Shown here: in pieces, positions 1 to 64,000 of the stretch
Numbering within the stretch: the first letter of the stretch is position 1
How the letters are laid out: every line of letters begins with the position of its first letter
NCBI GenBank assembly: GCA_902593795.1
Contig: CACJJR010000003.1
Span: 89,837-153,836 of the forward strand
DNA length: 64,000 nucleotides
Origin: an uncultured Candidatus Actinomarina sp.
GTDB taxonomy: Bacteria; Actinomycetota; Acidimicrobiia; Actinomarinales; Actinomarinaceae
Reading direction: 5' to 3'
The notes under the pieces: generated by a model
Told to the model about the DNA's origin: nothing
What the model saw: only the letters and a program-made list of their open reading frames with translations
The model's database searches: none
Program-made: the position numbers and the translations under genes

Positions 1-41
1 AATTAATATAGTCGATGAACAGACTAGAGGAATTTTTATAA

Positions 42-746
42 ATGTATAGCTTATCTATTTCAACTTCAGGAAAATATATTTCTGTAGCCATACACGATGA
101 TAAACTGATTTCCAGCAGTTCTGTTTTATCAGAAAATGGCACTACGAATCTATTAATGAAATCAATCGATGAAATAACCAAAAAGTCAAGAATAGAGAAG
201 TCCGATATTAACGTAGTATATCTTGATATTGGACCTGGTTATTATACAAGTCTGAGAATTGGACTAGCTGTTGCACAGGGAGTGTGTGGCAGTCTCGGAA
301 TCCCATTGGTGCCAGTAAATGGACTGGACGCATTAGCTTTCGCAGCACACACAGGCCACAGAAAGATTTGTACAATTATTGACATCAAGAGAGAGGAATA
401 TGCTTTTTGTTTATATAAGCCAGTACCGGGTGGGGTAGTAAGAGATTCTAAGCCAGAAGTTTTAAATGCTGAAAACCTAAAGATTAAATTAGAAGAAGAT
501 AATGATAAAAAACTTGTAGTAGGAGATTGGCACAGCTTGAATGAAAATTTAATTGGTGAAAATTCATACATTAAATTTGGGTCTCCTGAACATGTGTCAT
601 CTGAAAATATTTTTAATATTGGAAAAGAATTATTTAAAAATAAAGATTATCCAAATTTTAATGAAGTCAGGCTTGAGTATATGCGAGAACCAGATGTCTC
701 ATTTTCAACAAAAAGTTTAGAAGGTAAGGTCAACTTCCATGATTAA
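42..746 (+). CDS. tsaB: tRNA t6A biosynthesis protein TsaB (YeaZ family)
   Basis: 234-aa ORF with YeaZ/TsaB-like signatures (LSISTSGKYISVAI, DIGPGYYTSLRIGLAVAQG). It sits in the conserved tsaB-rimI-tsaD-groES-groEL order and overlaps the next gene by 8 nt. Confidence 0.8.
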   Translation: MYSLSISTSGKYISVAIHDDKLISSSSVLSENGTTNLLMKSIDEITKKSRIEKSDINVVYLDIGPGYYTSLRIGLAVAQGVCGSLGIPLVPVNGLDALAFAAHTGHRKICTIIDIKREEYAFCLYKPVPGGVVRDSKPEVLNAENLKIKLEEDNDKKLVVGDWHSLNENLIGENSYIKFGSPEHVSSENIFNIGKELFKNKDYPNFNEVRLEYMREPDVSFSTKSLEGKVNFHD

Positions 747-1182
747 GATTATTGAAAAATCTACAATTGAATTAGCTGATAAGTTAGCAAAATTAGAAAA
801 AAGTTTATTTGAGACTGCTTGGGATAGTGTTTTGATTAATAACAAAATTAATAATGGAGAGTTTGTATATTGGGTTTTTGAACAAGATAATCAAATTGTA
901 GGATATCTTGCAATTCAAAAAACTTTCTTTGATATTCATATTTTAGGAATTGGAGTATTGGAAAGTCATAGAAATAATTCAATTGCAAAAAAACTTACAA
1001 AGGAACTAATTTCTTATTTTGAAGTATCTGATTTCAACAAAATTTTGTTAGAAGTTAGGCAATCAAATGATATAGCTATGAGTTTGTACAAATCATTCGG
1101 ATTCAAACTATATGGTGTAAGAAAAAATTATTATGTAAACGAAGATGCTAACTTATTTCACTTGGAGAAAATATATGCTTGA
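739..1182 (+). CDS. rimI: ribosomal-protein-alanine N-acetyltransferase (GNAT)
   Basis: 147-aa GNAT fold (IVGYLAIQ, ILGIGVLESHRNNSIAKKL acetyl-CoA loop). The position between tsaB and tsaD is typical of rimI. It ends with a TGA stop at 1180-1182. Confidence 0.75.
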   Translation: MIKIIEKSTIELADKLAKLEKSLFETAWDSVLINNKINNGEFVYWVFEQDNQIVGYLAIQKTFFDIHILGIGVLESHRNNSIAKKLTKELISYFEVSDFNKILLEVRQSNDIAMSLYKSFGFKLYGVRKNYYVNEDANLFHLEKIYA

Positions 1183-2176
1183 TAACCAAATAATTCTTGG
1201 ATTTGAAACTTCATGTGATGAAACAGCTATTGCGATACTAAAAGGTGATGAGTTATTAGTAAATACAATTTCATCACAAGTAGATATACACGAAAAATTT
1301 GGTGGTGTAGTTCCTGAAGTTGCATCAAGAGCACATGCTGAGATGATAAGAAATATATTTCATTCATCTTTAAATAGTGCAAATTTACAAATTTCAGATA
1401 TTGATATTGTTTCAACTACAGATGGCCCTGGTCTCGTTGGAAGTCTTGTAGTAGGTTATAATTTTGCAAAGTCAGTAGCTTGGTCTATAGGCAAACCATT
1501 TCTAACTGTCGACCACATGGTAGGACATTTGGCAGCACCATTAATTGAAAATAGAACAATGAAACCACCATTCATGACACTTTTAGTTTCAGGTGGCCAT
1601 ACACAAATTGTACTAGTTGAAGAGTGGGGTAATTACCAACTACTAGGCACAACAATAGATGATGCAGCGGGTGAAGCTTTTGACAAATTATCTAGGTTTT
1701 GTGGATTCGGGTTTCCAGGAGGTCCTGCAATTCAAAAAATAGGTAAAGGTGGAGACCCAACAAAAATAGATCTCCCCAGGCCAAAAACAAAACATGAATA
1801 TAATTATTCATTTTCAGGTTTAAAAACAGCAGCTACAAATTTTTTAAATAATCTAGATTCTGAAGATAAAGTAACTAGATCTGATTTTGCAGCTTCATAC
1901 CAAGAAGCTATAGTTGATTCACTTTTATCAAACTTTGTTAAGGCTGTTGAAGATACTGGCGTAAAAAGTATATCTGGTGGAGGTGGAGTAATGGCTAATT
2001 CAAGACTTAGAGAAAAAATGAATATTTTTGCAGAGAAAAAAGACCTTAATATATACTTACCAACACCAAAATTGTCCACCGACAATGCTGCAATGATTTG
2101 TGTAGCCGCACAAAACAATTTGATAACAAACGATATAAACACTGATGATGTGCGTTTGAGTTCAATAATTGTATAA
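1175..2176 (+). CDS. tsaD: tRNA N6-adenosine threonylcarbamoyltransferase TsaD (Kae1/Gcp)
   Basis: Motifs ILGFETSCDETAIAI, DHMVGHL and VSGGHT. ATG 1175 is preferred over the track start at 1145 because homologues begin a few residues before ILGIETSCDET, and this start gives an ATGCTTGA overlap with the rimI stop. Confidence 0.9.
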   Translation: MLDNQIILGFETSCDETAIAILKGDELLVNTISSQVDIHEKFGGVVPEVASRAHAEMIRNIFHSSLNSANLQISDIDIVSTTDGPGLVGSLVVGYNFAKSVAWSIGKPFLTVDHMVGHLAAPLIENRTMKPPFMTLLVSGGHTQIVLVEEWGNYQLLGTTIDDAAGEAFDKLSRFCGFGFPGGPAIQKIGKGGDPTKIDLPRPKTKHEYNYSFSGLKTAATNFLNNLDSEDKVTRSDFAASYQEAIVDSLLSNFVKAVEDTGVKSISGGGGVMANSRLREKMNIFAEKKDLNIYLPTPKLSTDNAAMICVAAQNNLITNDINTDDVRLSSIIV

Positions 2177-2257
2177 TTTTTAGAAAATTTTTTTACATAT
2201 ATAAACAAGACAGTATTAAATTCACAATGTGGATATTTATTTAGGAGGTAAATATAT

Positions 2258-2548
2258 ATGAATCTTCAACCACTAGGAGACATGGTTATAGTAAAACCAT
2301 TGTCAGAAGAAGACAATAAGACCCCATCAGGGATTTATATTCCTGATACTGCAAAAGAAAAACCTCAAGAAGGTGAAGTAGTAGCAGTTGGTCCAGGCGA
2401 GCCAAATGATAACGGCGAAAAGATAAAACCAGACGTTGATAAAGGCGACAAAGTCGTTTATTCGAAATATGGTGGAACAGAAATTAAAATTGAAGGCACA
2501 GAATATCTTATTCTTTCAAGTAGAGATATTCTTGCAAAAGTAAGTTAA
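2258..2548 (+). CDS. groES: co-chaperonin GroES
   Basis: 96 aa with canonical Cpn10 sequence ([33 protein letters not shown]). An AGGAGG SD lies upstream. Confidence 0.97.
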
Positions 2549-2551
2549 TAA

Positions 2552-4192
<1,641 letters not shown>

Positions 4193-4212
4193 GTAAATTA
4201 CATCTAAGAATT

Positions 4213-4244
4213 AAAAAAGAGTGGACATTGTTCCACTCTTTTTA
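4213..4244 (+). terminator. rho-independent terminator after groEL
   Basis: Stem AGAGTGGA / TCCACTCT (4218-4225 / 4232-4239) with a 6-nt loop, A-tract before and T-run after. Confidence 0.8.
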
Positions 4245-4261
4245 TATAGTAAACAAATATT

Positions 4262-4606
4262 ATGAAAAGTATTCGTGGAGCAATCGCAGTTGTAGAGAAC
4301 AATCAAGATAGTATTTTAGACTCATCTAAATTACTCCTTAGTGAGATTTTTGAACAAAATTCAATTACGGAAGACGATATAGAATCTGCTATTTTTACTG
4401 TTACTAAAGAGCTAACAAAAGCATTTCCAGCAAAAGCTTTTCGAGAGCTTGGAATGTTTTCTGTTGCTGCAATAGATACACTTGCACCTGATATAGATGG
4501 AGATCTTGAAGGTTGTATCCGTGTCTTAATTAATTTAAACAGTGATTCAGCAGAAGTTAATCATGTTTATTTAGGCGAAGCAAAAAATTTGAGACCCGAT
4601 AGATAA
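4262..4606 (+). CDS. aroH: chorismate mutase, AroH class
   Basis: 114 aa, collinear with the B. subtilis AroH-type chorismate mutase (N-terminal IRGA, FPAKAFREL, CIRVL, HVYLGEAKNLRPD). Confidence 0.85.
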   Translation: MKSIRGAIAVVENNQDSILDSSKLLLSEIFEQNSITEDDIESAIFTVTKELTKAFPAKAFRELGMFSVAAIDTLAPDIDGDLEGCIRVLINLNSDSAEVNHVYLGEAKNLRPDR

Positions 4607-4648
4607 AAATTATTTGCAAAACTAAATTCTGTGCTACCATGTTCTTTA

Positions 4649-4747
4649 ATGAAATTAAATAACACATACTTTTACTTTAGTGAGCACATATAAGTTGCCC
4701 TAAAGTGTGTATTGTGAAATCGGGCAAAAGCCCGATTTTTTTATTTT
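4649..4747 (+). promoter_or_regulatory. candidate transcription attenuator: leader peptide MKLNNTYFYFSEHI (4649-4693) plus alternative hairpins and terminator
   Basis: The mini-ORF ATG AAA TTA AAT AAC ACA TAC TTT TAC TTT AGT GAG CAC ATA TAA carries tandem Tyr/Phe codons. Region 1 ACTTTAG (4674-4680) pairs with CTAAAGT (4700-4706). TTGCCC (4695-4700) pairs with GGGCAA (4722-4727), which overlaps the 5-prime arm of the terminator. Confidence 0.55.
4717..4747 (+). terminator. rho-independent terminator (attenuator terminator and/or aroH terminator)
   Basis: Stem AAATCGGGC / GCCCGATTT with an AAAA loop (4717-4738), followed by TTTTTTTATTTT. It lies immediately before the GAGGAGG SD of the DAHP synthase gene. 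Confidence 0.85.
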
Positions 4748-4758
4748 GAGGAGGAAAA

Positions 4759-5772
4759 TTGATAATAGTAATGAAAGAGTCTCATACTGAAGAAGATATT
4801 GAGAAGGTAAAAGAAAAGGCAATACAGCAGGGACATGAACCACTAGTCATATTTGGCGTGGAACGAAGCGTTGTAGCAGTGAGTGGTAAAGTAAATGATG
4901 ACCATCGTGCTGTGATGAAACTTTTACCAAATGTAAGTCGAGTAATTCCAGTTGGAAAACCGTACAAACTTGCAAGCAAAAACTACAAAAAAGAAAATTC
5001 AGTCATTCAAATACAAAACCTTAAGATTGGTGGTGATGAAATTGCAATTATTGCTGGTCCAGATAGTGCTGAAACACAAGAACAGACAATCGAAACTGCA
5101 ATGGCTGCAAAGGAAGCAGGATCAAATGGTTTGAGAGGCGGCGCATTTAAACCAAGAACCTCACCATACAGTTTCCAGGGATTGGGCGAAGATGGATTAA
5201 AAATGCTGAAAGAGGCCTCTGAAATTACTTCATTACCGCTATTTAGTGAAATTATGGATGCTCAACATTTATCAATGATGGAAAAATATGTTGATGTTTT
5301 ACAAGTTGGTGCAAGAAACATGCAGAATTTTAAACTCCTCGAAGCTGTTGGTGAATCAAAGTTACCGGTTTTGTTAAAACGAGGATTGTCTGCAACCTTG
5401 GACGAGCTACTACTTGCAAGTGAATACATCCTATCAAGAGGCAATGAAAATGTCATGTTGTGTGAAAGAGGTATTAGAACCTATGAGACCGCCACAAGGA
5501 ATACATTTGATATAAATGCTATTCCTTTTTTGAAGCAGAACAGTCATTTGCCTGTAATAGCTGATCCTAGTCATGCAACTGGTGACAATACTTTAGTTGA
5601 GCCAGTTGCTTTAGCAGCTATAGCTGCTGGTGCTGATGGATTATTAATTGAAATCCACCCTAGGCCGGAGGAAGCTTTATGTGATGGGCCACAAGCATTA
5701 CTTCCAAGCGAACTAGAGGTTTTAATAAATAAAGCATCAATTGTTGCAAAGGCGGTTGGAAGGTCACTTTAA
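4759..5772 (+). CDS. aroF: 3-deoxy-7-phosphoheptulonate (DAHP) synthase, type I-beta with N-terminal ferredoxin-like regulatory domain
   Basis: 337 aa. The N-terminus MIIVMKESHTEEDIEKV resembles the Thermotoga-type DAHPS regulatory domain, and the KDO8P/DAHPS barrel motifs are present (RGGAFKPRTSPYSFQG, VGARNMQN, ADPSHATG). TTG start is 4 nt after GAGGAGG. Confidence 0.88.
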   Translation: MIIVMKESHTEEDIEKVKEKAIQQGHEPLVIFGVERSVVAVSGKVNDDHRAVMKLLPNVSRVIPVGKPYKLASKNYKKENSVIQIQNLKIGGDEIAIIAGPDSAETQEQTIETAMAAKEAGSNGLRGGAFKPRTSPYSFQGLGEDGLKMLKEASEITSLPLFSEIMDAQHLSMMEKYVDVLQVGARNMQNFKLLEAVGESKLPVLLKRGLSATLDELLLASEYILSRGNENVMLCERGIRTYETATRNTFDINAIPFLKQNSHLPVIADPSHATGDNTLVEPVALAAIAAGADGLLIEIHPRPEEALCDGPQALLPSELEVLINKASIVAKAVGRSL

Positions 5773-6608
5773 TGTTAAAAACAATTCATATTATTGGTCT
5801 TGGTTTAATGGGAACAAATTTGGGAATCAAATTAGTAAACAGTGGCTTTGAAGTAAGTGGGTCTGATGTTTTAGAAGAAAATGTTAGGCGGGCAAAAGAG
5901 CTCTCGGCTATATCATTGGATCATGATGAGTCTATAGAGTATGATCTTATAGTTTTGGCTATTCCAATTAATGAAATTTTAAATTATTTTGATTCAGAAC
6001 CATCTTTGAAGTCAAGAGCAATTGTTGACTTAGGAGGTACAAAAGATCTTATCTGTAAAAAAATGGATACATCTACTATTCCTGCAATAGGAGGACATCC
6101 ACTATGCGGTATCGCAGACAATAGTACGTGGGAACCAACTCCTGAAATGTACGAAGGAGCTCCATTTTTACTATGTGAAACAAGATCAACTGATGAGCAA
6201 AGCAAGGCAGTAGTTACAGAATTTATAAAAGCTATTGAATCTAGTGAGATATGGATTGATCAATCAAAACACGATGAGTTAATTTCTTTGACAAGTCACT
6301 TGCCGCATATTCTAAGTTCTGCTTTAGTTTCACTTGCTATGAAAGAGCAAGATTTAAATGAATTGATAAATTTAGCCTCTGGAGGTTTTGATGGAGCTAC
6401 TCGTCTATCTAGGACTTCACCAAATATGATTTCTGATATGTATCTAACAAATGTTGACAATGTAAAAGATTTAATTAATAAATTAATATCGGAACTTCAA
6501 CAAATTCAAAAAATTAGTGACGAGAAAATTATGTTAGGTTATTTGTCAGATACCGTTGATTGGCGCAGGGCCTTGGCAGAAAAGTTTGGAGAAAGAGACC
6601 TCACATAA
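5772..6608 (+). CDS. tyrA: prephenate (or arogenate) dehydrogenase
   Basis: 278 aa with an N-terminal Rossmann motif (IGLGLMG) and the GGHPLCG and TSHLPHILS motifs. TAATG overlaps at both ends. Confidence 0.85.
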   Translation: MLKTIHIIGLGLMGTNLGIKLVNSGFEVSGSDVLEENVRRAKELSAISLDHDESIEYDLIVLAIPINEILNYFDSEPSLKSRAIVDLGGTKDLICKKMDTSTIPAIGGHPLCGIADNSTWEPTPEMYEGAPFLLCETRSTDEQSKAVVTEFIKAIESSEIWIDQSKHDELISLTSHLPHILSSALVSLAMKEQDLNELINLASGGFDGATRLSRTSPNMISDMYLTNVDNVKDLINKLISELQQIQKISDEKIMLGYLSDTVDWRRALAEKFGERDLT

Positions 6609-7876
6609 TGAAAATTGAAGGCACTTTAAGTATTGTTGGAGACAAGTCTCTTTCTCATAGAGCAGTAATTCTTTGTTCCTTAGCAAGTGGAGTTTCAAGA
6701 ATAAAAAATATTTTATTGTCGGGAGATACAAAAGCTACGATACAGATTTTCAGACAGTTAGGAGTAGAAATAAATGAAATCAACAATAATGAAGTAGAGA
6801 TTCACGGAGTAGGATTACATGGCTTGAGACAACCTGAAGGCCCACTTAATGCAGTAAATTCTGGTACCACTGCAAGACTACTTACAGGTCTTTTGTCAAA
6901 GCAAAATTTCAAGTCTGAATTAACCGGTAGTACTCAATTAATTAAACGCCCAATGAAAAGAATAGTAAAGCCACTTAGTGAAAAGGGAGCCGCTATTAAA
7001 GACACCAGGGGCAAATTACCAATTAATTTTGAACCAAAAGATTATAAATTTGAAAGTATCTATTCAGATAAACCAAGTGCACAAGTTAAAAGTGGATTTC
7101 TTCTTGCCTCACTTTATCATGATGAATTTCCGACAACTGTTATTGAAGAGCTACCGACAAGAGATCACACTGAACGAATGTTAAATTTAATGGGAGTAAA
7201 TACCGTTAGACTTGGCAACTCTATAACAATAGAACCTGTATCAAGTCTTAGAAGTATTAACTACACCGTGCCTGGAGACCCTTCCTCAGCGGCATTTTTG
7301 ATAGCTCTTGGTCTTATGAAAAGTAAAAAATTAATCATCAAAGATGTTTTGCTCAATGAAAGAAGAATTGGTTTTCTAAAAATATTAAAACGAATGAACG
7401 CAAAAATATCAATTGAAAATCTAGAAGTTAGAGATAACGAATCAGTAGGAGATATACATGTTTCAAAATCTAATTTATCTTCTGTTGAGATTAATAAGGA
7501 AGATGTGTCTGACATGGTAGATGAATTTCCAATATTTACTCTTTTGGCGACGCAAGCTAAGGGAGTTACCACTGTTATTGGAGCAGGTGAGCTAAGAATA
7601 AAAGAATCAGACCGCATAGAATCTATGGAAAACTTTATTCAATCACTGGGTGGAGATATAGAAGTTAATCCTGATGGTTTTAAAGTTAATGGCCTTCAAA
7701 AATTAAAATCTGGACAAATTAAAACTTTTGAGGACCACAGAATAGCCATGACTGGTGTAATTGCAAATCTAGCAATTAATAATGGTATTAAACCAGATAA
7801 CATAAATTGTATTTCAGATTCTTACCCCAGTTTTTTTTCAGATCTTGAAAAAATTGGAGCAAATTATGACAATTAG
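6608..7876 (+). CDS. aroA: 3-phosphoshikimate 1-carboxyvinyltransferase (EPSP synthase)
   Basis: Motifs GDKSLSHRA, NSGTTARLL, LRIKESDRI and EDHRIAM. ATG 6608 (MKIEGTL...) is preferred over the track start at 6560 and gives a TAATG junction with tyrA. Confidence 0.93.
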   Translation: MKIEGTLSIVGDKSLSHRAVILCSLASGVSRIKNILLSGDTKATIQIFRQLGVEINEINNNEVEIHGVGLHGLRQPEGPLNAVNSGTTARLLTGLLSKQNFKSELTGSTQLIKRPMKRIVKPLSEKGAAIKDTRGKLPINFEPKDYKFESIYSDKPSAQVKSGFLLASLYHDEFPTTVIEELPTRDHTERMLNLMGVNTVRLGNSITIEPVSSLRSINYTVPGDPSSAAFLIALGLMKSKKLIIKDVLLNERRIGFLKILKRMNAKISIENLEVRDNESVGDIHVSKSNLSSVEINKEDVSDMVDEFPIFTLLATQAKGVTTVIGAGELRIKESDRIESMENFIQSLGGDIEVNPDGFKVNGLQKLKSGQIKTFEDHRIAMTGVIANLAINNGIKPDNINCISDSYPSFFSDLEKIGANYDN

Positions 7877-8660
7877 ATTAGGGATAATAGGTTGGCCATT
7901 AACAAAGACATTTTCTCCAAACATACATCAAAGTCTTTCTGAAATTTCGAATATTGATATTGCTTATAAAAAATTACCAATTGAGAATTTTACTTTAGAC
8001 ATCTATGAAAGTTTGAATGATGAATTTGATGGATATAATGTAACGATTCCTCATAAAGAAAACATATATAATTTATCTAAAGATTTAAAGAATGTCTCGA
8101 GATCATCAGTTGTTGAAAATATTAAAGCTGTAAATACCGTAAAAGTAGATGGCAACAATGTTTTATTATCAAACACAGATGTCGATGGTATTAATCAAAC
8201 TTTTGAATTTATCAATTTTGATATTAATGACAAAATTGTACTTATTCTTGGTAGCGGAGGAAGTGCTCAAACTGCGAAGTATACGTTATCAGAAAATAAT
8301 AAGGTGTATACAGTTTCTAGAAATAAAAAAGATGGAGACTTCACTTATACAGAGGTTAATCAGATAGCTGGTGATGTTGAGGTCATTATAAATACTACGC
8401 CATTAGGAATGCCACCATATGAAAATGAAAAACTTCCTATAAGTCATCTTAATTTTTCAAAATTAGAATTGTTCTTCAACTTTGGATATGGTGTATCAAA
8501 GAAACTAACAAGTGAAATTCCTAAAAATGTGACATCAATTGATGGAACAATAATGTTAATTGCTCAAGCAATATCTTCGTTTAATATATGGACAGGACAA
8601 AGTATAAAATTTAACGAAGCTTACAAGGAAATTGTAGAAAGGATAGATTATGAGAATTGA
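7866..8660 (+). CDS. aroE: shikimate dehydrogenase
   Basis: Motifs YNVTIPHKE, SNTDVDG and LILGSGGSAQ. ATG 7866 has a GGAG 6 nt upstream, whereas the track start at 7845 is a TTG. Confidence 0.88.
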   Translation: MTIRLGIIGWPLTKTFSPNIHQSLSEISNIDIAYKKLPIENFTLDIYESLNDEFDGYNVTIPHKENIYNLSKDLKNVSRSSVVENIKAVNTVKVDGNNVLLSNTDVDGINQTFEFINFDINDKIVLILGSGGSAQTAKYTLSENNKVYTVSRNKKDGDFTYTEVNQIAGDVEVIINTTPLGMPPYENEKLPISHLNFSKLELFFNFGYGVSKKLTSEIPKNVTSIDGTIMLIAQAISSFNIWTGQSIKFNEAYKEIVERIDYEN

Positions 8661-9831
8661 ATATCTGACAGCTGGTGAAAGTCATGGACCAGAATTAACA
8701 GCAATTATAGAAGGTATCCCATCAAATTTTGAAGTAAGTAAAAATTACATTGATGAGTTTTTAGCAAGACGACAAAAATCTTTAGGTTCTGGCGGAAGAA
8801 TGAATATTGAAAAAGATGAGATTTTTATTACTTCTGGAGTAATTAATAATTTATCAACGGGTGGTCCTATAGCAATAAAGATTATCAATAAAGACTGGAA
8901 AAATTGGAAGGATAAAGAAATAGAACCTTTCGTAGTTCCTCGTCCAGGACATGCAGACTTGGTCGGGACATTTAAGTATAAACATGATGACATAAGGCTT
9001 TCACTTGAAAGAGCAAGTGCACGAGAAACTGCAATTAGATGCGCAATAGGAGCTATCTGTCATCAAATCCTAAGTCAACTTGGAGTTGAAGTTGTAGGTT
9101 ATGTTTCATCTATTGGTCAGCAAAAGCTAGAAAATATTGATTTAGAAGAAATAGGTCTAATTAAAAAACTTGTTGATGAATCTGAAGTGTCATGTCCGGA
9201 TAAAGAAGTAAGTGAGTTAATGATAAATGAAATATTAACGGCAAGAAAGAAAAAGGACACTTTAGGTGGCTCTATAACATTAGTTGCAAAAAATTTTCCT
9301 GCAGGCTGCGGTAGCTATGTTCATTTTGATAGAAAGCTAGACGCAAAACTTACTTCATCTATGATGTCTGTGCAGAGCGTTAAGGCAGTTGAGGTTGGCA
9401 GTGGTATAGAAGCATCTAAAGATTTTGGCACAGCCGTACAAGATCAAATAGTTTTAAATGAACAAAATATTGAACGAATCACAAATAATTTAGGTGGATT
9501 TGAGGGAGGTATGTCAACAGGGGAGCCAATTATGATAACTTCTTATTTAAAACCAATAAGTACAACTTTGACTCCTATAAAAAGTGTTGACTTGGCATCA
9601 CAGAAAGAAACGGAAACTAACTATGAAAGGTCTGACACCTGTGCAGTGCCTAGAGCTGTTCCTATTTTTGAAAGTGTAATATCTATAGACCTTTTAAATT
9701 CCCTGATTGAAAATACAGGAGGAGATAATAAAGAACTAATTTTAAAAAGAGTTAATGAAATAAAAGATATAACTCTTGATAGCTTTAATTTGGCAAATAA
9801 AACTTGGTCTATGAAATATGAAAATGAATAA
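8650..9831 (+). CDS. aroC: chorismate synthase
   Basis: 393 aa with YLTAGESHGPEL, RPGHADL and RSDTCAVPRA motifs. Confidence 0.95.
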   Translation: MRIEYLTAGESHGPELTAIIEGIPSNFEVSKNYIDEFLARRQKSLGSGGRMNIEKDEIFITSGVINNLSTGGPIAIKIINKDWKNWKDKEIEPFVVPRPGHADLVGTFKYKHDDIRLSLERASARETAIRCAIGAICHQILSQLGVEVVGYVSSIGQQKLENIDLEEIGLIKKLVDESEVSCPDKEVSELMINEILTARKKKDTLGGSITLVAKNFPAGCGSYVHFDRKLDAKLTSSMMSVQSVKAVEVGSGIEASKDFGTAVQDQIVLNEQNIERITNNLGGFEGGMSTGEPIMITSYLKPISTTLTPIKSVDLASQKETETNYERSDTCAVPRAVPIFESVISIDLLNSLIENTGGDNKELILKRVNEIKDITLDSFNLANKTWSMKYENE

Positions 9832-10318
9832 TTCATTTTATTTATGTGGGTTTATGGGTGTTGGTAAAACTACGATTTTAAATAATATTAAACAACAAAC
9901 TAAATATACGTGTATTGATTTGGATGAAAATATAGAGAATAAGTATGGTCAGATAGATAATATTTTTGTAGAAAAAGGAGAGATTTTTTTTAGAGAAATT
10001 GAAGAAAAAGAATTTTTTGTAAATCAAAACAAATTTAATTTAATTTCTTTAGGCGGTGGCGCAATAGAAAATGACAATATTTTTGAAAATTTACTTAAAA
10101 GTAATCAAACTATTTATTTAAGTCTTAACTTTGAAATTCTTTGGGAAAGAATTAAAAATTCAAACAGACCACTAGTTAGTACAGGAAGAGAAATTCTTGA
10201 AAGTAGATACAAAAATAGAATAAAAAGGTACGAGATGATGGAATATAAAATTTCCAATGAGAATTTAAAAGATACTACAAGCAAAGTACTAGAAATAATG
10301 GAAAATCAAAATGCCTAA
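9818..10318 (+). CDS. aroK: shikimate kinase
   Basis: 166 aa with Walker A GFMGVGKTT and an SLGGGA motif. It sits between aroC and aroB as in other actinobacteria. Confidence 0.88.
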   Translation: MKMNNSFYLCGFMGVGKTTILNNIKQQTKYTCIDLDENIENKYGQIDNIFVEKGEIFFREIEEKEFFVNQNKFNLISLGGGAIENDNIFENLLKSNQTIYLSLNFEILWERIKNSNRPLVSTGREILESRYKNRIKRYEMMEYKISNENLKDTTSKVLEIMENQNA

Positions 10319-11303
10319 AAATATTTATCTAAGCAGCAGTGAAGAATTAATTAAATATATTAATGAAGATTTACCAAATGAGAGCTTAATTATTCTCGAT
10401 TCTGCTCTTGAGCAATTTAAATTACATAGCAATTTTAATGCAAGTCATGTTTACTTAAAGGTTTCTGAAGAAACAAAAAATTTAGAAACAGTTGAAAAAA
10501 TTTGGGAAATAATGTTTTCATCAAATTTAAATAGATCAGACGCAATAGTAATTATTGGAGGTGGGGTTATGCTTGACCTCTGCTCTTTTGCTGCAAGCAC
10601 ATATAAAAGGGGTATTGCCTTTACATTAGTTCCGTCTACTTTATTAGCTATGGTTGATGCATCTCATGGAGGTAAAAATGGTTTTAATAATAATTATGGA
10701 AAAAACCAAATTGGCACTTTTAATTTACCCAAGGGTGTTGTAGTTTGTTTTGAACTTCTCAATACTTTGAAAGATAAAGATTATAAAGATGGCTTAATTG
10801 AGCTTGTAAAACATGGACTAATTGGTAGTAAAGAAATATTTGATAAATTGGTTTTTACAGAAAATTTCAAAATAGATACTGAGATAATCAAAAAAGGAAT
10901 ACAAATTAAAGAAGATATTGTAGAAGACGATTATTTAGAAACTGGAAAAAGAAAATATTTAAATTTTGGGCATACAGTAGGCCACTTAATTGAGCAAGAT
11001 TCAAAGTTCACTTTATCACACGGTGAAGCTGTAGCTATAGGAATGATTTATGAACTTGAACTATCGAAGAAACATTTTGGTTTGCCACAAGAAGTAATTG
11101 ATTTGTATGTTTCATATCTTGAAAAACTTGATTACAAAAAATCATATGAATTTGTAAACGACATCGACTACTTATTAGGAATTTTAAAAGATGATAAAAA
11201 AAGTAAATCTGACTCTGTAGATATTGTTTTACTATCAGATATATCACAGCCTAATTTAATTAGTATAAGCTTTGATGAATTGATTGAGGTGATTCAAAAT
11301 TAA
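10311..11303 (+). CDS. aroB: 3-dehydroquinate synthase
   Basis: 330 aa with IGGGVMLDLCSFAAS, LNFGHTVGHLIE and HGEAVAIGM metal-site motifs. Confidence 0.92.
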   Translation: MPKNIYLSSSEELIKYINEDLPNESLIILDSALEQFKLHSNFNASHVYLKVSEETKNLETVEKIWEIMFSSNLNRSDAIVIIGGGVMLDLCSFAASTYKRGIAFTLVPSTLLAMVDASHGGKNGFNNNYGKNQIGTFNLPKGVVVCFELLNTLKDKDYKDGLIELVKHGLIGSKEIFDKLVFTENFKIDTEIIKKGIQIKEDIVEDDYLETGKRKYLNFGHTVGHLIEQDSKFTLSHGEAVAIGMIYELELSKKHFGLPQEVIDLYVSYLEKLDYKKSYEFVNDIDYLLGILKDDKKSKSDSVDIVLLSDISQPNLISISFDELIEVIQN

Positions 11304-11736
11304 AGATATATACATTATCAACGGTCCAAATCTTAATTTTTTAGGCATAAGAGAAATTACCCAATATGGATCAACAAGCTATGATGAGTTAAAAAATTTA
11401 ATAAATTCTGAAGCAAAGAAGTTAAAAATCAAAACTGTTTTTTTTCAATCAAATATTGAAGGTGAAATTGTTGATTATATACAAAACCTAATTAATAATG
11501 AAAATTCATCGGTTGTGATCAATCCTGGAGCATACACACATACAAGTATTGCAATAAGGGACGCTTTGCAGACTTATTCACAAAACAACGATATAGTTGA
11601 AGTTCATATTTCAGATATAAATCAAAGAGAACAATTTAGAAAAACAAATTTAATTTCTGATATTAGTACTAAATCAATTATTGGAAAAGGTGTGCAGGGA
11701 TACATTGAAGCACTGGAGTACATTAATGAACAATAA
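11299..11736 (+). CDS. aroQ: 3-dehydroquinate dehydratase, type II (apparent ATT start)
   Basis: The frame is open from 11293. It encodes (M)KDIYIINGPNLNFLGIREITQYG...QSNIEGEIVDYI...VINPGAYTHTSIAIRDAL...VEVHISDINQREQFR, a full-length type II DHQase of about 145 aa. There is no ATG/GTG/TTG before the conserved N-terminus. A GAGGTGA SD (11286-11292) lies 6 nt before ATT 11299. The track ORF at 11515 is only the C-terminal half. Confidence 0.85.
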   Translation: MKDIYIINGPNLNFLGIREITQYGSTSYDELKNLINSEAKKLKIKTVFFQSNIEGEIVDYIQNLINNENSSVVINPGAYTHTSIAIRDALQTYSQNNDIVEVHISDINQREQFRKTNLISDISTKSIIGKGVQGYIEALEYINEQ

Positions 11737-12547
11737 ACAAACAATTGCTTATCAAGGTTCGTCTGGCTCATATTCAGAGGAACTTTTAAAAAAGGAATAC
11801 TCGGATTATCTGTATCATCCGACTGAGACATTTACTGAGTTAATATCTTATGTAAAATCTGATTCTGGCATTGGATTGCTGCCTGTTGAAAATTCAATCG
11901 CAGGTACTGTGAATGAAGCATATGAAGAACTTATAGACAGTGGTCTGAAAATATTTGCAGAATATGTGCATAGAATTAATCACAGTTTAATAGGCCTAGT
12001 AGGTTCAGATATAGCAAATATTACAAATGTTATTTCCCACCCACAGGCATTACAGCAATGCAGCAAGTTTATACAGAAGCATAAATTTAGAATTACTCCA
12101 GTCTTTGATACTGCGGGAAGTGTATTTGAAATTTTAGAAGAAAATGAATTAACTACTGCTGCAATTGCTGGAGAACATTTTGAAAGCGATGAAAGATTCT
12201 TGATTTTAGAAAAAAATATATCAAATCATGAAGAAAACTATACAAGATTCCTTCTTATTGGAAATATAGATTTTGATCAGAAACAAGTTAAAAATAAGGT
12301 TTCATCAGTGCTCATATCTGATGATAAGCCAGGTTCGCTATTACAGTCTTTGAATATTTTTAGTGATTTGGATATTAACCTTACAAAACTTGAATCGCGA
12401 CCAATACTGGGAAGACCCTGGGAGTATAAATTTTATATTGATTATGAATTAGAAAACTTGGAAAAACAATCTGAGCTTGAGGAAAAAATAAGCAAAGTTT
12501 CTAAAGAATTTAAGTTATTAGGACATTATCCAAAAGCTATTCAGTAA
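11726..12547 (+). CDS. pheA: prephenate dehydratase (PDT + ACT domains)
   Basis: Motifs IAYQGSSGSYSE and NYTRFLLIG, with an ACT domain (DKPGSLLQSLNIFSDLDINLTKLESRP). ATG 11726 is preferred over the track start at 11681. Confidence 0.9.
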   Translation: MNNKQTIAYQGSSGSYSEELLKKEYSDYLYHPTETFTELISYVKSDSGIGLLPVENSIAGTVNEAYEELIDSGLKIFAEYVHRINHSLIGLVGSDIANITNVISHPQALQQCSKFIQKHKFRITPVFDTAGSVFEILEENELTTAAIAGEHFESDERFLILEKNISNHEENYTRFLLIGNIDFDQKQVKNKVSSVLISDDKPGSLLQSLNIFSDLDINLTKLESRPILGRPWEYKFYIDYELENLEKQSELEEKISKVSKEFKLLGHYPKAIQ

Positions 12548-13646
12548 CTTTCCACTGAATGCCTTGTTCAGAATCTTCTATTTGCAAACCAGAAGATTCT
12601 AATATATCCCTAACTTCATCAGAAAGTTCATAATTTTTTTCATTTCTCAACTTTGATCTTAGTAATATTAGTTTTTCAACTAACATTTCAAAACGCTCGA
12701 TATTTTTCTTACTAGACTCTATTTGAATTTCTAAATTAGCAATTTCTTTTAAAGTGGATTTATCTGCAGAATTTATCTCAGTTTCAATACTATCTATTTT
12801 TTTGACAGAGCTTTTTTTGTCAGAAATCAATAGCTTTTGTAATGTATTCAATTTTTCTTCAGAATCTTTTTCAAAGATATGAGTTCCTTCTTTGTTCAAA
12901 ACAGTTACATTGCCTAATCCAACAACTTTAAATGTTTCATTTTTCCCAGAAATTATTAGTGCGGTATGCTCATCGATACCAAGAATGTTTGAATAAGACT
13001 TATTTAAAAGAGTTTTCATTCTATTTTCACCAACATAACTAAAGCTTGTATCATGATTTCCACCTTCTGCGTTATTAAAATGAGGAACTACAGTACAAGA
13101 CAGACCATAAACATCTAAAATATTCATACCCTTTTCCCAATAAGGGTCTTGACCTACTTTATAAATTTCGTAAACAGGCAAGGTATGCTCTCCGAGAGTT
13201 GAGGCTGCTGCACTTGCAAATAAGCTATTACCACCCTTTACTAGATGATTTTTTAAAGTTTGTTCAAATTCATTACCATGCCATAACTTGCTAGCATAAC
13301 TAGGACTTCCTGGTCCAGCAAAAATAAATGATGCATTTTCTAATAATTGAATTGATTTGAAGAATGATTTTGTATTTAATTCTTCAATTTTTCGGTAACT
13401 AGCTAGTTTCATCTCAACATTTAAACTTACTTTGTAAAACTCTATTATTTTTTCAACTAACTGGTTAGCATTTTCTTGGAATCCAAATGGAGTATCAATC
13501 ATGTATGCATCAGAAGAATTATCTAAAATCTCAAGTAGTTCTCTATGAACGCTTACTAAGTTTGGGCTTGTTTCACCAGATCCTAAAATTGCTATTGATC
13601 CTAAAGCGTTTTTCATGAATCTATTATATATTTTTTCTGTACACAT
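12537..13646 (-). CDS. peptidase S51/class-I glutamine-amidotransferase-like domain fused to a CysRS C-terminal-like domain; function unknown
   Basis: 369 aa. The N-terminal ~260 aa resemble the cyanophycinase/peptidase E-like fold (AILGSGETS, FIFAGPGSPSY, LFASAAAS). A coiled-coil linker follows. The C-terminus LLRSKLRNEKNYELSDEVRDILESSGLQIEDSEQGIQWKV matches the conserved C-terminal tail of cysteinyl-tRNA synthetases. An alternative start is Met11 (13616). Confidence 0.6.
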   Translation of the reverse strand: MCTEKIYNRFMKNALGSIAILGSGETSPNLVSVHRELLEILDNSSDAYMIDTPFGFQENANQLVEKIIEFYKVSLNVEMKLASYRKIEELNTKSFFKSIQLLENASFIFAGPGSPSYASKLWHGNEFEQTLKNHLVKGGNSLFASAAASTLGEHTLPVYEIYKVGQDPYWEKGMNILDVYGLSCTVVPHFNNAEGGNHDTSFSYVGENRMKTLLNKSYSNILGIDEHTALIISGKNETFKVVGLGNVTVLNKEGTHIFEKDSEEKLNTLQKLLISDKKSSVKKIDSIETEINSADKSTLKEIANLEIQIESSKKNIERFEMLVEKLILLRSKLRNEKNYELSDEVRDILESSGLQIEDSEQGIQWKVTE

Positions 13647-13652
13647 CTAAAG

Positions 13653-14666
13653 GTGTATAATTTAAACATGGGAAGTTTATTAGCTTTAATTCTTGAAAAA
13701 TTTACAATTGAGATTATTCCAAAACTCCCGTTGTTTATTAGAACAAAACTATACGTAAACATATTAAAATTAAGAAAAGTTCGTGACAGGATTAGGCTAG
13801 ATGCAACACGAAAGAATCCAACTTTCCAAGATCGGCTAGAGTACGCAATAGATTCAAGGGCAAACTTAAATGCTTCGGGTGAAAAAATATTATCTTTTAA
13901 TGAAAATGTGCAAATTGAAGAAATTCAAAATGGTCCTGTAAAAATTTTTAAATTTACACCTAAAAATGCTGATGTTAGTAAATATGGTATTTATTTTCAT
14001 GGTGGAGGCTATTTTGCAGGAAGTATTAAGTCACATAAAAACTTTGTATCGATAATTTCTCAGGACTCTAATTTAGTAATTTATTTTTTTGAATATCGTC
14101 TTAGTCCAGAACATATTTTTCCTGCTGCGCATGAAGATGCGAAACTAGCTGTAGAATATATTGACAGTCTTCACAAAGGTGAGCAGTCAATCTGGATGGG
14201 AGAGTCAGCTGGGGGAGGCTTAGCCACGGGTCTTGTAGTTGATAAAGAATTTAACATTAGACCTGATAACCTGATACTTCTTTCCCCTTGGCTAGATTTA
14301 TCTGATGGATTTCAAGACAAAAAGTATCTTAAGAACAGTGACGTAACAATTATTATTGAAGGAATGTATGAAGTTGGAGAGTTTTATGCGGGTGATTATG
14401 GTCCCACTAATCCGATACTATCACCTGTTTATGCTGATATAGACGACTTTCCAGATACTTTAATTCAAGTTTGTACAGATGAATTACTTTATAATGATGC
14501 GATTGAATTCGTAAAAAAATTACGAGACAAAAATACAAATGTAGTACTTCAAACATGGGATAAGCTCTGGCACGCATGGCACTTTTTTCCCATTAAAGAA
14601 TCATTTGAAGCAGTTGATAAAATATCTGACTATATTAAATCTTCAGAGTTTCAATCCTCAAGATGA
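13653..14666 (+). CDS. alpha/beta-hydrolase fold-3 esterase/lipase (HSL family)
   Basis: 337 aa with the oxyanion HGGGY motif and the GESAGG nucleophile elbow. The start is either GTG 13653 or ATG 13668. Confidence 0.8.
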   Translation: MYNLNMGSLLALILEKFTIEIIPKLPLFIRTKLYVNILKLRKVRDRIRLDATRKNPTFQDRLEYAIDSRANLNASGEKILSFNENVQIEEIQNGPVKIFKFTPKNADVSKYGIYFHGGGYFAGSIKSHKNFVSIISQDSNLVIYFFEYRLSPEHIFPAAHEDAKLAVEYIDSLHKGEQSIWMGESAGGGLATGLVVDKEFNIRPDNLILLSPWLDLSDGFQDKKYLKNSDVTIIIEGMYEVGEFYAGDYGPTNPILSPVYADIDDFPDTLIQVCTDELLYNDAIEFVKKLRDKNTNVVLQTWDKLWHAWHFFPIKESFEAVDKISDYIKSSEFQSSR

Positions 14667-15397
14667 TGTAGAGCAAATCCGAAAGGCAATTCAAGCCTAT
14701 TTTCAGACATTATTTTTTCGTTCTTTAGTATTTTATAAGTATTATCGTTTGCAGTAATTTTTCCATTATTTAAAATTACACTTCTACTGCATATTTCTAG
14801 TGCCATGGGTAGATCATGTGTAACAAGAATTATTGATACATCAAGGTTTTTTAGTATATCTATTAGTTCTCTTCTGGAAGCAGGATCTAAATTTGAACTT
14901 GGCTCATCTAAAACTAACAATTCAGGCTCTGAAGCCAGAACACTTGCTATTGCTACTTTCCTTTTTTGACCAAAGCTCAAATGATGTGGCGGTTTATCAA
15001 TAAAGTCAAGCATTTTTACTTGTTTAAGGGCCTCAATTGAGTTTTCCTCAACTTGTTTTTCACTAAATCCAAAATTTTTTGGGCCGAACATTACATCCTC
15101 TAATACAGTTGGCATAAAAAGTTGATCATCAGGATCTTGAAAAACTAAACCCACAGATTTTCTTATTTTTGAAATATTTTCCTCAGAATATGAAATATCA
15201 TTTAATTTAATTTCACCCTTTAATTCACCATGAATACCATTTAGGTGAAGAATTAAAGTAGTCTTACCAGCCCCATTAGGACCCAAAACTGCAAGCCTTT
15301 CACCTTTTGACAAATTTAAATTTACATTTTCTAGTGCTTTATAGCCATCTGGATATTCAAAGTTTAGATTATTTACACTAAGGTACCCCCCATTCAT
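14651..15397 (-). CDS. cbiO: ECF/cobalt-type ABC transporter ATP-binding protein (CbiO/EcfA-like)
   Basis: 248 aa with Walker A GPNGAGKTT, signature LSFGQKRKV and Walker B LLVLDEPSS. It overlaps cbiQ by 4 nt. Confidence 0.85.
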   Translation of the reverse strand: MNGGYLSVNNLNFEYPDGYKALENVNLNLSKGERLAVLGPNGAGKTTLILHLNGIHGELKGEIKLNDISYSEENISKIRKSVGLVFQDPDDQLFMPTVLEDVMFGPKNFGFSEKQVEENSIEALKQVKMLDFIDKPPHHLSFGQKRKVAIASVLASEPELLVLDEPSSNLDPASRRELIDILKNLDVSIILVTHDLPMALEICSRSVILNNGKITANDNTYKILKNEKIMSENRLELPFGFALHHLED

Positions 15398-16158
15398 AAG
15401 GCGAACCTATCTATGATACAAATTGAAACTGAAACTAAAGCAATTAGTATAATTGCATTTGAAGAATTGAACTGTCGCGACTTAAGCTCTAGTGTTCCTT
15501 TAAATCCTCTAGATATCATGGAATTGTATACTCTTTCTCCTCTTTCATATCCTCTTATTAATAATGCACCAGAAGCAAATGCTAGTGGTTTTAGTGTCCG
15601 TATACCTTTTTCAGCATAACCTCGTGAACGCATAGAGACTTTTACTCTTTTCACTTCGTCAATAAAAACATCAATGTATCTGATCGCAAAAGAGAATATA
15701 GAAATTATTAAAGGAGAAATCTTTAGTTTCTGTAAGCCATATATTATTTCGACATTAGAAGTTGTAGCAGTAAGAATAATTGCCAATGTGACGCAAAGAG
15801 TTATCTTTACCAAAATTGAAGTCATTTCATTGAAACCTGTCTTATAAATATTTAAATTAAAAAAACTTGATAATACTTCTCCGTCTCCTTTACTGACAAA
15901 AGGCAAGAATAAAGCGAATAATATAAAAGGAATATCAATAGAAAGTCTTTTTAAGTAAGTCTTAAATTGTAGTTTTGAAATAATTAACAAACCCAAGACT
16001 ATAAGAGCCTGTAAATAGATTGTGGATTTGTTTTCTAAACTTAAAAATGCAATAGATAAAATGATGCCAAAAAAGGAAAGTATCTTTATCTCTGGCTTTA
16101 TTTTTACTAAATATGAGTCACTATGCGTTTCTAAATGGTGTGAGTGAGAAGTTTCCAT
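15394..16158 (-). CDS. cbiQ: ECF transporter transmembrane (T) component, CbiQ family
   Basis: 254-aa multi-TM protein with the conserved cytoplasmic Arg-rich loop (VSMRSRGY). The N-terminus is His-rich (METSHSHHLETHSD). Confidence 0.75.
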   Translation of the reverse strand: METSHSHHLETHSDSYLVKIKPEIKILSFFGIILSIAFLSLENKSTIYLQALIVLGLLIISKLQFKTYLKRLSIDIPFILFALFLPFVSKGDGEVLSSFFNLNIYKTGFNEMTSILVKITLCVTLAIILTATTSNVEIIYGLQKLKISPLIISIFSFAIRYIDVFIDEVKRVKVSMRSRGYAEKGIRTLKPLAFASGALLIRGYERGERVYNSMISRGFKGTLELKSRQFNSSNAIILIALVSVSICIIDRFAL

Positions 16159-16173
16159 ATTTGTATATCTTAA

Positions 16174-16188
16174 TGCAAATAATTTGCA
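16174..16188. promoter_or_regulatory. perfect 7-1-7 palindrome TGCAAAT-A-ATTTGCA, candidate Fur-family operator
   Basis: It lies in the 42-nt spacer between the Fur-family gene stop (16201) and the cbiQ start (16158). The geometry matches actinobacterial Zur/Nur-type boxes. Confidence 0.4.
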
Positions 16189-16200
16189 ATAAAAGATATA

Positions 16201-16614
16201 TTAGCATTTTTTGCATAAACCGGTGTACACGAAGTGGTTCGTTATTTCTTTAAAATCCGTCTTGTTTTTAATAAGTTTGTTTACTTTTTTAGAAGTTGCT
16301 TGGTCAAGGTCAGCGATATCATCACATGATTCACAAACTATGTGAATATTTGAATAGGCTTCTTTTAAAAAATACAACCCTGAACCATGAGCTTGATGGG
16401 AATGTTCAATTAAATTTATGTTTTCTAAAAGCTCAAGCGTTCTATATACAGTCGCTAAGTCAATGCTCTTATCTTTTTTTAATGCAAGTTTATGAAGTTC
16501 TTCTACTGTAAAATGTTCATGCCCAGAGGTTTCAAGAATTTTGCAAACCACTTCTCTGGCATTAGTAATTCTGTTGCCTCTTTTCCGCAATTCATTAACG
16601 AAATCCATAATCAA
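16201..16614 (-). CDS. Fur-family metalloregulator (Zur/Nur/PerR subtype undetermined)
   Basis: 137 aa with an N-terminal winged helix, a His cluster (EHSHQAHG) and two CxxC pairs (CESC, CKKC). Confidence 0.85.
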   Translation of the reverse strand: MIMDFVNELRKRGNRITNAREVVCKILETSGHEHFTVEELHKLALKKDKSIDLATVYRTLELLENINLIEHSHQAHGSGLYFLKEAYSNIHIVCESCDDIADLDQATSKKVNKLIKNKTDFKEITNHFVYTGLCKKC

Positions 16615-16642
16615 GTATATTATATGATTGAAAGGCTGAATT

Positions 16643-17116
16643 ATGAAAAAAAAGTTTCTTAGAATACTAAATCTCTACAGCCTTCTTTATCTTCCAATTG
16701 GCTGGGTTGTTGGTTTAGCAATCATATTTATTGCTTATGAGCCCATAACAGTTCTTTATTTTCTAAGTGTTTTTGTATTGGGATTATTTGGATTTCTGAT
16801 TCTTTACACATCTAATAGAAAGATGGTTGATGACTCATATATTATTTCAGATTATCCATTTTCAATTATTGAATATTATTCTGATTACTGACTAGGTTGT
16901 ACAGCTTCAAAATTCATAGTTGATGAATTTAAAAAGAACAATCCAGATATTTACTTTGTTTCAATTAACGCAAGTAAGCAAAAAGATCATGAGTTTATTA
17001 ATAAATATAAATTAAACAATACTCCAACTTATGTTTTGATAAACCATACTGGAGAAAAGATTGGAAGAAGAGTAGGAACATTCTATCCTAAATATTTTGA
17101 GGAAAAAATAAGTTAG
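16643..17116 (+). CDS. membrane-anchored thioredoxin-fold protein with in-frame TGA (16889-16891) at the first Cys position of CxxC; candidate selenoprotein (alternative: fresh pseudogene)
   Basis: The track ORF 16643-16891 (two TM helices, then ...FSIIEYYSDY) is followed in the same frame by 74 stop-free codons: LGCTASKFIVDEFKKNNPDIYFVSINASKQKDHEFINKYKLNNTPTYVLINHTGEKIGRRVGTFYPKYFEEKIS. Together these are collinear with thioredoxin. Y-[TGA]-L-G-C-T aligns with W-C-G-P-C-K, and a cis-Pro motif (TPT) is present. A hairpin follows at 16910-16930. Confidence 0.55.
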
Positions 17117-17448
17117 GAAATCTTGTCGCCTACTTCCGCCTCATCTGAAGGCTTCAGTAATAACACATCACCATTTTCTGAGATTGAGCCTAACACCAAA
17201 CACTCACTGATAAATGGCCCAATTTGTTTATCTCCAAGATTTACTACAGCAATACACAACCGATTGAATAAATCTTTAATTTCATAGTTTGTTATTTGAG
17301 CACTAGTTTTTTTTATGCCTACATTAATTCCAAAATCTATTTCCAGCTTATAAGCAGGCTTAATAGCTTCTTCAAACTTTTCAGCTGTTAATATTTTTCC
17401 TACTCTGATGTCGAGTTCAAAAAAATTAGTTGATTTATCACTTTCCAT
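17113..17448 (-). CDS. csaA: tRNA-binding domain protein (CsaA/EMAP OB-fold)
   Basis: 111 aa with LDIRVGKILTAE, YKLEIDFG and CIAVVNLG motifs typical of CsaA/YgjH. Confidence 0.8.
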   Translation of the reverse strand: MESDKSTNFFELDIRVGKILTAEKFEEAIKPAYKLEIDFGINVGIKKTSAQITNYEIKDLFNRLCIAVVNLGDKQIGPFISECLVLGSISENGDVLLLKPSDEAEVGDKIS

Positions 17449-17476
17449 ATAACAAACATAATTACATAATTATTTC

Positions 17477-18022
17477 ATGTCAAAATTATTAATTCTCAGT
17501 GCAGGAGTTAGTAAAGAATCAAATAATACTAAATTAGCAAAAAAATTAAATGATTTTCTTAATGAGCAAAACATTTCTTGTGAGATTCATGAAAATCTTT
17601 ATGAAAATATTCCATTTTTATTAGACAATCAGGACGAAGTGCCAAAAAAAATAATAGATATGAGAAAATCGTTAGAAAATTCAAATAAGATACTTATTTT
17701 TAGTCCAGTTTACAATGGAGGATTTCTTGCTCACTTGAAGAATACTTTAGACTGGCTTTCGCTTGCCTATGAAGATAATCGATATAATTTTCTGTTTAAG
17801 GAAAAGACAGTTGGGGTTGTTACATCGGTAAAAGGTGCTGGTGGGAATGCAGAGAAAGCTTTTAATATTTTAAGTTCTCAGTTGTTAAACTATGGTCTTA
17901 ATGTATTCAATGAGTTTCATTTAATAACTAAAAAAGACCATCAAGATGAGGTTGCAATTGAAGAAAATGTGAAGGTCTTTGAAGATATAAAAAAATTTGT
18001 ATTTAAATTTTTAGATTTTTAA
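17477..18022 (+). CDS. NAD(P)H-dependent FMN reductase-like flavodoxin-fold protein
   Basis: 181 aa with LILSAGVSKESNN and ILIFSPVYNGGFLAHLKNTLDWLS, typical of the NADPH-FMN reductase family. Confidence 0.7.
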   Translation: MSKLLILSAGVSKESNNTKLAKKLNDFLNEQNISCEIHENLYENIPFLLDNQDEVPKKIIDMRKSLENSNKILIFSPVYNGGFLAHLKNTLDWLSLAYEDNRYNFLFKEKTVGVVTSVKGAGGNAEKAFNILSSQLLNYGLNVFNEFHLITKKDHQDEVAIEENVKVFEDIKKFVFKFLDF

Positions 18023-18739
18023 TTTATCTTCAATTAAATTGTAAATATTTGAAGTTAATTCTTCCACGGTGTAATCTGTTGTGTTATTTATAGGATCCAT
18101 TATTTCTATGATTATTTCTCCACTTCTAAGCCAAACTTCACCTTTTGTCATTAGATTATGTGCATTATGTGTAACAACTGGAATGATTGGTAGATCAAAG
18201 TCTTTTGAAATATAGGCTGCTCCTTTTTTAAAGGGTAAAAGTTCTTTTTGATTACTTCGTTTTCCCTCAGGGAAAATCATTATTGAATTTTTATTTTGAA
18301 TTACTTTTAAGATTGAATCATTAATTTTTTCAAAATTAGCACTTGCATTTTTTCTGTCTATTCGAGGAAGTCCTAAAACTTTTAATACACGTCCAAAGAT
18401 TGGAATTCTAAAAAGCTCAGTTTTTGTGAGAAATCTAATTGATACCGGTAGTGCAGTGATATGTGTAAAAATATCTAATGTAGAAGGATGATTTGAAACT
18501 ACTACATAACTTTTATTTAAATCAATTTTTTCCACCCCCTCAACTTTGAGCTTTATTCCAACAAACTTCAAACCAATCCATCCAAAAAATTCATATATTT
18601 TTGTAGCCATTAGTTTTCCATACGGCAAAAATGAAACGAAAATTATTGAAAGCAAAATTGGTGAAAAAATAAACACCATAAAAACTGGAAAAAGAAATAA
18701 AGTTTTTATAAATATTTTAAAAGTAATTTTACTTTGCAT
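18011..18739 (-). CDS. plsC: 1-acyl-sn-glycerol-3-phosphate acyltransferase
   Basis: 242 aa with an N-terminal TM helix, the HxxxxD motif (NHPSTLD) and an FPEGKRS motif. Confidence 0.85.
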   Translation of the reverse strand: MQSKITFKIFIKTLFLFPVFMVFIFSPILLSIIFVSFLPYGKLMATKIYEFFGWIGLKFVGIKLKVEGVEKIDLNKSYVVVSNHPSTLDIFTHITALPVSIRFLTKTELFRIPIFGRVLKVLGLPRIDRKNASANFEKINDSILKVIQNKNSIMIFPEGKRSNQKELLPFKKGAAYISKDFDLPIIPVVTHNAHNLMTKGEVWLRSGEIIIEIMDPINNTTDYTVEELTSNIYNLIEDKLKI

Positions 18740-18808
18740 ACTTTTATTTTAAGAAAAGATTTGGATTGTTTTTATATAAATTTAATAAATATCATTAAAA
18801 TTGAGCTT

Positions 18809-19522
18809 ATGAAAAAATTTTCAACAATTTTCTTATTATTATTTGTTTTTTGTGGTGAAAGTGGTCAGACAATAGATGATTATGAAACATCTACGCAGAC
18901 CTCAAATGAAGTTTTAATTGAAACCGAAGAGTCTTCAACGTCTACAACAGAGATTGTTCAACTAGATTCTTTTAAAGGTACAGTTTATGTTGTTCAAAAA
19001 GATGAAAGCGAAGTTGGATATTTAGCTCCAAAACAATTTTTAAATGCAGGGCTCGAAAACGTTAAGGGTGTTACGAGTGAGATAATTGGAGAATTTACTG
19101 TAGAACTATCTGAATGTGATCAGTCGGACTCATGTTTATACATTACTAATCTATTGATACGTGTTGATATTTCTACATTAAAGAGCAAGAGCTCAATTAG
19201 AGACTCTGCAATTAAATCCCAATGGCTAGAATCAAAATTGTTTCCTGAAGCAGTATTTAAATTAGATGAATTAGTTATTCCTAATAAAAATTTTGATTCA
19301 AAAGTCGAAGATACAATAGTTGGAAAATTATCAATTAGAGAAATAGAACTTGATACCCCATTTTCTATCACTGCATCTTTAGTGAATGACACTATAAGTA
19401 TCTCAGGCTTTACAGAAATTGATACAACCTGGTTTGGATTTGATGCGCCAACAAAATTTAATGCCTGGGAGGTATTAAACCCTATCGGCATTACGGTTGA
19501 TTTGGTTGCAAAGCAAAAATAA
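18809..19522 (+). CDS. YceI-like lipoprotein
   Basis: ATG 18809 gives MKKFSTIFLLLFVFCGES, a lipobox-like signal. The C-terminal ~170 aa resemble the YceI polyisoprenoid-binding domain. The track start at 18734 adds an unlikely 25-aa extension. Confidence 0.55.
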   Translation: MKKFSTIFLLLFVFCGESGQTIDDYETSTQTSNEVLIETEESSTSTTEIVQLDSFKGTVYVVQKDESEVGYLAPKQFLNAGLENVKGVTSEIIGEFTVELSECDQSDSCLYITNLLIRVDISTLKSKSSIRDSAIKSQWLESKLFPEAVFKLDELVIPNKNFDSKVEDTIVGKLSIREIELDTPFSITASLVNDTISISGFTEIDTTWFGFDAPTKFNAWEVLNPIGITVDLVAKQK

Positions 19523-20075
19523 ATTGTTAGAAAATTTATTAAATTATAAAAAAATTGATGATTCATTAAAATCAAAAAAAAATAATTATGCATCCGTAGC
19601 TGTTCTTTTCATTGATAATAATGAAATATTGTTCATTAAACGTTCTGAAAATATGCCAACGCATAAGGGGCATATAGCTTTTCCAGGTGGAAAGAAAGAA
19701 AAAACAGATAAGAGTGTTGTAAGCACTGCAATTCGCGAAGCTAGTGAAGAACTTTTAATACCAGAAAATTCGATTAGCCCATTTGGCTATATTGATTCTG
19801 TTGATACTGTCGAGTATAAATTTGAAGTGTTTCCTATTTTGTGTTTTCTTAAACGTAAGCCAGAAAAGTTTAATAAGGATGAGGTGCAAAAAGTTCTATA
19901 TGCAAAAATTGATAATCTCATGAACGAAACAAACTGGCATTACAGGGGGTTTTATTCTAATGATTGGATATTTGAAATTGATAATGAAATTTTGTGGGGT
20001 GCAACAGCAAAAATGGTCAGAAAGATATTGAATCTTACTCTTGATTCTAATCCAGATTACGAGCCTCATCCTTAA
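19497..20075 (+). CDS. NUDIX hydrolase, CoA pyrophosphatase-like
   Basis: Motif ILFIKRSENMPTHKGHIAFPGGKKE followed by the Nudix box (AIREASEELLI). The start is uncertain; the track start is a TTG. Confidence 0.75.
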   Translation: MIWLQSKNKLLENLLNYKKIDDSLKSKKNNYASVAVLFIDNNEILFIKRSENMPTHKGHIAFPGGKKEKTDKSVVSTAIREASEELLIPENSISPFGYIDSVDTVEYKFEVFPILCFLKRKPEKFNKDEVQKVLYAKIDNLMNETNWHYRGFYSNDWIFEIDNEILWGATAKMVRKILNLTLDSNPDYEPHP

Positions 20076-20916
20076 CTGCTAAGTACAGTGAGATAAAAAT
20101 TAATATCAAAGTAATAAAGAAGATATTGTTAATAATTTCGTCAAGAAAAATATATCCAACATATATTCCAACTATCGGAACAACGTAATCTACTAAAGTG
20201 GTAAATGTCGCAGAGAGTCTTTTTATTGTATAAAAAAATAAAGAGTAATTAAATATATCAATAAACACTAAACCGGACAATCTTAAGGATTGAGAACGAT
20301 TTAACATTTCAAGCTCTCCACCAAGGATAAAAAATAATAAGATTGAGAATACTGTACTAGAAACCCACTGTACTAAAAGATATGTTCTAGCAGGTATATA
20401 TTGGGAATCTTTTTTATTTGTAATATTACTCAAGGCAAGGCCTTGAACGCCAATAATTGCTAACGTTCCACCCGTAATTATGTCTCCATCACCTGATAGA
20501 CCAGTAGCACCTGAAGCAAATAGAATGATAAGTCCAAACAGTCCGATTAAGACAGACACTAATTTTAAACGAGTTATCTTTTCATCTTTGTAAATGAGAA
20601 ACACCCAAAAAACCGTGAACATAGGAATTGTAGAAATAAATATACTTTGAAGACCAGAGGAGATACTTTTTAATGCATATATAAAAGTCCATCCTGGAAC
20701 AGTGATTGCTAAAAAGCCTGTTAAAGCACCTTTTAAAAAATAATCTCTATTTATTTCAGTAATAAATTCCTTAAAGCAATATAGAGATAAAAGAAAAGTA
20801 ACAAGTGTTATTCGCGTAGTAACAATAAATATTTCATTTACATTATCAATTAATAAACTTCTGTTTAGAAGCCCATGAAATCCAAACAAAATCCCAATTA
20901 AAATTATATTTACCAA
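20047..20916 (-). CDS. EamA/DMT-family transporter
   Basis: 289 aa with about 10 TM segments arranged as two EamA-like repeats. Confidence 0.7.
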   Translation of the reverse strand: MVNIILIGILFGFHGLLNRSLLIDNVNEIFIVTTRITLVTFLLSLYCFKEFITEINRDYFLKGALTGFLAITVPGWTFIYALKSISSGLQSIFISTIPMFTVFWVFLIYKDEKITRLKLVSVLIGLFGLIILFASGATGLSGDGDIITGGTLAIIGVQGLALSNITNKKDSQYIPARTYLLVQWVSSTVFSILLFFILGGELEMLNRSQSLRLSGLVFIDIFNYSLFFYTIKRLSATFTTLVDYVVPIVGIYVGYIFLDEIINNIFFITLILIFISLYLAVKDEARNLD

Positions 20917-20993
20917 TCCTGTATAAGCTGATAATTTATATTCGGATTTTATAAAAACTCTCCAATTTGATTTAGTTTATTAGAATAGCAGAT

Positions 20994-21968
20994 ATGAAAA
21001 CAGTTTTTTCCGGTATTCAGCCAAGTGGCCTGGTTCATCTTGGAAATTTGCTTGGTGCAATAAATAATTGGGTAAAATTATCTGAGGAAAATAGTAAGAA
21101 CTATTTTTGTATTGTAGATTTACATTCTCTGACGGGACTACCTAATAAAGATGATCTAAATAAGAGTATTGGCGATACGCTTAAAGTTCTTATTGCTTCA
21201 GGAATTAATCTTGATAATTCTGTCATTTACACACAAAGCAAGCTTCAGGAACACGCCTACCTGTCATGGATATTATCAAATTTTTGCCAAGTTGGAGAAT
21301 TGCAGAGGATGACACAATTCAAGGAAAAATCATCATCTTTTGGAACTCACTCGGGACTACTAACTTATCCAATTCTGATGGCTTCAGATATTTTGATTCA
21401 TAAAGCAAATGAGGTACCAGTTGGTGATGATCAAACACAGCATCTAGAACTTACAAGAAACATAGCAGAAAGATTCAATTCGAACTACGGCGAAATATTT
21501 CCTATCCCTGAAAAATCTATTGGAAAATCTGGGGCTAGATTAATGTCTTTACGACACCCAGAAAATAAAATGTCTAAAAGCTCAGACGATATAAATGGGA
21601 CAATATATTTTAATGACTCAAAAGAAAGTATTCTCAAAAAATTTAAATCTTCAGTTACTGATTCTGAAAATATTATAAAATATGATCCTGAACTTAAACC
21701 TGGCATCAGTAATTTAATAGAAATCTATGCAGCTATAACTGATAGAGAAATAAAAGATTCAGAGAAAGAATTTCAAAACTTACAATATGGAGAGTTTAAA
21801 ATTGCAGTTGCTGAAACAGTCGTTGACTACCTAGAGCCCATCAAAAAGAAATATGAAGAATTAACAACGAACGATATTGAAGATATAGTTGAAAAAAATT
21901 TAAATTTAGCACAAGAGTCTGCCGCAAAAACAATCATGGAAGTAGAAGAGGCTTTAGGTATTAATTAA
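20994..21968 (+). CDS. trpS: tryptophan--tRNA ligase
   Basis: 324 aa with FSGIQPSGLVHLGNLLGA (HIGH-equivalent), GDDQTQHLELTR and KMSKS motifs. Confidence 0.95.
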   Translation: MKTVFSGIQPSGLVHLGNLLGAINNWVKLSEENSKNYFCIVDLHSLTGLPNKDDLNKSIGDTLKVLIASGINLDNSVIYTQSKLQEHAYLSWILSNFCQVGELQRMTQFKEKSSSFGTHSGLLTYPILMASDILIHKANEVPVGDDQTQHLELTRNIAERFNSNYGEIFPIPEKSIGKSGARLMSLRHPENKMSKSSDDINGTIYFNDSKESILKKFKSSVTDSENIIKYDPELKPGISNLIEIYAAITDREIKDSEKEFQNLQYGEFKIAVAETVVDYLEPIKKKYEELTTNDIEDIVEKNLNLAQESAAKTIMEVEEALGIN

Positions 21969-22005
21969 TTATGAAATTTTCAAAAATAGTACTGAACTTT
22001 CTTTA

Positions 22006-24147
22006 ATGTCATCAGAATATAGAATTCCAGAAGACTGGAAAAAAATACTAAATGAAAGTCAGATTGAAGCTATAACTACTATCAATGGTCCTGTTTTAAT
22101 CATGGCTGGTGCTGGTTCTGGTAAAACAAGAGTTCTGACACATAGATATGCTCATTTAGTACAGCATCACAATGTTGATATTGAGCAGATATTAGCTATT
22201 ACTTTTACAAATAAAGCTGCTGAAGAGATGAAGACACGTATTGGTAGTTTATTAAATCTAAAAATATCACCAAAGTGGGTATCAACATTTCATAGCCTAT
22301 GTGTAAAAATATTAAGAATTCATGGAGACAAAATTGGGTATAGAAACAATTTTTCAATTTATGATCAATCAGATTCTAATAAGGTTGTTCGAAACTGTAT
22401 GTCAGAAAACAATGTTGACCTAAAGCAGTATTCACCAAAACGATTTCAAGCTCATATTTCAAATTTAAAAAATAATATGATTTCTCCGGGTGAGGCTTTA
22501 CAAAATGCTGAGTCATTTTTTGAAGTAAAAGTAGCTGAAATATATTCAAGCTATGAAAAAAAATTAATTATGTCAAACTCTATGGATTTTGATGATTTAT
22601 TAATTAAAACCGTAGAGCTACTACAAACAAATGAAAAAATACTTCATTACTGGTCTAATAAGTTCCAATTCGTAATGGTAGATGAATATCAGGATACAAA
22701 CTTTGTTCAATATAAACTTGTTGAGTTACTGAGTTCAAATAATCAAAACGTATGTGTTGTTGGCGATTCAGATCAGAGTATTTATGCATTTAGGGGTGCA
22801 GATATAAGAAACATAATTGAGTTTGAAAAAGATTTCAAAAATGCAAAGTTAATTCAATTAGATAAAAATTATAGATCTACTAAAAAAATTCTTGACTTAG
22901 CAAATACAATAATTTCAAACAATCCAAGAAAGATTAAAAAGAATCTTTGGACTGACAATGAAGATGGTCTTGAAATTAGCTCATTTAGGTTTAGATCTGA
23001 AAAAGATGAATCCAGATGGGTTGCTGAAGAAGTTAAACAAATTATTGAAAGCGACAAAGATGCAGAAATTGCAATATTTTATAGAACAAATAGCCAATCT
23101 AGATTATTTGAAGAGGAATTGAGAAAACTAAATATAAATCATAAATTAATTGGAAGTGTAAGGTTTTACGACAGGAGAGAGATTAAAGATATAATTTCTT
23201 ACTTGAAGTTTCTTGTCAATGAAAATGACCTAGTTTCATTCGAAAGAATAGTAAATGTACCAAAAAGAGGTATTGGAGAATCAAGTGTTAAAAAACTTCG
23301 TGATTATATAAATCAACAAGAAGTATCAATTTTTGAATTATTGCAAAATCTCGAACAAATTGACAATATTTCCCCAAGAATAAAAAATAAATTAACTGAA
23401 TTTAAGGATTTGATAATTGATTTAAAAACCTTTTCATTAGATGGACCTTCAAAATCTATTGAAAAAATTATTGAACTGACTGGTTATAAAATGGACTTGA
23501 TTAAAGACGGAACAATGGAATCTCAGATGAGACTTGAGAATATAGAAGAACTTCTAAATTCTGCTTACAATTTTGAAAATGTTTATGATGAAGAAATAGA
23601 TGAACCATATAGTAAGCTTCGAGATTATCTTGAATCTATAGCCTTGTTTTCTGAAACTGACGAACTCAAAGATTCAGATAAAGTTTTGCTTATGACACTC
23701 CACAACGCCAAGGGTTTAGAGTTTCCATATGTTTTTATGACAGGAATGGAAGAAAATCTTTTTCCACATGAAAGAAGCTCACAAGGGGATCAGTCTGAAA
23801 TTGAAGAAGAAAGAAGACTCTGTTACGTAGGTGTAACAAGGGCTGAAAAAAAACTATATTTATCTCATGCTTGGTCAAGAACTTTATGGGGAGGCACAAC
23901 TTATAATTTACCCAGTAGATTTTTAGATGAGGGTTCTAATCATTTTGAAACAAAAGATTTCTCTCAAGAGTTTCAGGAGCCTGATAATCAAAATAGTTCT
24001 GCTGCAATTGGTCAAAAAATTATACATGAAAAATATGGCGAAGGACTTATAAAAGAAGTCCAGGGGAATGAAATTACTGTTGAATTTAACGAAGATATAG
24101 GTACTAAATATTTGGATATAGAATGGGCGCCAATAAAATTTCAATAA
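22006..24147 (+). CDS. pcrA: ATP-dependent DNA helicase PcrA/UvrD
   Basis: 713 aa with SF1 motifs AGAGSGKT, VDEYQDTN, TLHNAKGLEF and VGVTRA. A C-terminal Tudor-like tail is present (GQKIIHEKYGEGLI). Confidence 0.95.
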   Translation: MSSEYRIPEDWKKILNESQIEAITTINGPVLIMAGAGSGKTRVLTHRYAHLVQHHNVDIEQILAITFTNKAAEEMKTRIGSLLNLKISPKWVSTFHSLCVKILRIHGDKIGYRNNFSIYDQSDSNKVVRNCMSENNVDLKQYSPKRFQAHISNLKNNMISPGEALQNAESFFEVKVAEIYSSYEKKLIMSNSMDFDDLLIKTVELLQTNEKILHYWSNKFQFVMVDEYQDTNFVQYKLVELLSSNNQNVCVVGDSDQSIYAFRGADIRNIIEFEKDFKNAKLIQLDKNYRSTKKILDLANTIISNNPRKIKKNLWTDNEDGLEISSFRFRSEKDESRWVAEEVKQIIESDKDAEIAIFYRTNSQSRLFEEELRKLNINHKLIGSVRFYDRREIKDIISYLKFLVNENDLVSFERIVNVPKRGIGESSVKKLRDYINQQEVSIFELLQNLEQIDNISPRIKNKLTEFKDLIIDLKTFSLDGPSKSIEKIIELTGYKMDLIKDGTMESQMRLENIEELLNSAYNFENVYDEEIDEPYSKLRDYLESIALFSETDELKDSDKVLLMTLHNAKGLEFPYVFMTGMEENLFPHERSSQGDQSEIEEERRLCYVGVTRAEKKLYLSHAWSRTLWGGTTYNLPSRFLDEGSNHFETKDFSQEFQEPDNQNSSAAIGQKIIHEKYGEGLIKEVQGNEITVEFNEDIGTKYLDIEWAPIKFQ

Positions 24148-24199
24148 ATAGAAAGCATAATTTTTATTTTTTTGTAATCTATACTCTTGTTGTAACATT

Positions 24200-25333
24200 A
24201 TGAATCTTTTTGAATATCAAGGTAAACGACTATATAAAGACTTCTCTATACCGACACCCAAATCAATATTTGTATCTAGTATTTCCAGTATTTCTGACAA
24301 TCATGATTTGAATTATCCTTTAGTTGTTAAAGCACAAGTTCAAGTAGGTGGAAGAGGTAAAGCAGGTGGTATTAAGGTTGCAAACAATTTTGAAGAATTA
24401 ATTGAATATTCAAATGAAATTTTAGGAATGGATATTAAAGGCCATATAGTTGAGAGTCTATTAATTGAAGAGGCTTCAACAATCCAAGAAGAATATTATA
24501 TTTCGTTTACGCTTGATAGATCAGCAAAAAAGTATCTTATGATGCTCAGCTCAAAAGGCGGTATGGATATTGAAGAAGTTGCTGAAAATAATCCTGATGA
24601 TTTGATAAAACTTTATATTTCACCCTCAGAAGGTCTTAATACTGAGGTAGTAAATAAAGCAATAAAAGATTCAAAACTTAATAAAGATTTCAATGATGAA
24701 CTAAATGATGTAATTTCCAAATTATATAATCTATTTGTTGAAAGTGATTGTGACCTTGTTGAAGTCAATCCTCTTGCAATTACTAATAAAGGCGTTTCAG
24801 CATTAGATTCAAAGGTTTCATTAGATATGAATGCTGTTTATAGGCATGATAATTTCATAGATATTGAAAAAGAAATACCTATTCCAGTTTCAGAACAATT
24901 TGCCAAAGAAAAAAATCTAAACTTTATAAAGCTTGAAGGAAGTGTGGGAATCATAGGTAATGGTGCCGGATTAGTAATGTCTACACTTGATGTTGTTTCT
25001 GAATATGGTGGAAAGGCTGCAAATTTCTTGGATATTGGTGGTGGAGCAAAAGCTGAAACTGTAACTGCAGCTTTAGAAGTTTTAGAATCCGAGAATAATG
25101 TTAAAAGTGTTCTAATAAATATCTTTGGTGGAATTACAAGGTGTGATCTTGTTGCAGAGGGAATTGTTGAAGCAACAAAGGGTAAAGATTTAAAGTGGCC
25201 AATCATTGTCCGTTTAGATGGAACAAACTCAAAAGAAGGTTTAGCTATATTACTAGAAAACTCAAATGAAAAAATTACAATATCTAGTTCTATGGATGAT
25301 GCGGCTAAGTTAGCTGTAAAAGGAGCAAACTAA
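24200..25333 (+). CDS. sucC: succinate--CoA ligase subunit beta
   Basis: 377 aa with [25 protein letters not shown] and [10 protein letters not shown] motifs. Confidence 0.96.
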
Positions 25334-26202
25334 TGTCAATATTTATTGATAATGAAACTAAAGTAGTTGTCCAAGGACTTACAGGTGAACAAGGCAAATT
25401 TCACGCACTAAGAAACAAAGCATATGGGACAAAAGTTGTTGCTGGAACTAGGCCAGGCAAAGGGGGAGAAACCGTAGAGGGTATTCCAATTTTCAATACT
25501 GTTGAGGATGCTATTGAAGAAACTGGTGCAAATACAGCAATGACCTTCGTACCACCACCATTTGCCAAAGATGCAGTTTTAGAGGCAGCATATGCAGGTT
25601 GTGAGTTAATTGTTTGTATTACTGAAGGTATTCCAGCAAAAGATGAGGCTGAAATGTATGATCTTTTGAAACAAAAAACATCTTCAAGATTATTAGGTCC
25701 TAACTGTCCAGGTTTAATTTCTCCAGGCAAATCAAATGTTGGAATTATGCCGCACGAAATTACAATGGAAGGCAAAGTTGGTGTAGTGTCAAGATCTGGA
25801 ACTTTAACTTATCAAGCAGTTCTTGAATTGACAAATCTCAACATCGGTCAATCAACTTGTATAGGCATTGGGGGTGACCCTGTTCCTGGTACCTCATTCA
25901 TAGATGTTTTAGATGCTTTTCAGCACGATATTCAAACTGAAGCAATTGTAATGATTGGAGAAATAGGCGGAAGTGCTGAAGAGGAAGCTGCTGAGTTTAT
26001 TAAAGATAATGTTACTAAACCGGTTGTTTCATATATTGCTGGACTTACAGCTCCTCCCGGTAAAAAGATGGGACATGCAGGCGCAATTGTTTCTGGAAAT
26101 AAGGGTACTGCGAGTGCTAAAATTGAAGCACTTACTGATGCTGGTGCAAATGTTGTGAAAAACCCTACCAGAATTGGCCAAGCAATTAAGGATGTAATAT
26201 GA
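25333..26202 (+). CDS. sucD: succinate--CoA ligase subunit alpha
   Basis: 289 aa with [18 protein letters not shown] and MGHAGAI (phospho-His loop) motifs. TGA stop at 26200-26202. Confidence 0.96.
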
Positions 26203-27434
26203 ATGAAAATTTAAAAAGAGAAGACTTAGAATCTGCCATACAAAAAACAAGAGACTCTTTTGATACTGATAATCCTGTAGTCCCATTTATTGAAGGGGAT
26301 GGCATTGGTGTAGATATATGGCCCGCTTCTCAAAAAGTTTTTGATGCGGCTGTAGATAAAGCTTACTCAAATGCCAGAAAAATTGAATGGCAAGAAGTTC
26401 TTGCTGGTCAAAAAGCATTTGATAGCGTTAAGGAATGGTTACCAGATCAAACTATTGAAATGTTTGATGAATACGGCATAGGAATTAAAGGCCCTCTCAC
26501 TACTCCAGTAGGTGGTGGAATTAGATCAATAAATGTAGCAATTAGGCAAAAACTAGATTTATATGCATGCTTAAGGCCACTCAGGTGGTTCAAAGGAGTT
26601 GAGACACCCACTAAGAATCCAGGAAATGTTGATATTGCTTTATTTCGTGAGAACACAGAAGATGTTTATTCTGGAAAAGAATTAGAAATGAACTCTGAAG
26701 AAGTTATGAGGTTAAATAAATTTCTTAAAGAAGAATTTGATTGGGAAATTAGATCTGACAGCGGAATTGGAATTAAGCCTATATCAAAAACTGCCTCTGA
26801 AAGATTAATTAGATCATCTTTAAATTATGCGGTAGAAAATAATAAGAAAAACCTAGCAATTGTTCATAAAGGAAACATAATGAAATTTACAGAAGGGGCT
26901 TTTAGGGCGTGGGGCTATGAGCTTGTAAAAAATGAATTTTCTGATGTTGCTGTATCTTGGGAAGACTGCAATGGAGATCCTGGAGACAAGATATTAGTAC
27001 AAGATGTAATTGCAGATGCTTTCTTGCAACAAATATTAATCAAACCACATGAATTTGAAGTTATAGCAACTACAAATCTTAATGGAGATTATGCATCTGA
27101 TGCTTTGGCCGCACAAATTGGTGGAATTGGAATTAGTCCCGGAGGCAATATTAACTACGAAAATGGTAAATCTGTTTTTGAAGCCACACATGGAACTGCA
27201 CCAAAACATGCTGGTAAAGACAAAGCAAATCCAGGATCATTAATCTTATCAGGAGAAATGATGTTCAGATATATGGGATGGAATGAAGCAGCTGATTTAA
27301 TAATTAAAGCGATGGAAAAATCAATTAGCGAAGGAAATGTAACTTACGACTTAGCAAGAGGACGAACGGATGCTACGACCCTATCTTCTTCAGAGTTTGC
27401 ATCTAACTTAGTAAATAATATTGAAAGTTTTTAA
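26199..27434 (+). CDS. icd: isocitrate dehydrogenase (NADP), homodimeric type
   Basis: 411 aa with [26 protein letters not shown] and ATHGTAPK motifs. Confidence 0.95.
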
Positions 27435-27437
27435 TAT

Positions 27438-28376
27438 ATGAAAAAAGTAACAATTGTTGGTTCAGGTAAATATGGATCTATGACAGCTCTAAGGGTTGCT
27501 GAGTATGATTTAGTTGACCAGGTTGTAATGACTGACATAGTTGAAGGGCTTCCACAGGGACTTGCTCTAGATATGAATCAATCTAGATATGTAGAAAGTT
27601 TTTCTAGCAAAATAGTTGGAACAAATAATTATGAAGACACTTCTGAAAGTGAAGTTGTGGTAATTACTGCAGGGCTTCCAAGAAAGCCTGGCATGACTAG
27701 GATGGACCTTCTAGAAGTAAATGCAAATATTGTTACTGATGTAACAAAAAATATTCTCAAACATTCTGAATCACCGATAATAATTGTTGTTACTAATCCA
27801 TTAGATCAAATGACCTCATTAGTTTCCCAAGTATCTGGATTACCAAAAAATAAAGTAATAGGCCAGGCTGGCGTGTTAGATTCTTCACGTTTTGCATATT
27901 TCATATCAGAAAAATTGGGTGTTGACATGAAAAAAATTGAGGCACTTACCTTAGGTAGCCATGGTGAGACAATGGTTCCCGTGCCTTCACAATGTAAAGT
28001 TTCAGGGGAGCCACTAGGCGACTTAATAAGTGAAGATGAAATTTCTGAATTAGTTCAAAAAACTTCAGATGGTGGAGCTGAGATTGTTGGATTACTTAAA
28101 ACAGGAAGTGCTTATTTTGCTCCTTCTTCTGCTGCAGCAATCATGGTTAAATCTATTATTTCAAATTCGAATGATGTTATGCCTGCTTGTTCGTGGGTTA
28201 ATGGTGAATATGGTATCAACGATGTATTTTTAGGTGTTCCGACAATGCTAGGCTCTAATGGAGTTACTAAGGTTGTTGAATTAGAACTCAATGATAATGA
28301 GTTAAACGCATTAAAGAGTGCCTCTAATGCTGTTAAGTCGAAGGTAGAAGAGCTTAATAGCATATTAAGTCAATAA
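27438..28376 (+). CDS. mdh: malate dehydrogenase (LDH-like type)
   Basis: 312 aa with a Rossmann VTIVGSGKYGS motif, plus GLPRKPGMTRMDL, VTNPLD and GSHGETMVP. Confidence 0.92.
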   Translation: MKKVTIVGSGKYGSMTALRVAEYDLVDQVVMTDIVEGLPQGLALDMNQSRYVESFSSKIVGTNNYEDTSESEVVVITAGLPRKPGMTRMDLLEVNANIVTDVTKNILKHSESPIIIVVTNPLDQMTSLVSQVSGLPKNKVIGQAGVLDSSRFAYFISEKLGVDMKKIEALTLGSHGETMVPVPSQCKVSGEPLGDLISEDEISELVQKTSDGGAEIVGLLKTGSAYFAPSSAAAIMVKSIISNSNDVMPACSWVNGEYGINDVFLGVPTMLGSNGVTKVVELELNDNELNALKSASNAVKSKVEELNSILSQ

Positions 28377-28495
28377 ATTCAGTCTTTTTAAAAAAAAAGT
28401 CAATAATTTTAGTATTTTAAGATAAATCATCAAAAAAAACTATAATAACCATAAGGGAGTTTTAAAAAAACTCAATAAAGAAAGGCTAAACAGCT

Positions 28496-28768
28496 ATGAA
28501 TAAAGATCAATTAGCAAGTGTTGTAGCAGCAGAAGTTGGATTGTCACAATCTGATGCTAAAAAAGCTGTAGAAGCCGTGTTCGATGGCGTAACAAATGGT
28601 ATGAAAAACGGCGATAAAGTAAGTATTGCTGGTTTTGGTAACTTTGAGTCAAGATACAGGGCTGCAAGACAAGGCAGGAACCCAGCAACAGGAGAAACAA
28701 TCCAAATTGCTGCAAAGAATGCCCCAGCTTTTAAAGCTGCAAAAGGATTAAAAGACGCTTTAAACTAA
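28496..28768 (+). CDS. hup: nucleoid-associated DNA-binding protein HU
   Basis: 90 aa with the canonical GFGNFESRYRAARQGRNPATGETIQI arm. Confidence 0.95.
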   Translation: MNKDQLASVVAAEVGLSQSDAKKAVEAVFDGVTNGMKNGDKVSIAGFGNFESRYRAARQGRNPATGETIQIAAKNAPAFKAAKGLKDALN

Positions 28769-28787
28769 AAGCATTTTTTATCAAATG

Positions 28788-28818
28788 AAAAGACGGCGAA
28801 AGTCGTCTTTTCTTTTTT
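28788..28818. terminator. bidirectional rho-independent terminator
   Basis: Stem AAAAGACG / CGTCTTTT with a GC-containing loop. A T-run follows on the + strand and an A-run on the - strand. It lies between convergent hup and the sdh-operon tail. Confidence 0.75.
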
Positions 28819-29091
28819 CTAAGCAAGAATACTTATATCTCCAGAAATTTTTACTTTTTCATCAAAAAGAAGATCTTCAGGATGTTTTTTTCCCTCTACA
28901 ATTTCTAACAAACTATCAGTAGATATTCTAAATTTTAAAAATTTTTCTTCATCAATTTCTGAACTTATAAAATCACACGTTTCAAGATTATATATTTTAT
29001 TATCATCTGTTATTTCAAAATAAATCAAACTCAAATTAATATCTCTATTTGATAGTTTATTTTTAAAATTTTTTAAAATATCTTGAATCAA
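28819..29091 (-). CDS. SCP2 (sterol-carrier-like) domain protein
   Basis: 90 aa with a pattern typical of the SCP2 fold (LIYFEITDD..., RISTDSLLEIVEGKKHPEDLLFDEKVKISGD). The start overlaps the sdhB stop by 4 nt. Confidence 0.5.
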   Translation of the reverse strand: MIQDILKNFKNKLSNRDINLSLIYFEITDDNKIYNLETCDFISSEIDEEKFLKFRISTDSLLEIVEGKKHPEDLLFDEKVKISGDISILA

Positions 29092-29783
29092 TTGATAGTT
29101 AGAGTTTCTCGTTTAACATCTTCAATGGCTTTTGTTACTTGGATACCTCGTGGACATGCTGTTGTACAGTTGAATGCTGTTCTGCACCTGAACGCACCAT
29201 CTATATCTTGTAAAATTTCTAATCTTTGTTTTGAAGCATTGTCACGTGAGTCAAATACGAATCGGTGAGCGTTGACAATGGCTGCTGGACCAACATAGGT
29301 ATCTGCGGTCCAAAAAACAGGACAGCTAGTTGTACAAGCTGCACATAGAATACACTTTGTTGTATCTTCAAATCTATCCCTATCTTCAGGAGATTGTAGT
29401 CTTTCTCTTTCTCCCGGTTCATCATCATTTACAAGAAATGGCATGACTTTTTTATATGAGTCAAAGAATGAGTCCATATTTACAACTAGATCTTTAATAA
29501 CTGGCAAACCCCTAATTGGTTCAATTTTAATTGGAGTGCTCACTTCTTTCACTAAAACTTGGCAGGCAAGCATATTTTCACCATTAACAATCATTGCATC
29601 AGAACCACAAACACCATGGGCACAAGATCTTCTGAAGGCTAAGCTTCCATCATCAAACCATTTAACTTTATGAAGTAAATCCAGTATTCTTTCATCAGGA
29701 TCAGCTTCAAGGATATACTCTTCCCAGTGACCTTTTCTATCAGTTTCAGGGTTGTACCTTAATATATTGACTTTTACATCCAT
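29088..29783 (-). CDS. sdhB: succinate dehydrogenase iron-sulfur subunit
   Basis: 231 aa with three Cys clusters (CAHGVCGSDA, CILCAACTTSCP, CRTAFNCTTACP). Confidence 0.96.
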   Translation of the reverse strand: MDVKVNILRYNPETDRKGHWEEYILEADPDERILDLLHKVKWFDDGSLAFRRSCAHGVCGSDAMIVNGENMLACQVLVKEVSTPIKIEPIRGLPVIKDLVVNMDSFFDSYKKVMPFLVNDDEPGERERLQSPEDRDRFEDTTKCILCAACTTSCPVFWTADTYVGPAAIVNAHRFVFDSRDNASKQRLEILQDIDGAFRCRTAFNCTTACPRGIQVTKAIEDVKRETLTIN

Positions 29784-31525
29784 TAATATTTTCTTTCTTT
29801 AGGTTCATAATTACCCAATTCAACATCTTTATAATCTAGCTTAACTGAGTTACCATTTTTAAAAGCAAATGAATGTTTAAGCCAATTTTTATCATCTCTC
29901 TCAACATGATCAACTCTCGAATGAGCACCACGGCTCTCTTTTCTGTGAAGTGCACTTGCTACTGTTGTATCCGACATATCTAACAAGTACTCAAGTTCTA
30001 TAGCTTCTAAAAGTTCAGTATTAAAAACTTTGCCTTTATCAGAAATAGTTATATTTTGATATCTATCACGAAGGTCAGCTAATATTTCAGTTTGCTTTCC
30101 TAGGCTGTCCTCTGTTCTAAATATTTTTGCATTTTCTTCCATACTGTCCTGTAACTCTTCTCTTATGCGTGGTACAGAAAACTCAAGACTGTGTTCTTTA
30201 CTCATTAATTTATTAATTTTATTTGAAAGATCCTCCGCAGCATTATCGGATAGAGACATTGGCTTAGTAGAAGAAACATAATCAACCATGCTTTGTCCAG
30301 CACGTTTTCCAAAAACTACTATGTCTAATAGAGAGTTTGTGCCTAACCTGTTAGCTCCATGCACACTAACACAGGCTGACTCACCAGCAGAATAAACTCC
30401 AGGGAGTATAGTTCCATTTGCATCGCTTAAAACCCTTGCCTCCACATCTGTAGGAATACCACCCATTGCGTAATGGGCAGTTGGCTGAACAGGGATAGGT
30501 TCATCTATTGGTTCAATTTTGACATAGGTTCTTACAAAATCAGTTATATCAGGCAATTTTTGTTTAATAGTTTCAGCACCAAGATGCGTTAAGTCAAGGT
30601 ATACGAAGTCATTATTAGGACCTGCACCATTTCCCTCGCTTATTTCTGTAGCAATTGCACGAGATACCATATCTCTTGGAGCAAGATCTTTAATGGAAGG
30701 AGCATATCTTTCCATAAATCTTTCACCATCTTTATTTCTTAGAATGCCACCTTCACCTCTTGCTGCTTCTGATAATAAAATACCTAGCCTATATATTCCG
30801 GTTGGATGAAATTGGTAGAATTCCATATCTTCTAATGGAATTCCTTTTTGGTATAAAATTCCAGGGCCATCTCCAGTAAGAGAATGAGCATTAGAACTAA
30901 CTTTATAAATTTTTCCAAAACCCCCAGTTGCAAATGTAACTGCTCTTGCTTCAAAAATATGAATGTCACCAGTGGCTACTTCGTAAGCTATAACCCCTTT
31001 ACAAACACCATCATCAATTTTTATATCTAAAACTTGAAATTCATCAAAAAAAGTGACCCCCATGGAAACGCATTTCTGATAAAGAGTTTGTAAGATCATG
31101 TGACCAGTCCTATCAGCTGCATAACAAGCTCTAAACGCTGGAGCTTCACCTTCTTTTACAGTGTGACCACCGAATCTTCTTTGGGCAATTTTTCCATTTT
31201 CAAGTCTACTAAATGGTAAGCCCCAGTGTTCTAATTCAACAACTGAATCTATAGCTTCCTTGCAAAGAATATCTACAGCTGGTTGGTCAGCTAAATAATC
31301 TGATCCTTTTACTGTATCAAAAGCATGCCAATTCCAATTATCTTCTTCAACATTTGCTAAAGCAGCACTCATGCCACCTTGTGCAGCACCAGTATGAGAT
31401 CTAGTAGGGTAGAGTTTTGTAATGACAGCTAATTTCATGTGGGGTGCAGCTTCAATTGCTGCCCTTAAACCTGCTCCACCAGCACCAACTATTACACCAT
31501 CAAAAGAGTGTCTTACAACTTTCAC
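29783..31525 (-). CDS. sdhA: succinate dehydrogenase flavoprotein subunit
   Basis: 580 aa with VGAGGAGLRAA, RSHTGAAQGG (covalent FAD His), HPTG and RGEGG motifs. Confidence 0.97.
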   Translation of the reverse strand: MKVVRHSFDGVIVGAGGAGLRAAIEAAPHMKLAVITKLYPTRSHTGAAQGGMSAALANVEEDNWNWHAFDTVKGSDYLADQPAVDILCKEAIDSVVELEHWGLPFSRLENGKIAQRRFGGHTVKEGEAPAFRACYAADRTGHMILQTLYQKCVSMGVTFFDEFQVLDIKIDDGVCKGVIAYEVATGDIHIFEARAVTFATGGFGKIYKVSSNAHSLTGDGPGILYQKGIPLEDMEFYQFHPTGIYRLGILLSEAARGEGGILRNKDGERFMERYAPSIKDLAPRDMVSRAIATEISEGNGAGPNNDFVYLDLTHLGAETIKQKLPDITDFVRTYVKIEPIDEPIPVQPTAHYAMGGIPTDVEARVLSDANGTILPGVYSAGESACVSVHGANRLGTNSLLDIVVFGKRAGQSMVDYVSSTKPMSLSDNAAEDLSNKINKLMSKEHSLEFSVPRIREELQDSMEENAKIFRTEDSLGKQTEILADLRDRYQNITISDKGKVFNTELLEAIELEYLLDMSDTTVASALHRKESRGAHSRVDHVERDDKNWLKHSFAFKNGNSVKLDYKDVELGNYEPKERKY

Positions 31526-31932
31526 GTTACCCTCACAAACGCTACCAACACATAGGTTCCTAAAATAAAAAATGCTGTTGATGTGAAGTAAAGTCCGTAG
31601 AGGGCTAACTGTCTGAAAGATTTATTTGCTATGTTGTCATGCATGACAATTCTAAGACCATTTGTACCATGTAGAATACTTAATGTTAATAACAGCCAAT
31701 CAAATGTTCTCCAATAAGGTGTATCCCATCTTGCTGCTACAAATTCATAATCTAAGTTGAGTGTGTCATTAAAAACATGCATTATGAACATGTGACCGGC
31801 AGCTAAAAGAACTAGAAAGAGACCACTAATTCTCATAAAAAACCAAGCATAGAGTTCAAAATTTGAACCACCAATTGGAGGGGTTCTTCTTCCCCAGTCA
31901 GTTCTTTTTACAGACTTCATTTGGTTTTCCAA
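31522..31932 (-). CDS. sdhD: succinate dehydrogenase membrane anchor subunit
   Basis: 136 aa with 3 TM helices and conserved His residues. It sits between sdhC and sdhA with overlapping junctions. Confidence 0.75.
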   Translation of the reverse strand: MENQMKSVKRTDWGRRTPPIGGSNFELYAWFFMRISGLFLVLLAAGHMFIMHVFNDTLNLDYEFVAARWDTPYWRTFDWLLLTLSILHGTNGLRIVMHDNIANKSFRQLALYGLYFTSTAFFILGTYVLVAFVRVT

Positions 31933-32378
31933 TCTGGTAATGGTCTAACCATGCAGTCAACAATTGTGGTACCTGCAGAGCTTTTTTCTAGACATAATTC
32001 AAAATATGAATCGATCATTTTGACAGTTGTAGGTACAAATATTGCAACAAAGATAAATAATGCAGTAATGTTCAATGCTTTTTGATAATCTGATCCTTTA
32101 CTCCAAAGGTCTACGGTAATAATTCTTAAACCATTTATTGCATGTGCCAGTACAGCCGCCATGAGTCCCACTTCGCCAATTCTAAAATAAAAGTTTTTAT
32201 AGATAGCTTCAGCACCTTCATATATTTCTGGCCCAGCAAGAATTAGAGCGGTTGAAATAATATGAAGCAGAAGATATCCGAATAATGCTACTCCTGTGAT
32301 TCTATGAAAAAGATATAGCCACATCCCAGTTCTGCCTTTGTATACAGATCCAGTAGATACAATATTCTGATAAGCCAT
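31917..32378 (-). CDS. sdhC: succinate dehydrogenase cytochrome b subunit
   Basis: 153 aa with TM helices and LFHRITG / HAINGLR heme-ligand-like motifs. It is the first gene of sdhCDAB. Confidence 0.75.
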   Translation of the reverse strand: MAYQNIVSTGSVYKGRTGMWLYLFHRITGVALFGYLLLHIISTALILAGPEIYEGAEAIYKNFYFRIGEVGLMAAVLAHAINGLRIITVDLWSKGSDYQKALNITALFIFVAIFVPTTVKMIDSYFELCLEKSSAGTTIVDCMVRPLPDWKTK

Positions 32379-32433
32379 ATTTAATTATCCTATATTTGTA
32401 AATTAACTAATAATTATTTAGACAATTCACCCC

Positions 32434-32462
32434 TTGACATTTAACTATCGGCGTAATAAATT
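32434..32462 (+). promoter_or_regulatory. possible sigma-70-type promoter for whiB
   Basis: TTGACA (32434-32439), then 17 nt, then TAAATT. It lies about 30 nt upstream of the GTG start. This is a sequence match only. Confidence 0.25.
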
Positions 32463-32492
32463 ACACCTATGTAGTTTATTTAAGGAGCAAGG

Positions 32493-32774
32493 GTGGAGTT
32501 AAAAATAATCGACGAACTATTAGGCGGTATGCCTTCCTGGACTGAAGAAGCTAATTGTAAAGGTGCAGACGCCGATTTATTTTTCCCTGAAAGAGGGGCT
32601 TCTACTAGAAAAGCAAAAGCAATTTGCAGAGCATGTACAGTTCAAGACGAATGCCTTGAGTACGCAGTAGAACAGTCTGAAAAATTTGGCATCTGGGGTG
32701 GGCTATCAGAAAGAGAAAGAAGACGCATCAAAAGACAACGAGCTGCTGAGTTTGATGTCAGGGATGTTGGTTAA
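32493..32774 (+). CDS. whiB: WhiB-family Fe-S transcriptional regulator
   Basis: 93 aa with four Cys in the WhiB pattern (C-x22-C-x2-C-x5-C: ANCKG, AICRACTVQDEC), a GIWGG turn and a basic tail RERRRIKRQR. The start is GTG 32493 or ATG 32529. Confidence 0.92.
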   Translation: MELKIIDELLGGMPSWTEEANCKGADADLFFPERGASTRKAKAICRACTVQDECLEYAVEQSEKFGIWGGLSERERRRIKRQRAAEFDVRDVG

Positions 32775-33226
32775 ATACCAAAACTTTCCGAATATTCACT
32801 AAAATTTCTTTCAACGCCTATTTCATCGCTTTTAATAATCTCAGTTATGATATTTTCTTCATTTGTAATGTAAGTGTATCTTAAAGATATCCCAGCTCCA
32901 TCATGAAAGCATCCAAACTGCTTAGCAACCTCACCATGAGGCCAGAAGTCAGATAGTATTGGAAATTCAATATTGTAGTGTTCTGACCAAGCTCGATTTG
33001 TAGGGCTAGCACCAACTGTGATTAATACAGTATTAGTATCTTCCTTCATAAATGATTCTTGATAATCTCTTAATTCACAAATTTCTTTGTCACAAACACT
33101 ACTAAAAGGAAATGGCATAAAAACAAACATTGTTTTCTGGCCCAAAAAATCTTTATCACTGTGTTTTGTTTTGTCATGGTTGTACAACTCAAACTCTGGT
33201 ATTTTATCTCCAATATTTAATGACAT
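32771..33226 (-). CDS. peroxiredoxin (AhpE/Bcp-like, AhpC/TSA family)
   Basis: 151 aa with the peroxidatic Cys motif FMPFPFSSVCDKE and the thioredoxin fold. Confidence 0.8.
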   Translation of the reverse strand: MSLNIGDKIPEFELYNHDKTKHSDKDFLGQKTMFVFMPFPFSSVCDKEICELRDYQESFMKEDTNTVLITVGASPTNRAWSEHYNIEFPILSDFWPHGEVAKQFGCFHDGAGISLRYTYITNEENIITEIIKSDEIGVERNFSEYSESFGI

Positions 33227-33269
33227 AATTCAGTCCTTTCTTAACAAAATCATAATAGCAAAGTTTAAA

Positions 33270-34310
33270 TTAAATAGGTGGAAGGGAGGTTCTTGCTGCC
33301 CATGAAATCGGGTCTTCAATTTCAGATGCAGTTGGAATAAGATCTATGTCTGACAAAATGTCTAATGTTGTATATTGACTGTCACTTTCATTAAGATAAT
33401 TAATAAAATTATTTGATTTATCATCATAATTTGAGATTTTAATTTCAAAATCGTTTATTCCTTCATTAGTTCCAACAAGGCTTAAGTCCATAACTAAATC
33501 AATGACACTTGGATCTAAATAATTTACAAATTCTTTGGTACGTTCTTTTATTACTTGTCTATAAAAACTTAACGGTGCAAATATTGAGTCAAATATTGAA
33601 TCAAAATTAAGGTTATTTAGTTCAGGCATATTAGAAAATATTTCTTCAGGATTAGAAAGATTAGAAGGGTCAATATCAGGTTTCATTTCACCTAAACTTT
33701 CAATTAAACTTTCGTTACTTTTTTTCATTTGATCAAGAACAAATGAAAAAGGCGCGTTATATTTTCCTAGAGACAAAGCGATGAATTCAAGTGCCATTAA
33801 GGCCAACGTTGCTTCTTTATCTTCAATTTCAAATTTACTTATTCGAGATTCAAAGTTTAATTTGTTAATACCAAGTTGCTCACTTTTAGGAACAATAATT
33901 CCAAAATGACTAAGTCCCCAAGTATTTTTACTCAGGAAGCCAGCAATATTTCCTAATTGCATTCCTATGAGTGAAGATTGTGCACCACTAAAATTTAATG
34001 GACCACCATTATTAATATTTAAATCACTAAAGTCAAAATGCCGAATAGATTCCAAAAACCAATTTCCATATTCTTTAGTACTTAGTATTTCGACTTTACT
34101 AAGTTCTTTGTAGGATTTTTCTAATGACTGGTTGTTAAGTTGAATTGCTCTAAATATTTCTTCATAATTCATTTCGCTGTTTGAAAAAAGCAAACTTTCC
34201 TCAGAATCTTTATTGATATGATTATTTATTTGAGAAGCTAAATTCCAATTAACGTCACCATCATCATTATTAAATAAATTAAATAGTTGGGAAAAAATAT
34301 CGTCAGACAT
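33270..34310 (-). CDS. DUF2342-like protein (zinc-metalloprotease-like family member without HExxH)
   Basis: 346 aa. The N-terminal GDVNWNLASQI resembles the actinobacterial DUF2342/putative hydrolase family. No HExxH occurs anywhere in the sequence. It overlaps htrA by 8 nt. Confidence 0.4.
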   Translation of the reverse strand: MSDDIFSQLFNLFNNDDGDVNWNLASQINNHINKDSEESLLFSNSEMNYEEIFRAIQLNNQSLEKSYKELSKVEILSTKEYGNWFLESIRHFDFSDLNINNGGPLNFSGAQSSLIGMQLGNIAGFLSKNTWGLSHFGIIVPKSEQLGINKLNFESRISKFEIEDKEATLALMALEFIALSLGKYNAPFSFVLDQMKKSNESLIESLGEMKPDIDPSNLSNPEEIFSNMPELNNLNFDSIFDSIFAPLSFYRQVIKERTKEFVNYLDPSVIDLVMDLSLVGTNEGINDFEIKISNYDDKSNNFINYLNESDSQYTTLDILSDIDLIPTASEIEDPISWAARTSLPPI

Positions 34311-35523
34311 CTGAAGGGCGGAGATCTAAATCAAAAACTAAAGTGATTGTTTGTGAATTTCGTAATATTTCTATTTCAACAGTATCACCAGCTCTTTTCT
34401 GTCTTAACACTGTAATCAATCCATCTAGTGTTTTAACATTTATACCATTTATTTTTTTAATAATGTCCCCAGGCATTGCACCAGCTTTTCCTATTGCAAA
34501 TACATCATCGCCTGGTCCATATAGTTCCTGTATGAAGACTCCAGAAAATACTCTAGCTCCATCATCTGCAGTATCAAAATGTTGTGCACCCAGGATGCCA
34601 AGAAATGCATGTAAAATTTGTCCTTCTTTAATCAAATCCTCCACAATTCCTAGTGCTAAATTTACTGGAACTGCAAAACCCAATCCTTCTGCTCCTACAT
34701 CTGCTGTAGCAATAGCAGTTGTTATACCAATCAATTCACCATTATTGTTTAAAAGTGCACCTCCGCTAGACCCTCTAGTAATTGGTGCATCAGTTTGAAT
34801 CAATCCAAATAAAGTAACACCTGAGTTCATTGCTTCACCACCCACATCGAGTCTTCTTTGCAGTGCTGAGACGACTCCAGTCGTAACCGTTGGTGCAGCA
34901 CCCAAGGTTAATGGATGACCAATGGCTACTGCCAAATCTCCTACAGAAAGCGCTTCACTGTCACCAATTGAAATAGGTATTAAATTTGATGCTGCGATTT
35001 TTAATAAACCAATATCTGTGAGCCTATCGGATCCAATAATATCGCTTTCATACATTCTTCCATCTTCAAACACCACTCTTACTTCTGTTGAATTATCTAT
35101 GACATGGTGATTTGTCATAATTAAACCATCTCCAGAAATTACTACACCAGAGCCTCCACCGTTTGGCAAAAATTCACCCTCTTCTGAAATATTTCCAACT
35201 TGAACTTGAACTATTGTCTTTGTGGCTATTTCAGCTATAGATACTATTTCTGTTGAATCTACTCGTGGCACAACCAATTCTTTTTCAGTGACAGTTTCTG
35301 TAATGGTAACTGGTTCAGGAATTGCTATTTCTTCAGCATCAAATAATCCAAATAAATATAAAAATGATAAAACAATTGCGCTTGAAACTAATGATGAAGC
35401 AAACATAATATTTGTAGAGCTTCTTTGTTTTTCAGACTTCTTTTCAATCAAATCTGAGATATATTTTTCCTGTTGGAATAATTCTTGCTGAGAAAAATTT
35501 TCTTCATCCATACTCTCCATCAT
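34303..35523 (-). CDS. htrA: HtrA/DegP-family serine protease with PDZ domain
   Basis: 406 aa with an N-terminal TM anchor, catalytic motifs TNHHV, DIGLLKI and GSSGGAL, and a C-terminal PDZ domain. Confidence 0.92.
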   Translation of the reverse strand: MMESMDEENFSQQELFQQEKYISDLIEKKSEKQRSSTNIMFASSLVSSAIVLSFLYLFGLFDAEEIAIPEPVTITETVTEKELVVPRVDSTEIVSIAEIATKTIVQVQVGNISEEGEFLPNGGGSGVVISGDGLIMTNHHVIDNSTEVRVVFEDGRMYESDIIGSDRLTDIGLLKIAASNLIPISIGDSEALSVGDLAVAIGHPLTLGAAPTVTTGVVSALQRRLDVGGEAMNSGVTLFGLIQTDAPITRGSSGGALLNNNGELIGITTAIATADVGAEGLGFAVPVNLALGIVEDLIKEGQILHAFLGILGAQHFDTADDGARVFSGVFIQELYGPGDDVFAIGKAGAMPGDIIKKINGINVKTLDGLITVLRQKRAGDTVEIEILRNSQTITLVFDLDLRPSDV

Positions 35524-35644
35524 AAATCTTCATTAGATGTAACCAATATTTGTATGTAAATTTTTTAAACAGGTTTCATGTTTATTTTTTTTAATTTCGT
35601 ATTGCTTGAAAAATTTTTGTCTATTACTTAAAGTAGTTAAGTAA

Positions 35645-36433
35645 ATGTTATCTGTTGAAAACCTTGAAGTTGTGTATCAGGATGTAATTCTTGTACTTAG
35701 AGGAATATCTTTAAAAGTCGAAAAGGGAAAAATTGTTTCTTTGCTAGGCAGTAATGGATCAGGTAAAACTACCACGTTAAGAGCAATAACAGGTCTTCTA
35801 GATACTCAGAATGGTGACATTACTAAAGGGAACATTACTGTCGAAGGGGTAGATATTACTAATGCTTCTCCTTCAAAAATTGTTGAAAATGGCATTGCGC
35901 AAGTTCTTGAAGGAAGAAGAATATTTTCGGAACTTACAGTTCTTGAGAATTTAAAACTTGGTGGGTTTAGTGCATCAGACACGGTTCAAGAGAATGTTGA
36001 ACGTGTTTATGATTTATTTCCAATATTAAAGGGTAGATCAAAGGATGTTGCAGGATATCTATCTGGCGGAGAGCAGCAAATGCTTGCGATAGGAAGGGCT
36101 TTAATGTCAAATCCTAAGTACTTATTGCTTGATGAACCAAGCCTTGGACTTGCTCCAAAATTAGTTGAACAAATTGCAGAGCTTATAAAAGAAATTAACA
36201 GCCAAGGTGTTACAGTCTTACTTGTTGAACAAAATGCAAATATGGCATTAAAAATATCTGATCATGGATACATAATGGAAACAGGCAATGTAGTGATGGA
36301 CAATGAGAGTAAAAAACTCTTGGCTGATCAAGATGTTAGAGAATTTTATTTAGGTTTAAATTCTGAGGGAACCGAAAGGAAGTCTTTTAAAGATGTTAAA
36401 CATTATAAAAGAAAAAAAAGGTGGCTCTCATGA
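35645..36433 (+). CDS. livF: branched-chain amino-acid-type ABC transporter ATP-binding protein (LivF-like)
   Basis: 262 aa with GSNGSGKTT, LSGGEQQML and LLLDEPS motifs. TGA stop at 36431-36433. Confidence 0.88.
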   Translation: MLSVENLEVVYQDVILVLRGISLKVEKGKIVSLLGSNGSGKTTTLRAITGLLDTQNGDITKGNITVEGVDITNASPSKIVENGIAQVLEGRRIFSELTVLENLKLGGFSASDTVQENVERVYDLFPILKGRSKDVAGYLSGGEQQMLAIGRALMSNPKYLLLDEPSLGLAPKLVEQIAELIKEINSQGVTVLLVEQNANMALKISDHGYIMETGNVVMDNESKKLLADQDVREFYLGLNSEGTERKSFKDVKHYKRKKRWLS

Positions 36434-37197
36434 ACTCATTAATTAAATTTGAAAATGTCAGCTTAAATTTTGGAGGAGTTAATGCACTAACAGAAGTTTC
36501 ATTTGAAGTTCCCGACAATTCTTTATTTGCAATAATAGGCCCTAACGGAGCAGGGAAGACATCTATTTTTAACTGTGTTAGTGGAATCTATAGACCAACA
36601 ACAGGGGTTGTAAAAATATTTGATGAAGATATTAGCAATATAAAACCTGATGCAATTGCTAATTTAGGCGTATCAAGAACATTTCAAAATATAGAATTAT
36701 TTGAGAATATGACAACACTTGACAATATTTTGATTGGAGCTCATAGGCATATAGACTATGGGTCGGTATCAGGATTAATTTTTTCTAAAAAAACTAGGAG
36801 AGAAGAAGAGAAAGCCAGACAAATCGCTGAAGATATTATTGATTTCCTTGAAATTGAAGAATACAGGTATTCTTATATACTTTCTTTACCCTATGGTATT
36901 CAAAAAAGGATTGAACTTGGTAGAGCACTAGCAATGAAACCAAAAATTTTGCTTCTTGATGAACCGGCTGCTGGAATGAACAATGAAGAAACAGAGGATA
37001 TTGCTAGATTTATTTTAGATATACATGAAGAGCTAGAAATAACAGTAGTTTTGATTGATCACGATATGAATATGGTTATGGATATTGCTACAGAAGTTAT
37101 TGTGATGGATTTTGGTAAAAAATTATTTGATGGAGACCCTAAAGAAGCGGCAAAAGATTCAAGTGTTATTGAGGCATATTTAGGAGTAAGTGATTAA
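36421..37197 (+). CDS. livG: branched-chain amino-acid-type ABC transporter ATP-binding protein (LivG-like)
   Basis: 258 aa with GPNGAGKTS, LPYGIQKRIE and LLLDEPAAG motifs. The start is GTG 36421 or ATG 36430. Confidence 0.88.
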   Translation: MALMNSLIKFENVSLNFGGVNALTEVSFEVPDNSLFAIIGPNGAGKTSIFNCVSGIYRPTTGVVKIFDEDISNIKPDAIANLGVSRTFQNIELFENMTTLDNILIGAHRHIDYGSVSGLIFSKKTRREEEKARQIAEDIIDFLEIEEYRYSYILSLPYGIQKRIELGRALAMKPKILLLDEPAAGMNNEETEDIARFILDIHEELEITVVLIDHDMNMVMDIATEVIVMDFGKKLFDGDPKEAAKDSSVIEAYLGVSD

Positions 37198-39039
37198 ATG
37201 ATTACAATGCAAGAAATTTTTAATGAAATTTCTAAAAATGGTGGTTTAACTCCTTCAAGAAAGGTAAAAGAAATTGCTGAAAGATTTCCTGAAAAAATAG
37301 CATTTAGAAATAAAGAATTTGGAATATGGCATCAGATAAGTTACGAAGAGTTCTGGAACCAAGCACAGTATGTAGGAAATGCTTTAAAATTTTATGGTGT
37401 TGGACCGAAAGACAAAGTAGCAGTTCATTCTGAAAATAGGCCGGAATGGATAATTACAGATATTGGAATTCAGGCAATACAAAGCATCACTGTCGGGCTT
37501 TACCCTACAAACCCATCGCCAGAAGTTAAATATTTACTTGGTCATTCAGAATCTAAAGTCTTGTTTGCTGAAGATCAAGAGCAAGTTGATAAAGTATTAG
37601 AGGTAATTGAACACCTTCCTAGTCTTTCAAAAATTGTTTATTTTGAAAGCAGGGGGATAACCAGATACGATAATGAAAAATTAATTTCATGGGATGAATT
37701 TATTGAGATAGGAAAAGAAGAATATAAAAAAGATAAAGATTTTGTCATAAAAATGCAAGATGAAATTAAAAGTGAAGATACTGCAATTATGATATATACA
37801 TCCGGAACAACTGGACCTCCAAAAGGTTCAATGTTGACTCATGGTAATCTAGAGTGGGTCGCTACCCAGATACCAGAATTATCATTTACAACAGGTGTTG
37901 ACAATCCACAGTATCTTTCCTATTTGCCTTTATGCCATGTATTTGGGAGATTGGTTGATTTAATAATTGGAATACATACCATGGGGACTATAAATTTTGC
38001 CGAATCAATAGATACAGTTCAAACAGATTTGGCTGAAGTACAACCAAGTGTTTTTCCAGCAGTTCCAAGAATCTTAGAAAGAATGCATGCTGGAGCATTG
38101 GTCAGGATGAAAGATGCCTCAAAACTAAAACAACTACTTTTTTCACTTGCTTCAAAACTAGGGGACATTACAGCCAAACGAAGACTTGAAATGGGAGAAA
38201 GAGATTTTATTGCGAGAGTAACTAATTTCATTGCACAGCTTCTTGGGTTTAGGGCTTTAAGAAAGAAATTAGGGCTATTAAATGTTGATAATGCATTATC
38301 AGGTGCTGCCCCAATTTCTCCGGAAATTTTGAGGTTTTTCATGTCATTAGGAGTACCAATTTATGAAGGATACGGAATGACTGAAAATTCAGCAATTGCG
38401 ACTGGCAATAGGCCAGGCAAGGTCAAACTTGGAACAGTTGGAGTTGCACAGCCAGGTGTTGAATTAAAACTAGCTGATGATGGAGAAATCCTGATAAAAC
38501 ACCCTGGTGTTTTTAAAGGTTATTTTAAAAATGAGGAAGCAACTAAAGAGGTCATAGATAATAATGGATGGCTATATACAGGAGATGTTGGTGAGTACGA
38601 TGGAGAGTTTTTAAAAATAGTTGATCGAAAAAAAGATATCATTATTACAAGTGGTGGTAAAAATGTTTCTCCCTCCGAAATTGAGAATAATGTTAAAACT
38701 TCTCCATATATTAGAGAAGCAATAGTAATAGGCGATGATAGGAAATTCCTCTCCGTATTGATTGGTATAGAATTTGACATAGTTTCAAATTGGGCATTAA
38801 GAAAAAACATTCCTCACACAACGTATAGAAATTTATCTGAAAACGAAAATGTTCAAGAATTAATTTGGAAAGAAATACAAAAAGCAAATGAAAGAACTTC
38901 TTCATTATCAATTAGAAAATTTAGAATGATAACTAAAGAACTTGATCATGAAGATGGTGATATGACAGCTACTCAAAAAGTTAAAAGAAATGTTTTGATG
39001 GAGAAATTCTCAGATTTAATTGAGGATATGTACAAATGA
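37198..39039 (+). CDS. AMP-dependent acyl-CoA synthetase/ligase (long-chain-fatty-acid--CoA ligase-like)
   Basis: 613 aa with the AMP-binding motif IMIYTSGTTGPPKG, plus YGMTEN and GWLYTGD motifs. Confidence 0.88.
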   Translation: MITMQEIFNEISKNGGLTPSRKVKEIAERFPEKIAFRNKEFGIWHQISYEEFWNQAQYVGNALKFYGVGPKDKVAVHSENRPEWIITDIGIQAIQSITVGLYPTNPSPEVKYLLGHSESKVLFAEDQEQVDKVLEVIEHLPSLSKIVYFESRGITRYDNEKLISWDEFIEIGKEEYKKDKDFVIKMQDEIKSEDTAIMIYTSGTTGPPKGSMLTHGNLEWVATQIPELSFTTGVDNPQYLSYLPLCHVFGRLVDLIIGIHTMGTINFAESIDTVQTDLAEVQPSVFPAVPRILERMHAGALVRMKDASKLKQLLFSLASKLGDITAKRRLEMGERDFIARVTNFIAQLLGFRALRKKLGLLNVDNALSGAAPISPEILRFFMSLGVPIYEGYGMTENSAIATGNRPGKVKLGTVGVAQPGVELKLADDGEILIKHPGVFKGYFKNEEATKEVIDNNGWLYTGDVGEYDGEFLKIVDRKKDIIITSGGKNVSPSEIENNVKTSPYIREAIVIGDDRKFLSVLIGIEFDIVSNWALRKNIPHTTYRNLSENENVQELIWKEIQKANERTSSLSIRKFRMITKELDHEDGDMTATQKVKRNVLMEKFSDLIEDMYK

Positions 39040-39956
39040 CTCTTTTTCTTCAAGCCACAATGCAAGGCTTAGCCTTAGGTGCTGTTTATTCTTTAGTTGC
39101 AATTGGTTTAGTGCTTATTTATAAAGCAACAGATGTTTTAAGCTTTGCACAACCTGCTTTGGCTGTAGCTGGCGCTGGTATCATTAGTGCGTTAGCTGTA
39201 GATAGAGGAATTTCCTTTTGGATTGCACTTCCACTAGGAATATTTATTACAGGTGTTCTTGGTTTAATAATTGAAAGAACTTTTTTAAGAGCAATGGTAG
39301 GTGAGCCAGTTTTTTCAGTTGCTATTTTAACTATTGGTATAGATATATTGATACGAACTGTATTAGACAATTGGATAGGTTTGAACCCAAGATATATGGG
39401 AGACTCTTTTTCTCAAATGGGCAATTTTGGATCACTAAATATTGGTGGGGTAGCGATTCAATTTTTAGAACTCACTGCTTTACTTTCAGCAATAGCTGTA
39501 ATCGCTCTGCTATCAGTATTTTTTAAATTTTCTAAATATGGATTAGCTATGAGAGCTACTTCTTTTGATCAAGAAGCATCTTTAGCTCAAGGTATAAATG
39601 TTGGAAGAGTTATTGCCCTCGTGTGGTTTATAGCTGCTATGCTTGCTAGCCTATCTGGCTTTTTTATCACTGGTGGATTTAACGGCTTAACCCAAGCAAG
39701 TTTTGTCACCGCATTAAGAGCTCTCCCAGCAATTGTAATTGGTGGTCTGGACTCTCTAGTAGGGGCTGTTGTGGGTTCATTAATTATTGGTATGACACAA
39801 GGTTACATTGCTTATTACCAATTAAGTATTGAAGCTAAAATTGGATTTAGTTTTGGAACTGGATTTAGCTCATTGGCACCGTATGTGATTATGTTTTTCA
39901 TTTTAATTGTTAAGCCAGACGGTCTTTTTGGAAAAGAAGAGGTGGAGAGAGTTTGA
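39036..39956 (+). CDS. livH: branched-chain amino-acid-type ABC transporter permease (LivH-like)
   Basis: 306-aa polytopic membrane protein of the LivH family. It overlaps its flanking genes by 4 nt. Confidence 0.85.
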   Translation: MTLFLQATMQGLALGAVYSLVAIGLVLIYKATDVLSFAQPALAVAGAGIISALAVDRGISFWIALPLGIFITGVLGLIIERTFLRAMVGEPVFSVAILTIGIDILIRTVLDNWIGLNPRYMGDSFSQMGNFGSLNIGGVAIQFLELTALLSAIAVIALLSVFFKFSKYGLAMRATSFDQEASLAQGINVGRVIALVWFIAAMLASLSGFFITGGFNGLTQASFVTALRALPAIVIGGLDSLVGAVVGSLIIGMTQGYIAYYQLSIEAKIGFSFGTGFSSLAPYVIMFFILIVKPDGLFGKEEVERV

Positions 39957-41065
39957 GACGCAGACCAGACTTATATATTAGCTACAGAGATGAAACAGCT
40001 ATTCTTAAAAACAACACTCATAGAGTCATAGCTCTTATTATTGCTTCAGCACTATTAATACTTGGTTATGTAGCAGACGACTATTGGATACTGCTTCTTT
40101 CAGCATCAATCTTTTTAACAATTGCTACTTGGGGATTAAATATTGTATCTGGAATGGCTGGACAAATATCTTTGGCTCACGGATTTTTTGTAGCTGTAGG
40201 TACATATACTGCAGCAGTCGTAGGAGGCTTTTCAACAGAATTTCCTAATAAAATTATTGGCTATGAATTAGATATGATTATTTGGCTACCTCTTGCAGGG
40301 ATTGTAGCAGCAGGTGTTGGTTTGATTATTGCACCTCTTGCAGTCAGATTAAAAGGGTTAAATTTAGCTTTAGTCAGTATTGGAATAGTTTATATTGGTT
40401 CATATATTTTATCTAACCTAAAGACGGTAACTGGTGGGGCTGGCCTTGGTCGAAAAACTGCAGGATATACGATTCTAGGTGTAAATTTTAAAGATGGATT
40501 AGAAATTGGATCACTAATTTTTACAAAGAATCAAGTTCTTTATTACATAGGACTTTTAGTTGCGTTATTACTTGGTATTGGAGTTAAAAATTTACTCCGC
40601 TCAAAAATAGGAAGAGCTTATGCTGCAATTAGAGATAGAGATATTGCTGCAGAAGCAATTGGGATTAATTTAGCAAGATTTAAAGCATCAGCTTTTGCAT
40701 TATCTAGTTTTTACGCAGGAGTAGCTGGAGCTTTAATGTTTTCTACAATTGGCGCAGTTGATGTAGAGAGGTTTGGATTATTATTCTCAGTCACTTTCAT
40801 AGCTATTGTAGTTATTGGAGGTGTTGGAACAGTCATGGGCCCAATATTTGGAAGTATATTTTTTGGATTAATGCCTGGAATTATAAAATTTGTCATTGAT
40901 CATTCAGAGTTTATAAGAGATAGTATCCCATTAAATGCTGCACAAATTGAAAGAGTTATATTTGGATTATTCATTGTAGGCTTCCTTATGTTTGAACCAA
41001 GAGGGCTGTGGGGTGTTTGGTTTAGGTTACGTAATTATTTTAAAGCTTGGCCTTTTTCCTACTAA
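39953..41065 (+). CDS. livM: branched-chain amino-acid-type ABC transporter permease (LivM-like)
   Basis: 370-aa polytopic membrane protein of the LivM family (GQISLAHGFF). Confidence 0.85.
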   Translation: MRRRPDLYISYRDETAILKNNTHRVIALIIASALLILGYVADDYWILLLSASIFLTIATWGLNIVSGMAGQISLAHGFFVAVGTYTAAVVGGFSTEFPNKIIGYELDMIIWLPLAGIVAAGVGLIIAPLAVRLKGLNLALVSIGIVYIGSYILSNLKTVTGGAGLGRKTAGYTILGVNFKDGLEIGSLIFTKNQVLYYIGLLVALLLGIGVKNLLRSKIGRAYAAIRDRDIAAEAIGINLARFKASAFALSSFYAGVAGALMFSTIGAVDVERFGLLFSVTFIAIVVIGGVGTVMGPIFGSIFFGLMPGIIKFVIDHSEFIRDSIPLNAAQIERVIFGLFIVGFLMFEPRGLWGVWFRLRNYFKAWPFSY

Positions 41066-41121
41066 GTTAGAATTCATTCGCTATCCTTATAGCATTAGTA
41101 CTAATAATTTAAAGGGGGGAT

Positions 41122-42519
41122 ATGAAATCGTTGCGTAAGCAAGGAATGATTATATTCATAGCATTCGCTCTTGTTTTAAGTGCTTGTGGTGGTGACGCTG
41201 CTGAAGAAGAGGTTGTTGTAGAAACAACTCCTGAAGTTGTAGAAACTTTAGACTCTCCTGCAGTCACAACCGCACAAACTGTTAAAACAGGTGTCGGTGT
41301 TACAGAGGAAGCTTGTCCAGCTGCATATGCAGCACTTGGGACACAGGTTCCTACAATGGCTGACCCAGATAAAGGATGTATTTATTTAGGTTTACTAAAT
41401 GACTACACAGGTCCTTTCGCAGCCGCGGGTCCTGCACTAGAAGGGGCTCAAAGAGCATTCTGGTTGTGGGTTAACTCAACTGGTGGAATTGGAGACTACA
41501 GCGTAGCTATTGTTGATGGCTACGATACCCAATACAATCCAGCAAAAATGATTGAAGGTTTTGCATTACAAAAAGATGATGTAGCAGCTTTTGCTATGAC
41601 ACTTGGTAGTGTACAAACACAATTTATTCTTGAGGCAATGGATGAAAGTGATACAATATCAGCTCCTATGAGCTGGTGGTCAGGTTGGTCATATAAATCA
41701 GCTGACAAAGGTCTAGCAATTGAGTTTGGATCTTCATATTGTGCACAGGGTATGAACATTGTTGATTGGGGAGTAGAAAACTTGCCAGTACCAATTAAAA
41801 AAATAGGTCTTATAGCTTATGTAAATCCTGGATATGCAGATGATTATTTTGCCGGTGTTAAAGCAGCAGCAACAGTAAATGGAATTGAGATAGTCTGGGA
41901 GTATGTACCCCCAGTTACTGAATTCGATGTTGCAGCAGCAGTTGGCTTAATGGCTACACAACCAGTTGATGCAGTCTATATGGCGACAGATCCGACAAGA
42001 ACAAGCCAAATATCTGGTGGAGCAGCACAGTTAGGAGTAGTACCTCTTACATTTATGGCAGCACCAGCATTTAATGAGGCTTTTGTTGCGGATGGTTCAC
42101 CTATTCAAGCATTGTTTACTTCAGGTGCTTTTTATACAGCAGCTTGGATTGATCCATATGAAGCAAACACACCAGGTCATGCAGCTATGCGTGCAACTTG
42201 GTCAGGAGCAATGGGGCAAACCTCAGCTAGCTCCTACGTAGTTGCTGGATGGTCTTCACAGTATCACCTAAAAGGTGTTCTTGAAGCAGCAGTCAAAGGT
42301 GGAGATCTAACTAAAGCAGGTATCAGAAGGGCAGCAGAAAATGTAAATGTTGATTCTGATGGTATGATGCCAGTTAGAACATTAGGTGTAAGTAAAGCTG
42401 AAACTTCCACTTCAATTACAGCGCCGGACGCTAGCATAGCTAGTGGTACAAGATTAGTTAAAGCTAACTATTCTGGTCCTACCGCCGCATCTCACGATTG
42501 GTCAAAACCTTGCGCCTAA
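41122..42519 (+). CDS. ABC transporter substrate-binding lipoprotein (Leu/Ile/Val-binding-protein superfamily), ligand unknown
   Basis: 465 aa with lipobox LVLSACGG and an acidic linker. It is the last gene of the liv-type operon. Its codon and amino-acid composition is visibly richer in G+C and in Ala/Gly/Val than neighbouring genes. Confidence 0.75.
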   Translation: MKSLRKQGMIIFIAFALVLSACGGDAAEEEVVVETTPEVVETLDSPAVTTAQTVKTGVGVTEEACPAAYAALGTQVPTMADPDKGCIYLGLLNDYTGPFAAAGPALEGAQRAFWLWVNSTGGIGDYSVAIVDGYDTQYNPAKMIEGFALQKDDVAAFAMTLGSVQTQFILEAMDESDTISAPMSWWSGWSYKSADKGLAIEFGSSYCAQGMNIVDWGVENLPVPIKKIGLIAYVNPGYADDYFAGVKAAATVNGIEIVWEYVPPVTEFDVAAAVGLMATQPVDAVYMATDPTRTSQISGGAAQLGVVPLTFMAAPAFNEAFVADGSPIQALFTSGAFYTAAWIDPYEANTPGHAAMRATWSGAMGQTSASSYVVAGWSSQYHLKGVLEAAVKGGDLTKAGIRRAAENVNVDSDGMMPVRTLGVSKAETSTSITAPDASIASGTRLVKANYSGPTAASHDWSKPCA

Positions 42520-42535
42520 CGTGAATTAATAATTT

Positions 42536-42570
42536 AAAAAGAGCCAGGTCTAACCTGGCTCTTTTTTTTA
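42536..42570 (+). terminator. rho-independent terminator after the ABC operon
   Basis: Stem GAGCCAGG / CCTGGCTC (42541-42548 / 42554-42561) with a 5-nt loop, flanked by AAAAA and TTTTTTTT. Confidence 0.85.
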
Positions 42571-42599
42571 TATCTAGATGGTGAATACAATAGAACTCT

Positions 42600-43613
42600 A
42601 TGCTTAGTAGATTATCCAAGACGCGTAAGGTTCTTTTAATAATATTGATAGCTTTAATGCCTATAGGTTTAATTAAAACTGATTATTATTTTATGTCCCC
42701 CGGCCCACCTTATCAATGGGAAATTGATTATGATACTTTAGATAATTACCCATTTGAAGGTAATCTTTACCAACTCACAGTTCGTAGGGATGAGGCAAAT
42801 ATATTCGTATATGCGTGGTCTTTATTAAACGATTCTTATGATTTGTATCCACGCGCAATAATTCTACCTGATGGCGTGACACCAAAAGAATTAAGTGAAA
42901 TAAGCATTCAAAATATGAGAACATCTGAAAATGTGGCAATAGCAGTAGCATTAAAAAATATTGGATATGATATTGAATCAAAAGGAGATGGAGTATCAGT
43001 AGTTGGTATACTCGATGATTCTCCAGTTCAAAATAAACTTAAAAAAGGAGATTTGCTTAATTCAATTAATGCTATTGAAATTTCATCTGCTTCAGAATTT
43101 ATCTCAACTTTAAGAACTTACAACATAGGAGAAACTGTATCAATTGGACTACTAAGGGAAGTTAAAGGAAATCTTGAACAACTTTATATTGAGACAACTT
43201 TGATTGAACATGTAGAGTACGAGGGAGAGCCTATGGTTGGTTTTCTTGCTACAACAGTTAATGAAAGATTCGATTTTCCTTTTGAAGTAGATATTAAAAC
43301 TGGAAATGTTGGGGGTCCTTCTGCTGGTTTAATGATGGCTCTTAATGTTTATAACAATTTAATACCTGAAGATATTACTAACTCAATGATTATCGCTGGA
43401 ACTGGAACTATAGAGATTGATGGTTCTGTTGGACCAGTTGGTGGCATAAAGCAAAAAATTATTGCAGCTAAACGTGCTGGAGCAGAATTAATAATTGTGC
43501 CCGTTGCTAACTTTGAAGAGGCTAAAGTTTTTGAGACAGACAAAACAGCAATCGTGGAAGTTGATTCCTTTGCAGAAGCGTTATCAGTAATTTCACAGTA
43601 TAGTTCCCGTTAA
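42600..43613 (+). CDS. PDZ domain-containing Lon-like (S16) serine protease
   Basis: 337 aa with an N-terminal TM helix, a central PDZ domain and a C-terminal Lon catalytic domain (GNVGGPSAGLMMAL Ser, GGIKQKIIAAKRAG Lys). Confidence 0.85.
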   Translation: MLSRLSKTRKVLLIILIALMPIGLIKTDYYFMSPGPPYQWEIDYDTLDNYPFEGNLYQLTVRRDEANIFVYAWSLLNDSYDLYPRAIILPDGVTPKELSEISIQNMRTSENVAIAVALKNIGYDIESKGDGVSVVGILDDSPVQNKLKKGDLLNSINAIEISSASEFISTLRTYNIGETVSIGLLREVKGNLEQLYIETTLIEHVEYEGEPMVGFLATTVNERFDFPFEVDIKTGNVGGPSAGLMMALNVYNNLIPEDITNSMIIAGTGTIEIDGSVGPVGGIKQKIIAAKRAGAELIIVPVANFEEAKVFETDKTAIVEVDSFAEALSVISQYSSR

Positions 43614-43639
43614 ACACGAGACATAAATAATATAGATAT

Positions 43640-46453
43640 ATGGTAAATATTGGCGGGGCAAATACAGGTAACGATAGAAGGGGACTATCCTTTTTAGTTT
43701 TTGTTGGAATCATAGGATTTTCAATTGCTAGAGCTGTTGCTACATTTTTTACAAATTATTTATGGTTTGACTCTGTAGATTTAAATTCTGTTTGGTTAAA
43801 GATACTTATAACTAAATCAGCCCTGGTTGCAGCTACATCCCTTTTAGCTTTTGCATTTATTTTTATAAACCTAAGGCTTGCAGTACGTGCAACTCCAGTA
43901 ATGGATATTTTTGAATCTTTTGATTCACAAGATCCACTATCTCGTTTTAGAGAATTTGTTAACGAAAGATTTTTAAAATATAGACTTTGGGGTGCAATAG
44001 GCCTTTCCTTATTTCTTGGTGCGGGTGCTTCACAATTGTGGGAGCAGGTTTTATTATTTTTAAATCAAAAATCTTTTGGAGTAACTGATCCAATTTTCCA
44101 AAATGATATTTCAAGTTATGTTTTTGGGTTACCTTTGTATAGATTATTTGTGTCTTGGGGATTTCAATTAGTTATCTTTACTTCAGTAATAATTATTTTA
44201 TTTTTTATAGCTACTGGTGCACTTCAACTTCGACCTGGAAGATTACCTGAGGTTAGCAGCGGTGCGAAAGCACATTTGTCAGTCCTTCTTGCATTTGTAG
44301 CTGTACTCAAAGCTTTTGCGTATAGATTAGATTCTATGGAGTTACTTTACTCACCTAGGGGTAAAGTCTTTGGAGCTAGCTATACAGACGCTGTAGCCCA
44401 TCTCCCTGCCTTAAATTTACTAATTCTAATCTCTTTATTTGGTGCAATATTGCTTTTAGTCAACATTAAAAGAAGAGGATGGCTACTTCCTGCAACTGCA
44501 ATTAGTTTATGGTTGGCAGTTTCAATTATTGTTGGAGGAGTTGTTCCAGCAGCAATTCAAAGATTTAGAGTTCTACCTGACGAGCTGAATAAAGAACTTC
44601 CTTATGTAGAAAATCATATAGATTACACAAGACTTGCGTACGGACTTGATAGCATCGAAGAAAAATCGTTTGAGGCTTCTCCTAACTTAACAGACGATGA
44701 CATATCTGATAATTCTCAAACTGTAGACAATATTAGATTATGGGATCCTACAGTCCTAGCTGAAACCTATAGTCAGCTTCAAGAAATCAGAGCATATTAT
44801 GCATTAGATGAGGTCGATGTCGATCGTTATAAAATAAACGGTGAGTTGACTCAGGTAATGGTTTCAGCAAGAGAATTAGATCAAACAAACCTTCCAGCTG
44901 TTGGTTGGGTTAATGAAAGACTTCAATACACACACGGATATGGTGTAGTTTTTAGTCCAGCAAACAATGTTGCAAGTCAGGGCCAACCAGATTTTTACGT
45001 AAAGGGCGTTCCTGCAACAACTACAGTTAGTGAACTTGAAATAGACCAACCTAGAATATATTTTGGTGAGTCAGCTGAGTCAGTTGAGTATGTGGTTGTA
45101 AATTCTTTGCAAGAAGAAGTCGATTATCCACTGTCTACGGAAGGTCAATCAGTTGCTTATACTAATTACTCTGGAGATGGTGGGGTAGGTATAGGTTCAT
45201 TCTTCAGAAGACTTGGATTTGCACTCAGATATAGTGAACTAAACCTATTAATTTCGAATCAGCTTTCTGACGATTCTAAATTAATTATGGAGAGAAACGT
45301 AGTTAGTAGAGTTAAAAAAGCTGCCCCATTTCTTTATACAGACAACGATCCATACTTAGCATTAATAGAGGGAAATTTGTTTTGGATAATCGATATGTAC
45401 ACAGTTTCTGACAAATATCCTTATGCACAACCTGCTGATACCAGACGAATAAATGAAAACTCAGGTCTTCCTATTAACTTTAATTATCTTAGAAATTCAG
45501 TTAAAGCAGTAGTAAATGCATATGATGGAACATTAAATTTTTATGTTGTTGATGAAAACGATCCTTTAATTGCTACTTATAATGATATTTTTCCAAATCT
45601 ATTTTCACCAAAAAGCTCAATGAGCTCAGATCTTTTAGACCATATAAGATATCCTGAAGATCTTTTTACAATTCAATCCGATATGTATAGAGATTATCAT
45701 ATGACAGATCCAAGAGTTTTTTATGCTGATGAAGATCCGTGGGTAATACCTTCTGATTCATCAACTACACCTAGGGTTGCTACTTTAAGAGGTGAGTTTA
45801 CAGAAATAGGTTTCAAGCCAATGCTTCCTTACTACTTGCTTATGAGCTTGCCTGGCGAGAGTGATTTAAGCTATTTAATTTTTCAACCTTTCAATCCTGA
45901 AAATAGACCTAATATGCAGTCTTTCCTAGTTGCAGATGCAGATCCTGAAAATTATGGTCAACTTATCGACTTTAGGTTGCCAAAAGGTGAATTTGTAGAT
46001 GGGCCAAGTCAGGTAGCTACCAGGATCAATCAGGATCCAGATATTTCTCAAATATTTACTCTCCTTGATCAACAAGGCTCAAGTGTTATAAAAGGTAATT
46101 TGTTTGTTGTACCGATTAATCAGTCTATTCTTTATTACCAACCAATATATCTCCAAGGTGAACAGAATCCTTTGCCTGAATTTAAATTTGTAGTAGTTGT
46201 ATTCCAAGACAGAATAATTATGGAGGAATCTCTATCTGAGGCTTTGGAAAGTATTTTTGGTGGTGACTTCGCAAGCGATCAAGTCGAAGATACAGAGGGT
46301 GAAAGCGCACTCGAACTTCTTGACAAAGCTACTAGGGCATTCGAAAAAGCCCAGCAAGAATTACAAAATGGAAACTTGGGATCGTATCAAGATTTAGTAG
46401 AACAAGCACAACAATATGTTGATCTTGCTTTGGAAATTTTAAATAACAATTAA
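43640..46453 (+). CDS. UPF0182-family large membrane protein
   Basis: 937 aa with about 7 N-terminal TM helices and a large extracytoplasmic domain. It pairs with the Lon-PDZ protease, which I recall as the arrangement in mycobacteria (Rv3193c/Rv3194c). Confidence 0.75.
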   Translation: MVNIGGANTGNDRRGLSFLVFVGIIGFSIARAVATFFTNYLWFDSVDLNSVWLKILITKSALVAATSLLAFAFIFINLRLAVRATPVMDIFESFDSQDPLSRFREFVNERFLKYRLWGAIGLSLFLGAGASQLWEQVLLFLNQKSFGVTDPIFQNDISSYVFGLPLYRLFVSWGFQLVIFTSVIIILFFIATGALQLRPGRLPEVSSGAKAHLSVLLAFVAVLKAFAYRLDSMELLYSPRGKVFGASYTDAVAHLPALNLLILISLFGAILLLVNIKRRGWLLPATAISLWLAVSIIVGGVVPAAIQRFRVLPDELNKELPYVENHIDYTRLAYGLDSIEEKSFEASPNLTDDDISDNSQTVDNIRLWDPTVLAETYSQLQEIRAYYALDEVDVDRYKINGELTQVMVSARELDQTNLPAVGWVNERLQYTHGYGVVFSPANNVASQGQPDFYVKGVPATTTVSELEIDQPRIYFGESAESVEYVVVNSLQEEVDYPLSTEGQSVAYTNYSGDGGVGIGSFFRRLGFALRYSELNLLISNQLSDDSKLIMERNVVSRVKKAAPFLYTDNDPYLALIEGNLFWIIDMYTVSDKYPYAQPADTRRINENSGLPINFNYLRNSVKAVVNAYDGTLNFYVVDENDPLIATYNDIFPNLFSPKSSMSSDLLDHIRYPEDLFTIQSDMYRDYHMTDPRVFYADEDPWVIPSDSSTTPRVATLRGEFTEIGFKPMLPYYLLMSLPGESDLSYLIFQPFNPENRPNMQSFLVADADPENYGQLIDFRLPKGEFVDGPSQVATRINQDPDISQIFTLLDQQGSSVIKGNLFVVPINQSILYYQPIYLQGEQNPLPEFKFVVVVFQDRIIMEESLSEALESIFGGDFASDQVEDTEGESALELLDKATRAFEKAQQELQNGNLGSYQDLVEQAQQYVDLALEILNNN

Positions 46454-46496
46454 ATTTCTTGAGTTTAAATCATTTCTTATTATTATGAGTATTCAG

Positions 46497-46573
46497 CGCG
46501 GGGTGGAGCAGTCTGGTAGCTCGCTGGGCTCATAACCCAGAGGTCGTAGGTTCAAATCCTACCCCCGCTACCA
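46497..46573 (+). tRNA. metU: initiator tRNA-fMet (anticodon CAT)
   Basis: 77-nt cloverleaf: CGCGGGG / D-arm GAGC...GCTC / anticodon stem with three G-C pairs GGG-CTCATAA-CCC / T-arm GTAGG-TTCAAAT-CCTAC / CCCCGCT-ACCA. The unpaired C1/U72 and the 3xGC anticodon stem are initiator hallmarks. CCA is encoded. Confidence 0.93.
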
Positions 46574-46575
46574 AT

Positions 46576-46713
46576 CTATCTTATAAAAAGATCTATTATT
46601 CTTTTTCTACCTGTAGAGGCTGCCAATAATTTTAAAGCAAATAATCCAGAAGCACCAAGGTAAGCTAAGCTTCCTAAAACTAAAAATATTCTCCAAAAAA
46701 TAATTGCGTCCAT
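46576..46713 (-). CDS. possible small membrane protein (45 aa)
   Basis: This ORF is not in the track. It encodes MDAIIFWRIFLVLGSLAYLGASGLFALKLLAASTGRKRIIDLFIR, one TM helix plus a basic tail. It lies 31 nt downstream of the TlpA-like gene on the same strand. No clear SD is present. Confidence 0.3.
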   Translation of the reverse strand: MDAIIFWRIFLVLGSLAYLGASGLFALKLLAASTGRKRIIDLFIR

Positions 46714-46744
46714 AATTAAATTATATACAGCTCATAAACAATGA

Positions 46745-47239
46745 CTATTTAGTTAAATCAATAATTTCATTTGAAGTAATCTCACCATTAATTGTATGGA
46801 TTATTATAAGATTTTTATCTAGTAGCAATGTAGTAGGAATACCAGACCAGCTGAATTGAGATAAGACAATATCTGATTCTTGCTCTTCTAAAATATTGTC
46901 ATACGTTACTTTATATTTTGAGATGAACTCAATACCGTTAGAGAGTGAATCATCAACAAGAATGCCAATTACTGTGATGTCTTTTTCTTGAGAAACTTTT
47001 ATTAGATCGTCAACTTCATTTTGACAGGGTATGCACCAGCTCGCCCAAAGATTTAAAACAATATAATCAGTTTGAATATTCTTTATATTTAATGAATCTA
47101 GTTTTTTTAATGACGACATTTCAATGCCATTGTTGATATCAGAAATATTATTTGTTTCTTCAAAAGAACTTGATGAATTAAAAATAGCAATACCAACAGT
47201 CACTGTTAGGAGTATTAATATAAAATTTCTTTTAATCAT
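46745..47239 (-). CDS. membrane-anchored thiol:disulfide oxidoreductase (TlpA/ResA-like thioredoxin)
   Basis: 164 aa with an N-terminal TM anchor and the WASWCIPCQNE active site. Confidence 0.85.
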   Translation of the reverse strand: MIKRNFILILLTVTVGIAIFNSSSSFEETNNISDINNGIEMSSLKKLDSLNIKNIQTDYIVLNLWASWCIPCQNEVDDLIKVSQEKDITVIGILVDDSLSNGIEFISKYKVTYDNILEEQESDIVLSQFSWSGIPTTLLLDKNLIIIHTINGEITSNEIIDLTK

Positions 47240-47245
47240 AATGTA

Positions 47246-48304
47246 ATGTTATTACCTAATATAAATACAATACTAAACATGGACATTGAAGATATTATTT
47301 ATCCAGGATTTAATCGAAGCCTCTCAGAATTAAATGCTATTACAAAACTAAAGAAAAAGTCATGTGAAATTTTAGACTTCACTGAAATAGAGTGGGTTAG
47401 AGACGTTTTAAAGCAAAGAATAAATGAAAATAATGATCTAGAAGTAAAATTTAAAGCACCATCTGAAAAAGAGATAGGTGAAGTTTCTCAAATTGTGGGC
47501 GCAAATATTGATATGGAAGAATTGAAAAATAACTTTCATAAAAATAAAAGAATTATAGGTATTACATCTGGTAAAGGCGGTGTAGGAAAATCAACAGTCA
47601 CTTCTTTGCTGGGTATTGCATTCGATGACCTTGGTAAAAAAGTTGGGATCCTTGATTCAGACATTTGGGGTTATTCTGTGCCAAAAATTTTGGGAGCTAA
47701 ATTCCCTCCAATACCATTTAATGAAAGGATATTTCCTTCCAAAATTAATAATTTAAGTGTTATTTCAATGGAGTATTTTGTTAAACAGGATGAAGCAGTT
47801 ATATGGAGGGGCCCAATGCTACATAAAGCTATTGAGCAATTCTTATTTGAAGTTTTATGGCAGGATATAGATATTTTGTTAATTGATATGCCACCAGGTA
47901 CTGGTGATGTGTCTATTTCATTATCACAATTTTTAAAATATTTTGAAAATATTGTTGTTACAACACCTCAAACTAATGCAACAATTGTTGCTGAACGATC
48001 AGGGATTATGTCTAAAAAAGTAAATGCGAGTATTATCGGAGTGATTGAAAACATGTCTTATATGGAAGTTGATAAGAACAAGTTATATCCATTTGGTAAA
48101 GATGGAGGAAAGAACCTTGCAAGTAAACTAGATGTACCTATTCTTGGCTCATTGCCTCTGCTAGAAGATATCACAGTATCTTCAGAGGGCAGTGATTTAT
48201 TTGCTTTTAAGAATAATCCACAATTTAAAAATATTATTGAAATTGCAAAAGAGATTTTGAAATTTCAACCAAAGAAAAAACCAATTGATTTAAAGATTAA
48301 TTAA
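47246..48304 (+). CDS. Mrp/ApbC/NBP35-family P-loop ATPase (no C-terminal CxxC)
   Basis: Contains a DUF59-like N-terminus and deviant Walker A GKGGVGKST, plus DMPPGTGD and IENMSY motifs. The usual CxxC after ENMS is absent, and the protein has only one Cys. ATG 47279 is an alternative start. Confidence 0.8.
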   Translation: MLLPNINTILNMDIEDIIYPGFNRSLSELNAITKLKKKSCEILDFTEIEWVRDVLKQRINENNDLEVKFKAPSEKEIGEVSQIVGANIDMEELKNNFHKNKRIIGITSGKGGVGKSTVTSLLGIAFDDLGKKVGILDSDIWGYSVPKILGAKFPPIPFNERIFPSKINNLSVISMEYFVKQDEAVIWRGPMLHKAIEQFLFEVLWQDIDILLIDMPPGTGDVSISLSQFLKYFENIVVTTPQTNATIVAERSGIMSKKVNASIIGVIENMSYMEVDKNKLYPFGKDGGKNLASKLDVPILGSLPLLEDITVSSEGSDLFAFKNNPQFKNIIEIAKEILKFQPKKKPIDLKIN

Positions 48305-49054
48305 ATATATTCCGATTGATATAAGTCCCATCAAAAAACAGTAAACAGAAAAAATATTTAATTTAGAACTTACGGTGAAGTTTATAAGAACTCGTATAGC
48401 AATTAAGCCTGAAAGAAATGCAGCAAAGCTTGGAATTATTAATGAGGTGTTTATAGGATCTGAGCTCTGAATAAAAGTAAGCAACCAAGCACCAAAGATT
48501 GTCGGCAAGCCAAGAAGTAAAGAAAAGAATATAGCCTCAGTTTTTTTTAATTTTAGGTACAAGGCGGTACTGAGTGTAATGCCTGATCTAGAGACCCCAG
48601 GAAATAAAGCAAGTGCCTGAGCAAAACCAATTAGCAGGGATTCTTTAATTGTAAGATCTAAAACACTTTTGTTACCCTCATCTAATTTATCAGCAAAATA
48701 TAAAATAACTCCAATAAAAATATAGGCAATAGATGTTATTGCTAAAATTGCACTGCTTTCGTCAATTATTGTACTTATTGGTAAGAACAGTCCAAAGGCC
48801 GCTGCTGGAACGATACCTACGAGTATAAGTTTTGATATTTTGATAAAGGTATCTTTATTTTTCAAAATAGAGACAATATCTTTTAGATAAAATATCAAAA
48901 TTGAAAAAAATGTACCGAGGTGTAAAAATGCAATTTCGTAAGTACTTAAATTATTGCTATTAAATATTTCAGATAAAATAACTAAGTGACCACTTGAAGA
49001 AATTGGAAGAAATTCAGTGATTCCTTGTACGATTCCAAAAAAAAGATCAATCAT
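48290..49054 (-). CDS. uppP: undecaprenyl-diphosphate phosphatase
   Basis: 254 aa with the GITEFLPISSSGHL motif and a polytopic BacA-family profile. Confidence 0.92.
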   Translation of the reverse strand: MIDLFFGIVQGITEFLPISSSGHLVILSEIFNSNNLSTYEIAFLHLGTFFSILIFYLKDIVSILKNKDTFIKISKLILVGIVPAAAFGLFLPISTIIDESSAILAITSIAYIFIGVILYFADKLDEGNKSVLDLTIKESLLIGFAQALALFPGVSRSGITLSTALYLKLKKTEAIFFSLLLGLPTIFGAWLLTFIQSSDPINTSLIIPSFAAFLSGLIAIRVLINFTVSSKLNIFSVYCFLMGLISIGIYLINL

Positions 49055-49208
49055 AATTAATTGTTGAAAAATGCCATCCCTGACATATTGTACATAAATA
49101 TATTCTAAATTTTTTGTTGTATTCTTTTTCTACAAACAATCTTTCTTGTCTTGCTTCATTTTCAGAAGAAAACCTTCTTTTGTTTGAGCATTTAGGTGTA
49201 TTGTTCAT
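49047..49208 (-). CDS. small Cys-rich (zinc-ribbon-like) protein, 53 aa
   Basis: This ORF is not in the track. It encodes MNNTPKCSNKRRFSSENEARQERLFVEKEYNKKFRIYLCTICQGWHFSTINYD, with Cys7 ... Cys39-x2-Cys42-x3-His46. Its stop overlaps the uppP start (TATGATTGA), which suggests translational coupling. Confidence 0.5.
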   Translation of the reverse strand: MNNTPKCSNKRRFSSENEARQERLFVEKEYNKKFRIYLCTICQGWHFSTINYD

Positions 49209-49285
49209 TCAGTTATTACATTAAATTTGTAAATTGTATAAACGAGCTATATCTTATTTATTTTCAATCAATTAAACTCATATAA

Positions 49286-49894
49286 ATGAATTTTTTAGTC
49301 TTAATATTTAGTTATTTGCTGGGTTCTGTTAATTTTGCTTACATTACCGCACGAATTAAAGGAATAGATATTTCTTCATCTGGAAGTGGTAATCCTGGAA
49401 CCTCAAATGTTTTAAGAACTTTAGGAAAAAGTTCTGCGGCAATTGTATTACTTGGAGACTTACTAAAAGGAGCAATTCCAATTATATTTTTTTCTAATGA
49501 TAAGTATTTTCTTTTATACGGTCTTGCAGCTGTTTTAGGACATATCTATCCGTTATTTTATAAATTTAAAGGTGGAAAAGGTGTTGCCACTTACTTAGGT
49601 GTTTATATTGCTGCAGTGTTGTTGAATCCAAATAATTCTGAACTTTTTGATTTACAGATATTTCAGATTTTAAATATACCGACAATTGCCCTCTTTTATT
49701 TTGTAATATTTAAAACTACTCGTGTATCAGCAATAGCTAGTTTATCAACTGTTACAACAACAATAGCTCTCCTTATTTTTGTTAATAATGAAATAGAAAA
49801 TATATCAATCCTATTAATTTTGTTGTTTTTAATTTTCCTTAAGCATTCTGAAAATATAAAAAGATTGGCTGAAGGCAAAGAAAATAAATTCTAA
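49286..49894 (+). CDS. plsY: glycerol-3-phosphate acyltransferase PlsY
   Basis: 202 aa with LLGSVNFAYI, GSGNPGTSNVLR and FKGGKGVAT motifs. Confidence 0.92.
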   Translation: MNFLVLIFSYLLGSVNFAYITARIKGIDISSSGSGNPGTSNVLRTLGKSSAAIVLLGDLLKGAIPIIFFSNDKYFLLYGLAAVLGHIYPLFYKFKGGKGVATYLGVYIAAVLLNPNNSELFDLQIFQILNIPTIALFYFVIFKTTRVSAIASLSTVTTTIALLIFVNNEIENISILLILLFLIFLKHSENIKRLAEGKENKF

Positions 49895-49957
49895 AAAATA
49901 GAAATTTTTTATAAAATTTCGTTATTATTAAAACAATAGTCGTAAGGAAACAGGGCA

Positions 49958-50320
49958 ATGAGTTCTACACTAGTTTTAATATCTTTGATGTTAGCGCTTT
50001 CAGTAGCGGTAGTTTTTCCTGAAGTACAGTTTTCTAAAAAAAATGTCACTATTTCAAACGAGTATCAACTTATGGTTGATAAGCAAAGAAAAGGATTTAT
50101 GTTTCTCGGACTTATTGCATTAACAAGCTTCTTTATTGCGCTTCAAACTTTATCAGTTGCTATATTCATATTTCATTTAATGACTGATGCTTTTTTTGGT
50201 GTTTACGCTTATACAGCTTTTCAGGTTAGATCGTCATCTATGCAAAAAAGCAGATTTAATTATATGGTTGAGTTGGATGAAGACGAAGAAAACGTCGAGT
50301 ATTTAAAACAAGCAGTTTAA
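49958..50320 (+). CDS. hypothetical membrane protein
   Basis: 120 aa with 3 predicted TM segments and an acidic C-terminus (ELDEDEENVEY). The next gene follows immediately. Confidence 0.5.
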   Translation: MSSTLVLISLMLALSVAVVFPEVQFSKKNVTISNEYQLMVDKQRKGFMFLGLIALTSFFIALQTLSVAIFIFHLMTDAFFGVYAYTAFQVRSSSMQKSRFNYMVELDEDEENVEYLKQAV

Positions 50321-50950
50321 TTGTCAGAATCAGAAGCTAATTTAGAAAATTTATCATCTATTTTTGATAAATTAAATGATATTCGAGAGCAATCTTTAAC
50401 AACTTCTAGAGAAATAGTACGTGAATGTTCAAAAAGCATTAGAAATATTCATAGAAATGATGAAGTTAGTGCAAAAGAACATATTGAAAATGCTCGGAAG
50501 AAGTTAGAAAACTTAAAAAGTATTAGTAGTGATGTTTCAGAAATCAGTTATGCGGGTTATGTTCTTGATGCAGAAAGAGAGTTTGTAGAAGCAGTTATGT
50601 TTTATACTTTCGAGGTTAGTGGATACATTGAACCGTTTAATAATTTCAATGTCCACCCATCAAGCTATATCCAGGGGATAGGAGACACTATTGGGGAATG
50701 GAGACGTAAAGCTCTTGATCACCTAAGAAATCTTGATATCAAAAAAGCCGAAACTTATTTAGCCATTATGGAAGAGGGAATGGGTACCTTGAATGAGTTA
50801 GATTATCCAGATGCATTAACTGGTGGCCTAAGAAGATATGCAGATAATGCAAGATCAATTATAGAAAGAACAAGATCTGATATAACAAATGCTTTTATCA
50901 ATGAATCATTAAGAAAAGACATATCTAATATAAATAAAGATGAATTATAA
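50321..50950 (+). CDS. translin-family protein
   Basis: 209-aa all-helical protein with landmarks shared with translin/TRAX and archaeal translins (DIREQ...REIVR, AEREFVEAV, YIQGIGDTIGEWRRKALD, GGLRRYADNARS). The TTG start abuts the upstream stop. Confidence 0.5.
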   Translation: MSESEANLENLSSIFDKLNDIREQSLTTSREIVRECSKSIRNIHRNDEVSAKEHIENARKKLENLKSISSDVSEISYAGYVLDAEREFVEAVMFYTFEVSGYIEPFNNFNVHPSSYIQGIGDTIGEWRRKALDHLRNLDIKKAETYLAIMEEGMGTLNELDYPDALTGGLRRYADNARSIIERTRSDITNAFINESLRKDISNINKDEL

Positions 50951-51440
50951 ATATATATCTGGAGAAGTTTTAGCTATGGATCCTTCTTCTGGCTGGACTG
51001 ATGGAACGTTATTAAAAGACATTTATCCAGACTCGTCTTTTGTAAGTGGTAACAATACAGATAGCATGCAAATGAAACCAGAAATAAAAGATCGTAAAGT
51101 TTATGCAAAATATTCATTTGCCAAGCGATTTGAAGGAGGGCCAGGCCTGGTTCATGGAGGCATACTATCAGCAGCTTTGGATGATATGATGGGTTATTCA
51201 ACAGTCATTCACAATATATTTTCTGTAACGGCAAATTTATCTGTTAACTTTCTTAAACCGACTCCAGTTGAGAAAGAATTTGACCTATATGCGTGGGTTA
51301 AGGAAGTTGATAATAAAAAAGTTTATACGGAAGCTGTAATTCAATTGGATGAAGAAATTCATGTAGAGGCTCATGGCGTGTTCATAGATTTAGGATTAGA
51401 TGCGGCAGAGTTCTTTGCCCCAGATAAAAATTATCCTTAA
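50940..51440 (+). CDS. PaaI-type hotdog-fold thioesterase
   Basis: 166 aa with the GPGLVHGGILSAALDDMMGY motif. Confidence 0.75.
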   Translation: MNYKYISGEVLAMDPSSGWTDGTLLKDIYPDSSFVSGNNTDSMQMKPEIKDRKVYAKYSFAKRFEGGPGLVHGGILSAALDDMMGYSTVIHNIFSVTANLSVNFLKPTPVEKEFDLYAWVKEVDNKKVYTEAVIQLDEEIHVEAHGVFIDLGLDAAEFFAPDKNYP

Positions 51441-51441
51441 A

Positions 51442-53283
51442 CTAAATTTTTGATGTCAAGAAGTGGCTCATAGATTGAATACTAATCATAGGGTTGACTC
51501 CTGAACATCTTGGAAAATTTGAGGCATCAACTATATATACGTTCTCTAAACCATGCACTTTTCCATCTAAATCAACAACTCCATGATCTGGGCTTGGGTT
51601 TATCCTTGCTGTTCCCATTTGATGTGCTGAACCAAGAAGTATTCTAAAAGGCTCATTTTTTATTGCTTTTATATTATTTATGAATTCTTCAATATTTACA
51701 CTCGATGATTTTTTCCAATGCATAGTTGGCGAAGCTGCGACCATAATTTCTTCTGCTCCAGCTAGATAGTTTGCTCTTACAAGGTTCTCTATACCGTGAA
51801 GTAGATTGCTATGGTCAGTGTCATTTAGATTGTAGTCCCACAAGTGTTGAGGATTTTTATTAATAATAGAACCAGAGCTAGTGTCTGATGTTAAAACTAT
51901 CCCACCAGACCAATAGTTATAACTTTCAATAAAATCATCAAACTCATCTTGATTATTTGGGAAAAATGGAAAGAATAGACTTGGATGCATTGGTAACCCT
52001 TCTAAAAGGTATCCATAATTATCTTTCAAAAACAAATTATCATCAGAATAAATTCCTTGCATTGAGCCTGCCCAGGGCTTTTGCTCTTCAGAGAATTTTC
52101 CAGCAACACCTGACACAGGATGAAGTTTTAAATTTTGACCAAGATGTTTGTTTTTATATCCACTATCTAGCAAAATTTTAGGAGTATTTAAAGCACCAGC
52201 TGCGAGTATTACTTTATCTACTTTGACTTTATGCAATATACCACTATTTTCTACGTTTATGTGAGTTGCTTTTCCGTTTGAAATAACCAAACTTTTAATA
52301 TTTGTATCATTAAATATATTTTCTAGGTTGAATTTATCCTCTGAGAACCAAACTTTATTTGATGAGTTAATGCTCTCATCGTATCGTCCAAAAGTACTAA
52401 AACCAGATTCAGTACATTCATCATTAATCGTATTTCTTGGAATGATTTTATAATTTAGATTATTAAGTTCAAGTCCTTCAGCTAATTTAACTTCTTTTTG
52501 GGGTATTTTATTATTTGCTATATCTACATTTAATTCACTACAAACATAATCCATGCTGCTTTTGAATTCGTTGGAATTGAAATAGTTATCTTGACCAGTA
52601 AGCGTATCCCATTCACTTAATATCTTATCTGGGGTTCTTAAAGAAGTTGTCCAGTTAATACTTGTACCTCCGCCAATTCCTTTACCAGCTAAAAGTAGAA
52701 CTTTGTATCCTCTGGTTTGCTGTATTCCATTAGTGTCATAAAAGTTGTGGTAACCAAATGTTTCATTGTTAATTTCTCCATTTCCATAACTACCTTTTTC
52801 AAATATTCCTACTTCATATTTTTCATTAAGTATATTTGCGGCAACACCTCCACCAGATCCACTTCCAATTACTGCAACTTCTATACTTTTTGGAATTGAG
52901 ACAGCTTTCTTTTCAATTTTTGTATTTTTATGTACGGGGTAGTCAAGGTATTTGTATACTGAACCCTCGCCATCAAGTGATCGTGCAGTACTTAAACCAA
53001 ACAATGCAGTAATTCCAGAACCAAGTTTTCTCAATAAAGATAAATTAGAGCTCTGTAAATTTTTAATAAATTCAGGAATTTTTGAGTCTTTTATAAAGAA
53101 CTTTCTTATTCCAAAAGAAAATAAATAAAAGAAAATTCTTAATTGAATAATTTCAGATCTATCAGGAAAATTTTCAATTATAAAATTAAAATATTTTTCA
53201 GAGTTTTTTACCTCATCTTCATTAAAATTTGGATATAAATTAGTAAATACAACTTTAAATGATTTTGATATTCTTTTATCCAT
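51442..53283 (-). CDS. GMC-family FAD-dependent oxidoreductase (long-chain alcohol oxidase-like architecture)
   Basis: 613 aa with about a 130-aa N-terminal extension, the FAD motif VAVIGSGSGGGVAA, and a C-terminal GMC active-site region (HQMGTARI). Confidence 0.75.
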   Translation of the reverse strand: MDKRISKSFKVVFTNLYPNFNEDEVKNSEKYFNFIIENFPDRSEIIQLRIFFYLFSFGIRKFFIKDSKIPEFIKNLQSSNLSLLRKLGSGITALFGLSTARSLDGEGSVYKYLDYPVHKNTKIEKKAVSIPKSIEVAVIGSGSGGGVAANILNEKYEVGIFEKGSYGNGEINNETFGYHNFYDTNGIQQTRGYKVLLLAGKGIGGGTSINWTTSLRTPDKILSEWDTLTGQDNYFNSNEFKSSMDYVCSELNVDIANNKIPQKEVKLAEGLELNNLNYKIIPRNTINDECTESGFSTFGRYDESINSSNKVWFSEDKFNLENIFNDTNIKSLVISNGKATHINVENSGILHKVKVDKVILAAGALNTPKILLDSGYKNKHLGQNLKLHPVSGVAGKFSEEQKPWAGSMQGIYSDDNLFLKDNYGYLLEGLPMHPSLFFPFFPNNQDEFDDFIESYNYWSGGIVLTSDTSSGSIINKNPQHLWDYNLNDTDHSNLLHGIENLVRANYLAGAEEIMVAASPTMHWKKSSSVNIEEFINNIKAIKNEPFRILLGSAHQMGTARINPSPDHGVVDLDGKVHGLENVYIVDASNFPRCSGVNPMISIQSMSHFLTSKI

Positions 53284-53341
53284 AAAATAATTTTACTCTC
53301 TGAATTTTGGTTATGACCTGTAATTTGTACAGTTATAATCT

Positions 53342-53767
53342 ATGCGTAAATCTAAAAATAAAGTTAAAAAAATATTTTTTGTTTTTTTTGGTTTAATAAG
53401 TTTTTCTTTAGGTGCTATTGGAATTATTATTCCAGGCCTTCCTACGACACCTTTTATGATTTTATCTTCGATATTATTCCTAAATTCTTCGGATAAGCTC
53501 TATACCTGGTTGACTGCTCATGAAAAATTTGGTAAATATGTGCTCGATTTTAAAAAAGGAAAAGGAATAACTTTTAAAACAAAATTGTATGCCCAAACAA
53601 TGATGCTATTGACTATGTCATTATCATTAATACCGATTTCACCTGCTTTTATTGAGAACGTAGTTGTACGAATTATTTTAGCTATCTCTGCTGTATTTAG
53701 TTTTTGGTTAGTTGGTTTTAAAATACCTACTAATAAATCTTTAAAAAATGAATCTATTAAAAAATAA
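53342..53767 (+). CDS. YbaN/DUF454-family inner membrane protein
   Basis: 141 aa with GAIGIIIPGLPTTPFMILSS, typical of DUF454. Confidence 0.7.
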   Translation: MRKSKNKVKKIFFVFFGLISFSLGAIGIIIPGLPTTPFMILSSILFLNSSDKLYTWLTAHEKFGKYVLDFKKGKGITFKTKLYAQTMMLLTMSLSLIPISPAFIENVVVRIILAISAVFSFWLVGFKIPTNKSLKNESIKK

Positions 53768-54647
53768 AAAAATTTTAATAGCACTAGTTTTTTTTGTAAT
53801 TCTGTATTTCTTATTATCATTTATCGTTGCATTTACTGCATTTAGCATAGGAGAAGAAACTTACAAATTTTCACCAAGTGATTTAGGAATCTCTTATGAA
53901 GAGATACAAATACAATTAGACAATTCATACATTTCAACCTGGTGGGTACCCTCTAGTTCAGAAGTAACAGTAATAATGCTTCACGGGTTGAGGAGCCAGA
54001 AAGCTAGTCCTGAAATGCTTGAAAAAATAAAAATTTTTAATGACAAAGGTTTTTCAGTTATTGCAATTGATTTTAGAAACCATGGATTATCGGGTGAGGG
54101 AAATTTTACATTTGGTACAGATGAAATAAATGACGTTTACACAACTGTAAATTATTTTTATGAAAACAAGGGCTTGAAAAGTTTTGGTATTTGGGGTTTT
54201 AGCTATGGTGCAACAACTGCATTGTTTTCAGGCTTAGAGTTCTATAACCAAACATCAAATGTTGAGTTATTAGGTATTTTTGCAGAAAGTCCTTATCTTG
54301 ACTTATTAGAAGTCTTCACAGATCAAGTTGCTTACAGAACTCCTTTAAATAAAAATCTGGCAAATCTTTTGAAACCTGGAACAATTTTTTTAACTAATTT
54401 GGTTTTTGATTTTAATTTCAATTCAATTGAAAAAACATTTGATAATAAAAATGAAATCAGCTTTCCAACGGTAGTTGTTTCTTGTGCAAATGATGAGATA
54501 GTTCCGGCATCACAGTCAAGAAAAATTGCTGAAATACTTGGTCCGAATGCAACTTATGAAGAATTTAACAACTGCAATAGTCACGGAGGAACTCTTAATA
54601 GTGATCCAGAAAGATATCATAAAATCCTAGAAAATCTATTTAAATAA
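53748..54647 (+). CDS. membrane-anchored alpha/beta hydrolase
   Basis: 299 aa with an N-terminal TM helix, the HGL oxyanion region and the GFSYGA nucleophile elbow. A C-terminal Asp (NDEIV) and His (SHGG) are present. Confidence 0.7.
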   Translation: MNLLKNKKILIALVFFVILYFLLSFIVAFTAFSIGEETYKFSPSDLGISYEEIQIQLDNSYISTWWVPSSSEVTVIMLHGLRSQKASPEMLEKIKIFNDKGFSVIAIDFRNHGLSGEGNFTFGTDEINDVYTTVNYFYENKGLKSFGIWGFSYGATTALFSGLEFYNQTSNVELLGIFAESPYLDLLEVFTDQVAYRTPLNKNLANLLKPGTIFLTNLVFDFNFNSIEKTFDNKNEISFPTVVVSCANDEIVPASQSRKIAEILGPNATYEEFNNCNSHGGTLNSDPERYHKILENLFK

Positions 54648-54709
54648 ACTATTTTTGGCAGTTTTGGCAGTCATTAAGGCCTTTTGAAACAGCTGATTTG
54701 CAGTAATTA

Positions 54710-56179
54710 GTGAATTATAATTTTACTATGCCTGATAGAGATAATACTTATTCAACTAATCAAATAAGGAAGATATCACAATGTCATAGTTCTTACGGCA
54801 AAAAGACAAGACTTGCAAGTCCCAAACTAGACAGGTGGAAAGATTTAAATAAAGCCATTGTAGATTGGCTTAACAACGATGCTCTAGAAGAAACATCTGT
54901 AAAAGTTGCTGAAGAAAACAACTTTCAATTCTATGACACTATTCAAAAAAGGATACTTTCTGATTTATTCACAAGATTTAGAACAATTTATCCTAAAAGA
55001 AATTCCAATTTTAATCACGAGTATTTAATTAAAGAAGCCATAAAAGAAATAGATGGAGAAGAGTATGGAATAACTACTCACTTTGCCTATGAGTTCGAAG
55101 ATGATAATCAATATGAATATATAAGATTAAAAACTGCTCATGATCCAGAACCAGAGTTAATTGATAGAGCAATTATTACAAAATTAAAATCTGAAAATGA
55201 AGAATTTTATACAGCTGCTATTGAATTAGATGACTTAGTAGAAATTGAGATGGTAGAAAATCCTGATGAAATTATTGATGATTATTTCGATACCTTAGAA
55301 AAATATCTAGAAGGTAGGAAAAAGCGTACTCCTGGTAAACAATGCGATTACTGTGATCAAGCATCTAGATGTGGGCAATTTCCACTAATGAATGCTGAAA
55401 AAATTACTAACCGTATTAGAGAAGTAAAAATATCAAAAACAAATTTAGTAAAACTTTCTAATTGCGAAAGAAGAACTGCATGGAATGTTCAGTATGGTTT
55501 ACCAAGAGAGGACTTTATTGAGTATGAATCAGAATCAGTGGCGACTAAGTTTCATCAATTTTCACAGGAAATTTTAGTAAATAATGAAAAATTTTCTGAA
55601 AAGCAAAATATTGAGAGTTTCAACCAATTAACAAATGAAGAGGACGAAGTTACTCGAGAACAGCTTTATTTAAAATACCAACAGCTAGTTTCACAATTAA
55701 ATAATTATGATGACTTAAAAATAAAAGAATCAGAATATATTTTAGGTTTTACCTGTATCACCGAAGGAAAAGGCTTGAGAGATGGAAAAGTTGTTGACCA
55801 GAAAGTAGCAACAATATTTACTGGAAAGTCTGACTTAGCTGGAAGACTTGGTGATATACCAATAATAATTGAGCTAAAAACACGCCCAGAAATACCCGAA
55901 GACTCTTTAGAAGCCCAGCTTTATGCTTTAGGAGCTTCACAGCTAATGAAATCTGAAAAAGAAATAATAGTATTGCATATTTACGTATCTGACAATAATG
56001 CATCTGTAAAAGAAAGAAAGTTTGGTATTAGTGAACTCGAGTCCGCTAAAGCAAAATTTGAAGATATTGCAAAAAAGCCAGCATCTTGGATTCCTTTTGA
56101 TGCGTTAAGCCCTAGCCACAAAGTTGGTGAATGGTGTGATTATTGTGAGTTTAAGAATACTTGTACAGAATTTAGATAA
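54710..56179 (+). CDS. tandem PD-(D/E)XK (Cas4/RecB-like) nuclease-domain protein with two C-x(n)-CxxC-x5-C cysteine sets
   Basis: 489 aa. The C-terminal half carries NCERR (first Cys), GKSDLAG, IIIELK, EAQLYAL and CDYCEFKNTC. The N-terminal half repeats the pattern (ISQCHSSY ... YIRLKT ... CDYCDQASRC). The start is GTG 54710 or ATG 54728. Confidence 0.65.
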   Translation: MNYNFTMPDRDNTYSTNQIRKISQCHSSYGKKTRLASPKLDRWKDLNKAIVDWLNNDALEETSVKVAEENNFQFYDTIQKRILSDLFTRFRTIYPKRNSNFNHEYLIKEAIKEIDGEEYGITTHFAYEFEDDNQYEYIRLKTAHDPEPELIDRAIITKLKSENEEFYTAAIELDDLVEIEMVENPDEIIDDYFDTLEKYLEGRKKRTPGKQCDYCDQASRCGQFPLMNAEKITNRIREVKISKTNLVKLSNCERRTAWNVQYGLPREDFIEYESESVATKFHQFSQEILVNNEKFSEKQNIESFNQLTNEEDEVTREQLYLKYQQLVSQLNNYDDLKIKESEYILGFTCITEGKGLRDGKVVDQKVATIFTGKSDLAGRLGDIPIIIELKTRPEIPEDSLEAQLYALGASQLMKSEKEIIVLHIYVSDNNASVKERKFGISELESAKAKFEDIAKKPASWIPFDALSPSHKVGEWCDYCEFKNTCTEFR

Positions 56180-56217
56180 GTTCATCTTTAGACTCAAGTA
56201 AATATATAATTATTTTG

Positions 56218-58479
56218 ATGGATCTTTCAAAAACACATATTCAATTGGTAGAGAGAGTTTATAAAACTCTTGAGTCAAATATTGCTGAATTCAAAGCCAG
56301 AAAAGGCAATTCACTGACTTTAGCTGAGAAAGTTTTATATGGCCATGCTAAAGACGTATCTGATATCTCACTAAATAGAGGAGAACACTTTGGTGACTTT
56401 TTGCCTGACAGGGTAGCAATGCAAGATGCAACAGCTCAAATGGCACTATTACAATTTATGCAAGCTCAACTTCCTGAAACAGCTGTACCTACAACTGTTC
56501 ATTGCGATCATTTAATTCAGGCATATGAAGGTGCAAACAGTGATTTACAAGTTGCAAATAAAACTCATAAAGAGGTATTTGATTTTTTAAGAACTGCTTC
56601 TGAAAAATATAATATTGGCTTTTGGGGCCCGGGTGCTGGAATTATTCATCAAGTAGTTCTTGAGCAATATGCATTTCCAGGCGGAATGATGATTGGTACT
56701 GATAGCCACACACCAAATGCGGGTGGGTTAGGTATGATTGCAATTGGTGTAGGTGGAGCAGATGCTGTAGATGTAATGGCTGGCATGCCCTTTAATACAA
56801 AAATACCAAAGCTTATTGGTGTAAAACTAACAGGAACATTAAGTGGGTGGACAGCTCCTAAAGACATAATTTTGAAAGTTGCAGAAATTTTAACTGTAAA
56901 AGGTGGTACAAATGCAATTGTTGAATATTTTGGTGAAGGAACAGAATCTATTTCAACTACAGGTAAAGCAACAATTACAAATATGGGTGCTGAGATAGGG
57001 GCTACATGTTCTATATTTCCTTTTGACAAAAAGGGTGAAGAATATCTGGAATCTACCGGTAGAGGAGATATAGCTTCCCTAGCAAAAGAAAATATGCATT
57101 TATTGACTGCTGATGAAGATGTAGTAAATAATCCAAATGATTATTTCGATCAAGTAATAGAAATTAATTTAGACAATCTTGAACCTCACATTGTAGGACC
57201 TCACACACCAGATCTAGCTCGTCCCGTATCAAAATTAAAGAATGATGCATTAGATAATAGTTATCCTCTTAAAATCTCAAATGCACTTATTGGATCTTGT
57301 ACAAATTCATCATATGAAGACATTGGTAGAGCAGCTTTTATAGCTAGGGAGGCAGCCAAAAAAGGACTTAAGTCAAAAGTGCCACTGATGGTTACACCTG
57401 GATCAGAAATTACTAGAGCAACTATTGAAAGGGATGGATATTTAAAAGATCTTGAAGCAATAGGTGCCACTGTTCTAGCAAATGCTTGTGGTCCATGTAT
57501 TGGGCAATGGAAGCGAGATGATATTGAAGATGGTGAAAGCAACACAATTGTATCATCATATAATCGTAATTTTCCAGCGAGGAATGATGGAAATAAAGAA
57601 ACGTTGTCTTTTATTGGATCTCCCGAGACTGTAATTGGATTAGCTTTAGGCGGTACTTTGGAGTTTGATTTTTTAAATGATTCTTTAGTAAATGATGAAG
57701 GGGAAGAGGTAAAGCTGTCACCTCCAACTGCAGAAGAGCTACCTCCAGAGGGCTTTGCAAGTACTTTAGAAGGATTTGTTCAACCTAAAGAAGATAGTGA
57801 GATTGAAGTAGTAATTAGCCCCGATTCTGAAAGGTTGCAAGTGTTGACGCCTTTTGACCAATTTAATTCGAACAATTATCTTGAGATGACAGTCATTATG
57901 AAAGCAGTTGGTAAATGTACAACAGACCATATTTCACCTGCTGGAAAATGGCTAAGATTTAGAGGACATTTAGAAAATATTTCTCAAAACTTATTTATTG
58001 GTGTTAACAATGCCTTTTCAGAAGAATCAGGAACGGGTGTTAACACCCTTAATAATGAAATTATGACGTTACCTGATTTAGCTAAAACTTATCATGAAAA
58101 TAATATAAATTGGATAGCAATTGGTGATGAAAACTATGGCGAGGGATCATCAAGAGAACATGCTGCTATGGAACCAAGGTTTAGAGGCTGCAGAGTGGTT
58201 TTAGTGAAAAGTTTTGCAAGAATACATGAAGCTAATTTGAAAAAGCAGGGAATACTTCCATTGACTTTTAAAGACAAGGCAGATTATGACAAGATAGACC
58301 AGAATGATAAATTAACTATTAAAGATTTAGAGAATTTGAGTCCAGGAAGTAAAGTCAAAGTTTCTTTACATAAAGAGGATGGTTCAATAGTAGATATAGA
58401 CACAAATCATTCTTTATCTGATGAACAAATAAGTTGGTTTGAAAGTGGATCAGCTTTAAATTTTATTAAATCAAATTAA
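56218..58479 (+). CDS. acn: aconitate hydratase, mitochondrial-type (~750 aa class)
   Basis: Motifs PDRVAMQDATAQMALLQF, VHCDHLI, GIIHQVVLE, GTDSHTPNAGGLG, GSCTNSSYEDI, ANACGPCIGQW and SREHAA, very close to the mitochondrial Aco2-type sequence. ATG 56218 lies just after the TTG at 56215. Confidence 0.92.
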   Translation: MDLSKTHIQLVERVYKTLESNIAEFKARKGNSLTLAEKVLYGHAKDVSDISLNRGEHFGDFLPDRVAMQDATAQMALLQFMQAQLPETAVPTTVHCDHLIQAYEGANSDLQVANKTHKEVFDFLRTASEKYNIGFWGPGAGIIHQVVLEQYAFPGGMMIGTDSHTPNAGGLGMIAIGVGGADAVDVMAGMPFNTKIPKLIGVKLTGTLSGWTAPKDIILKVAEILTVKGGTNAIVEYFGEGTESISTTGKATITNMGAEIGATCSIFPFDKKGEEYLESTGRGDIASLAKENMHLLTADEDVVNNPNDYFDQVIEINLDNLEPHIVGPHTPDLARPVSKLKNDALDNSYPLKISNALIGSCTNSSYEDIGRAAFIAREAAKKGLKSKVPLMVTPGSEITRATIERDGYLKDLEAIGATVLANACGPCIGQWKRDDIEDGESNTIVSSYNRNFPARNDGNKETLSFIGSPETVIGLALGGTLEFDFLNDSLVNDEGEEVKLSPPTAEELPPEGFASTLEGFVQPKEDSEIEVVISPDSERLQVLTPFDQFNSNNYLEMTVIMKAVGKCTTDHISPAGKWLRFRGHLENISQNLFIGVNNAFSEESGTGVNTLNNEIMTLPDLAKTYHENNINWIAIGDENYGEGSSREHAAMEPRFRGCRVVLVKSFARIHEANLKKQGILPLTFKDKADYDKIDQNDKLTIKDLENLSPGSKVKVSLHKEDGSIVDIDTNHSLSDEQISWFESGSALNFIKSN

Positions 58480-59126
58480 TGGAAAATTTTTCAGAAAAGA
58501 TTCAATCTTTAAGAAATGAATATAGCGATTTAGATTTAAAAGTTGATGACTTAAATTCAAACCCGATAACACAATTTACAAGATGGCTTGATGAAGCGAT
58601 TGAAACAAAAATTTATGAACCTAACGCAATGGTTTTAGCAACTGTAAATGAAAATACTCCAAGATCAAGATTTGTATTATTTAAAAACATTGTCAATGAT
58701 AATTTAATCTTCCATACACACTATGAAAGTCCAAAAGCAATAGAGATATTTGCTAACCCCAGTGTTTCAGGTATTTTTTACTGGGCTGAGATTCATAGAC
58801 AAGTGAGGTTCCAAGGTAAAGCAATAAAAGCAGATGCAAAAATATCTGATGAGTATTTTAAATCTAGGCCAAGAGGTGGACAATTAAGTGCGTGGGCTTC
58901 TGCACAAAGTAATATTATTTCTTCCAGAGAAGATGTCACTAATAGAATTGAAGAGCTTGATAAAGAATATGAAGACAAAGAGATACCAAGACCAGATTTT
59001 TGGGGCGGGTTTTCTATTGAGGTAAATTATTGGGAGTTTTGGCAGGGAAGAAGAAACAGAACACATGATAGGTTTAGTTACAAACAAGAAGATACTTCTT
59101 GGAAAATTGAAAGGATGTCCCCTTAA
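58479..59126 (+). CDS. pdxH: pyridoxamine 5'-phosphate oxidase
   Basis: 215 aa with PNAMVLATV, SRFVLFKNI, IHRQVRFQG and WGGF...EFWQGRRNRTHDRF motifs. Confidence 0.92.
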   Translation: MENFSEKIQSLRNEYSDLDLKVDDLNSNPITQFTRWLDEAIETKIYEPNAMVLATVNENTPRSRFVLFKNIVNDNLIFHTHYESPKAIEIFANPSVSGIFYWAEIHRQVRFQGKAIKADAKISDEYFKSRPRGGQLSAWASAQSNIISSREDVTNRIEELDKEYEDKEIPRPDFWGGFSIEVNYWEFWQGRRNRTHDRFSYKQEDTSWKIERMSP

Positions 59127-59788
59127 TGAGACCAATTAAAGTCACGAAAAATTTTATTAATTCCGCTGAGAACTCAGTGCTATACGAATCAGGTAATACA
59201 AAAGTTTTAGTTACAGTATCTATATCTACTCGACTTCCAGATTGGCTACTAAATTCTGACAAAGGGTGGGTCACTGCAGAGTACAATATGTTGCCAGGAT
59301 CTTCTGGTAATAGAATTTCAAGAAAATCATTTGAATCTGGAAGGTCTAAAGAAATTTCCAGATTAATTGGAAGATCTTTAAGAGCAGTCTGCAATTTAGG
59401 AATTATAAATGGATATTCATTTACTGTAGATTGCGATGTTTTAGAAGCCGATGGTGGAACAAGAACAGCTTCCATTAATGGTGCTTGGATAGCGCTTAAT
59501 GATACATTTGAAAAAATGATTCAAGAAAATAAATTACATCAGAATCCTTTTACAAGTAAAGTTGGTGCAATCTCTGTTGGGATTGTTGGAGGTGAATTAA
59601 TAGCAGATCTTGATTATCAAAAAGATTCAAATGCTGAAGTAGATCTCAATATAGTTTTAGATGAACAATTTGAAATATTAGAAATACAGGGAACAGCAGA
59701 AGGTAAACCTTTTCCTAAAGACCATCTTGATCAACTTTTTGAACTTGGAAAAGATTGTATAAAAGAAGTGTTTGAAATACAAAATTAG
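59126..59788 (+). CDS. rph: ribonuclease PH
   Basis: 220 aa with GWVTAEYNMLPGSS, GRSKEISRLIGRSLRAV and DCDVLEADGGTRTASI motifs. The N-terminus is about 10 aa shorter than in the E. coli protein. TAATG junction with pdxH. Confidence 0.92.
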   Translation: MRPIKVTKNFINSAENSVLYESGNTKVLVTVSISTRLPDWLLNSDKGWVTAEYNMLPGSSGNRISRKSFESGRSKEISRLIGRSLRAVCNLGIINGYSFTVDCDVLEADGGTRTASINGAWIALNDTFEKMIQENKLHQNPFTSKVGAISVGIVGGELIADLDYQKDSNAEVDLNIVLDEQFEILEIQGTAEGKPFPKDHLDQLFELGKDCIKEVFEIQN

Positions 59789-59792
59789 GTAA

Positions 59793-60362
59793 ATGGAAAT
59801 ACTCTTAGCTTCAAATAATAAAAATAAGCACAAAGAATTATTAAACATTTTTAATGAACACGGAAGTAAACACACTCTATTAGCAAATAAAGATATTCCT
59901 GAAGTTATAGAAGATAAAAATACAATTGAAGAGAATGCAAAAAAGAAAGCTCAAGAATGTTACGAAATTTTCAATTCACCTGTACTCTCAGACGACTCTG
60001 GACTATTTGTAGAAGTATTAGATGGTAAGCCAGGTGTTTATTCAAAGAGATATGCAGGAGATAATGCTACTGACTCTGAAAATAATCAAAAGTTAATTAA
60101 TGAACTCAAGACCGCTAGTAATTTAAACGCATTTTTTAAAACAGTTCTTTGTTATTTTGATGGCTCAAATTTTATTACATCAGAAGGATTGCTTAATGGA
60201 AATATTATACATGAACCAAGAGGAGATAACGGTTTTGGTTACGATCCAATATTTGAGGTAAATGGAAAAACACTAGCTGAAATGACTTTAGGAGAAAAAT
60301 CAAATATAAGCCATAGGAAAATAGCCGCAGTAAAGTTAGTTGAGAAATTAAATGAAATATAA
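59793..60362 (+). CDS. rdgB: dITP/XTP pyrophosphatase (RdgB/Ham1)
   Basis: 189 aa with LASNNKNKHKE, DDSGL, GFGYDPIF and SHRKIA motifs. This is the conserved rph-rdgB pair. Confidence 0.92.
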   Translation: MEILLASNNKNKHKELLNIFNEHGSKHTLLANKDIPEVIEDKNTIEENAKKKAQECYEIFNSPVLSDDSGLFVEVLDGKPGVYSKRYAGDNATDSENNQKLINELKTASNLNAFFKTVLCYFDGSNFITSEGLLNGNIIHEPRGDNGFGYDPIFEVNGKTLAEMTLGEKSNISHRKIAAVKLVEKLNEI

Positions 60363-61044
60363 AAATAAAATTTATTTACTTGTTGCTTTCCTTATATTCT
60401 CAGCTTGTGAAATTAAATGGGATATGAACGTTGAATTTAATGAAGATTTTTCTGGAAAGTATTCGATTAAATTATTAATTAATGAAGAATTACAGTTGTA
60501 TGCACTTGATATAGGTGAAGAGTCATCTATTGGAAGTCTTAACGACATTATTACCGAATTACCAGATGGATTTGGCTCTAGTATATTTCAAGAGGATGCA
60601 TATCTTGGAATACTTGTTCGTAATAATTTTGCAAATATAACTGAACTAGAAGAACAATTTGAACTACTAAAATCTAACGAAAATACAGCTTTATTATTAT
60701 TACCAATCGAAGATATAGAATTTCAAAACAATGATGAAGAGTTTAGGGTTTATGGATCTTTTGGTGAGCTCTTTGATACTGAAAACGAAATAATTAATCA
60801 ATCAGGCTATGACAATGTTTTTGATGGAAATCTCGGGTTTAAAGTTCCTGGGGATATTACTAAACCTAATGTTGACGACATTATTGAGAACACGATAATA
60901 TTTGAAGCTGATGGAGTAACTAGCAAAACTTTTGAACTTATATCAGAGAATAATAAACCACTAAATCCTCAAAGTATTGCTGTAGCTTTTGTAGTTTTAA
61001 TAGCAGTATATTTTTTTGTTAGACAATTAAGAAAAACAAAGTAA
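60352..61044 (+). CDS. hypothetical lipoprotein with C-terminal TM anchor
   Basis: 230 aa with lipobox-like LIFSACE and a C-terminal helix IAVAFVVLIAVYFFV followed by RQLRKTK. I recognise no family. Confidence 0.5.
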   Translation: MKYKNKIYLLVAFLIFSACEIKWDMNVEFNEDFSGKYSIKLLINEELQLYALDIGEESSIGSLNDIITELPDGFGSSIFQEDAYLGILVRNNFANITELEEQFELLKSNENTALLLLPIEDIEFQNNDEEFRVYGSFGELFDTENEIINQSGYDNVFDGNLGFKVPGDITKPNVDDIIENTIIFEADGVTSKTFELISENNKPLNPQSIAVAFVVLIAVYFFVRQLRKTK

Positions 61045-61054
61045 CATTGTCACA

Positions 61055-61130
61055 ATGAAAAAAATTATAATTATTATTTAGGAGCAACGTTTAAAACGTT
61101 GTTGCCCTTGCATTGCAAGGGTTTTTTTTT
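61055..61130 (+). promoter_or_regulatory. candidate isoleucine attenuator: leader peptide MKKIIIII (61055-61081) + hairpin + terminator
   Basis: The mini-ORF is ATG AAA AAA ATT ATA ATT ATT ATT TAG. Hairpin AGCAACGT / ACGTTGTT (61083-61103) or GGAGCAA / TTGCCCT overlaps the 5-prime arm of terminator CCCTTG-CATTG-CAAGGG-T9. Confidence 0.5.
61105..61130 (+). terminator. rho-independent terminator 5 nt upstream of cimA start
   Basis: Stem CCCTTG / CAAGGG (61105-61110 / 61116-61121) with a 5-nt loop, followed by nine T (61122-61130). Confidence 0.8.
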
Positions 61131-61135
61131 GGATT

Positions 61136-62692
61136 ATGAAAATAGATATATTTGATACAACATTAAGAGATGGCTTCCAGCAGGAAGGGATTTCCCCATC
61201 TGTAAAAGACAAGATTGCAATTGCAAAATTAATTGATGATTTAGGGGTAGCTTATATTGAAGGTGGTTGGCCAGGAGCATCTCCAAAAGAGGAAGAATTC
61301 TTTGAAACTGCAAAAAGCGAACTAAATTTAAAAAATGCAAAACTTGTAAGTTTTGGTTCAACTAGAAAACTTGATTTGTCTGCAGAAGATGATCCCCAAG
61401 TTAAGGCTCTAGTTGATTCAGGTACGGATTATGTATGTATTGTTGGAAAGTCTTCAAAATTACATATAACCAAGGCTTTACAAACAGATGTTGAAAGTGC
61501 AATTGATATGGCTGTAGATACAATTTTATATCTAAAATCTAAAGGCAAAAAAGTATTTTTCGATGCTGAACATTTTTTTGATGGATATAAAGAAGATTCA
61601 GTAACAAGTTTAAAGATACTTGAAGCTGTTATTTCAGCTGGGACAGATTGTTTTATATTTTGTGATACTAATGGAGGAACTTTACCTGAGGAAGTTAGAA
61701 AAGTTCTTACTGAAATTATAGACAAATATCCAGAAACAAAGTTTGGTGTTCATTTTCAGAATGATAATGGCTGTGCTGTTGTGAATTCAATGGTAGCAGT
61801 AGACCTTGGAGTTGATCATGTTCAAGGAACTATTAACGGATATGGTGAAAGAACTGGAAATGCTGATCTATGTACTCTTATCCCTAATTTATCTTTAAAA
61901 CAAGATTATGAAACTATACCTGTAGATTCACTTAAAAAATTAACACAAACTGCAAATCATATTGCAGAACTTGTAAATGTTTCTATAGATTCAAGACATC
62001 CATATGTTGGCTCATCAGCTTTTACTCATAAAGCAGGACTTCATGCATCAGGAATGGCTAAAGACAGTTCACTTTACGAGCATATTGATTCTGAAAAAGT
62101 TGGTAATTTTACAAGGACTACAGTTTCAGAATTAGCTGGTAGAGCAAGTGTTATTACTAAGTCAGAAGAATTTGGATTAAATTTTAATAATGAAGAGGCT
62201 AAGGAGCTTATTCAGCAAGTTCAAAATCTTGAGCATTTAGGTTTCCAATTTGAAGCAGCAGATGCTTCTTTATTTATTTTAATGAATTCAATTCAAGGTA
62301 TTAAACCAGAGTTTTTTCAATTTGAAAGTTTCAGGGTTTTCTCAGAGAGACGAAACTCAGAGAATGTTGTTTCTGAAGCAGTATGCAAAATAATGGTTAA
62401 AGACAACCGATATGTCAAGACTGGAGAAGGCGTAGGTCCTGTCGACGCACTTTCTAAAGCACTAAAGACAGCACTTGAAAATGATTACGAGAATATAAAC
62501 AACGTAAAGCTAATTGATTACAAAGTTAGAATAATCGATTCTTCCGATGGAACTGAAGCTAAAACCAGGGTATTGATTGAGTTTACAGATTCAAATAGAC
62601 AGTGGAGCACAATTGGAGTTCATGAAAATATTATAAATGCTTCTTGGAACGCTTTATGTGATGGATTCAATTACTATTTTATGACTACTTAG
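61136..62692 (+). CDS. cimA: (R)-citramalate synthase (LeuA/CimA family, CimA-type)
   Basis: 518 aa with IFDTTLRDGFQQEG, YIEGGWPGASPKEEEFF, DAEHFFDGYKED, CDTNGGTLP and a C-terminal LeuA-dimer regulatory domain. The length and motifs fit the CimA clade better than the LeuA clade. Confidence 0.75.
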   Translation: MKIDIFDTTLRDGFQQEGISPSVKDKIAIAKLIDDLGVAYIEGGWPGASPKEEEFFETAKSELNLKNAKLVSFGSTRKLDLSAEDDPQVKALVDSGTDYVCIVGKSSKLHITKALQTDVESAIDMAVDTILYLKSKGKKVFFDAEHFFDGYKEDSVTSLKILEAVISAGTDCFIFCDTNGGTLPEEVRKVLTEIIDKYPETKFGVHFQNDNGCAVVNSMVAVDLGVDHVQGTINGYGERTGNADLCTLIPNLSLKQDYETIPVDSLKKLTQTANHIAELVNVSIDSRHPYVGSSAFTHKAGLHASGMAKDSSLYEHIDSEKVGNFTRTTVSELAGRASVITKSEEFGLNFNNEEAKELIQQVQNLEHLGFQFEAADASLFILMNSIQGIKPEFFQFESFRVFSERRNSENVVSEAVCKIMVKDNRYVKTGEGVGPVDALSKALKTALENDYENINNVKLIDYKVRIIDSSDGTEAKTRVLIEFTDSNRQWSTIGVHENIINASWNALCDGFNYYFMTT

Positions 62693-62744
62693 GTAGATTT
62701 TTTTCTTTGTTGATATATATACTATTTTAAAAGAGGAAATTGTC

Positions 62745-64000
62745 ATGAATGAAAAAATTGAAAATCTATTAAAAGAAGAAAGAAAATTTCCACCTTCACA
62801 AGAGCTAATAGAAAATGCTAATGCAACAGATTCTTGGTATACAGACGCTGAAAAGAATCGCTTAGAATTTTGGCAAAAACAAGCTTTAACAAGAATTTCT
62901 TGGTTTAAAGAACCTACAGAGATACTTGATGATTCAAACCCTCCTTTTTTTAAATGGTTTAAGGATGGTGAACTTAATTTATCTTATAACTGTTTAGACA
63001 GACACCTTGAATCCGACGGAGAAAGAGTCGCTTTTTACTGGGAAGGTGAACCTGGTGATACCCAAAAAATTACTTATCAAGATTTATATGAAAGAGTGTG
63101 TAAGTTATCAAACGCACTAAAAAAACTTGGAGTAGAAAAGGGTGATAGAGTAGCCATTTATTTAGGTATGACTCCTGAAATAGTTGTTTCAATGCTGGCT
63201 TGTGCCAGGATTGGAGCAGTTCATTCAGTTGTATTTGGAGGGTTCTCCTCAGAGGCTCTTGCTGACAGAATAAATGATGCAAAAGCAAAGACTGTTATTA
63301 CTGCTGATGGTGCATGGAGACGAGGTGATATAGTACCTCTAAAGAATAATGTTGATGGATCTCTAGACCTCACTGATTATGTTAAAAATGTGATTGTTGT
63401 TAAACGCACAGAGCAGGAAATTAATATGACGGATGGAAGAGATTTTTGGTATCACGATATAACTGAAAATGAATCTACGGTTTGCGAACCTGAAGTTATG
63501 AATGCTGAAGATTTGCTTTACATACTATATACATCTGGTACAACTGCAAAACCTAAAGGAATTGTTCACACTCAAGCGGGGTATTTAACTGGAGTTACAA
63601 CTACTCATCACGAAGTTTTTGATATAAAAGAAGATGATATTTATTGGTGTGCTGCAGACTGTGGCTGGGTTACAGGTCACAGCTATATTGTCTATGGCCC
63701 ATTGGCTAATAAGACTACAAGTGTTATGTATGAAGGTGCACCAAATGCACCAGATGAAAAAAGACTATGGAGTATTATCGAAAAATATAAAGTCAATATT
63801 TTCTATACTGCCCCAACTGCAATTCGTGCATTTATGAAATGGGGGGTAGAACACCCTCAAGCTCATGACTTAAGTTCATTGAGGCTTCTAGGTACTGTAG
63901 GAGAACCAATTAATCCAGAAGCATGGATGTGGTATCACGAAAATATTGGTGCGGAGAATTGTGCAATTGTAGATACATGGTGGCAGACAGAAACTGGATC
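62745..64000 (+). CDS. acs: acetyl-CoA synthetase (partial, continues beyond window)
   Basis: The frame is open from ATG 62745 to the window end and is not in the track. It encodes MNEKIENLLKEERKFPP...WFKDGELNLSYNCLDRHL...YTSGTTAKPKGIVHTQAGY...WWQTETG, canonical Acs. Confidence 0.93.
   Translation, partial: MNEKIENLLKEERKFPPSQELIENANATDSWYTDAEKNRLEFWQKQALTRISWFKEPTEILDDSNPPFFKWFKDGELNLSYNCLDRHLESDGERVAFYWEGEPGDTQKITYQDLYERVCKLSNALKKLGVEKGDRVAIYLGMTPEIVVSMLACARIGAVHSVVFGGFSSEALADRINDAKAKTVITADGAWRRGDIVPLKNNVDGSLDLTDYVKNVIVVKRTEQEINMTDGRDFWYHDITENESTVCEPEVMNAEDLLYILYTSGTTAKPKGIVHTQAGYLTGVTTTHHEVFDIKEDDIYWCAADCGWVTGHSYIVYGPLANKTTSVMYEGAPNAPDEKRLWSIIEKYKVNIFYTAPTAIRAFMKWGVEHPQAHDLSSLRLLGTVGEPINPEAWMWYHENIGAENCAIVDTWWQTETG

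Follow-up and report, generated by a model that had tools for sequence, protein, structure and literature searches.

We analyzed a 64,000-nucleotide stretch of DNA (the window) from Ca. Actinomarina, a low-GC marine actinobacterium. This bacterium is uncultured and abundant in the sea, and its genome is very compact: in the window, intergenic gaps mostly fall below 100 nt, and the spacer holding the putative attenuator described here is 152 nt long. It lies between aroH and nine contiguous genes (4759-12547), each overlapping or abutting the next, which together code for the complete common aromatic pathway plus TyrA and PheA. The initial annotation had described much the same gene context; the operon proved fuller than stated, and all of the coordinates given there were correct when rechecked on the sequence. 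The features of the locus, all on the forward strand, are as follows.

4262..4606, +, aroH, monofunctional chorismate mutase (TIGR01796, 3.5e-30), upstream of and outside the attenuator
4613..4640, +, predicted leader promoter: -35 TTTGCA (4613-4618), 16-nt spacer, extended -10 TGc-TACCAT (4632-4640)
4649..4693, +, predicted leader peptide ORF, MKLNNTYFYFSEHI*, 14 codons from ATG (4649) to TAA (4693)
4667..4678, +, putative regulatory codons 7-10, TAC TTT TAC TTT (Tyr-Phe-Tyr-Phe)
4663..4716, +, 1:2 hairpin, putative anti-antiterminator, present in the minimum-free-energy (MFE) and centroid structures and in the RNAalifold consensus
4663-4669 with 4709-4716, +, lower stem of the 1:2 hairpin, differing in sequence and register between clades
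4673-4680 with 4700-4707, +, middle stem, including ACTTTAG (4674-4680) with CTAAAGT (4700-4706)
G4682 and G4684-C4687 with G4694 and U4696-C4699, +, upper stem GAGCAC:GUUGCC, sequestering the UUGCCC arm
4688-4693, +, apical loop AUAUAA, consisting of the Ile codon and the stop codon
4695..4700, +, putative antiterminator 5' arm UUGCCC, overlapping the upper (U4696-C4699) and middle (C4700) stems, with U4695 bulged
4722..4727, +, putative antiterminator 3' arm GGGCAA, belonging to the terminator 5' arm and loop
4717..4747, +, intrinsic terminator found by the terminator scan, AAAUCGGGC-AAAA-GCCCGAUUU, followed by U7-A-U4
4750..4761, +, Shine-Dalgarno (SD) sequence GGAGG (4750-4754) and TTG start codon (4759-4761) of the DAHP synthase gene
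4759..12547, +, operon coding for DAHP synthase, tyrA, aroA, aroE, aroC, aroK, aroB, aroQ and pheA (NCBIfam assignments)

The terminator hairpin (AAATCGGGC-AAAA-GCCCGATTT, 4717-4738, with the T-run extending to 4747) has a G+C-rich stem of 9-10 bp, reported by the terminator scan as a 10-bp stem with five G-C pairs. A scan of 60 kb (1-60000) gave only about four intrinsic terminators that were convincing, of which this is one, and it is invariant save for one loop base in 35 genomes, which were collected via the protein and not via the terminator sequence. No terminator separates the leader from the aroH stop codon, either by inspection of the sequence or in the terminator scan, and aroH transcripts would terminate at 4717-4747. 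On the other side, just two nucleotides separate the end of the T-run (4747) from the GGAGG (4750) of the DAHP synthase gene, whose start position is conserved in relatives as TTG, GTG or ATG. Since the terminator adjoins this SD sequence, transcription of the whole operon must pass the terminator. The case that the initial annotation had named against its own reading, a constitutive aroH terminator followed by a separate promoter, is thereby excluded. An apparent 377-nt gap before pheA (11304-11680), considered as the site of a second leader, turned out to be aroQ with a non-canonical start. As for sister leaders, no other amino-acid operon adjoins the larger intergenic gaps of the window.

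To characterize the leader ORF we compiled 77 distinct leader sequences from genomes with 76-97% DAHP synthase identity. The ORF was found in all of them, always with ATG as the start and exclusively with TAA or TAG as the stop codon; it has 14 codons, or 13 in one clade owing to an in-frame 3-nt deletion. The 77 sequences code for 28 peptide variants, in which residues 2-6 vary freely. Conserved tandem aromatic codons, which the initial annotation had proposed to look for in related genomes, are present throughout: all four positions of the run are Tyr or Phe, and never non-aromatic, in 77/77 variants. Codon 7 is TAC in 53 variants, TAT in 5 and TTT in 19, codon 9 is TAC in 76 and TAT in one, and codons 8 and 10 are always TTT. 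Because codons 7 and 8 sit in an unpaired internal loop, RNA pairing provides no explanation of their constancy. The constancy of codons 9 and 10 is confounded with structure, as both also form a stem strand. Codons 12-14 together with the loop (GAGCACAUAUA) are invariant, which goes beyond what a simple attenuator model requires. Overall, the pattern of conservation resembles that of a translated leader. Another mini-ORF, starting at ATG 4639 (MFFNEIK), was rejected, as it overlaps the -10 box and is missing in relatives.

The sequence upstream of the ORF is consistently organized as a promoter. We compared 59 distinct upstream variants, whose -35 hexamers read TTTGCA, TTTGTA or TTGGCA, apart from single occurrences of TTTTCA and TTTTAA. 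The spacer is exactly 16 nt long in 59/59 variants, its own sequence being highly variable, while every variant has TG at -15/-14 and a -10 element that fits TAnnnT. The -10 element ends 6-8 nt before the leader ATG in 59/59 variants; the 8 nt found in the window are rather many if transcription is to begin precisely at the A of the ATG. An SD-like 4-mer upstream of the ATG is present in only one of the 59 variants. The initial annotation had counted the lack of an obvious SD as the weak point of its reading. The absence is real, being shared by 58/59 variants, but a conserved promoter 6-8 nt from the ATG offers a probable explanation for it. We infer from this promoter that transcription starts at or near the leader ATG, so that the leader mRNA is probably leaderless or near-leaderless. 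Leaderless leader-peptide mRNAs are known from the trpL1, leuL and ilvL attenuators of Streptomyces lividans (PMC8079986), and the Corynebacterium diphtheriae ilvB leader peptide is leaderless as well (PMC5784534).

The initial annotation had suggested folding the region 4640-4750 and had proposed three mutually exclusive helices, of which 1:2 was to pair ACTTTAG with CTAAAGT. The MFE fold of this region (-28.9 kcal/mol, z = -4.6, matched by 0/200 shuffles) contains the 1:2 hairpin. The proposed pairing is present, but its extent had been underestimated, as it belongs to a larger three-part hairpin spanning 4663-4716. This architecture is the MFE fold in 35/35 genome variants. In a set of 54 variants, pairing of the middle and upper stems reaches 97%. 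Those core positions that vary are unpaired ones, located in bulges, in the loop and at the third position of codon 11. As the upper stem pairs the UUGCCC arm itself, 1:2 and 2:3 are truly exclusive, and not merely by way of the shared base C4700. The lower stem keeps its pairing despite clade-level shifts in sequence and register. MAFFT does not align this register-shifting stem structurally, and we therefore used an arm-swap energy test, in which native pairings scored -13.74 kcal/mol versus -13.17 +/- 0.18 kcal/mol for permuted partners. Permutations as good as native were obtained in 5/5000 cases, a modest effect among phylogenetically related sequences.

Formal covariation gave a null result, since for all helices of the MAFFT alignment no measure rose above shuffled controls. 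The covariance-model alignment was excluded from pair counts, as it contains weak reverse-strand matches to the terminator. Of the compensatory changes that the initial annotation had proposed to look for, the formal signal is missing, and what is seen instead is lower-stem pairing maintained across shifts in sequence and register.

The antiterminator consists of at most 6 bp, and of 4-5 bp in 15/54 variants: GCCC of its 5' arm is invariant in 54/54 variants, while the two U of UUGCCC are changed to C in 11 and 4 of them, breaking the respective A-U pairs. As the four G-C pairs never vary, covariation speaks neither for nor against this helix. UUGCCC:GGGCAA amounts to -7.4 kcal/mol versus about -14.9 kcal/mol for the terminator, and an equally good antiterminator occurs in 5.8% of composition-preserving shuffles. 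In constrained folds of the window, with a ribosome placed on any aromatic codon and the terminator 3' arm still untranscribed, UUGCCC:GGGCAA is the MFE structure; with the ribosome at the leader stop codon it cannot form. Among the variants, folded in the same way, the antiterminator forms in 54/54 when the ribosome occupies the last aromatic codon, in 40/54 when it occupies the first and in 0/54 when it occupies the stop. The folds thus switch the antiterminator on with a ribosome stalled on Tyr/Phe codons and off with one at the stop, as the initial annotation had proposed. Its description of the geometry as textbook goes too far for the antiterminator, which has 6 bp at best and lacks covariation.

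Could such an arrangement have arisen by chance? Short ATG-initiated ORFs with at least four consecutive aromatic codons number four in the window versus 3.1 +/- 2.0 in shuffles, the other three lying within long ORFs or antisense to them. Taken by itself, the aromatic run is not rarer than expected at random in a window so rich in AT. At the same time, 61/93 leader positions are invariant compared with 5/100 third-codon positions of the adjacent DAHP synthase gene across 11 divergent genomes. Taken singly, the features are each weak; their conjunction is not due to chance.

Searching with a covariance model of the element, we obtained a single match at each Actinomarina locus; the rest of the window and the eight distant DAHP synthase loci searched gave none. 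Upstream of distant DAHP synthase genes (Chloroflexota, Planctomycetota and others, 49-55% identity), aromatic mini-ORFs turned up only three times, sporadically and in no pattern. A megablast search of 4200-5800 against a plasmid collection returned no match. At gathering thresholds, a tRNA is the sole Rfam match in the whole window, and relaxing the search to E <= 10 for 4400-4900 yields spurious, terminator-driven sub-threshold matches to sRNAs (AbsR28, MicC and SraG). With no Rfam family matched, the element is not a known riboswitch or T-box.

The comparative and thermodynamic evidence agree in supporting the attenuator interpretation of the initial annotation. We consider it highly probable that a ribosome-mediated (leader-peptide) Tyr/Phe transcription attenuator controls the nine-gene aromatic operon, a reading built on sequence comparison and modeled folds. 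It would couple operon expression to the supply of charged tRNA-Tyr and tRNA-Phe. Driven by the extended -10 promoter, transcription would start on the leader ATG or no more than a couple of bases away, giving a leaderless mRNA from which the 14-codon ORF would be translated. With ample Tyr and Phe, the ribosome would reach the stop codon (4691-4693) in the 1:2 apical loop and cover UUGCCC (4695-4700). After its release the hairpin 4663-4716 would re-form, its upper stem GAGCAC:GUUGCC sequestering UUGCCC. With UUGCCC either covered or sequestered, the terminator 4717-4747 would form and stop transcription some 12 nt short of the start codon of DAHP synthase. Under a shortage of Tyr or Phe, the ribosome would stall on codons 7-10 (4667-4678) and occupy both the lower and the middle stem on their 5' strands, leaving only the weak upper stem (-1 kcal/mol alone). 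UUGCCC would then pair with GGGCAA once the latter is transcribed, the terminator 5' arm would be withheld and RNA polymerase would enter the operon. Untranslated transcripts, aroH read-through among them, would be terminated by default. What the in silico analysis shows of this scheme are the sequence features, the folds, their geometry and the pattern of conservation; we infer that the ORF is translated, how large the ribosome footprint is, that the short antiterminator acts as a kinetic trap and that the switch responds to amino acids.

Several other explanations need to be weighed against leader-peptide attenuation. The element might be purely structural and sense nothing, acting as an aroH terminator with fixed read-through or as an RNA stability or processing element, with the mini-ORF untranslated and conserved merely as a by-product of selection on RNA structure. 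The synonymous sites of codons 8, 10 and 12-14 are indeed invariant, more than coding alone needs, the ATG lacks an SD, the aromatic run is no rarer than expected by chance, and the leader terminator does serve aroH, there being no other between aroH and the leader. Yet a dedicated conserved promoter between the aroH stop and the hairpin would be pointless for terminating aroH, and the invariant GCCC, complementary to the terminator 5' arm, would be without a role in a fixed terminator. Structure does not predict the invariant ATG and stop, the in-frame indel or the aromatic-only change at the unpaired codons 7-8 either, and an operon without its own promoter past the terminator needs read-through that is regulated or substantial. 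We therefore regard a structural element of this kind as very unlikely.

A switch set by a trans-acting factor bound to the hairpin (a TRAP- or PyrR-type protein, an uncharged tRNA or a small molecule), with the ORF incidental or auxiliary, seems very unlikely to us. It would account for the near invariance of the apical ACUUUAG-N-GAGCACAUAUA-R-G-Y-UGCCCUAAAG in spite of saturated synonymous sites, and for constraint on the loop AUAUAA and the bulge positions beyond what pairing needs; the weak antiterminator, too, would gain from a stabilizing factor. It would leave unexplained the ORF-specific conservation and the placement of the stop that toggles access to UUGCCC. Moreover, nothing in Rfam, T-box and known aptamers included, matches even at E <= 10. 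The RNA from the start to the terminator is a simple hairpin of about 70 nt without multi-helix junctions or aptamer-like conserved internal-loop motifs, and by inspection it has neither T-box specifier/UGGN architecture nor TRAP-type (G/U)AG repeats. Finally, the leader ORF could act mainly on translation, by re-initiation or coupling that boosts DAHP synthase or by sequestration of its SD. The Corynebacterium glutamicum aroR has been termed a 'translational regulatory leader peptide' in one paper (PMC7356990), and re-initiation after leader peptides in Actinobacteria is among the proposals made in PMC4833913. However, 65 nt and a strong intrinsic terminator lie between the leader stop and the start of DAHP synthase, a gene that carries a strong GGAGG of its own. 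As for sequestration, CCUAAA of region 2 is, by eye, complementary to an SD-overlapping UUUAGG in many relatives. We rejected this pairing, as it is imperfect in the clade of the window (UUUUGAGG) and would lower translation in starvation, which is the wrong sign. We thus give a primarily translational role almost no credence.

Leader-peptide attenuation might be accompanied by an extra layer beyond the classical scheme, underlying the invariant GAGCACAUAUA (Glu-His-Ile-stop, with its synonymous and loop sites), though we consider such an addition unlikely. It could be a pseudoknot-stabilized antiterminator, in which AGCACA (4683-4688), released by ribosome stalling, pairs with the lower stem along its GU-rich 3' strand and the enclosed UUGCCC with GGGCAA; if true, this would compensate for the very short antiterminator. 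Alternatively, a nascent-peptide or stop-context effect on ribosome release could tune how long region 2 is covered. Either would represent a compact design variant suited to an AT-rich, leaderless, streamlined genome.

Leader-peptide attenuators are a well-known type of switch, for which an earlier description from the Actinomarina lineage is lacking. A comparative survey of Actinobacteria published in 2005 detected no RNA element ahead of Phe/Tyr genes (PMC1262725). The closest known analogue appears to be C. glutamicum aroR-aroF. According to the account of Neshat et al. 2014 given in PMC11802643, aroR is a Phe-Tyr-Phe leader upstream of the DAHP synthase gene aroF, Phe limitation leads to ribosome stalling and more read-through, and Tyr availability is reportedly without effect. 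Both systems are actinobacterial and have a short mixed Phe/Tyr leader directly 5' of a DAHP synthase gene. They differ in lineage (Actinomarinales versus Corynebacteriales), very strongly in GC content, in the aromatic run, which in Actinomarina is Tyr/Phe-Phe-Tyr-Phe, and in the Actinomarina leader preceding a nine-gene operon that includes tyrA and pheA. The two leaders likely originated independently, their likeness, judged by description alone, being one of functional analogy.

The four-region logic of the Actinomarina leader is the same as that of E. coli pheL-pheA, pheM-pheST and trpL-trpEDCBA (PMC11802643). The common elements are regulatory codons in region 1, a stop just before region 2, an antiterminator sharing bases with the terminator 5' arm and, preceding the first structural gene, an intrinsic terminator. 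In contrast to the Actinomarina leader, which apparently has neither, enterobacterial leaders have an SD and a 5' UTR. Their antiterminators are also much longer than the 4-6 bp seen here, and the Rfam leader families were not matched. The pheL leader is Phe-only, whereas that of Actinomarina mixes Tyr and Phe and would control the common pathway. In having an ORF at the (predicted) transcription start, without an SD and followed by hairpins, the Actinomarina leader is similar to S. lividans trpL1, leuL and ilvL and C. diphtheriae ilvB, several of which also have a U-rich intrinsic terminator. Those leaders sense Trp, Leu or Ile/Val, and their starts were mapped by RNA-seq, while that of Actinomarina is predicted from its promoter.

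For annotators, the analysis provides a conserved element together with a covariance model. The ratio of coverage upstream and downstream of 4747 could serve as an in situ metatranscriptomic read-out of Phe/Tyr limitation. If the proposed reading is true, it adds a further leaderless leader peptide, in this case from a low-GC genome, and places aromatic leader-peptide attenuation, known from C. glutamicum (aroR), in a distant lineage of Actinobacteria as well. A nine-gene aromatic pathway would then be governed by a single protein-free sensor of charged tRNA-Tyr and tRNA-Phe housed in a 152-nt spacer, which would show how compact genomes retain regulation without transcription factors.

The leader lies in the 152-nt spacer between aroH and the DAHP synthase gene, which is among the larger gaps of a very compact genome, as seen in the window. 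All leader, helix and terminator positions of the initial annotation were found again exactly. Genes were assigned by NCBIfam, promoter elements by match to the arrangement conserved in relatives and hairpin parts from folds; the remaining elements were read from the sequence.

2564-4192: groEL
4262-4606, + strand: aroH, chorismate mutase
4613-4618, + strand: leader -35 element, TTTGCA
4632-4640, + strand: leader extended -10 element, TGc-TACCAT
4649-4693, + strand: leader ORF MKLNNTYFYFSEHI, from ATG (4649) to TAA (4693)
4667-4678, + strand: regulatory codons TAC TTT TAC TTT, inside the leader ORF
4663-4669 with 4709-4716, + strand: lower stem of the 1:2 (anti-antiterminator) hairpin
4673-4680 with 4700-4707, + strand: middle stem of this hairpin, with strands ACTTTAG (4674-4680) and CTAAAGT (4700-4706)
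G4682 and G4684-C4687 with G4694 and U4696-C4699, + strand: upper stem of this hairpin
Ile codon and stop codon of the leader, + strand: its apical loop, AUAUAA
4695-4700 and 4722-4727, + strand: antiterminator arms TTGCCC and GGGCAA
4717-4738, then T7-A-T4 to 4747, + strand: terminator AAATCGGGC-AAAA-GCCCGATTT
4759-5772, + strand: DAHP synthase, followed by tyrA, aroA, aroE, aroC, aroK and aroB
4759-12547, + strand: controlled operon of nine abutting or overlapping genes, which together make up the complete common pathway and both the Tyr and the Phe branch

What looks like a gap before pheA is aroQ lacking a canonical start codon, which extends the controlled unit to nine genes. This aroQ (11299-11736) matches type II 3-dehydroquinate dehydratase at 2.8e-47, with the alignment beginning at residue 2. 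An ATG, GTG or TTG start is lacking, and the frame opens F-K-I-K-D-I-Y-I-I-N-G-P just past a TGA, which leaves ATT (11299) or ATA (11308) as the start. It overlaps the aroB stop (11301-11303), suggesting a non-canonical start or translational coupling.

With the DAHP synthase protein as query, a scan of GTDB species representatives yielded 42 marine loci titled Ca. Actinomarina, Actinomarinales, OCS155 or Acidimicrobiia (L001-L042). Identity in the matched segment is 76-100%, and in 38 loci the match takes in the full-length protein. The next matches had 55% identity or less and came from other phyla; NCBI taxonomy places the genus in Actinomycetota. A metagenome scan with the terminator 24-mer gave 101 stretches (77 distinct sequences), about 10 of the distinct sequences being unrelated terminators in other organisms and the rest the same locus. 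A covariance model of the element built for this analysis (R1) matched each Actinomarina locus exactly once, found no further copy within the window and had no match in any of the 8 distant DAHP synthase loci to which it was applied. An ORF scan of 36 distant loci revealed no analogous aromatic mini-ORFs, and no Rfam family matches the element.

Across 77 distinct sequences the leader ATG is invariant and the stop codon is either TAA (50) or TAG (27). One clade carries an in-frame 3-nt deletion (MKINTYFYFRAHI), and residues 2-6 and 11 vary freely, producing 28 peptide variants. The tandem aromatic codons first noticed in a single sequence are conserved at all four positions (TAC/TAT/TTT, TTT, TAC/TAT and TTT), with no non-aromatic codon. 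Since codons 7-8 sit in an unpaired internal loop of the predicted 1:2 hairpin, RNA pairing does not explain their staying aromatic. In these comparisons the region behaves like a translated leader ORF. The aromatic run by itself is unremarkable in a 33% G+C genome: the window holds four mini-ORFs with such a run, against 3.1 +/- 2.0 in shuffles, and the other three are within or antisense to long ORFs. Its significance comes from position and conservation.

The lack of an obvious Shine-Dalgarno sequence (SD), initially regarded as the weak point, is genuine, as only 1 of 59 distinct upstream variants has an SD-like 4-mer ahead of the leader ATG. All 59 share one promoter arrangement: a -35 hexamer TTTGCA, TTTGTA or TTGGCA (plus two single variants), a spacer that is always 16 nt long but free in sequence, an invariant TG ahead of a TAnnnT -10 box, and 6-8 nt, mostly 7, from this box to the ATG. 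Transcription is thus predicted to start at or within 1-2 bases of the ATG, and we infer that the leader is leaderless. At actinobacterial attenuators, RNA-seq mapping has shown leaderless leader peptides for trpL1, leuL and ilvL of S. lividans (PMC8079986) and for the ilvB leader of C. diphtheriae (PMC5784534).

Judged by eye, leaderless transcripts seem frequent in this genome: the first-in-operon gene starts at 20994, 42600 and 46745 have TAnnnT 6-8 nt before the ATG and no SD. Other genes, among them groES and those at 32493 and 41122, have strong SDs. A promoter-like TGGACA-17-TATAGT (4222-4250) overlaps the 12-pair bidirectional terminator after groEL (4214-4243) and ends 11 nt before the SD-less aroH ATG, so that the aroH leader may be very short or absent. 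In one metagenome contig (L127, LUMQ01001684.1, minus strand, about 431-590), possibly an artefact of assembly, 64 nt are deleted, and with them the aroH stop, leader promoter and leader ATG, so that aroH is fused in frame to ...NTYFYFREHI*; ribosomes on aroH would then pass through the aromatic codons and terminate at the stop codon of the leader.

The region 4640-4750 folds at -28.9 kcal/mol (z = -4.6; none of 200 dinucleotide shuffles as low). The proposed ACTTTAG/CTAAAGT pairing is present, its extent having been underestimated: it makes up the middle of a larger hairpin (4663-4716). This architecture, with the terminator directly after it, is the fold of all 35 genome variants, and the variable core positions are unpaired (codon 11 third base, an A/C bulge, the stop-codon A/G, a U/C bulge). 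In the predicted fold UUGCCC is sequestered by the upper stem, which, worth only -1.0 kcal/mol alone, would not resist displacement. The lower stem differs in sequence and register among clades (for example ACAACGUA/UACGUUGU, ACAAUAC/GUAUUGU, CACAUAC/GUGUAUUGUG). Its arms are only modestly co-adapted: in an arm-swap test the native pairing scored -13.74 versus -13.17 +/- 0.18 kcal/mol when permuted (5 of 5000 permutations as good; the sequences are related). Compensatory base changes were sought for every helix, and formal covariation in the sequence alignment was null throughout.

Two sets of variants alter the middle stem. In L015 and L019 (about 2945-2950; columns 101-102 of leader alignment A1) the 3' strand reads CTTTAG in place of CTAAAG; this double change costs two pairs and moves the predicted fold, with no compensating change in the aromatic codons. 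In L104 and L161 (column 32 of leader alignment A2) the same G-to-T, turning codon 11 from Ser/Arg to Ile, breaks the closing G-C pair in two different sequence backgrounds, which suggests that this pair is dispensable.

In the constrained folds, which reproduce the proposed switching, the ribosome was assumed to shield as many as 15 nt beyond the first P-site base on its 3' side. With a ribosome on any aromatic codon, UUGCCC:GGGCAA (-7.4 kcal/mol) is the minimum-free-energy fold of the free RNA before the terminator 3' arm exists; at the leader stop codon UUGCCC is covered and the antiterminator blocked. Among 54 variants the antiterminator forms in 54 when the ribosome occupies the last aromatic codon, in 40 when it occupies the first and in none when it is at the stop. 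Its four G-C pairs are invariant and hence uninformative, its two A-U pairs are broken in 11 and 4 of the 54, and 5.8% of composition-preserving shuffles offer an equally good one. The terminator (about -14.9 kcal/mol) is twice as stable, so the antiterminator would have to work by kinetic trapping, as it does in the classical trp system.

The terminator stem has 10 pairs, 5 of them G-C, and is one of about four convincing intrinsic terminators in 60 kb (1-60000 scanned). It could have served aroH constitutively, with a separate operon promoter downstream. This is ruled out by spacing: the T-run ends at 4747 and GGAGG starts at 4750, leaving no room for a promoter, so all operon transcripts must read through.

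The only other strong + strand terminators in 1-60000 follow an HU-like gene (28787-28812, after 28496-28768) and a 465-aa ORF without NCBIfam match (42536-42566, after 41122-42519). The exact 24-mer AATCGGGCAAANGCCCGATTTTTT also occurs with entirely different flanks in about 10 unrelated metagenome contigs (L082, L085, L102, L110, L141, L147, L153, L159, L169, L176), and is a generic, convergent terminator sequence.

When 11 divergent genomes are compared, 61 positions of the 93-nt leader never change and mean column identity is 91%; in the same genomes the opening 300 nt of the DAHP synthase gene reach 81% identity, with only 5 of 100 third-codon positions invariant. The comparison indicates strong nucleotide-level constraint on the leader, consistent with overlapping coding and structural roles. 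Invariance of GAGCACAUAUA is, in these alignments, beyond what a simple attenuator model would need. In every variant AGCACA could pair with the GU-rich 3' strand once this is free (-4.3 to -6.9 kcal/mol; median 12% of shuffles as good). Combined with UUGCCC:GGGCAA this would make a sterically plausible pseudoknot, speculatively one reason for that invariance.

The closest functional analogue is C. glutamicum aroR, a leader peptide with Phe-Tyr-Phe that precedes aroF, the gene for DAHP synthase, and reacts when Phe is limiting (PMC11802643, which cites Neshat et al. 2014; PMC7356990). A 2005 survey of Actinobacteria reported no RNA element ahead of Phe/Tyr genes (PMC1262725), and our literature search found no paper pairing 'Actinomarina' with 'attenuator'.

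On these comparisons we regard the element as a real, strongly conserved cis-regulatory element. The Tyr/Phe attenuator proposed in the initial annotation stands as its best explanation, given ORF conservation, promoter placement and the ribosome-placement folds: the element is quite probably a leaderless Tyr/Phe leader-peptide transcription attenuator of the nine-gene aromatic operon. Such a mechanism would be classical; what is noteworthy is its lineage, its compactness and its probably leaderless start.

Follow-up and report, generated by a model that had tools for sequence, protein, structure and literature searches.

Gene layout and reading frame

One gene of 157 codons with an in-frame TGA at codon 83 occupies positions 16643-17116 of the window, by which we mean the whole 64,000-nucleotide stretch of Candidatus Actinomarina DNA analyzed here (Table 1). 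Beyond the TGA the same frame stays open for 74 further codons before it reaches TAG, and the joined product reads ...IIEYYSDY-[TGA]-LGCTASKFIVDEF...NNTPTYVLINHTGEKIGRRVG. The initial annotation had described an ORF starting at 16643, its TGA and the 74 open codons that follow; all of these coordinates were reproduced, and its other statements about the sequence held as well. The part before the TGA encodes a basic N-terminus that contains the conserved LNxYS motif. Two membrane helices are predicted in it, at residues 13-31 and 34-57; after them come a linker and then, at residues 73-79, the first strand (beta-1) of the thioredoxin fold. N10, Y12 and S13 of this part are conserved throughout the wider family. 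The codons after the TGA encode alpha-1, beta-2, alpha-2, the cis-Pro loop, beta-3, beta-4 and alpha-3. The resolving Cys86 (TGT, 16898-16900) and P128 of the cis-Pro loop (CCA, 17024-17026) were both invariant in the wide family alignment.

The downstream half had been described as lacking a nearby start codon, and this was borne out: past the TGA, no in-frame ATG, GTG or TTG occurs before a TTG at codon 132, and in the frame of the gene the ORF list contained no ORF of at least 40 amino acids after 16892. Because the TAG shares nucleotides with the stop codon of csaA, which is convergent, the two genes have no non-coding spacer between them. Among the 59 stop-to-stop frames of the window that span at least 60 codons and end in TGA, only two stay open for at least 74 codons after it (median, 7), and the second of these is antisense to groEL. 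Further TGA-split frames in the window were rejected as selenoprotein candidates: each is a frame of a known gene, either antisense or of low complexity. A search of the window and the retrieved loci for a TGA followed by a hairpin with an xGUUR loop found no family besides the gene's own.

Upstream of the start codon, a box GTATA(T/A)T is kept in the orthologous loci. The divergently transcribed Fur-family gene heads a fur-cbiQ-cbiO string on the minus strand, and its synteny with the TGA-containing gene is conserved in the orthologous loci and in the locus of a Cys-encoding orthologue. The NCBIfam models do not separate the Fur, PerR and Zur classes for this neighbor. The arrangement may reflect a link between the gene and the neighboring regulator.

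Table 1. Features at the locus, with positions in the window
Feature	Position	Strand	Evidence and remarks
Fur-family regulator gene	16201-16614	-	Pfam FUR, E 9e-24; divergently transcribed
Probable promoter and ribosome-binding site	16595-16635	+	Consensus scan, 9/12 matches; putative function
-35-like TTAACG	16595-16600	+	
-10-like TATTAT	16618-16623	+	Within conserved GTATATTATA box
SD-like GAAAGG	16630-16635	+	
Codons 1-82	16643-16888	+	Start ATG at 16643; translation, AlphaFold, orthologue dN/dS
In-frame TGA, putative selenocysteine codon U83	16889-16891	+	First residue of the U-L-G-C redox motif
Codons 84-157 and TAG stop	16892-17116	+	Minimal thioredoxin fold; TAG at 17114-17116
Bacterial SECIS-like hairpin	16911-16929	+	Intragenic; 5' arm 16911-16917, loop 16918-16922, 3' arm 16923-16929

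Conservation of the TGA among orthologues

We compared 59 orthologous loci, which comprised the window, 12 metagenome contigs and 46 species-level genome contigs, nearly all of the latter labelled Candidatus Actinomarina or Actinomarinales. All 59 loci carried TGA at the codon 83 column and none carried a Cys or Trp codon there, and the TGA was kept among them down to an amino-acid identity of ~51%. TGA was also found in a relative that has diverged further, to 46% identity, and lies in the same Fur/tRNA-binding context, and in seven more distant Sec-form loci. The 53 unique orthologue gene sequences all had 157 codons, with zero other stops or indels, and one distant Sec form, P0042, had 156 codons. 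The median dN/dS among the orthologues was 0.14 upstream of the TGA (codons 1-82) and 0.20 downstream of it (codons 84-157), and the downstream value was 0.205 with the hairpin codons omitted, indicating purifying selection on both sides of the TGA. The initial annotation had asked whether orthologues carry TGA or Cys at this column and whether their downstream halves have decayed; the column was TGA throughout, and the downstream halves were free of extra stops and frameshifts.

Homologous proteins in the databases bear a W at codon 83. The underlying DNA is TGA, and translation of these genes with code 11 does not reproduce the stored proteins; the W is a gene-caller artefact. The public copies examined were all mis-annotated: some end after 82 residues, some are broken into scraps, and some have Trp at the TGA because, on short contigs rich in AT, the gene callers went over to code 4.

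Cys homologues at the same column

When 1.84 billion representatives were searched with an HMM, the proteins of 150-180 amino acids and the same architecture that came up, here called the wider family, included homologues with Cys as well as with Sec. Nine forms (P0085, P0112, P0121, P0088, P0117, P0133, P0075, P0113 and P0087) had CxxC at the column of U83, and five (P0072, P0079, P0067, P0099 and P0042) had TGA-xx-C at the same column, as verified in the DNA. P0087 is the syntenic orthologue in a related lineage; it has TGT (Cys) at the column and lies in the context DHquinase, PDT, ..., CbiO, CbiQ, CbiM, Fur, trx gene, tRNA-binding, FMN_red, acyltransferase. The proposed comparison of TGA with Cys at this column thus yielded Cys homologues at exactly the position of U83, the syntenic one included. 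The Cys forms encode the full-length protein only.

A SECIS-like hairpin after the TGA

The hairpin AAATTCAT-AGTTG-ATGAATTT has a 7-bp stem that begins 22 nt past the UGA, and an eighth A-U pair extends the stem to 16910-16930. The spacing from the UGA to the loop is 26 nt, and the loop is AGUUG/A among the orthologues. Position and spacing agree with the initial annotation, which had placed the hairpin at 16910-16930 and its loop about 26 nt after the UGA. In the published bacterial SECIS (bSECIS) consensus, the loop measures 3-9 nt, the stem 4-16 bp and the distance from UGA to loop 16-37 nt; the first two positions of the loop include a G, with G/U next, and the folding energy is -7.5 kcal/mol or lower (PMC13188914). 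With its 5-nt AGUUG loop, its stem of 7-8 bp and its spacing of 26 nt, the hairpin falls within the consensus geometry.

The hairpin was predicted in all 40 unique orthologue segments, and synonymous variation was nearly nil at codons 89-95 only, that is, over the hairpin. At codons 77-88 the amino acids are equally invariant, yet the third positions vary freely. The consensus stem has seven pairs, five of which show compensatory changes. When the 8-bp helix was tested, 91.7% of the cells were paired, versus 12-60% in slid controls; the consensus stem outscored all slid controls as well as, on four of the five measures, every column shuffle. The distant Sec forms had a hairpin at the same offset, with an xGUUG loop and another stem sequence, and in the Cys forms the hairpin was missing or degraded. 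The syntenic Cys orthologue P0087 has no hairpin, with only four of the eight pairs present and these non-contiguous. Conservation of the hairpin, raised earlier as a test, was therefore found as compensatory changes among the TGA forms and as absence from the syntenic Cys orthologue. The Cys forms, too, conserve Val-Asp, and conservation of the loop could be partly protein-driven.

Single-sequence folding gave -3.7 to -4.7 kcal/mol for the hairpin alone (z -1.8 to -2.5), which justifies the original caveat that the stem is AT-rich and weak. The 57-nt stretch after the UGA (-7.8 kcal/mol, z -0.67) was no more stable than its shuffles. The orthologue folding energies ranged from -4.8 to -12.9 kcal/mol, so many of them fall short of the consensus energy criterion. 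Of the 2756 TGA triplets in the window, 20 (0.7%) are followed, in bacterial-SECIS geometry, by a hairpin with 7 or more Watson-Crick pairs. The support for the predicted hairpin is cross-genome comparison, not folding energy.

Rfam returned no SECIS or other meaningful family, either for the window at gathering thresholds or for 16860-16990 at E up to 10. This silence is expected, because bacterial SECIS elements are poorly covered by Rfam (bioRxiv 10.64898/2026.04.03.716425). We rejected an intrinsic terminator as a reading of the hairpin: it has no run of U after it, and a scan for terminator-like sites found none. With the fdhF-type SECIS of Escherichia coli the hairpin shares its form as a coding-sequence stem-loop at a fixed short distance past the UGA and its small apical loop with G then U. 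Unlike the fdhF type, it is much shorter and AU-rich, with 7 bp and ~-4 kcal/mol, and lacks the bulged U; its AGUUG/A loop is invariant, and the SelB of the lineage has been reported to be divergent. SelB contacts the GU of the bacterial SECIS loop.

Thioredoxin fold, topology and related families

AlphaFold was run on P0005, a homologue that is 83% identical, has a nearly identical thioredoxin domain and carries W at position 83. The model (pLDDT 87.7) showed two membrane helices followed by a beta-alpha-beta-alpha-beta-beta-alpha arrangement (E73-79, H84-99, E103-109, H117-121, E129-134, E139-144 and H149-155). The top Foldseek matches were thioredoxins, with target TM-scores of 0.7-0.77 and an rmsd of ~2 A. 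The model had the marks of the thioredoxin superfamily: the fold order, a redox motif where helix 1 begins, and the cis-Pro loop before beta-3. In the HMM profile alignment to solved thioredoxins, the UGA fell on the first Cys of WCGPC, as the initial annotation had claimed in assigning the TGA to the nucleophilic Cys of thioredoxin.

Profile scores lay below the curated cut-offs for PF00085 (22.1 vs 23.5), PF13098 (23.5 vs 27) and TIGR01068 (27.4 vs 96.8), and none of 29 family members reached the curated Pfam/NCBIfam thioredoxin cut-offs. The protein is, by these profile comparisons, a distinct subfamily and not TrxA. The named NCBIfam models of thioredoxin-like selenoproteins (GOS_C NF045500, SaoT, HUIPC-motif, VPGUxxT and others) matched none of the 29 members at E up to 0.1, with the exception of weak, partial TsoB and PDO_seleno_TRX matches far under the cut-offs. 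Charge bias (the positive-inside rule) predicted the thioredoxin domain on the cytoplasmic side in the Actinomarina clade, suggesting a cytoplasmic orientation there.

The closest likeness is to the bacterial thioredoxin-like UxxC selenoproteins (PF00085/COG0526; GOS 'Trx-like 1-3'), with which the protein shares the thioredoxin fold, Sec in place of the first Cys of CxxC, Cys homologues at the column and an intragenic SECIS-like element straight after the UGA; both groups are abundant in marine surface metagenomes. The GOS survey counts 321 Sec sequences of Trx-like 1 and 212 of Trx-like 3, and describes Trx-like 3 as enriched in marine samples and weakly similar to cd02950/TxlA (PMC2398784). 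The Actinomarina subfamily differs in its two-helix N-terminal anchor with LNxYS and its minimal thioredoxin domain of ~88 residues.

The cyanobacterial TxlA/Slr1796 proteins (NCBIfam NF038096, 'thylakoid membrane photosystem I accumulation factor') are likewise ~157 amino acids long, membrane-anchored and thioredoxin-like. NF038096 gave weak matches in 7 of the 29 wider-family members (best E 1.9e-5), all far below the curated cut-off, and no match to the window protein itself. Unlike TxlA/Slr1796, the Actinomarina protein would have Sec rather than Cys in its active site, and its host belongs to a lineage without a photosynthetic apparatus, Actinomarina being a rhodopsin photoheterotroph (bioRxiv 10.64898/2026.04.03.716425). 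TlpA, ResA and CcmG(DsbE) share the membrane-tethered thioredoxin fold and a CxxC-type motif, and weak profile matches to ResA (13/29) and DsbE (7/29) were found among the 29 members, none reaching a family cut-off. Those proteins have a single N-terminal anchor and a larger, outward-facing domain with an insert, whereas the Actinomarina protein has two helices and a thioredoxin domain predicted to be cytoplasmic.

Genetic code and selenocysteine machinery

Under code 11, 62 ORFs of at least 100 amino acids cover 92% of the window. Thirteen of them end in TGA, several by way of an ATGA shared with the start of the next gene. TGA had been described as an ordinary stop in the window on the strength of three genes; these are among the 13, and by Pfam they encode complete GNAT, SucD-like and ABC-ATPase proteins.

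ARAGORN detected no tRNA-Sec in the window and 40 flanking loci, and a motif scan detected no SelD or SelB signatures in the window and ~0.9 Mb of flanks; selA, selB, selC and selD were all absent from the window and those flanks. The machinery of the lineage is known from a preprint on related genomes, not from the genome of the window: an unreviewed study found selC, selA and selD, together with a divergent selB, in every one of 84 complete genomes of Actinomarina and predicted ~5 selenoproteins per genome (bioRxiv 10.64898/2026.04.03.716425). The use of Sec by Actinomarina had thus already been reported before the present analysis.

Interpretation and alternatives

The conserved UGA, the purifying selection on the downstream frame, the Sec/Cys pairs, the covarying hairpin, the thioredoxin fold and the standard use of TGA as a stop together make it very probable that the UGA at codon 83 is decoded as selenocysteine through the SECIS hairpin, in a gene of 157 codons for a membrane-anchored thioredoxin-like enzyme. 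From these comparative data we infer that Sec is actually inserted at U83. The AU-rich stem-loop lying 22-40 nt past the UGA, with its 7 bp and AGUUG loop, would act as the bacterial SECIS: while the ribosome is paused on the UGA, it would bring in SelB carrying Sec-tRNA(Sec). The product is most likely a membrane-tethered selenol/thiol-disulfide oxidoreductase, with the motif U83-L-G-C86, the cis-Pro P128 and a presumed chemistry, substrate and electron donor. The U83 selenolate would attack a substrate disulfide, or a sulfenic or otherwise oxidized group, and C86 would resolve the mixed selenenylsulfide. Thioredoxin-fold selenoproteins with UxxC are the most common class of bacterial selenoproteins, so the Actinomarina gene would be a new or unnamed member of a familiar class.

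A more elaborate version, in which Sec decoding has been pared down in a streamlined genome of 1.1 Mb and is combined with a selenium switch and a topology inversion, appears unlikely when all its parts are taken jointly. Here the divergent SelB would read a SECIS of 19 nt that is AU-rich, has AGUUR as its invariant loop and lies far under the usual stability threshold. The weakness of this element would turn the UGA into a switch that depends on selenium and selects between a membrane peptide of 82 residues and the full selenoenzyme, and the catalytic domain might be cytoplasmic in Actinomarina and outside in Chloroflexota-like and other relatives.

Bacterial Sec insertion is always in competition with RF2, and the SECIS is unusually weak; termination at the UGA might thus yield a functional 82-residue two-helix peptide as the main product, with Sec insertion giving the full enzyme when selenium is available. 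Such dual output would add to the Sec explanation and would not exclude Sec decoding. The N-terminal part is at least equally constrained (dN/dS of 0.14 vs 0.20) and has the LNxYS motif of its own, but the Cys forms yield only the full-length protein, so the N-terminus is conserved as an anchor there too. We consider a main role for the short peptide rather improbable.

The comparative data prove that the UGA is recoded and that the hairpin is functional, but they do not by themselves identify the residue inserted. In principle, the codon could be read free of selenium, either by a near-cognate tRNA (Trp) or by a variant tRNA-Cys that reads UGA and is brought in by SelB, with the hairpin merely stimulating readthrough. 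In some bacteria, SelB-dependent insertion of Cys at UGA codons has been proposed. However, Cys in the non-TGA homologues at the nucleophilic CxxC position is the classic Sec/Cys signature, Trp would destroy the redox site, the hairpin has the geometry of a bSECIS, and the lineage reportedly keeps selA and selD, which are required solely for Sec synthesis. Selenium-free readthrough is therefore very unlikely.

A recent nonsense pseudogene or a sequencing error, in which TGT/TGC (or TGG) became TGA and the downstream half went unexpressed, could not have been decided upon from the single sequence, and the W in database homologues at first sight points to a change of TGG to TGA. Since that W is an artefact over TGA, and since the TGA is present in every locus compared and is followed by an intact frame under purifying selection, the recent-pseudogene alternative is refuted, with a negligible probability left to it. 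Organism-wide reassignment of UGA to Trp or Gly (code 4 or code 25), which the small AT-rich genome and the code-4 models picked by gene callers on short contigs of the lineage might suggest, is refuted within the window, where TGA-ended ORFs match complete Pfam domains and no second credible TGA-split gene was found, and hardly any probability attaches to it.

Significance

The mis-annotation of the gene means that selenoproteome surveys and pangenomes of the lineage will miscount it. Together, the clean syntenic Sec/Cys pair and the very small SECIS with its covarying stem are well suited to testing models of bacterial SECIS elements. The usual free-energy threshold would overlook many of the orthologue hairpins.

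Actinomarina is among the most abundant bacteria of the sunlit ocean. The gene was present in Sec form in all 46 of the Actinomarina/Actinomarinales genome loci recovered, which would partly explain why a minimal genome keeps the whole selenocysteine apparatus. The enzyme is a candidate for coupling the supply of selenium in the sea to redox protection, or protection from oxidative stress, at the membrane.

Recoding of an in-frame UGA

The thioredoxin-like (trx) gene of the window is truly recoded at codon 83, and insertion of Sec is by far the best reading of its in-frame UGA. The initial annotation had called the gene a candidate selenoprotein, and this is borne out by a conserved UGA, paired Sec and Cys forms, a hairpin under selection and a thioredoxin fold. 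Readthrough without Sec, which would likewise carry translation past the UGA, is unlikely.

The reading frame was as initially described: the ORF closes at the TGA, and the same frame continues for 74 codons to a TAG, the fused translation reading MKKKFLRILNLYSLLYLPIGWVVGLAIIFIAYEPITVLYFLSVFVLGLFGFLILYTSNRKMVDDSYIISDYPFSIIEYYSDY before and LGCTASKFIVDEFKKNNPDIYFVSINASKQKDHEFINKYKLNNTPTYVLINHTGEKIGRRVGTFYPKYFEEKIS after the TGA. Such an open frame is indeed unusual, being found after the TGA in only 2 of 59 comparable frames in the window, the other one antisense to groEL. No start codon lies near 16892; codon 132, a TTG, is the earliest in frame. Because the TAG and the stop of csaA, a convergent gene, overlap, the locus has no spare non-coding DNA.

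Coordinates of the features described
Feature	Position	Strand	Remark
trx gene	window 16643-17116	+	157 codons, ATG start
In-frame TGA	window 16889-16891	+	codon 83
TAG stop	window 17114-17116	+
Hairpin	window 16910-16930	+	8 bp
Segment compared for charge	window 16643-16830	+	alignment A5
Fur-family gene, cbiQ, cbiO	window 14651-16614	-	ECF transporter T and A components
aroQ	window 11286-11736	+	type II dehydroquinase
aroQ Shine-Dalgarno	window 11286-11292	+	GAGGTGA
aroQ ATT codon	window 11299-11301	+
WhiB-family gene	window 32484-32774	+	Pfam Whib, E 5e-25
Cys form P0085 and methyltransferase	locus L067 2225-3318		Chloroflexota MAG
fur, cbiM, cbiQ	locus L068 3019-5957		syntenic locus of Cys-form relative
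N-terminal helix	residues 2-11		P0005 model
Two long helices	residues 13-31 and 34-57		P0005 model
beta1	residues 73-79		P0005 model
Loop holding residue 83	between beta1 and alpha1		P0005 model
alpha1; beta2; alpha2	residues 84-99; 103-109; 117-121		P0005 model
Pro128; beta3; beta4; alpha3	residues 128; 129-134; 139-144; 149-155		P0005 model

A conserved UGA and an intact downstream frame

The initial annotation had named orthologues as one check on its proposal, asking whether they carry TGA or Cys at the column and whether their downstream half is under purifying selection or broken by frameshifts and stops. When one genome of each GTDB species was scanned with a family alignment, 46 loci came up, the best 97% identical and nearly all from single-cell genomes and MAGs of 'Candidatus Actinomarina' or Actinomarinales. 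With the window and 12 metagenome contigs these made up 59 loci, all of which (59/59) had TGA at the codon-83 column, even at protein identities as low as ~51%. The unique full-length sequences numbered 53, each of them 157 codons long and free of indels and further stops. Median pairwise dN/dS was 0.14 over codons 2-82 and 0.20 over codons 84-157; with the hairpin left out (codons 97-157) it was 0.205. The intact frame and the purifying selection on its downstream part argue that the stretch after the UGA is translated.

A protein search returned 40 homologues, most of them 157 aa with Trp at the TGA column, which at face value would make the gene a pseudogene derived by a TGG-to-TGA change. 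This origin was rejected, as the encoding contigs all have TGA at that codon; a pseudogene derived from TGG or from a Cys codon is excluded by the invariant TGA and the intact, selected downstream frame. Translation of the contigs of the Trp-bearing homologues with code 11 differed from the stored proteins, and the Trp is an artefact of gene callers choosing the code-4 model on short AT-rich contigs. Code-4 gene calling was frequent on short AT-rich marine contigs. On longer contigs the gene is stored as an 82-89-residue truncation, named 'hypothetical protein' or 'c-di-AMP phosphodiesterase-like protein', or alternatively as a 37-50-residue C-terminal scrap called 'thioredoxin-related protein'. 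These faults in public protein sets were noted at loci L001-L012, L059-L064 and L070-L072. One 4.7-kb contig (L049, JAKVCV010000044.1), from a MAG labelled Saprospiraceae, encodes a protein identical to those of several Actinomarina single-cell genomes (L047, L048 and L054) and probably was mis-binned.

Genetic code reassignment is excluded: read with the standard code, 92% of the window is taken up by 62 non-overlapping ORFs, each 100 aa or longer, and 13 of them stop at TGA (42 at TAA, 7 at TAG). Several of the TGA stops in the window lie within ATGA overlaps with the next gene, and the products of the three TGA-ended genes cited initially as evidence of ordinary stops have GNAT, SucD-like and ABC-ATPase domains, each of them complete.

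Sec and Cys forms

A search of 1.84 billion representative proteins with a Trx-domain profile detected, outside the gene's own family, 150-180-aa proteins of the same layout, in which an LNxYS motif at the N-terminus precedes two hydrophobic helices and the Trx domain. Nine homologues had C-x-x-C at the UGA column, such as CVGC (a Chloroflexota MAG protein), CAGC and CLGC. Another seven had 'W'-x-x-C, and the DNA of all five checked, including that of the closer relative P0042, was TGA. The most telling homologue, P0087, has TGT at the column and the gene neighbourhood of the window (DHquinase_II, PDT, Abhydrolase_3, CbiO, CbiQ, CbiM, Fur, trx gene, tRNA_bind, FMN_red, acyltransferase), which makes it an orthologous Cys form from a related 32%-GC lineage.

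At a single locus, the gene of the Cys form P0085 overlaps by 4 nt with the next one, which encodes a TPMT/TehB-type methyltransferase, a family linked to selenium and tellurium methylation; the adjacency may be coincidence.

A SECIS-like hairpin

The UGA is followed by a perfect 8-bp hairpin, AAATTCAT/AGTTG/ATGAATTT, present as first reported. Only 0.7% of the TGA triplets in the window are followed by a hairpin that has bacterial-SECIS geometry and a stem of 7 bp or more. The stem is weak, as had been noted (-3.7 to -4.7 kcal/mol; z = -0.67 for the 57-nt context). Its geometry agrees with the bacterial SECIS consensus for loop, stem and UGA-loop spacing quoted in PMC13188914 (5-nt loop with G second and then U, stem of 7-8 bp, 26 nt from UGA to loop), and its free energy reaches the consensus at best marginally. 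The hairpin showed nothing that resembles a terminator, and no Rfam model matched the region.

The amino acids at positions 77-88 are invariant, and still every one of them is written with 2-4 synonymous codons. The stretch from codon 89 to codon 95 was nearly frozen at the nucleotide level: TCA (52/53), AAA (51/53), TTC (52/53), ATA (53/53), GTT (53/53, although Val is four-fold degenerate), GAT or AAT (third-position T in 53/53) and GAA (50/53). Synonymous variation returned from codon 96 on. The rare stem changes were structure-neutral or compensatory (A-U to G-U, U-A to U-G, and U-A to C-G, the last in L051 and L070). Distant Sec forms had the hairpin at the identical offset, with loop (A/C)GUUG and stem UUC/GAA replaced by CCU/AGG.

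In an alignment of 36 unique segments, RNAalifold found a 7-bp stem with double compensatory changes in 5 pairs, so the hairpin, whose lack of conservation among TGA orthologues would have counted against the initial proposal, is conserved. The tested 8-bp helix had 91.7% of cells paired, versus 12-60% with the partner slid by 1-3 columns, and none of 500 column shuffles matched the observed pairing or covariation. Among Cys forms the hairpin was absent or degraded only: three outgroup members had 2, 5 and 6 standard pairs out of 8, with interior mismatches, and the syntenic orthologue had 4 non-contiguous pairs. Judged by these comparisons, the hairpin is under selection as an RNA structure and goes with the UGA.

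Fold, family and topology

Structure was modelled on P0005, a homologue 83% identical to the window protein, with an alignment of 33 homologues (pLDDT 87.7, pTM 0.73). Foldseek against the PDB retrieved thioredoxins (target TM-score 0.7-0.77, rmsd ~2 A). In a profile search of PDB sequences, ...FYSDY-U-LG-C... paired with ...FYADW-C-GP-C... of Drosophila thioredoxin-T, which puts the UGA on the nucleophilic Cys, where the initial annotation had placed it; the second Cys, C86, which it considered retained, is invariant in the wide family, as is the cis-Pro P128. Pfam and NCBIfam thioredoxin models matched only below their cut-offs, and dedicated selenoprotein models gave no match. The product is an unnamed subfamily of the thioredoxin superfamily.

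In the Actinomarina clade the N-terminus holds 4-6 Lys/Arg and the inter-helix loop 0-1, being neutral or acidic; most outgroup homologues have 0-1 positive charges at the N-terminus and 2-4 in the loop. By the positive-inside rule, the Trx domain of the clade would lie on the cytoplasmic face, and the charges suggest the opposite orientation for most outgroup members of the same family.

Gene context

The trx gene is divergent from a Fur-family regulator gene, with start codons ~30 bp apart, and the pairing is also present at the Cys orthologue locus. A conserved GTATA(T/A)T box upstream is consistent with a -10 element, and 7 nt separate an SD-like GAAAGG from the ATG. Involvement in metal or peroxide stress is no more than a guess, because NCBIfam does not separate Fur from PerR for this neighbour. 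The Fur-family gene of the window is directly followed by cbiQ and cbiO, without the cbiM that sits between fur and cbiQ at L068.

The aroQ gene has no ATG, GTG or TTG start. Its match to Pfam DHquinase_II extends over positions 2-137 of the 138 in the profile; TGA stops occur in frame immediately upstream, and an ATT 6 nt past a strong Shine-Dalgarno sequence is the probable start. The window, at ~33% G+C, also contains a small gene for a transcription factor of the WhiB family; this family is a hallmark of Actinobacteria, and the gene fits the assignment to Actinomarina. The host belongs to this lineage of ultra-small marine actinobacteria.

Sec use in Actinomarina

No Sec machinery genes were found in the window or in the flanks examined. 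An unreviewed preprint, 'Actinomarina, resolved' (bioRxiv 10.64898/2026.04.03.716425), has already reported Sec use by Actinomarina, with selC, selA, selD and a divergent selB in 84/84 complete genomes, no selenouridine synthase and ~5 selenoproteins per genome predicted by deep-Sep. On its authority, the lineage has the means to read UGA as Sec. Named in the preprint are SelD, a K07090 family and one of 78 aa; a thioredoxin-like family is not mentioned.

The gene belongs to the UxxC thioredoxin folds, the best-known bacterial selenoprotein class, which dominates marine metagenome selenoproteomes (PMC2398784). We rate it as new or so far unnamed within the class. Four features are particular to this case: the two-helix anchor with the LNxYS motif; a SECIS that is AU-rich, very small and invariant in its loop; the occurrence of the Sec form at all Actinomarina/Actinomarinales loci retrieved; and the systematic mis-annotation in public data, where a database Trp can disguise a selenoprotein as a TGG-to-TGA pseudogene.

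Follow-up and report, generated by a model that had tools for sequence, protein, structure and literature searches.

We propose that the citramalate synthase gene cimA of this uncultured Candidatus Actinomarina is controlled by a ribosome-mediated, isoleucine-responsive transcription attenuator, in which an intact hairpin (H1) sterically blocks the terminator hairpin adjacent to it (H2). We put the probability of this reading at about 55 %. Its two parts differ in strength. The leader is very probably an Ile-sensing leader-peptide attenuator, as the first-pass annotation had suggested, since the Ile-codon leader is conserved beyond chance in relatives. Given such an attenuator, the view that H1 works by adjacency and not by base-pair competition has close to an even chance of being right.

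Leader, promoter and regulated gene

The window, i.e. the whole stretch of DNA analysed, is 64,000 nt long and has a GC content of 33 %. The elements in front of cimA are the following:

61020–61025, forward strand: −35-like hexamer TAGACA from the promoter scan, within the final codons of the upstream membrane/lipoprotein gene
61042–61047, forward strand: −10-like hexamer TAACAT from the promoter scan, overlapping the stop codon of the upstream gene, 7 nt from the leader ATG
61055–61081, forward strand: leader ORF encoding MKKIIIII, with putative regulatory Ile codons at 61064–61078 and the stop codon TAG at 61079–61081
61083–61103, forward strand: hairpin H1, AGCAACGUU/UAA/AACGUUGUU, 9 bp, −8.6 kcal/mol, starting 1 nt past the stop codon
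61104–61130, forward strand: intrinsic terminator H2, a stem-loop at 61104–61122 followed by a T run ending at 61130
61131–61133, forward strand: weak ribosome-binding site GGA, between the T run and the cimA ATG
61136–62692, forward strand: cimA coding sequence, 518 aa, TIGR00977 citramalate synthase

The mini-ORF reads as first described, with the ATG at 61055, two AAA codons, five Ile codons (ATT ATA ATT ATT ATT) and TAG. We found no Shine-Dalgarno sequence 5′ of this ORF in the window. Transcription is predicted to start at 61054–61055, so the leader ORF would be leaderless or nearly so. The preceding ORF, whose stop codon TAA occupies 61042–61044, encodes 230 aa with a signal peptide and lipobox-like N-terminus and a C-terminal membrane helix, and had no NCBIfam match. 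Counting both strands of a 64-kb stretch, chance would give 0.8 runs of at least five Ile codons. For the full motif (ATG, up to four codons, at least four Ile codons, stop) the expectation is 0.08 in the window, and one was observed, the cimA leader. Taken alone, the window is no more than suggestive of an Ile leader.

The regulated gene is citramalate synthase and not LeuA, the alternative that the first-pass annotation had left for checking. The ORF product scored 621 bits against TIGR00977 (cutoff 450), while the LeuA models reached 241–281 bits, under their cutoffs, and the CimA homologues in Acidimicrobiia carry the name citramalate synthase. The T run ends 5 nt (GGATT) before the cimA ATG at 61136.

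Conservation among relatives

We compared the window with 80 species-representative loci, 80 metagenome loci and 4 loci obtained by exact protein look-up. Closest to the window are loci from single-cell genomes and MAGs that carry the name Candidatus Actinomarina, led by locus L001 (CimA 92 % identical) and followed by L002 and L045; the GC-rich Acidimicrobiia come next, with a CimA identity of about 50 %. All 17 AT-rich loci with a CimA identity of at least 75 % keep the in-frame Ile-rich mini-ORF, both hairpins and the T9 run, and their leader peptides include MKKIIIII, MQKIIIIV, MMNIIIII, MINFIIII and MKIIGIIIM. Examples from GC-rich Acidimicrobiia (60–73 % GC) are MFIPDNTIIIE, MTARYDIIIIA and MNGPATSIIIII.

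A run of at least three Ile codons occurs within 200 nt 5′ of cimA in 52 of the 127 GC-rich loci against 0.39 in shuffles, and in only 9 of the 3302 other 200-nt blocks of the same loci, which amounts to an enrichment of the Ile run of about 130-fold over chance at this spot of GC-rich genomes. In the AT-rich relatives the leader shares 81–96 % nucleotide identity with the window as against 49–59 % at synonymous third positions of cimA, which suggests that purifying selection acts on the leader. Lack of conservation of the Ile codons had been named beforehand as an observation that would speak against the attenuator; these counts show the opposite. On such comparative grounds we regard the Ile-codon mini-ORF as a real conserved leader and not a chance ORF. 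The element is dispensable in some lineages, as three AT-rich relatives (CimA identity 64–71 %) have no leader and their cimA directly follows another gene.

Hairpin structure and covariation

The stem of H2 consists of 8 bp, GCCCUUGC/AUU/GCAAGGGU, with the loop AUU and a predicted stability of −12.2 kcal/mol, and the spacer between H1 and H2 in the window is 0 nt. The 96-nt leader region folds with z = −3.75 against shuffles, and both hairpins are present together in the minimum-energy fold as well as in the ensemble. The first-pass identification of H2 as a terminator ending 5 nt before the cimA ATG agrees with the folding, with an independent detection by the terminator scan and with covariation in 9 of its 10 pairs. 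The minimum-energy fold also pairs the A-tract at 61058–61064 with the T run; this pairing was rejected as a functional candidate, being restricted to the MKKIIIII subgroup and found in no other relatives.

Alignment of all leaders by MAFFT/RNAalifold misaligned H1 because loop lengths vary, and was replaced by a hand-structured seed of 11 leaders, all GC-rich, and a covariance model built on it. The model found full-length matches in 96 distinct loci with a GC content ranging from 31 to 73 %. With filters off, positions 61067–61128 of the window were the top-ranked match on both strands, at a borderline 15 bits (E about 0.06). The model-guided alignment shows compensatory changes in 19 of the 20 stem pairs, comprising all 10 pairs of H1 (model helices 1 and 2) and the 9 of H2 mentioned above, so the folding and covariation check proposed in the first-pass annotation came out in favour of the structure. 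Paired cells amount to 96.3 %, compared with 78 % in shuffles and 36–58 % in slid-partner controls, in an alignment that is structure-fitted and therefore biases these counts towards structure.

Evidence for H1 that is independent of the alignment comes from 59 leaders, whose 58 different H1 sequences all form the hairpin at one position, with z < −2 in 57 of the leaders. As G.U pairs make up 51 of 615 H1 pairs and the stem covaries, an RNA structure is favoured and a DNA operator was rejected. The predicted stability of H1 ranges from −8 to −27 kcal/mol over the relatives. In the AT-rich leaders it is −8.1 kcal/mol for H1 and −10.4 kcal/mol for H2, and in the GC-rich leaders −19.1 and −16.8 kcal/mol, respectively.

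Common anatomy of the leaders

The promoter follows the pattern TTGACs-N17-CATACT in GC-rich relatives and TAGACA-N16-TA(A/T)TAT in AT-rich ones, and the sole conserved promoter lies 5′ of the leader. Across 59 distinct leaders the distance from the −10 hexamer to the leader ATG is mostly 6–10 nt and no Shine-Dalgarno sequence was found. The leader peptides have 7–14 residues, and 3–5 Ile codons are their only conserved feature (64 leaders). The Ile run is followed by 0–2 codons and the stop; exactly one codon intervenes in 48 of the 64. Relative to the last nucleotide of the stop codon, H1 starts at −3 to +2 nt (64 leaders), and this codon often lies inside it. From the first nucleotide of the last Ile codon to the first H1 pair there are 5–11 nt, with a mode of 7–8.

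The spacer between the hairpins measures 0–6 nt and is at most 4 nt in 61 of 63 leaders. Other dimensions are looser. Anywhere between 4 and 53 nt separate the T run from the gene start, and neither the peptide N-terminus nor the loops are constant in length. The T-rich tract of H2 is present even at 60–73 % GC. The leader RNA in the family is about 73–105 nt long.

Gene contexts and codon content

The element stands directly before cimA in 65 loci and 0.9–2.1 kb upstream of it in 29. Operon contexts include leuB-ilvE-cimA (L059), ilvE-cimA (L138) and leuB-cimA (L064). In cimA-only leaders the last six residues are 53 % Ile and 2 % Val, and in leaders ahead of leuB and/or ilvE and then cimA they are 40 % Ile and 21 % Val. 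Locus L068 holds a second copy (promoter, MTNTPLTTVLLIT, H1 and H2, at L068:6469-6570) with the codons V-L-L-I, and its downstream gene has a N-terminus that, judged by eye, resembles the large subunit of acetolactate synthase (ilvB). The expectation that other ilv/leu genes would carry similar leaders was thus borne out in relatives, by the Ile/Val operon leaders and this ilvB copy, but not in the window itself, where a scan of both strands of the 64 kb found no further Ile-type leader. Since the leader codons vary with the downstream genes, the element appears to be a modular cassette with codons tuned to the pathway. Codons tracking genes in this way (Ile for cimA, Ile/Val for leuB and/or ilvE operons, V-L-L-I for ilvB) characterise the 96-locus family over its whole GC range of 31–73 %.

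Proposed mechanism

Transcription would begin at, or next to, the ATG of the 8-codon leaderless ORF. With the only conserved promoter 5′ of the leader and the terminator abutting cimA, every cimA transcript would have to pass H2, 5 nt 5′ of the gene. H1 is predicted to sit between the leader stop codon and H2, touching the latter. When Ile-tRNA is scarce, the ribosome would wait at the Ile codons with its front edge only abutting H1; the intact H1 would sterically hinder folding of the neighbouring H2 and the polymerase would continue into cimA. When Ile-tRNA is plentiful, the ribosome would reach the stop codon and unwind H1, the 3′ arm of which would then become a single-stranded spacer, allowing H2 to fold and transcription to terminate after about 76 nt.

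The distances in the leaders are compatible with such a switch. An RNA duplex can persist as close as about 11 nt to the first nucleotide of the P-site codon, or about 7 nt when counted from the first nucleotide of the A-site codon. Taken together with the spacing between the last Ile codon and H1, this limit suggests that a ribosome waiting at any of the Ile codons abuts H1 and need not open it. Moving on by one or two codons, to the stop, would open it, in line with the original claim that a terminating ribosome melts H1, which starts only 1 nt past the stop codon. It seems that the ribosome can alter only one thing, namely whether H1 is folded or not. Since a starved ribosome would most probably stall at the first hungry codon, which leaves H1 intact, and since starvation has to lead to read-through, the switch would be ON with H1 intact and OFF with H1 melted.

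The steric action that we infer for H1 corresponds to the ‘tug-of-war’ mechanism, a steric competition for the polymerase exit channel described by Bushhouse, Fu and Lucks (June 2026 preprint, bioRxiv 10.64898/2026.06.17.733018). A spacer kept tightly at 0–6 nt while other parts of the leader vary is what this mechanism predicts. That a natural ribosome-gated attenuator of the tug-of-war type, in which the ribosome and not a ligand sets H1, precedes cimA, ilvB and leuB and/or ilvE-cimA operons across Acidimicrobiia is a tentative proposal to which we give somewhat less than even odds. As a speculation, the obstacle might become bulkier when a ribosome sits against the base of H1. On transcripts arriving from the upstream operon the leader would be untranslated and H1 intact, and under the adjacency model these transcripts would leak into cimA. 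Assembled metatranscriptome contigs span the leader and the terminator into cimA (61006–61271 and 61071–61250), which fits read-through RNA or DNA carry-over. Contigs of the same kind span the element in a Microthrix-like relative, and neither set carries RNA-end information.

Alternative readings

In the same Ile attenuator, H1 might instead make the polymerase pause and so set its timing relative to the ribosome, while a factor such as NusG or NusA, or a contact between ribosome and polymerase, decides on read-through. H1 is suitably positioned for a hairpin pause some 10–12 nt downstream, within H2. NusG aids mycobacterial termination (PMC3993855), and the effects in the tug-of-war preprint depend on the host and on NusG (10.64898/2026.06.17.733018). 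However, an H1 pause by itself leaves read-through unexplained, no conserved sequence was found outside the stems, and a pure pause role does not need a very short spacer between the hairpins. We consider this reading unlikely.

Another possibility within the same Ile attenuator is that an extended H1, in which the stop-codon G and G61082 pair with C61105 and C61106 or an AGG:CCU helix forms, competes kinetically for the 5′ arm of H2. It is the action proposed in the first-pass annotation, where the two hairpins overlap at TTGCC and compete by base pairing, and the folds do not support it: H1 and H2 coexist, and relatives have no conserved overlap, their hairpins being 0–6 unpaired nt apart. 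In the full transcript of the window, H1 and H2 side by side reach −20.8 kcal/mol against −15.4 kcal/mol for the extended H1 with a shortened H2; the overlap pairs (GG 61081–61082 with CC 61105–61106, a bulged G between) cost 5.4 kcal/mol and have a probability of about 0.002. The kinetic version has some points in its favour. Before the 3′ arm of H2 exists, the 2-bp extension is favourable (−10.8 vs −8.6 kcal/mol, a gain of about 2 kcal/mol), the partial transcript of L045 pairs AAGG:CCUU over 4 nt of the H2 arm, and the spacer in the AT-rich group is 0 nt. Yet a displacement of 2–3 bp should be quick, and GC-rich relatives have 1–6 unpaired nt between the hairpins. Moreover, in the transcripts of 59 leaders cut before the H2 3′ arm we found no conserved partner for the 5′ arm; it was wholly unpaired in 33 of them, and where some of its nucleotides were paired early, the partners were local and did not belong to H1. 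Competition by an extended H1 is thus quite improbable.

It is very unlikely that the leader acts mainly after transcription, either through H2 tuning translation or mRNA stability near the cimA ribosome-binding site, or through a terminated RNA or peptide acting in trans. The T run in the window lies 5 nt from the ATG and a refolded H2 would crowd the binding site, and trans-acting attenuator RNAs and peptides are known from Sinorhizobium. Such occlusion is nevertheless not conserved, as the terminator lies 4–53 nt from the start codon in relatives, and against a trans-acting peptide stands the lack of conserved sequence beyond the Ile run.

Two further candidates were rejected. One is a classical 2:3 antiterminator, for which some 60 leaders were folded with the ribosome placed on the first Ile codon, on the last one or on the stop, and transcripts ending before the 3′ arm of H2 were folded as well; H2 was always in the minimum-energy fold at the three ribosome positions, and no conserved alternative to H2 appeared. 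Frameshifting at hungry codons through the terminator was rejected as no reading frame is consistently open, the +1 frame being closed in the window and the −1 frame in L001, L081, L083 and L088. Finally, it is barely credible that H1 and H2 serve only to end transcription of the upstream rph-rdgB-lipoprotein operon, behind a chance Ile mini-ORF in AT-rich DNA, for although a five-Ile run is expected 0.8 times per window and the upstream gene has no other terminator, relatives with rdgB, another gene or no gene upstream keep promoter, leader, H1 and H2 (which disposes of this objection, raised in advance by the first-pass annotation), GC-rich genomes keep the element with the Ile run about 130-fold over-represented, and the 5 nt between T run and cimA ATG are too few for a separate promoter.

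If the attenuator controls cimA as proposed, leader-peptide attenuation would extend to citramalate synthase, with which the pyruvate route to isoleucine begins, and would do so in a bacterial group that is among the most abundant in the sea and across the class Acidimicrobiia. The design lacks the classical overlapping antiterminator and its geometry matches steric tug-of-war antitermination. If the steric part is also true, it would represent a distinct, minimal attenuation mechanism of about 75–105 nt on leaderless RNA, and the tug-of-war mechanism would have the position of the ribosome as its second natural input. Actinobacterial leaders with a terminator but a ‘missing’ antiterminator, which have been noted for a long time, could then be accounted for, and the rule of an Ile run, 0–2 codons, a stop, a hairpin, a spacer of at most 6 nt and a terminator could be used for finding or building minimal amino-acid sensors.

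Comparison with known attenuators

The first-pass annotation knew of no description of such a leader for cimA, and our searches of Rfam and of the searchable literature agree. In Rfam scans of the window and 20 loci only tRNAs passed the gathering scores, permissive scans gave only chance-level sRNA matches, including at the terminator, and no family of T-box or other curated leader or riboswitch matched. A full-text literature search recovered no leader peptide, attenuator or T-box for citramalate synthase, and cimA was not among the known attenuated genes.

Classical attenuators are built from four segments, the 2:3 antiterminator having many nucleotides in common with the terminator, and have a leader of about 140–200 nt with an ORF led by a Shine-Dalgarno sequence. 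Like the enterobacterial trp, his, thr, ilvGMEDA, ilvBN and leu leaders, the cimA leader has a short ORF with tandem codons for the end product and a Rho-independent terminator before the gene, and here too the ribosome position is proposed to choose between termination and read-through. Unlike them, it measures 73–105 nt, its ORF is probably leaderless, its two hairpins do not overlap, and the folding of about 60 leaders yielded no antiterminator exclusive with the terminator.

Nearest among the described systems are the actinobacterial ilvB leaders, the subject of a comparative study of leader peptides with terminators by Seliverstov et al. 2005 (PMC1262725). They share with the cimA leader a short ORF with branched-chain codons, a hairpin and a U-tract terminator, and L068 contains an ilvB copy of the cimA design. 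In the M. tuberculosis ilvB1 leader, the terminated RNA of which ends about 126 nt from the start, the antiterminator is masked once the ribosome stands at the stop codon, and a test in 2026 showed that induction is lost when the LVVI codons are replaced by AAAA (PMC13236596). The logic of an intact first hairpin being ON is the same as that proposed here, and so is the occlusion of this hairpin by a ribosome at the stop (H1 of cimA starts at −3 to +2 nt). The ilvB-II, ilvB-OMG and ilvB motifs have been reinterpreted as upstream ORFs (PMC10272879), and the C. glutamicum ilvBNC attenuator was modelled with overlapping hairpins (PMC11857589). Whereas the actinobacterial ilvB leaders are described with mutually exclusive or overlapping hairpins, or an ORF overlapping the terminator, the cimA hairpins are separate. 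In further contrast to ilvB leaders, cimA-only leaders are pure Ile, and the target is cimA or a leuB and/or ilvE-cimA operon.

The mycobacterial polycysteine ORFs are another actinobacterial parallel, being leaderless, with a codon run for one amino acid, and located before biosynthetic genes. PMC13236596, which cites Canestrari et al. 2020 for these leaderless short ORFs, describes them as translation attenuation, while the cimA leader has a canonical intrinsic terminator.

In their arrangement the cimA leaders also resemble the tug-of-war riboswitches; about 10 % of natural ZTP riboswitches, mostly in Gram-positive bacteria, use that mechanism (10.64898/2026.06.17.733018). There, a stable structure 0–4 nt 5′ of the terminator, without overlap, gives read-through, and an unstable structure or a long spacer gives termination, longer spacers having restored termination in the same preprint; the corresponding cimA spacer is 0–6 nt (61/63 leaders at most 4 nt). 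The upstream structure of the riboswitches is a ligand-bound aptamer, while H1 is a plain hairpin that would be set by the ribosome and whose action we infer. A plain upstream hairpin had a clear effect in the preprint only on the weakest terminator, and the cimA H2 is about as stable as H1, a caveat for this comparison; leader peptides are not mentioned there (10.64898/2026.06.17.733018). As an overlapping antiterminator was looked for and not found, we do not file the cimA leader in the classical family. It is of the same kind as the known attenuators, but stands outside that family.

The leader cassette outside the single cimA gene

The cassette (promoter, Ile-run leader ORF, hairpin H1 and intrinsic terminator H2) is not confined to cimA. 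In one of the fetched relatives (L068:6430-6600) we found a second copy, consisting of TTGACA-N17-CATACT, the leader MTNTPLTTVLLIT, H1 and H2, and the gene 3′ of it has an N-terminus resembling the large subunit of acetolactate synthase (ilvB). A cimA leader, MTEDTLLTTIIIR, is located on the same contig. Where cimA lies behind leuB and/or ilvE, the leader is placed 5′ of the operon (L059:855-962, L138:447-531, L064:1776-1883 and 26 other loci), and the regulatory codons of these operon leaders are a mixture of Val and Ile (VIVI, VVII, IVVI) rather than pure Ile.

Codon usage in GC-rich leaders

In the GC-rich leaders, ATT makes up 29 % of the Ile codons, compared to 8 % in the cimA coding sequences of the same genomes (e.g. 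L004:2917-2925). It occupies 41 of 88 codons in the last two positions of the Ile runs and 0 of 55 in earlier positions, the usual run being ATC ATT ATC. Slower wobble decoding and the avoidance of a perfect repeat are both possible explanations of this bias near the end of the run. Runs of Thr codons often directly precede the Ile run in these leaders (TTTIII, TTTTTIII, TTTTIIII; e.g. L016, L104 and L115), and Thr accounts for 15 % of the last six leader residues. They could represent a second signal or mere ACC-rich composition; in the thr leader of E. coli, Thr and Ile codons are mixed.

Putative promoter and ribosome-binding site of cimA in the window

The putative cimA promoter overlaps the preceding gene:

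61017-61047, + strand: putative cimA promoter, inside the 3′ end of the upstream gene

Its −35 element, TAGACA, covers the V-R-Q codons of the upstream gene and its −10 element overlaps the TAA stop. As ttgttagacaa is conserved among the relatives possessing this gene, its last codons may be constrained twice. At the other end of the leader, the T run of H2 is 5 nt from the cimA ATG, compared to 4-53 nt in relatives, and GGA (61131-61133) provides the only Shine-Dalgarno-like bases ahead of the ATG. Refolded on the read-through RNA, H2 would lie at the edge of the cimA ribosome-binding site (window 61122-61138).

Other leader types

A second candidate attenuator precedes a DAHP synthase gene (4759-5772, + strand; NF006421 match at 458 bits):

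4649-4742, + strand: candidate leader-peptide attenuator
4649 (ATG) to 4693 (TAA), + strand: leader ORF MKLNNTYFYFSEHI with Tyr-Phe-Tyr-Phe

The Tyr-Phe-Tyr-Phe codons are part of a hairpin, which is followed by the terminator UCGGGC/AAAA/GCCCGA with T7. GGGCAA (4722-4727) in the terminator 5′ arm is able to pair with UUGCCC (4695-4700), which would be a classical overlapping antiterminator, a feature absent from the cimA leader.

Leader, H1 and H2 are absent 5′ of cimA in three AT-rich loci (L161, L162 and L163; CimA identity 64-71 %), where only 0-38 nt separate cimA from the preceding gene (nadC-like, gltX-like and one unnamed). In these lineages the attenuator was either lost or never present. 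Two further loci, L151 and L071 (the latter labelled Nitriliruptorales), carry another leader type 5′ of cimA, with longer ORFs and a large GC-rich structure without a clear T run. Their endings, ...TIIIRPLP or ...AIIIIRPLP, bring to mind the ilvB leader of C. glutamicum, which ends in ...RRLP.
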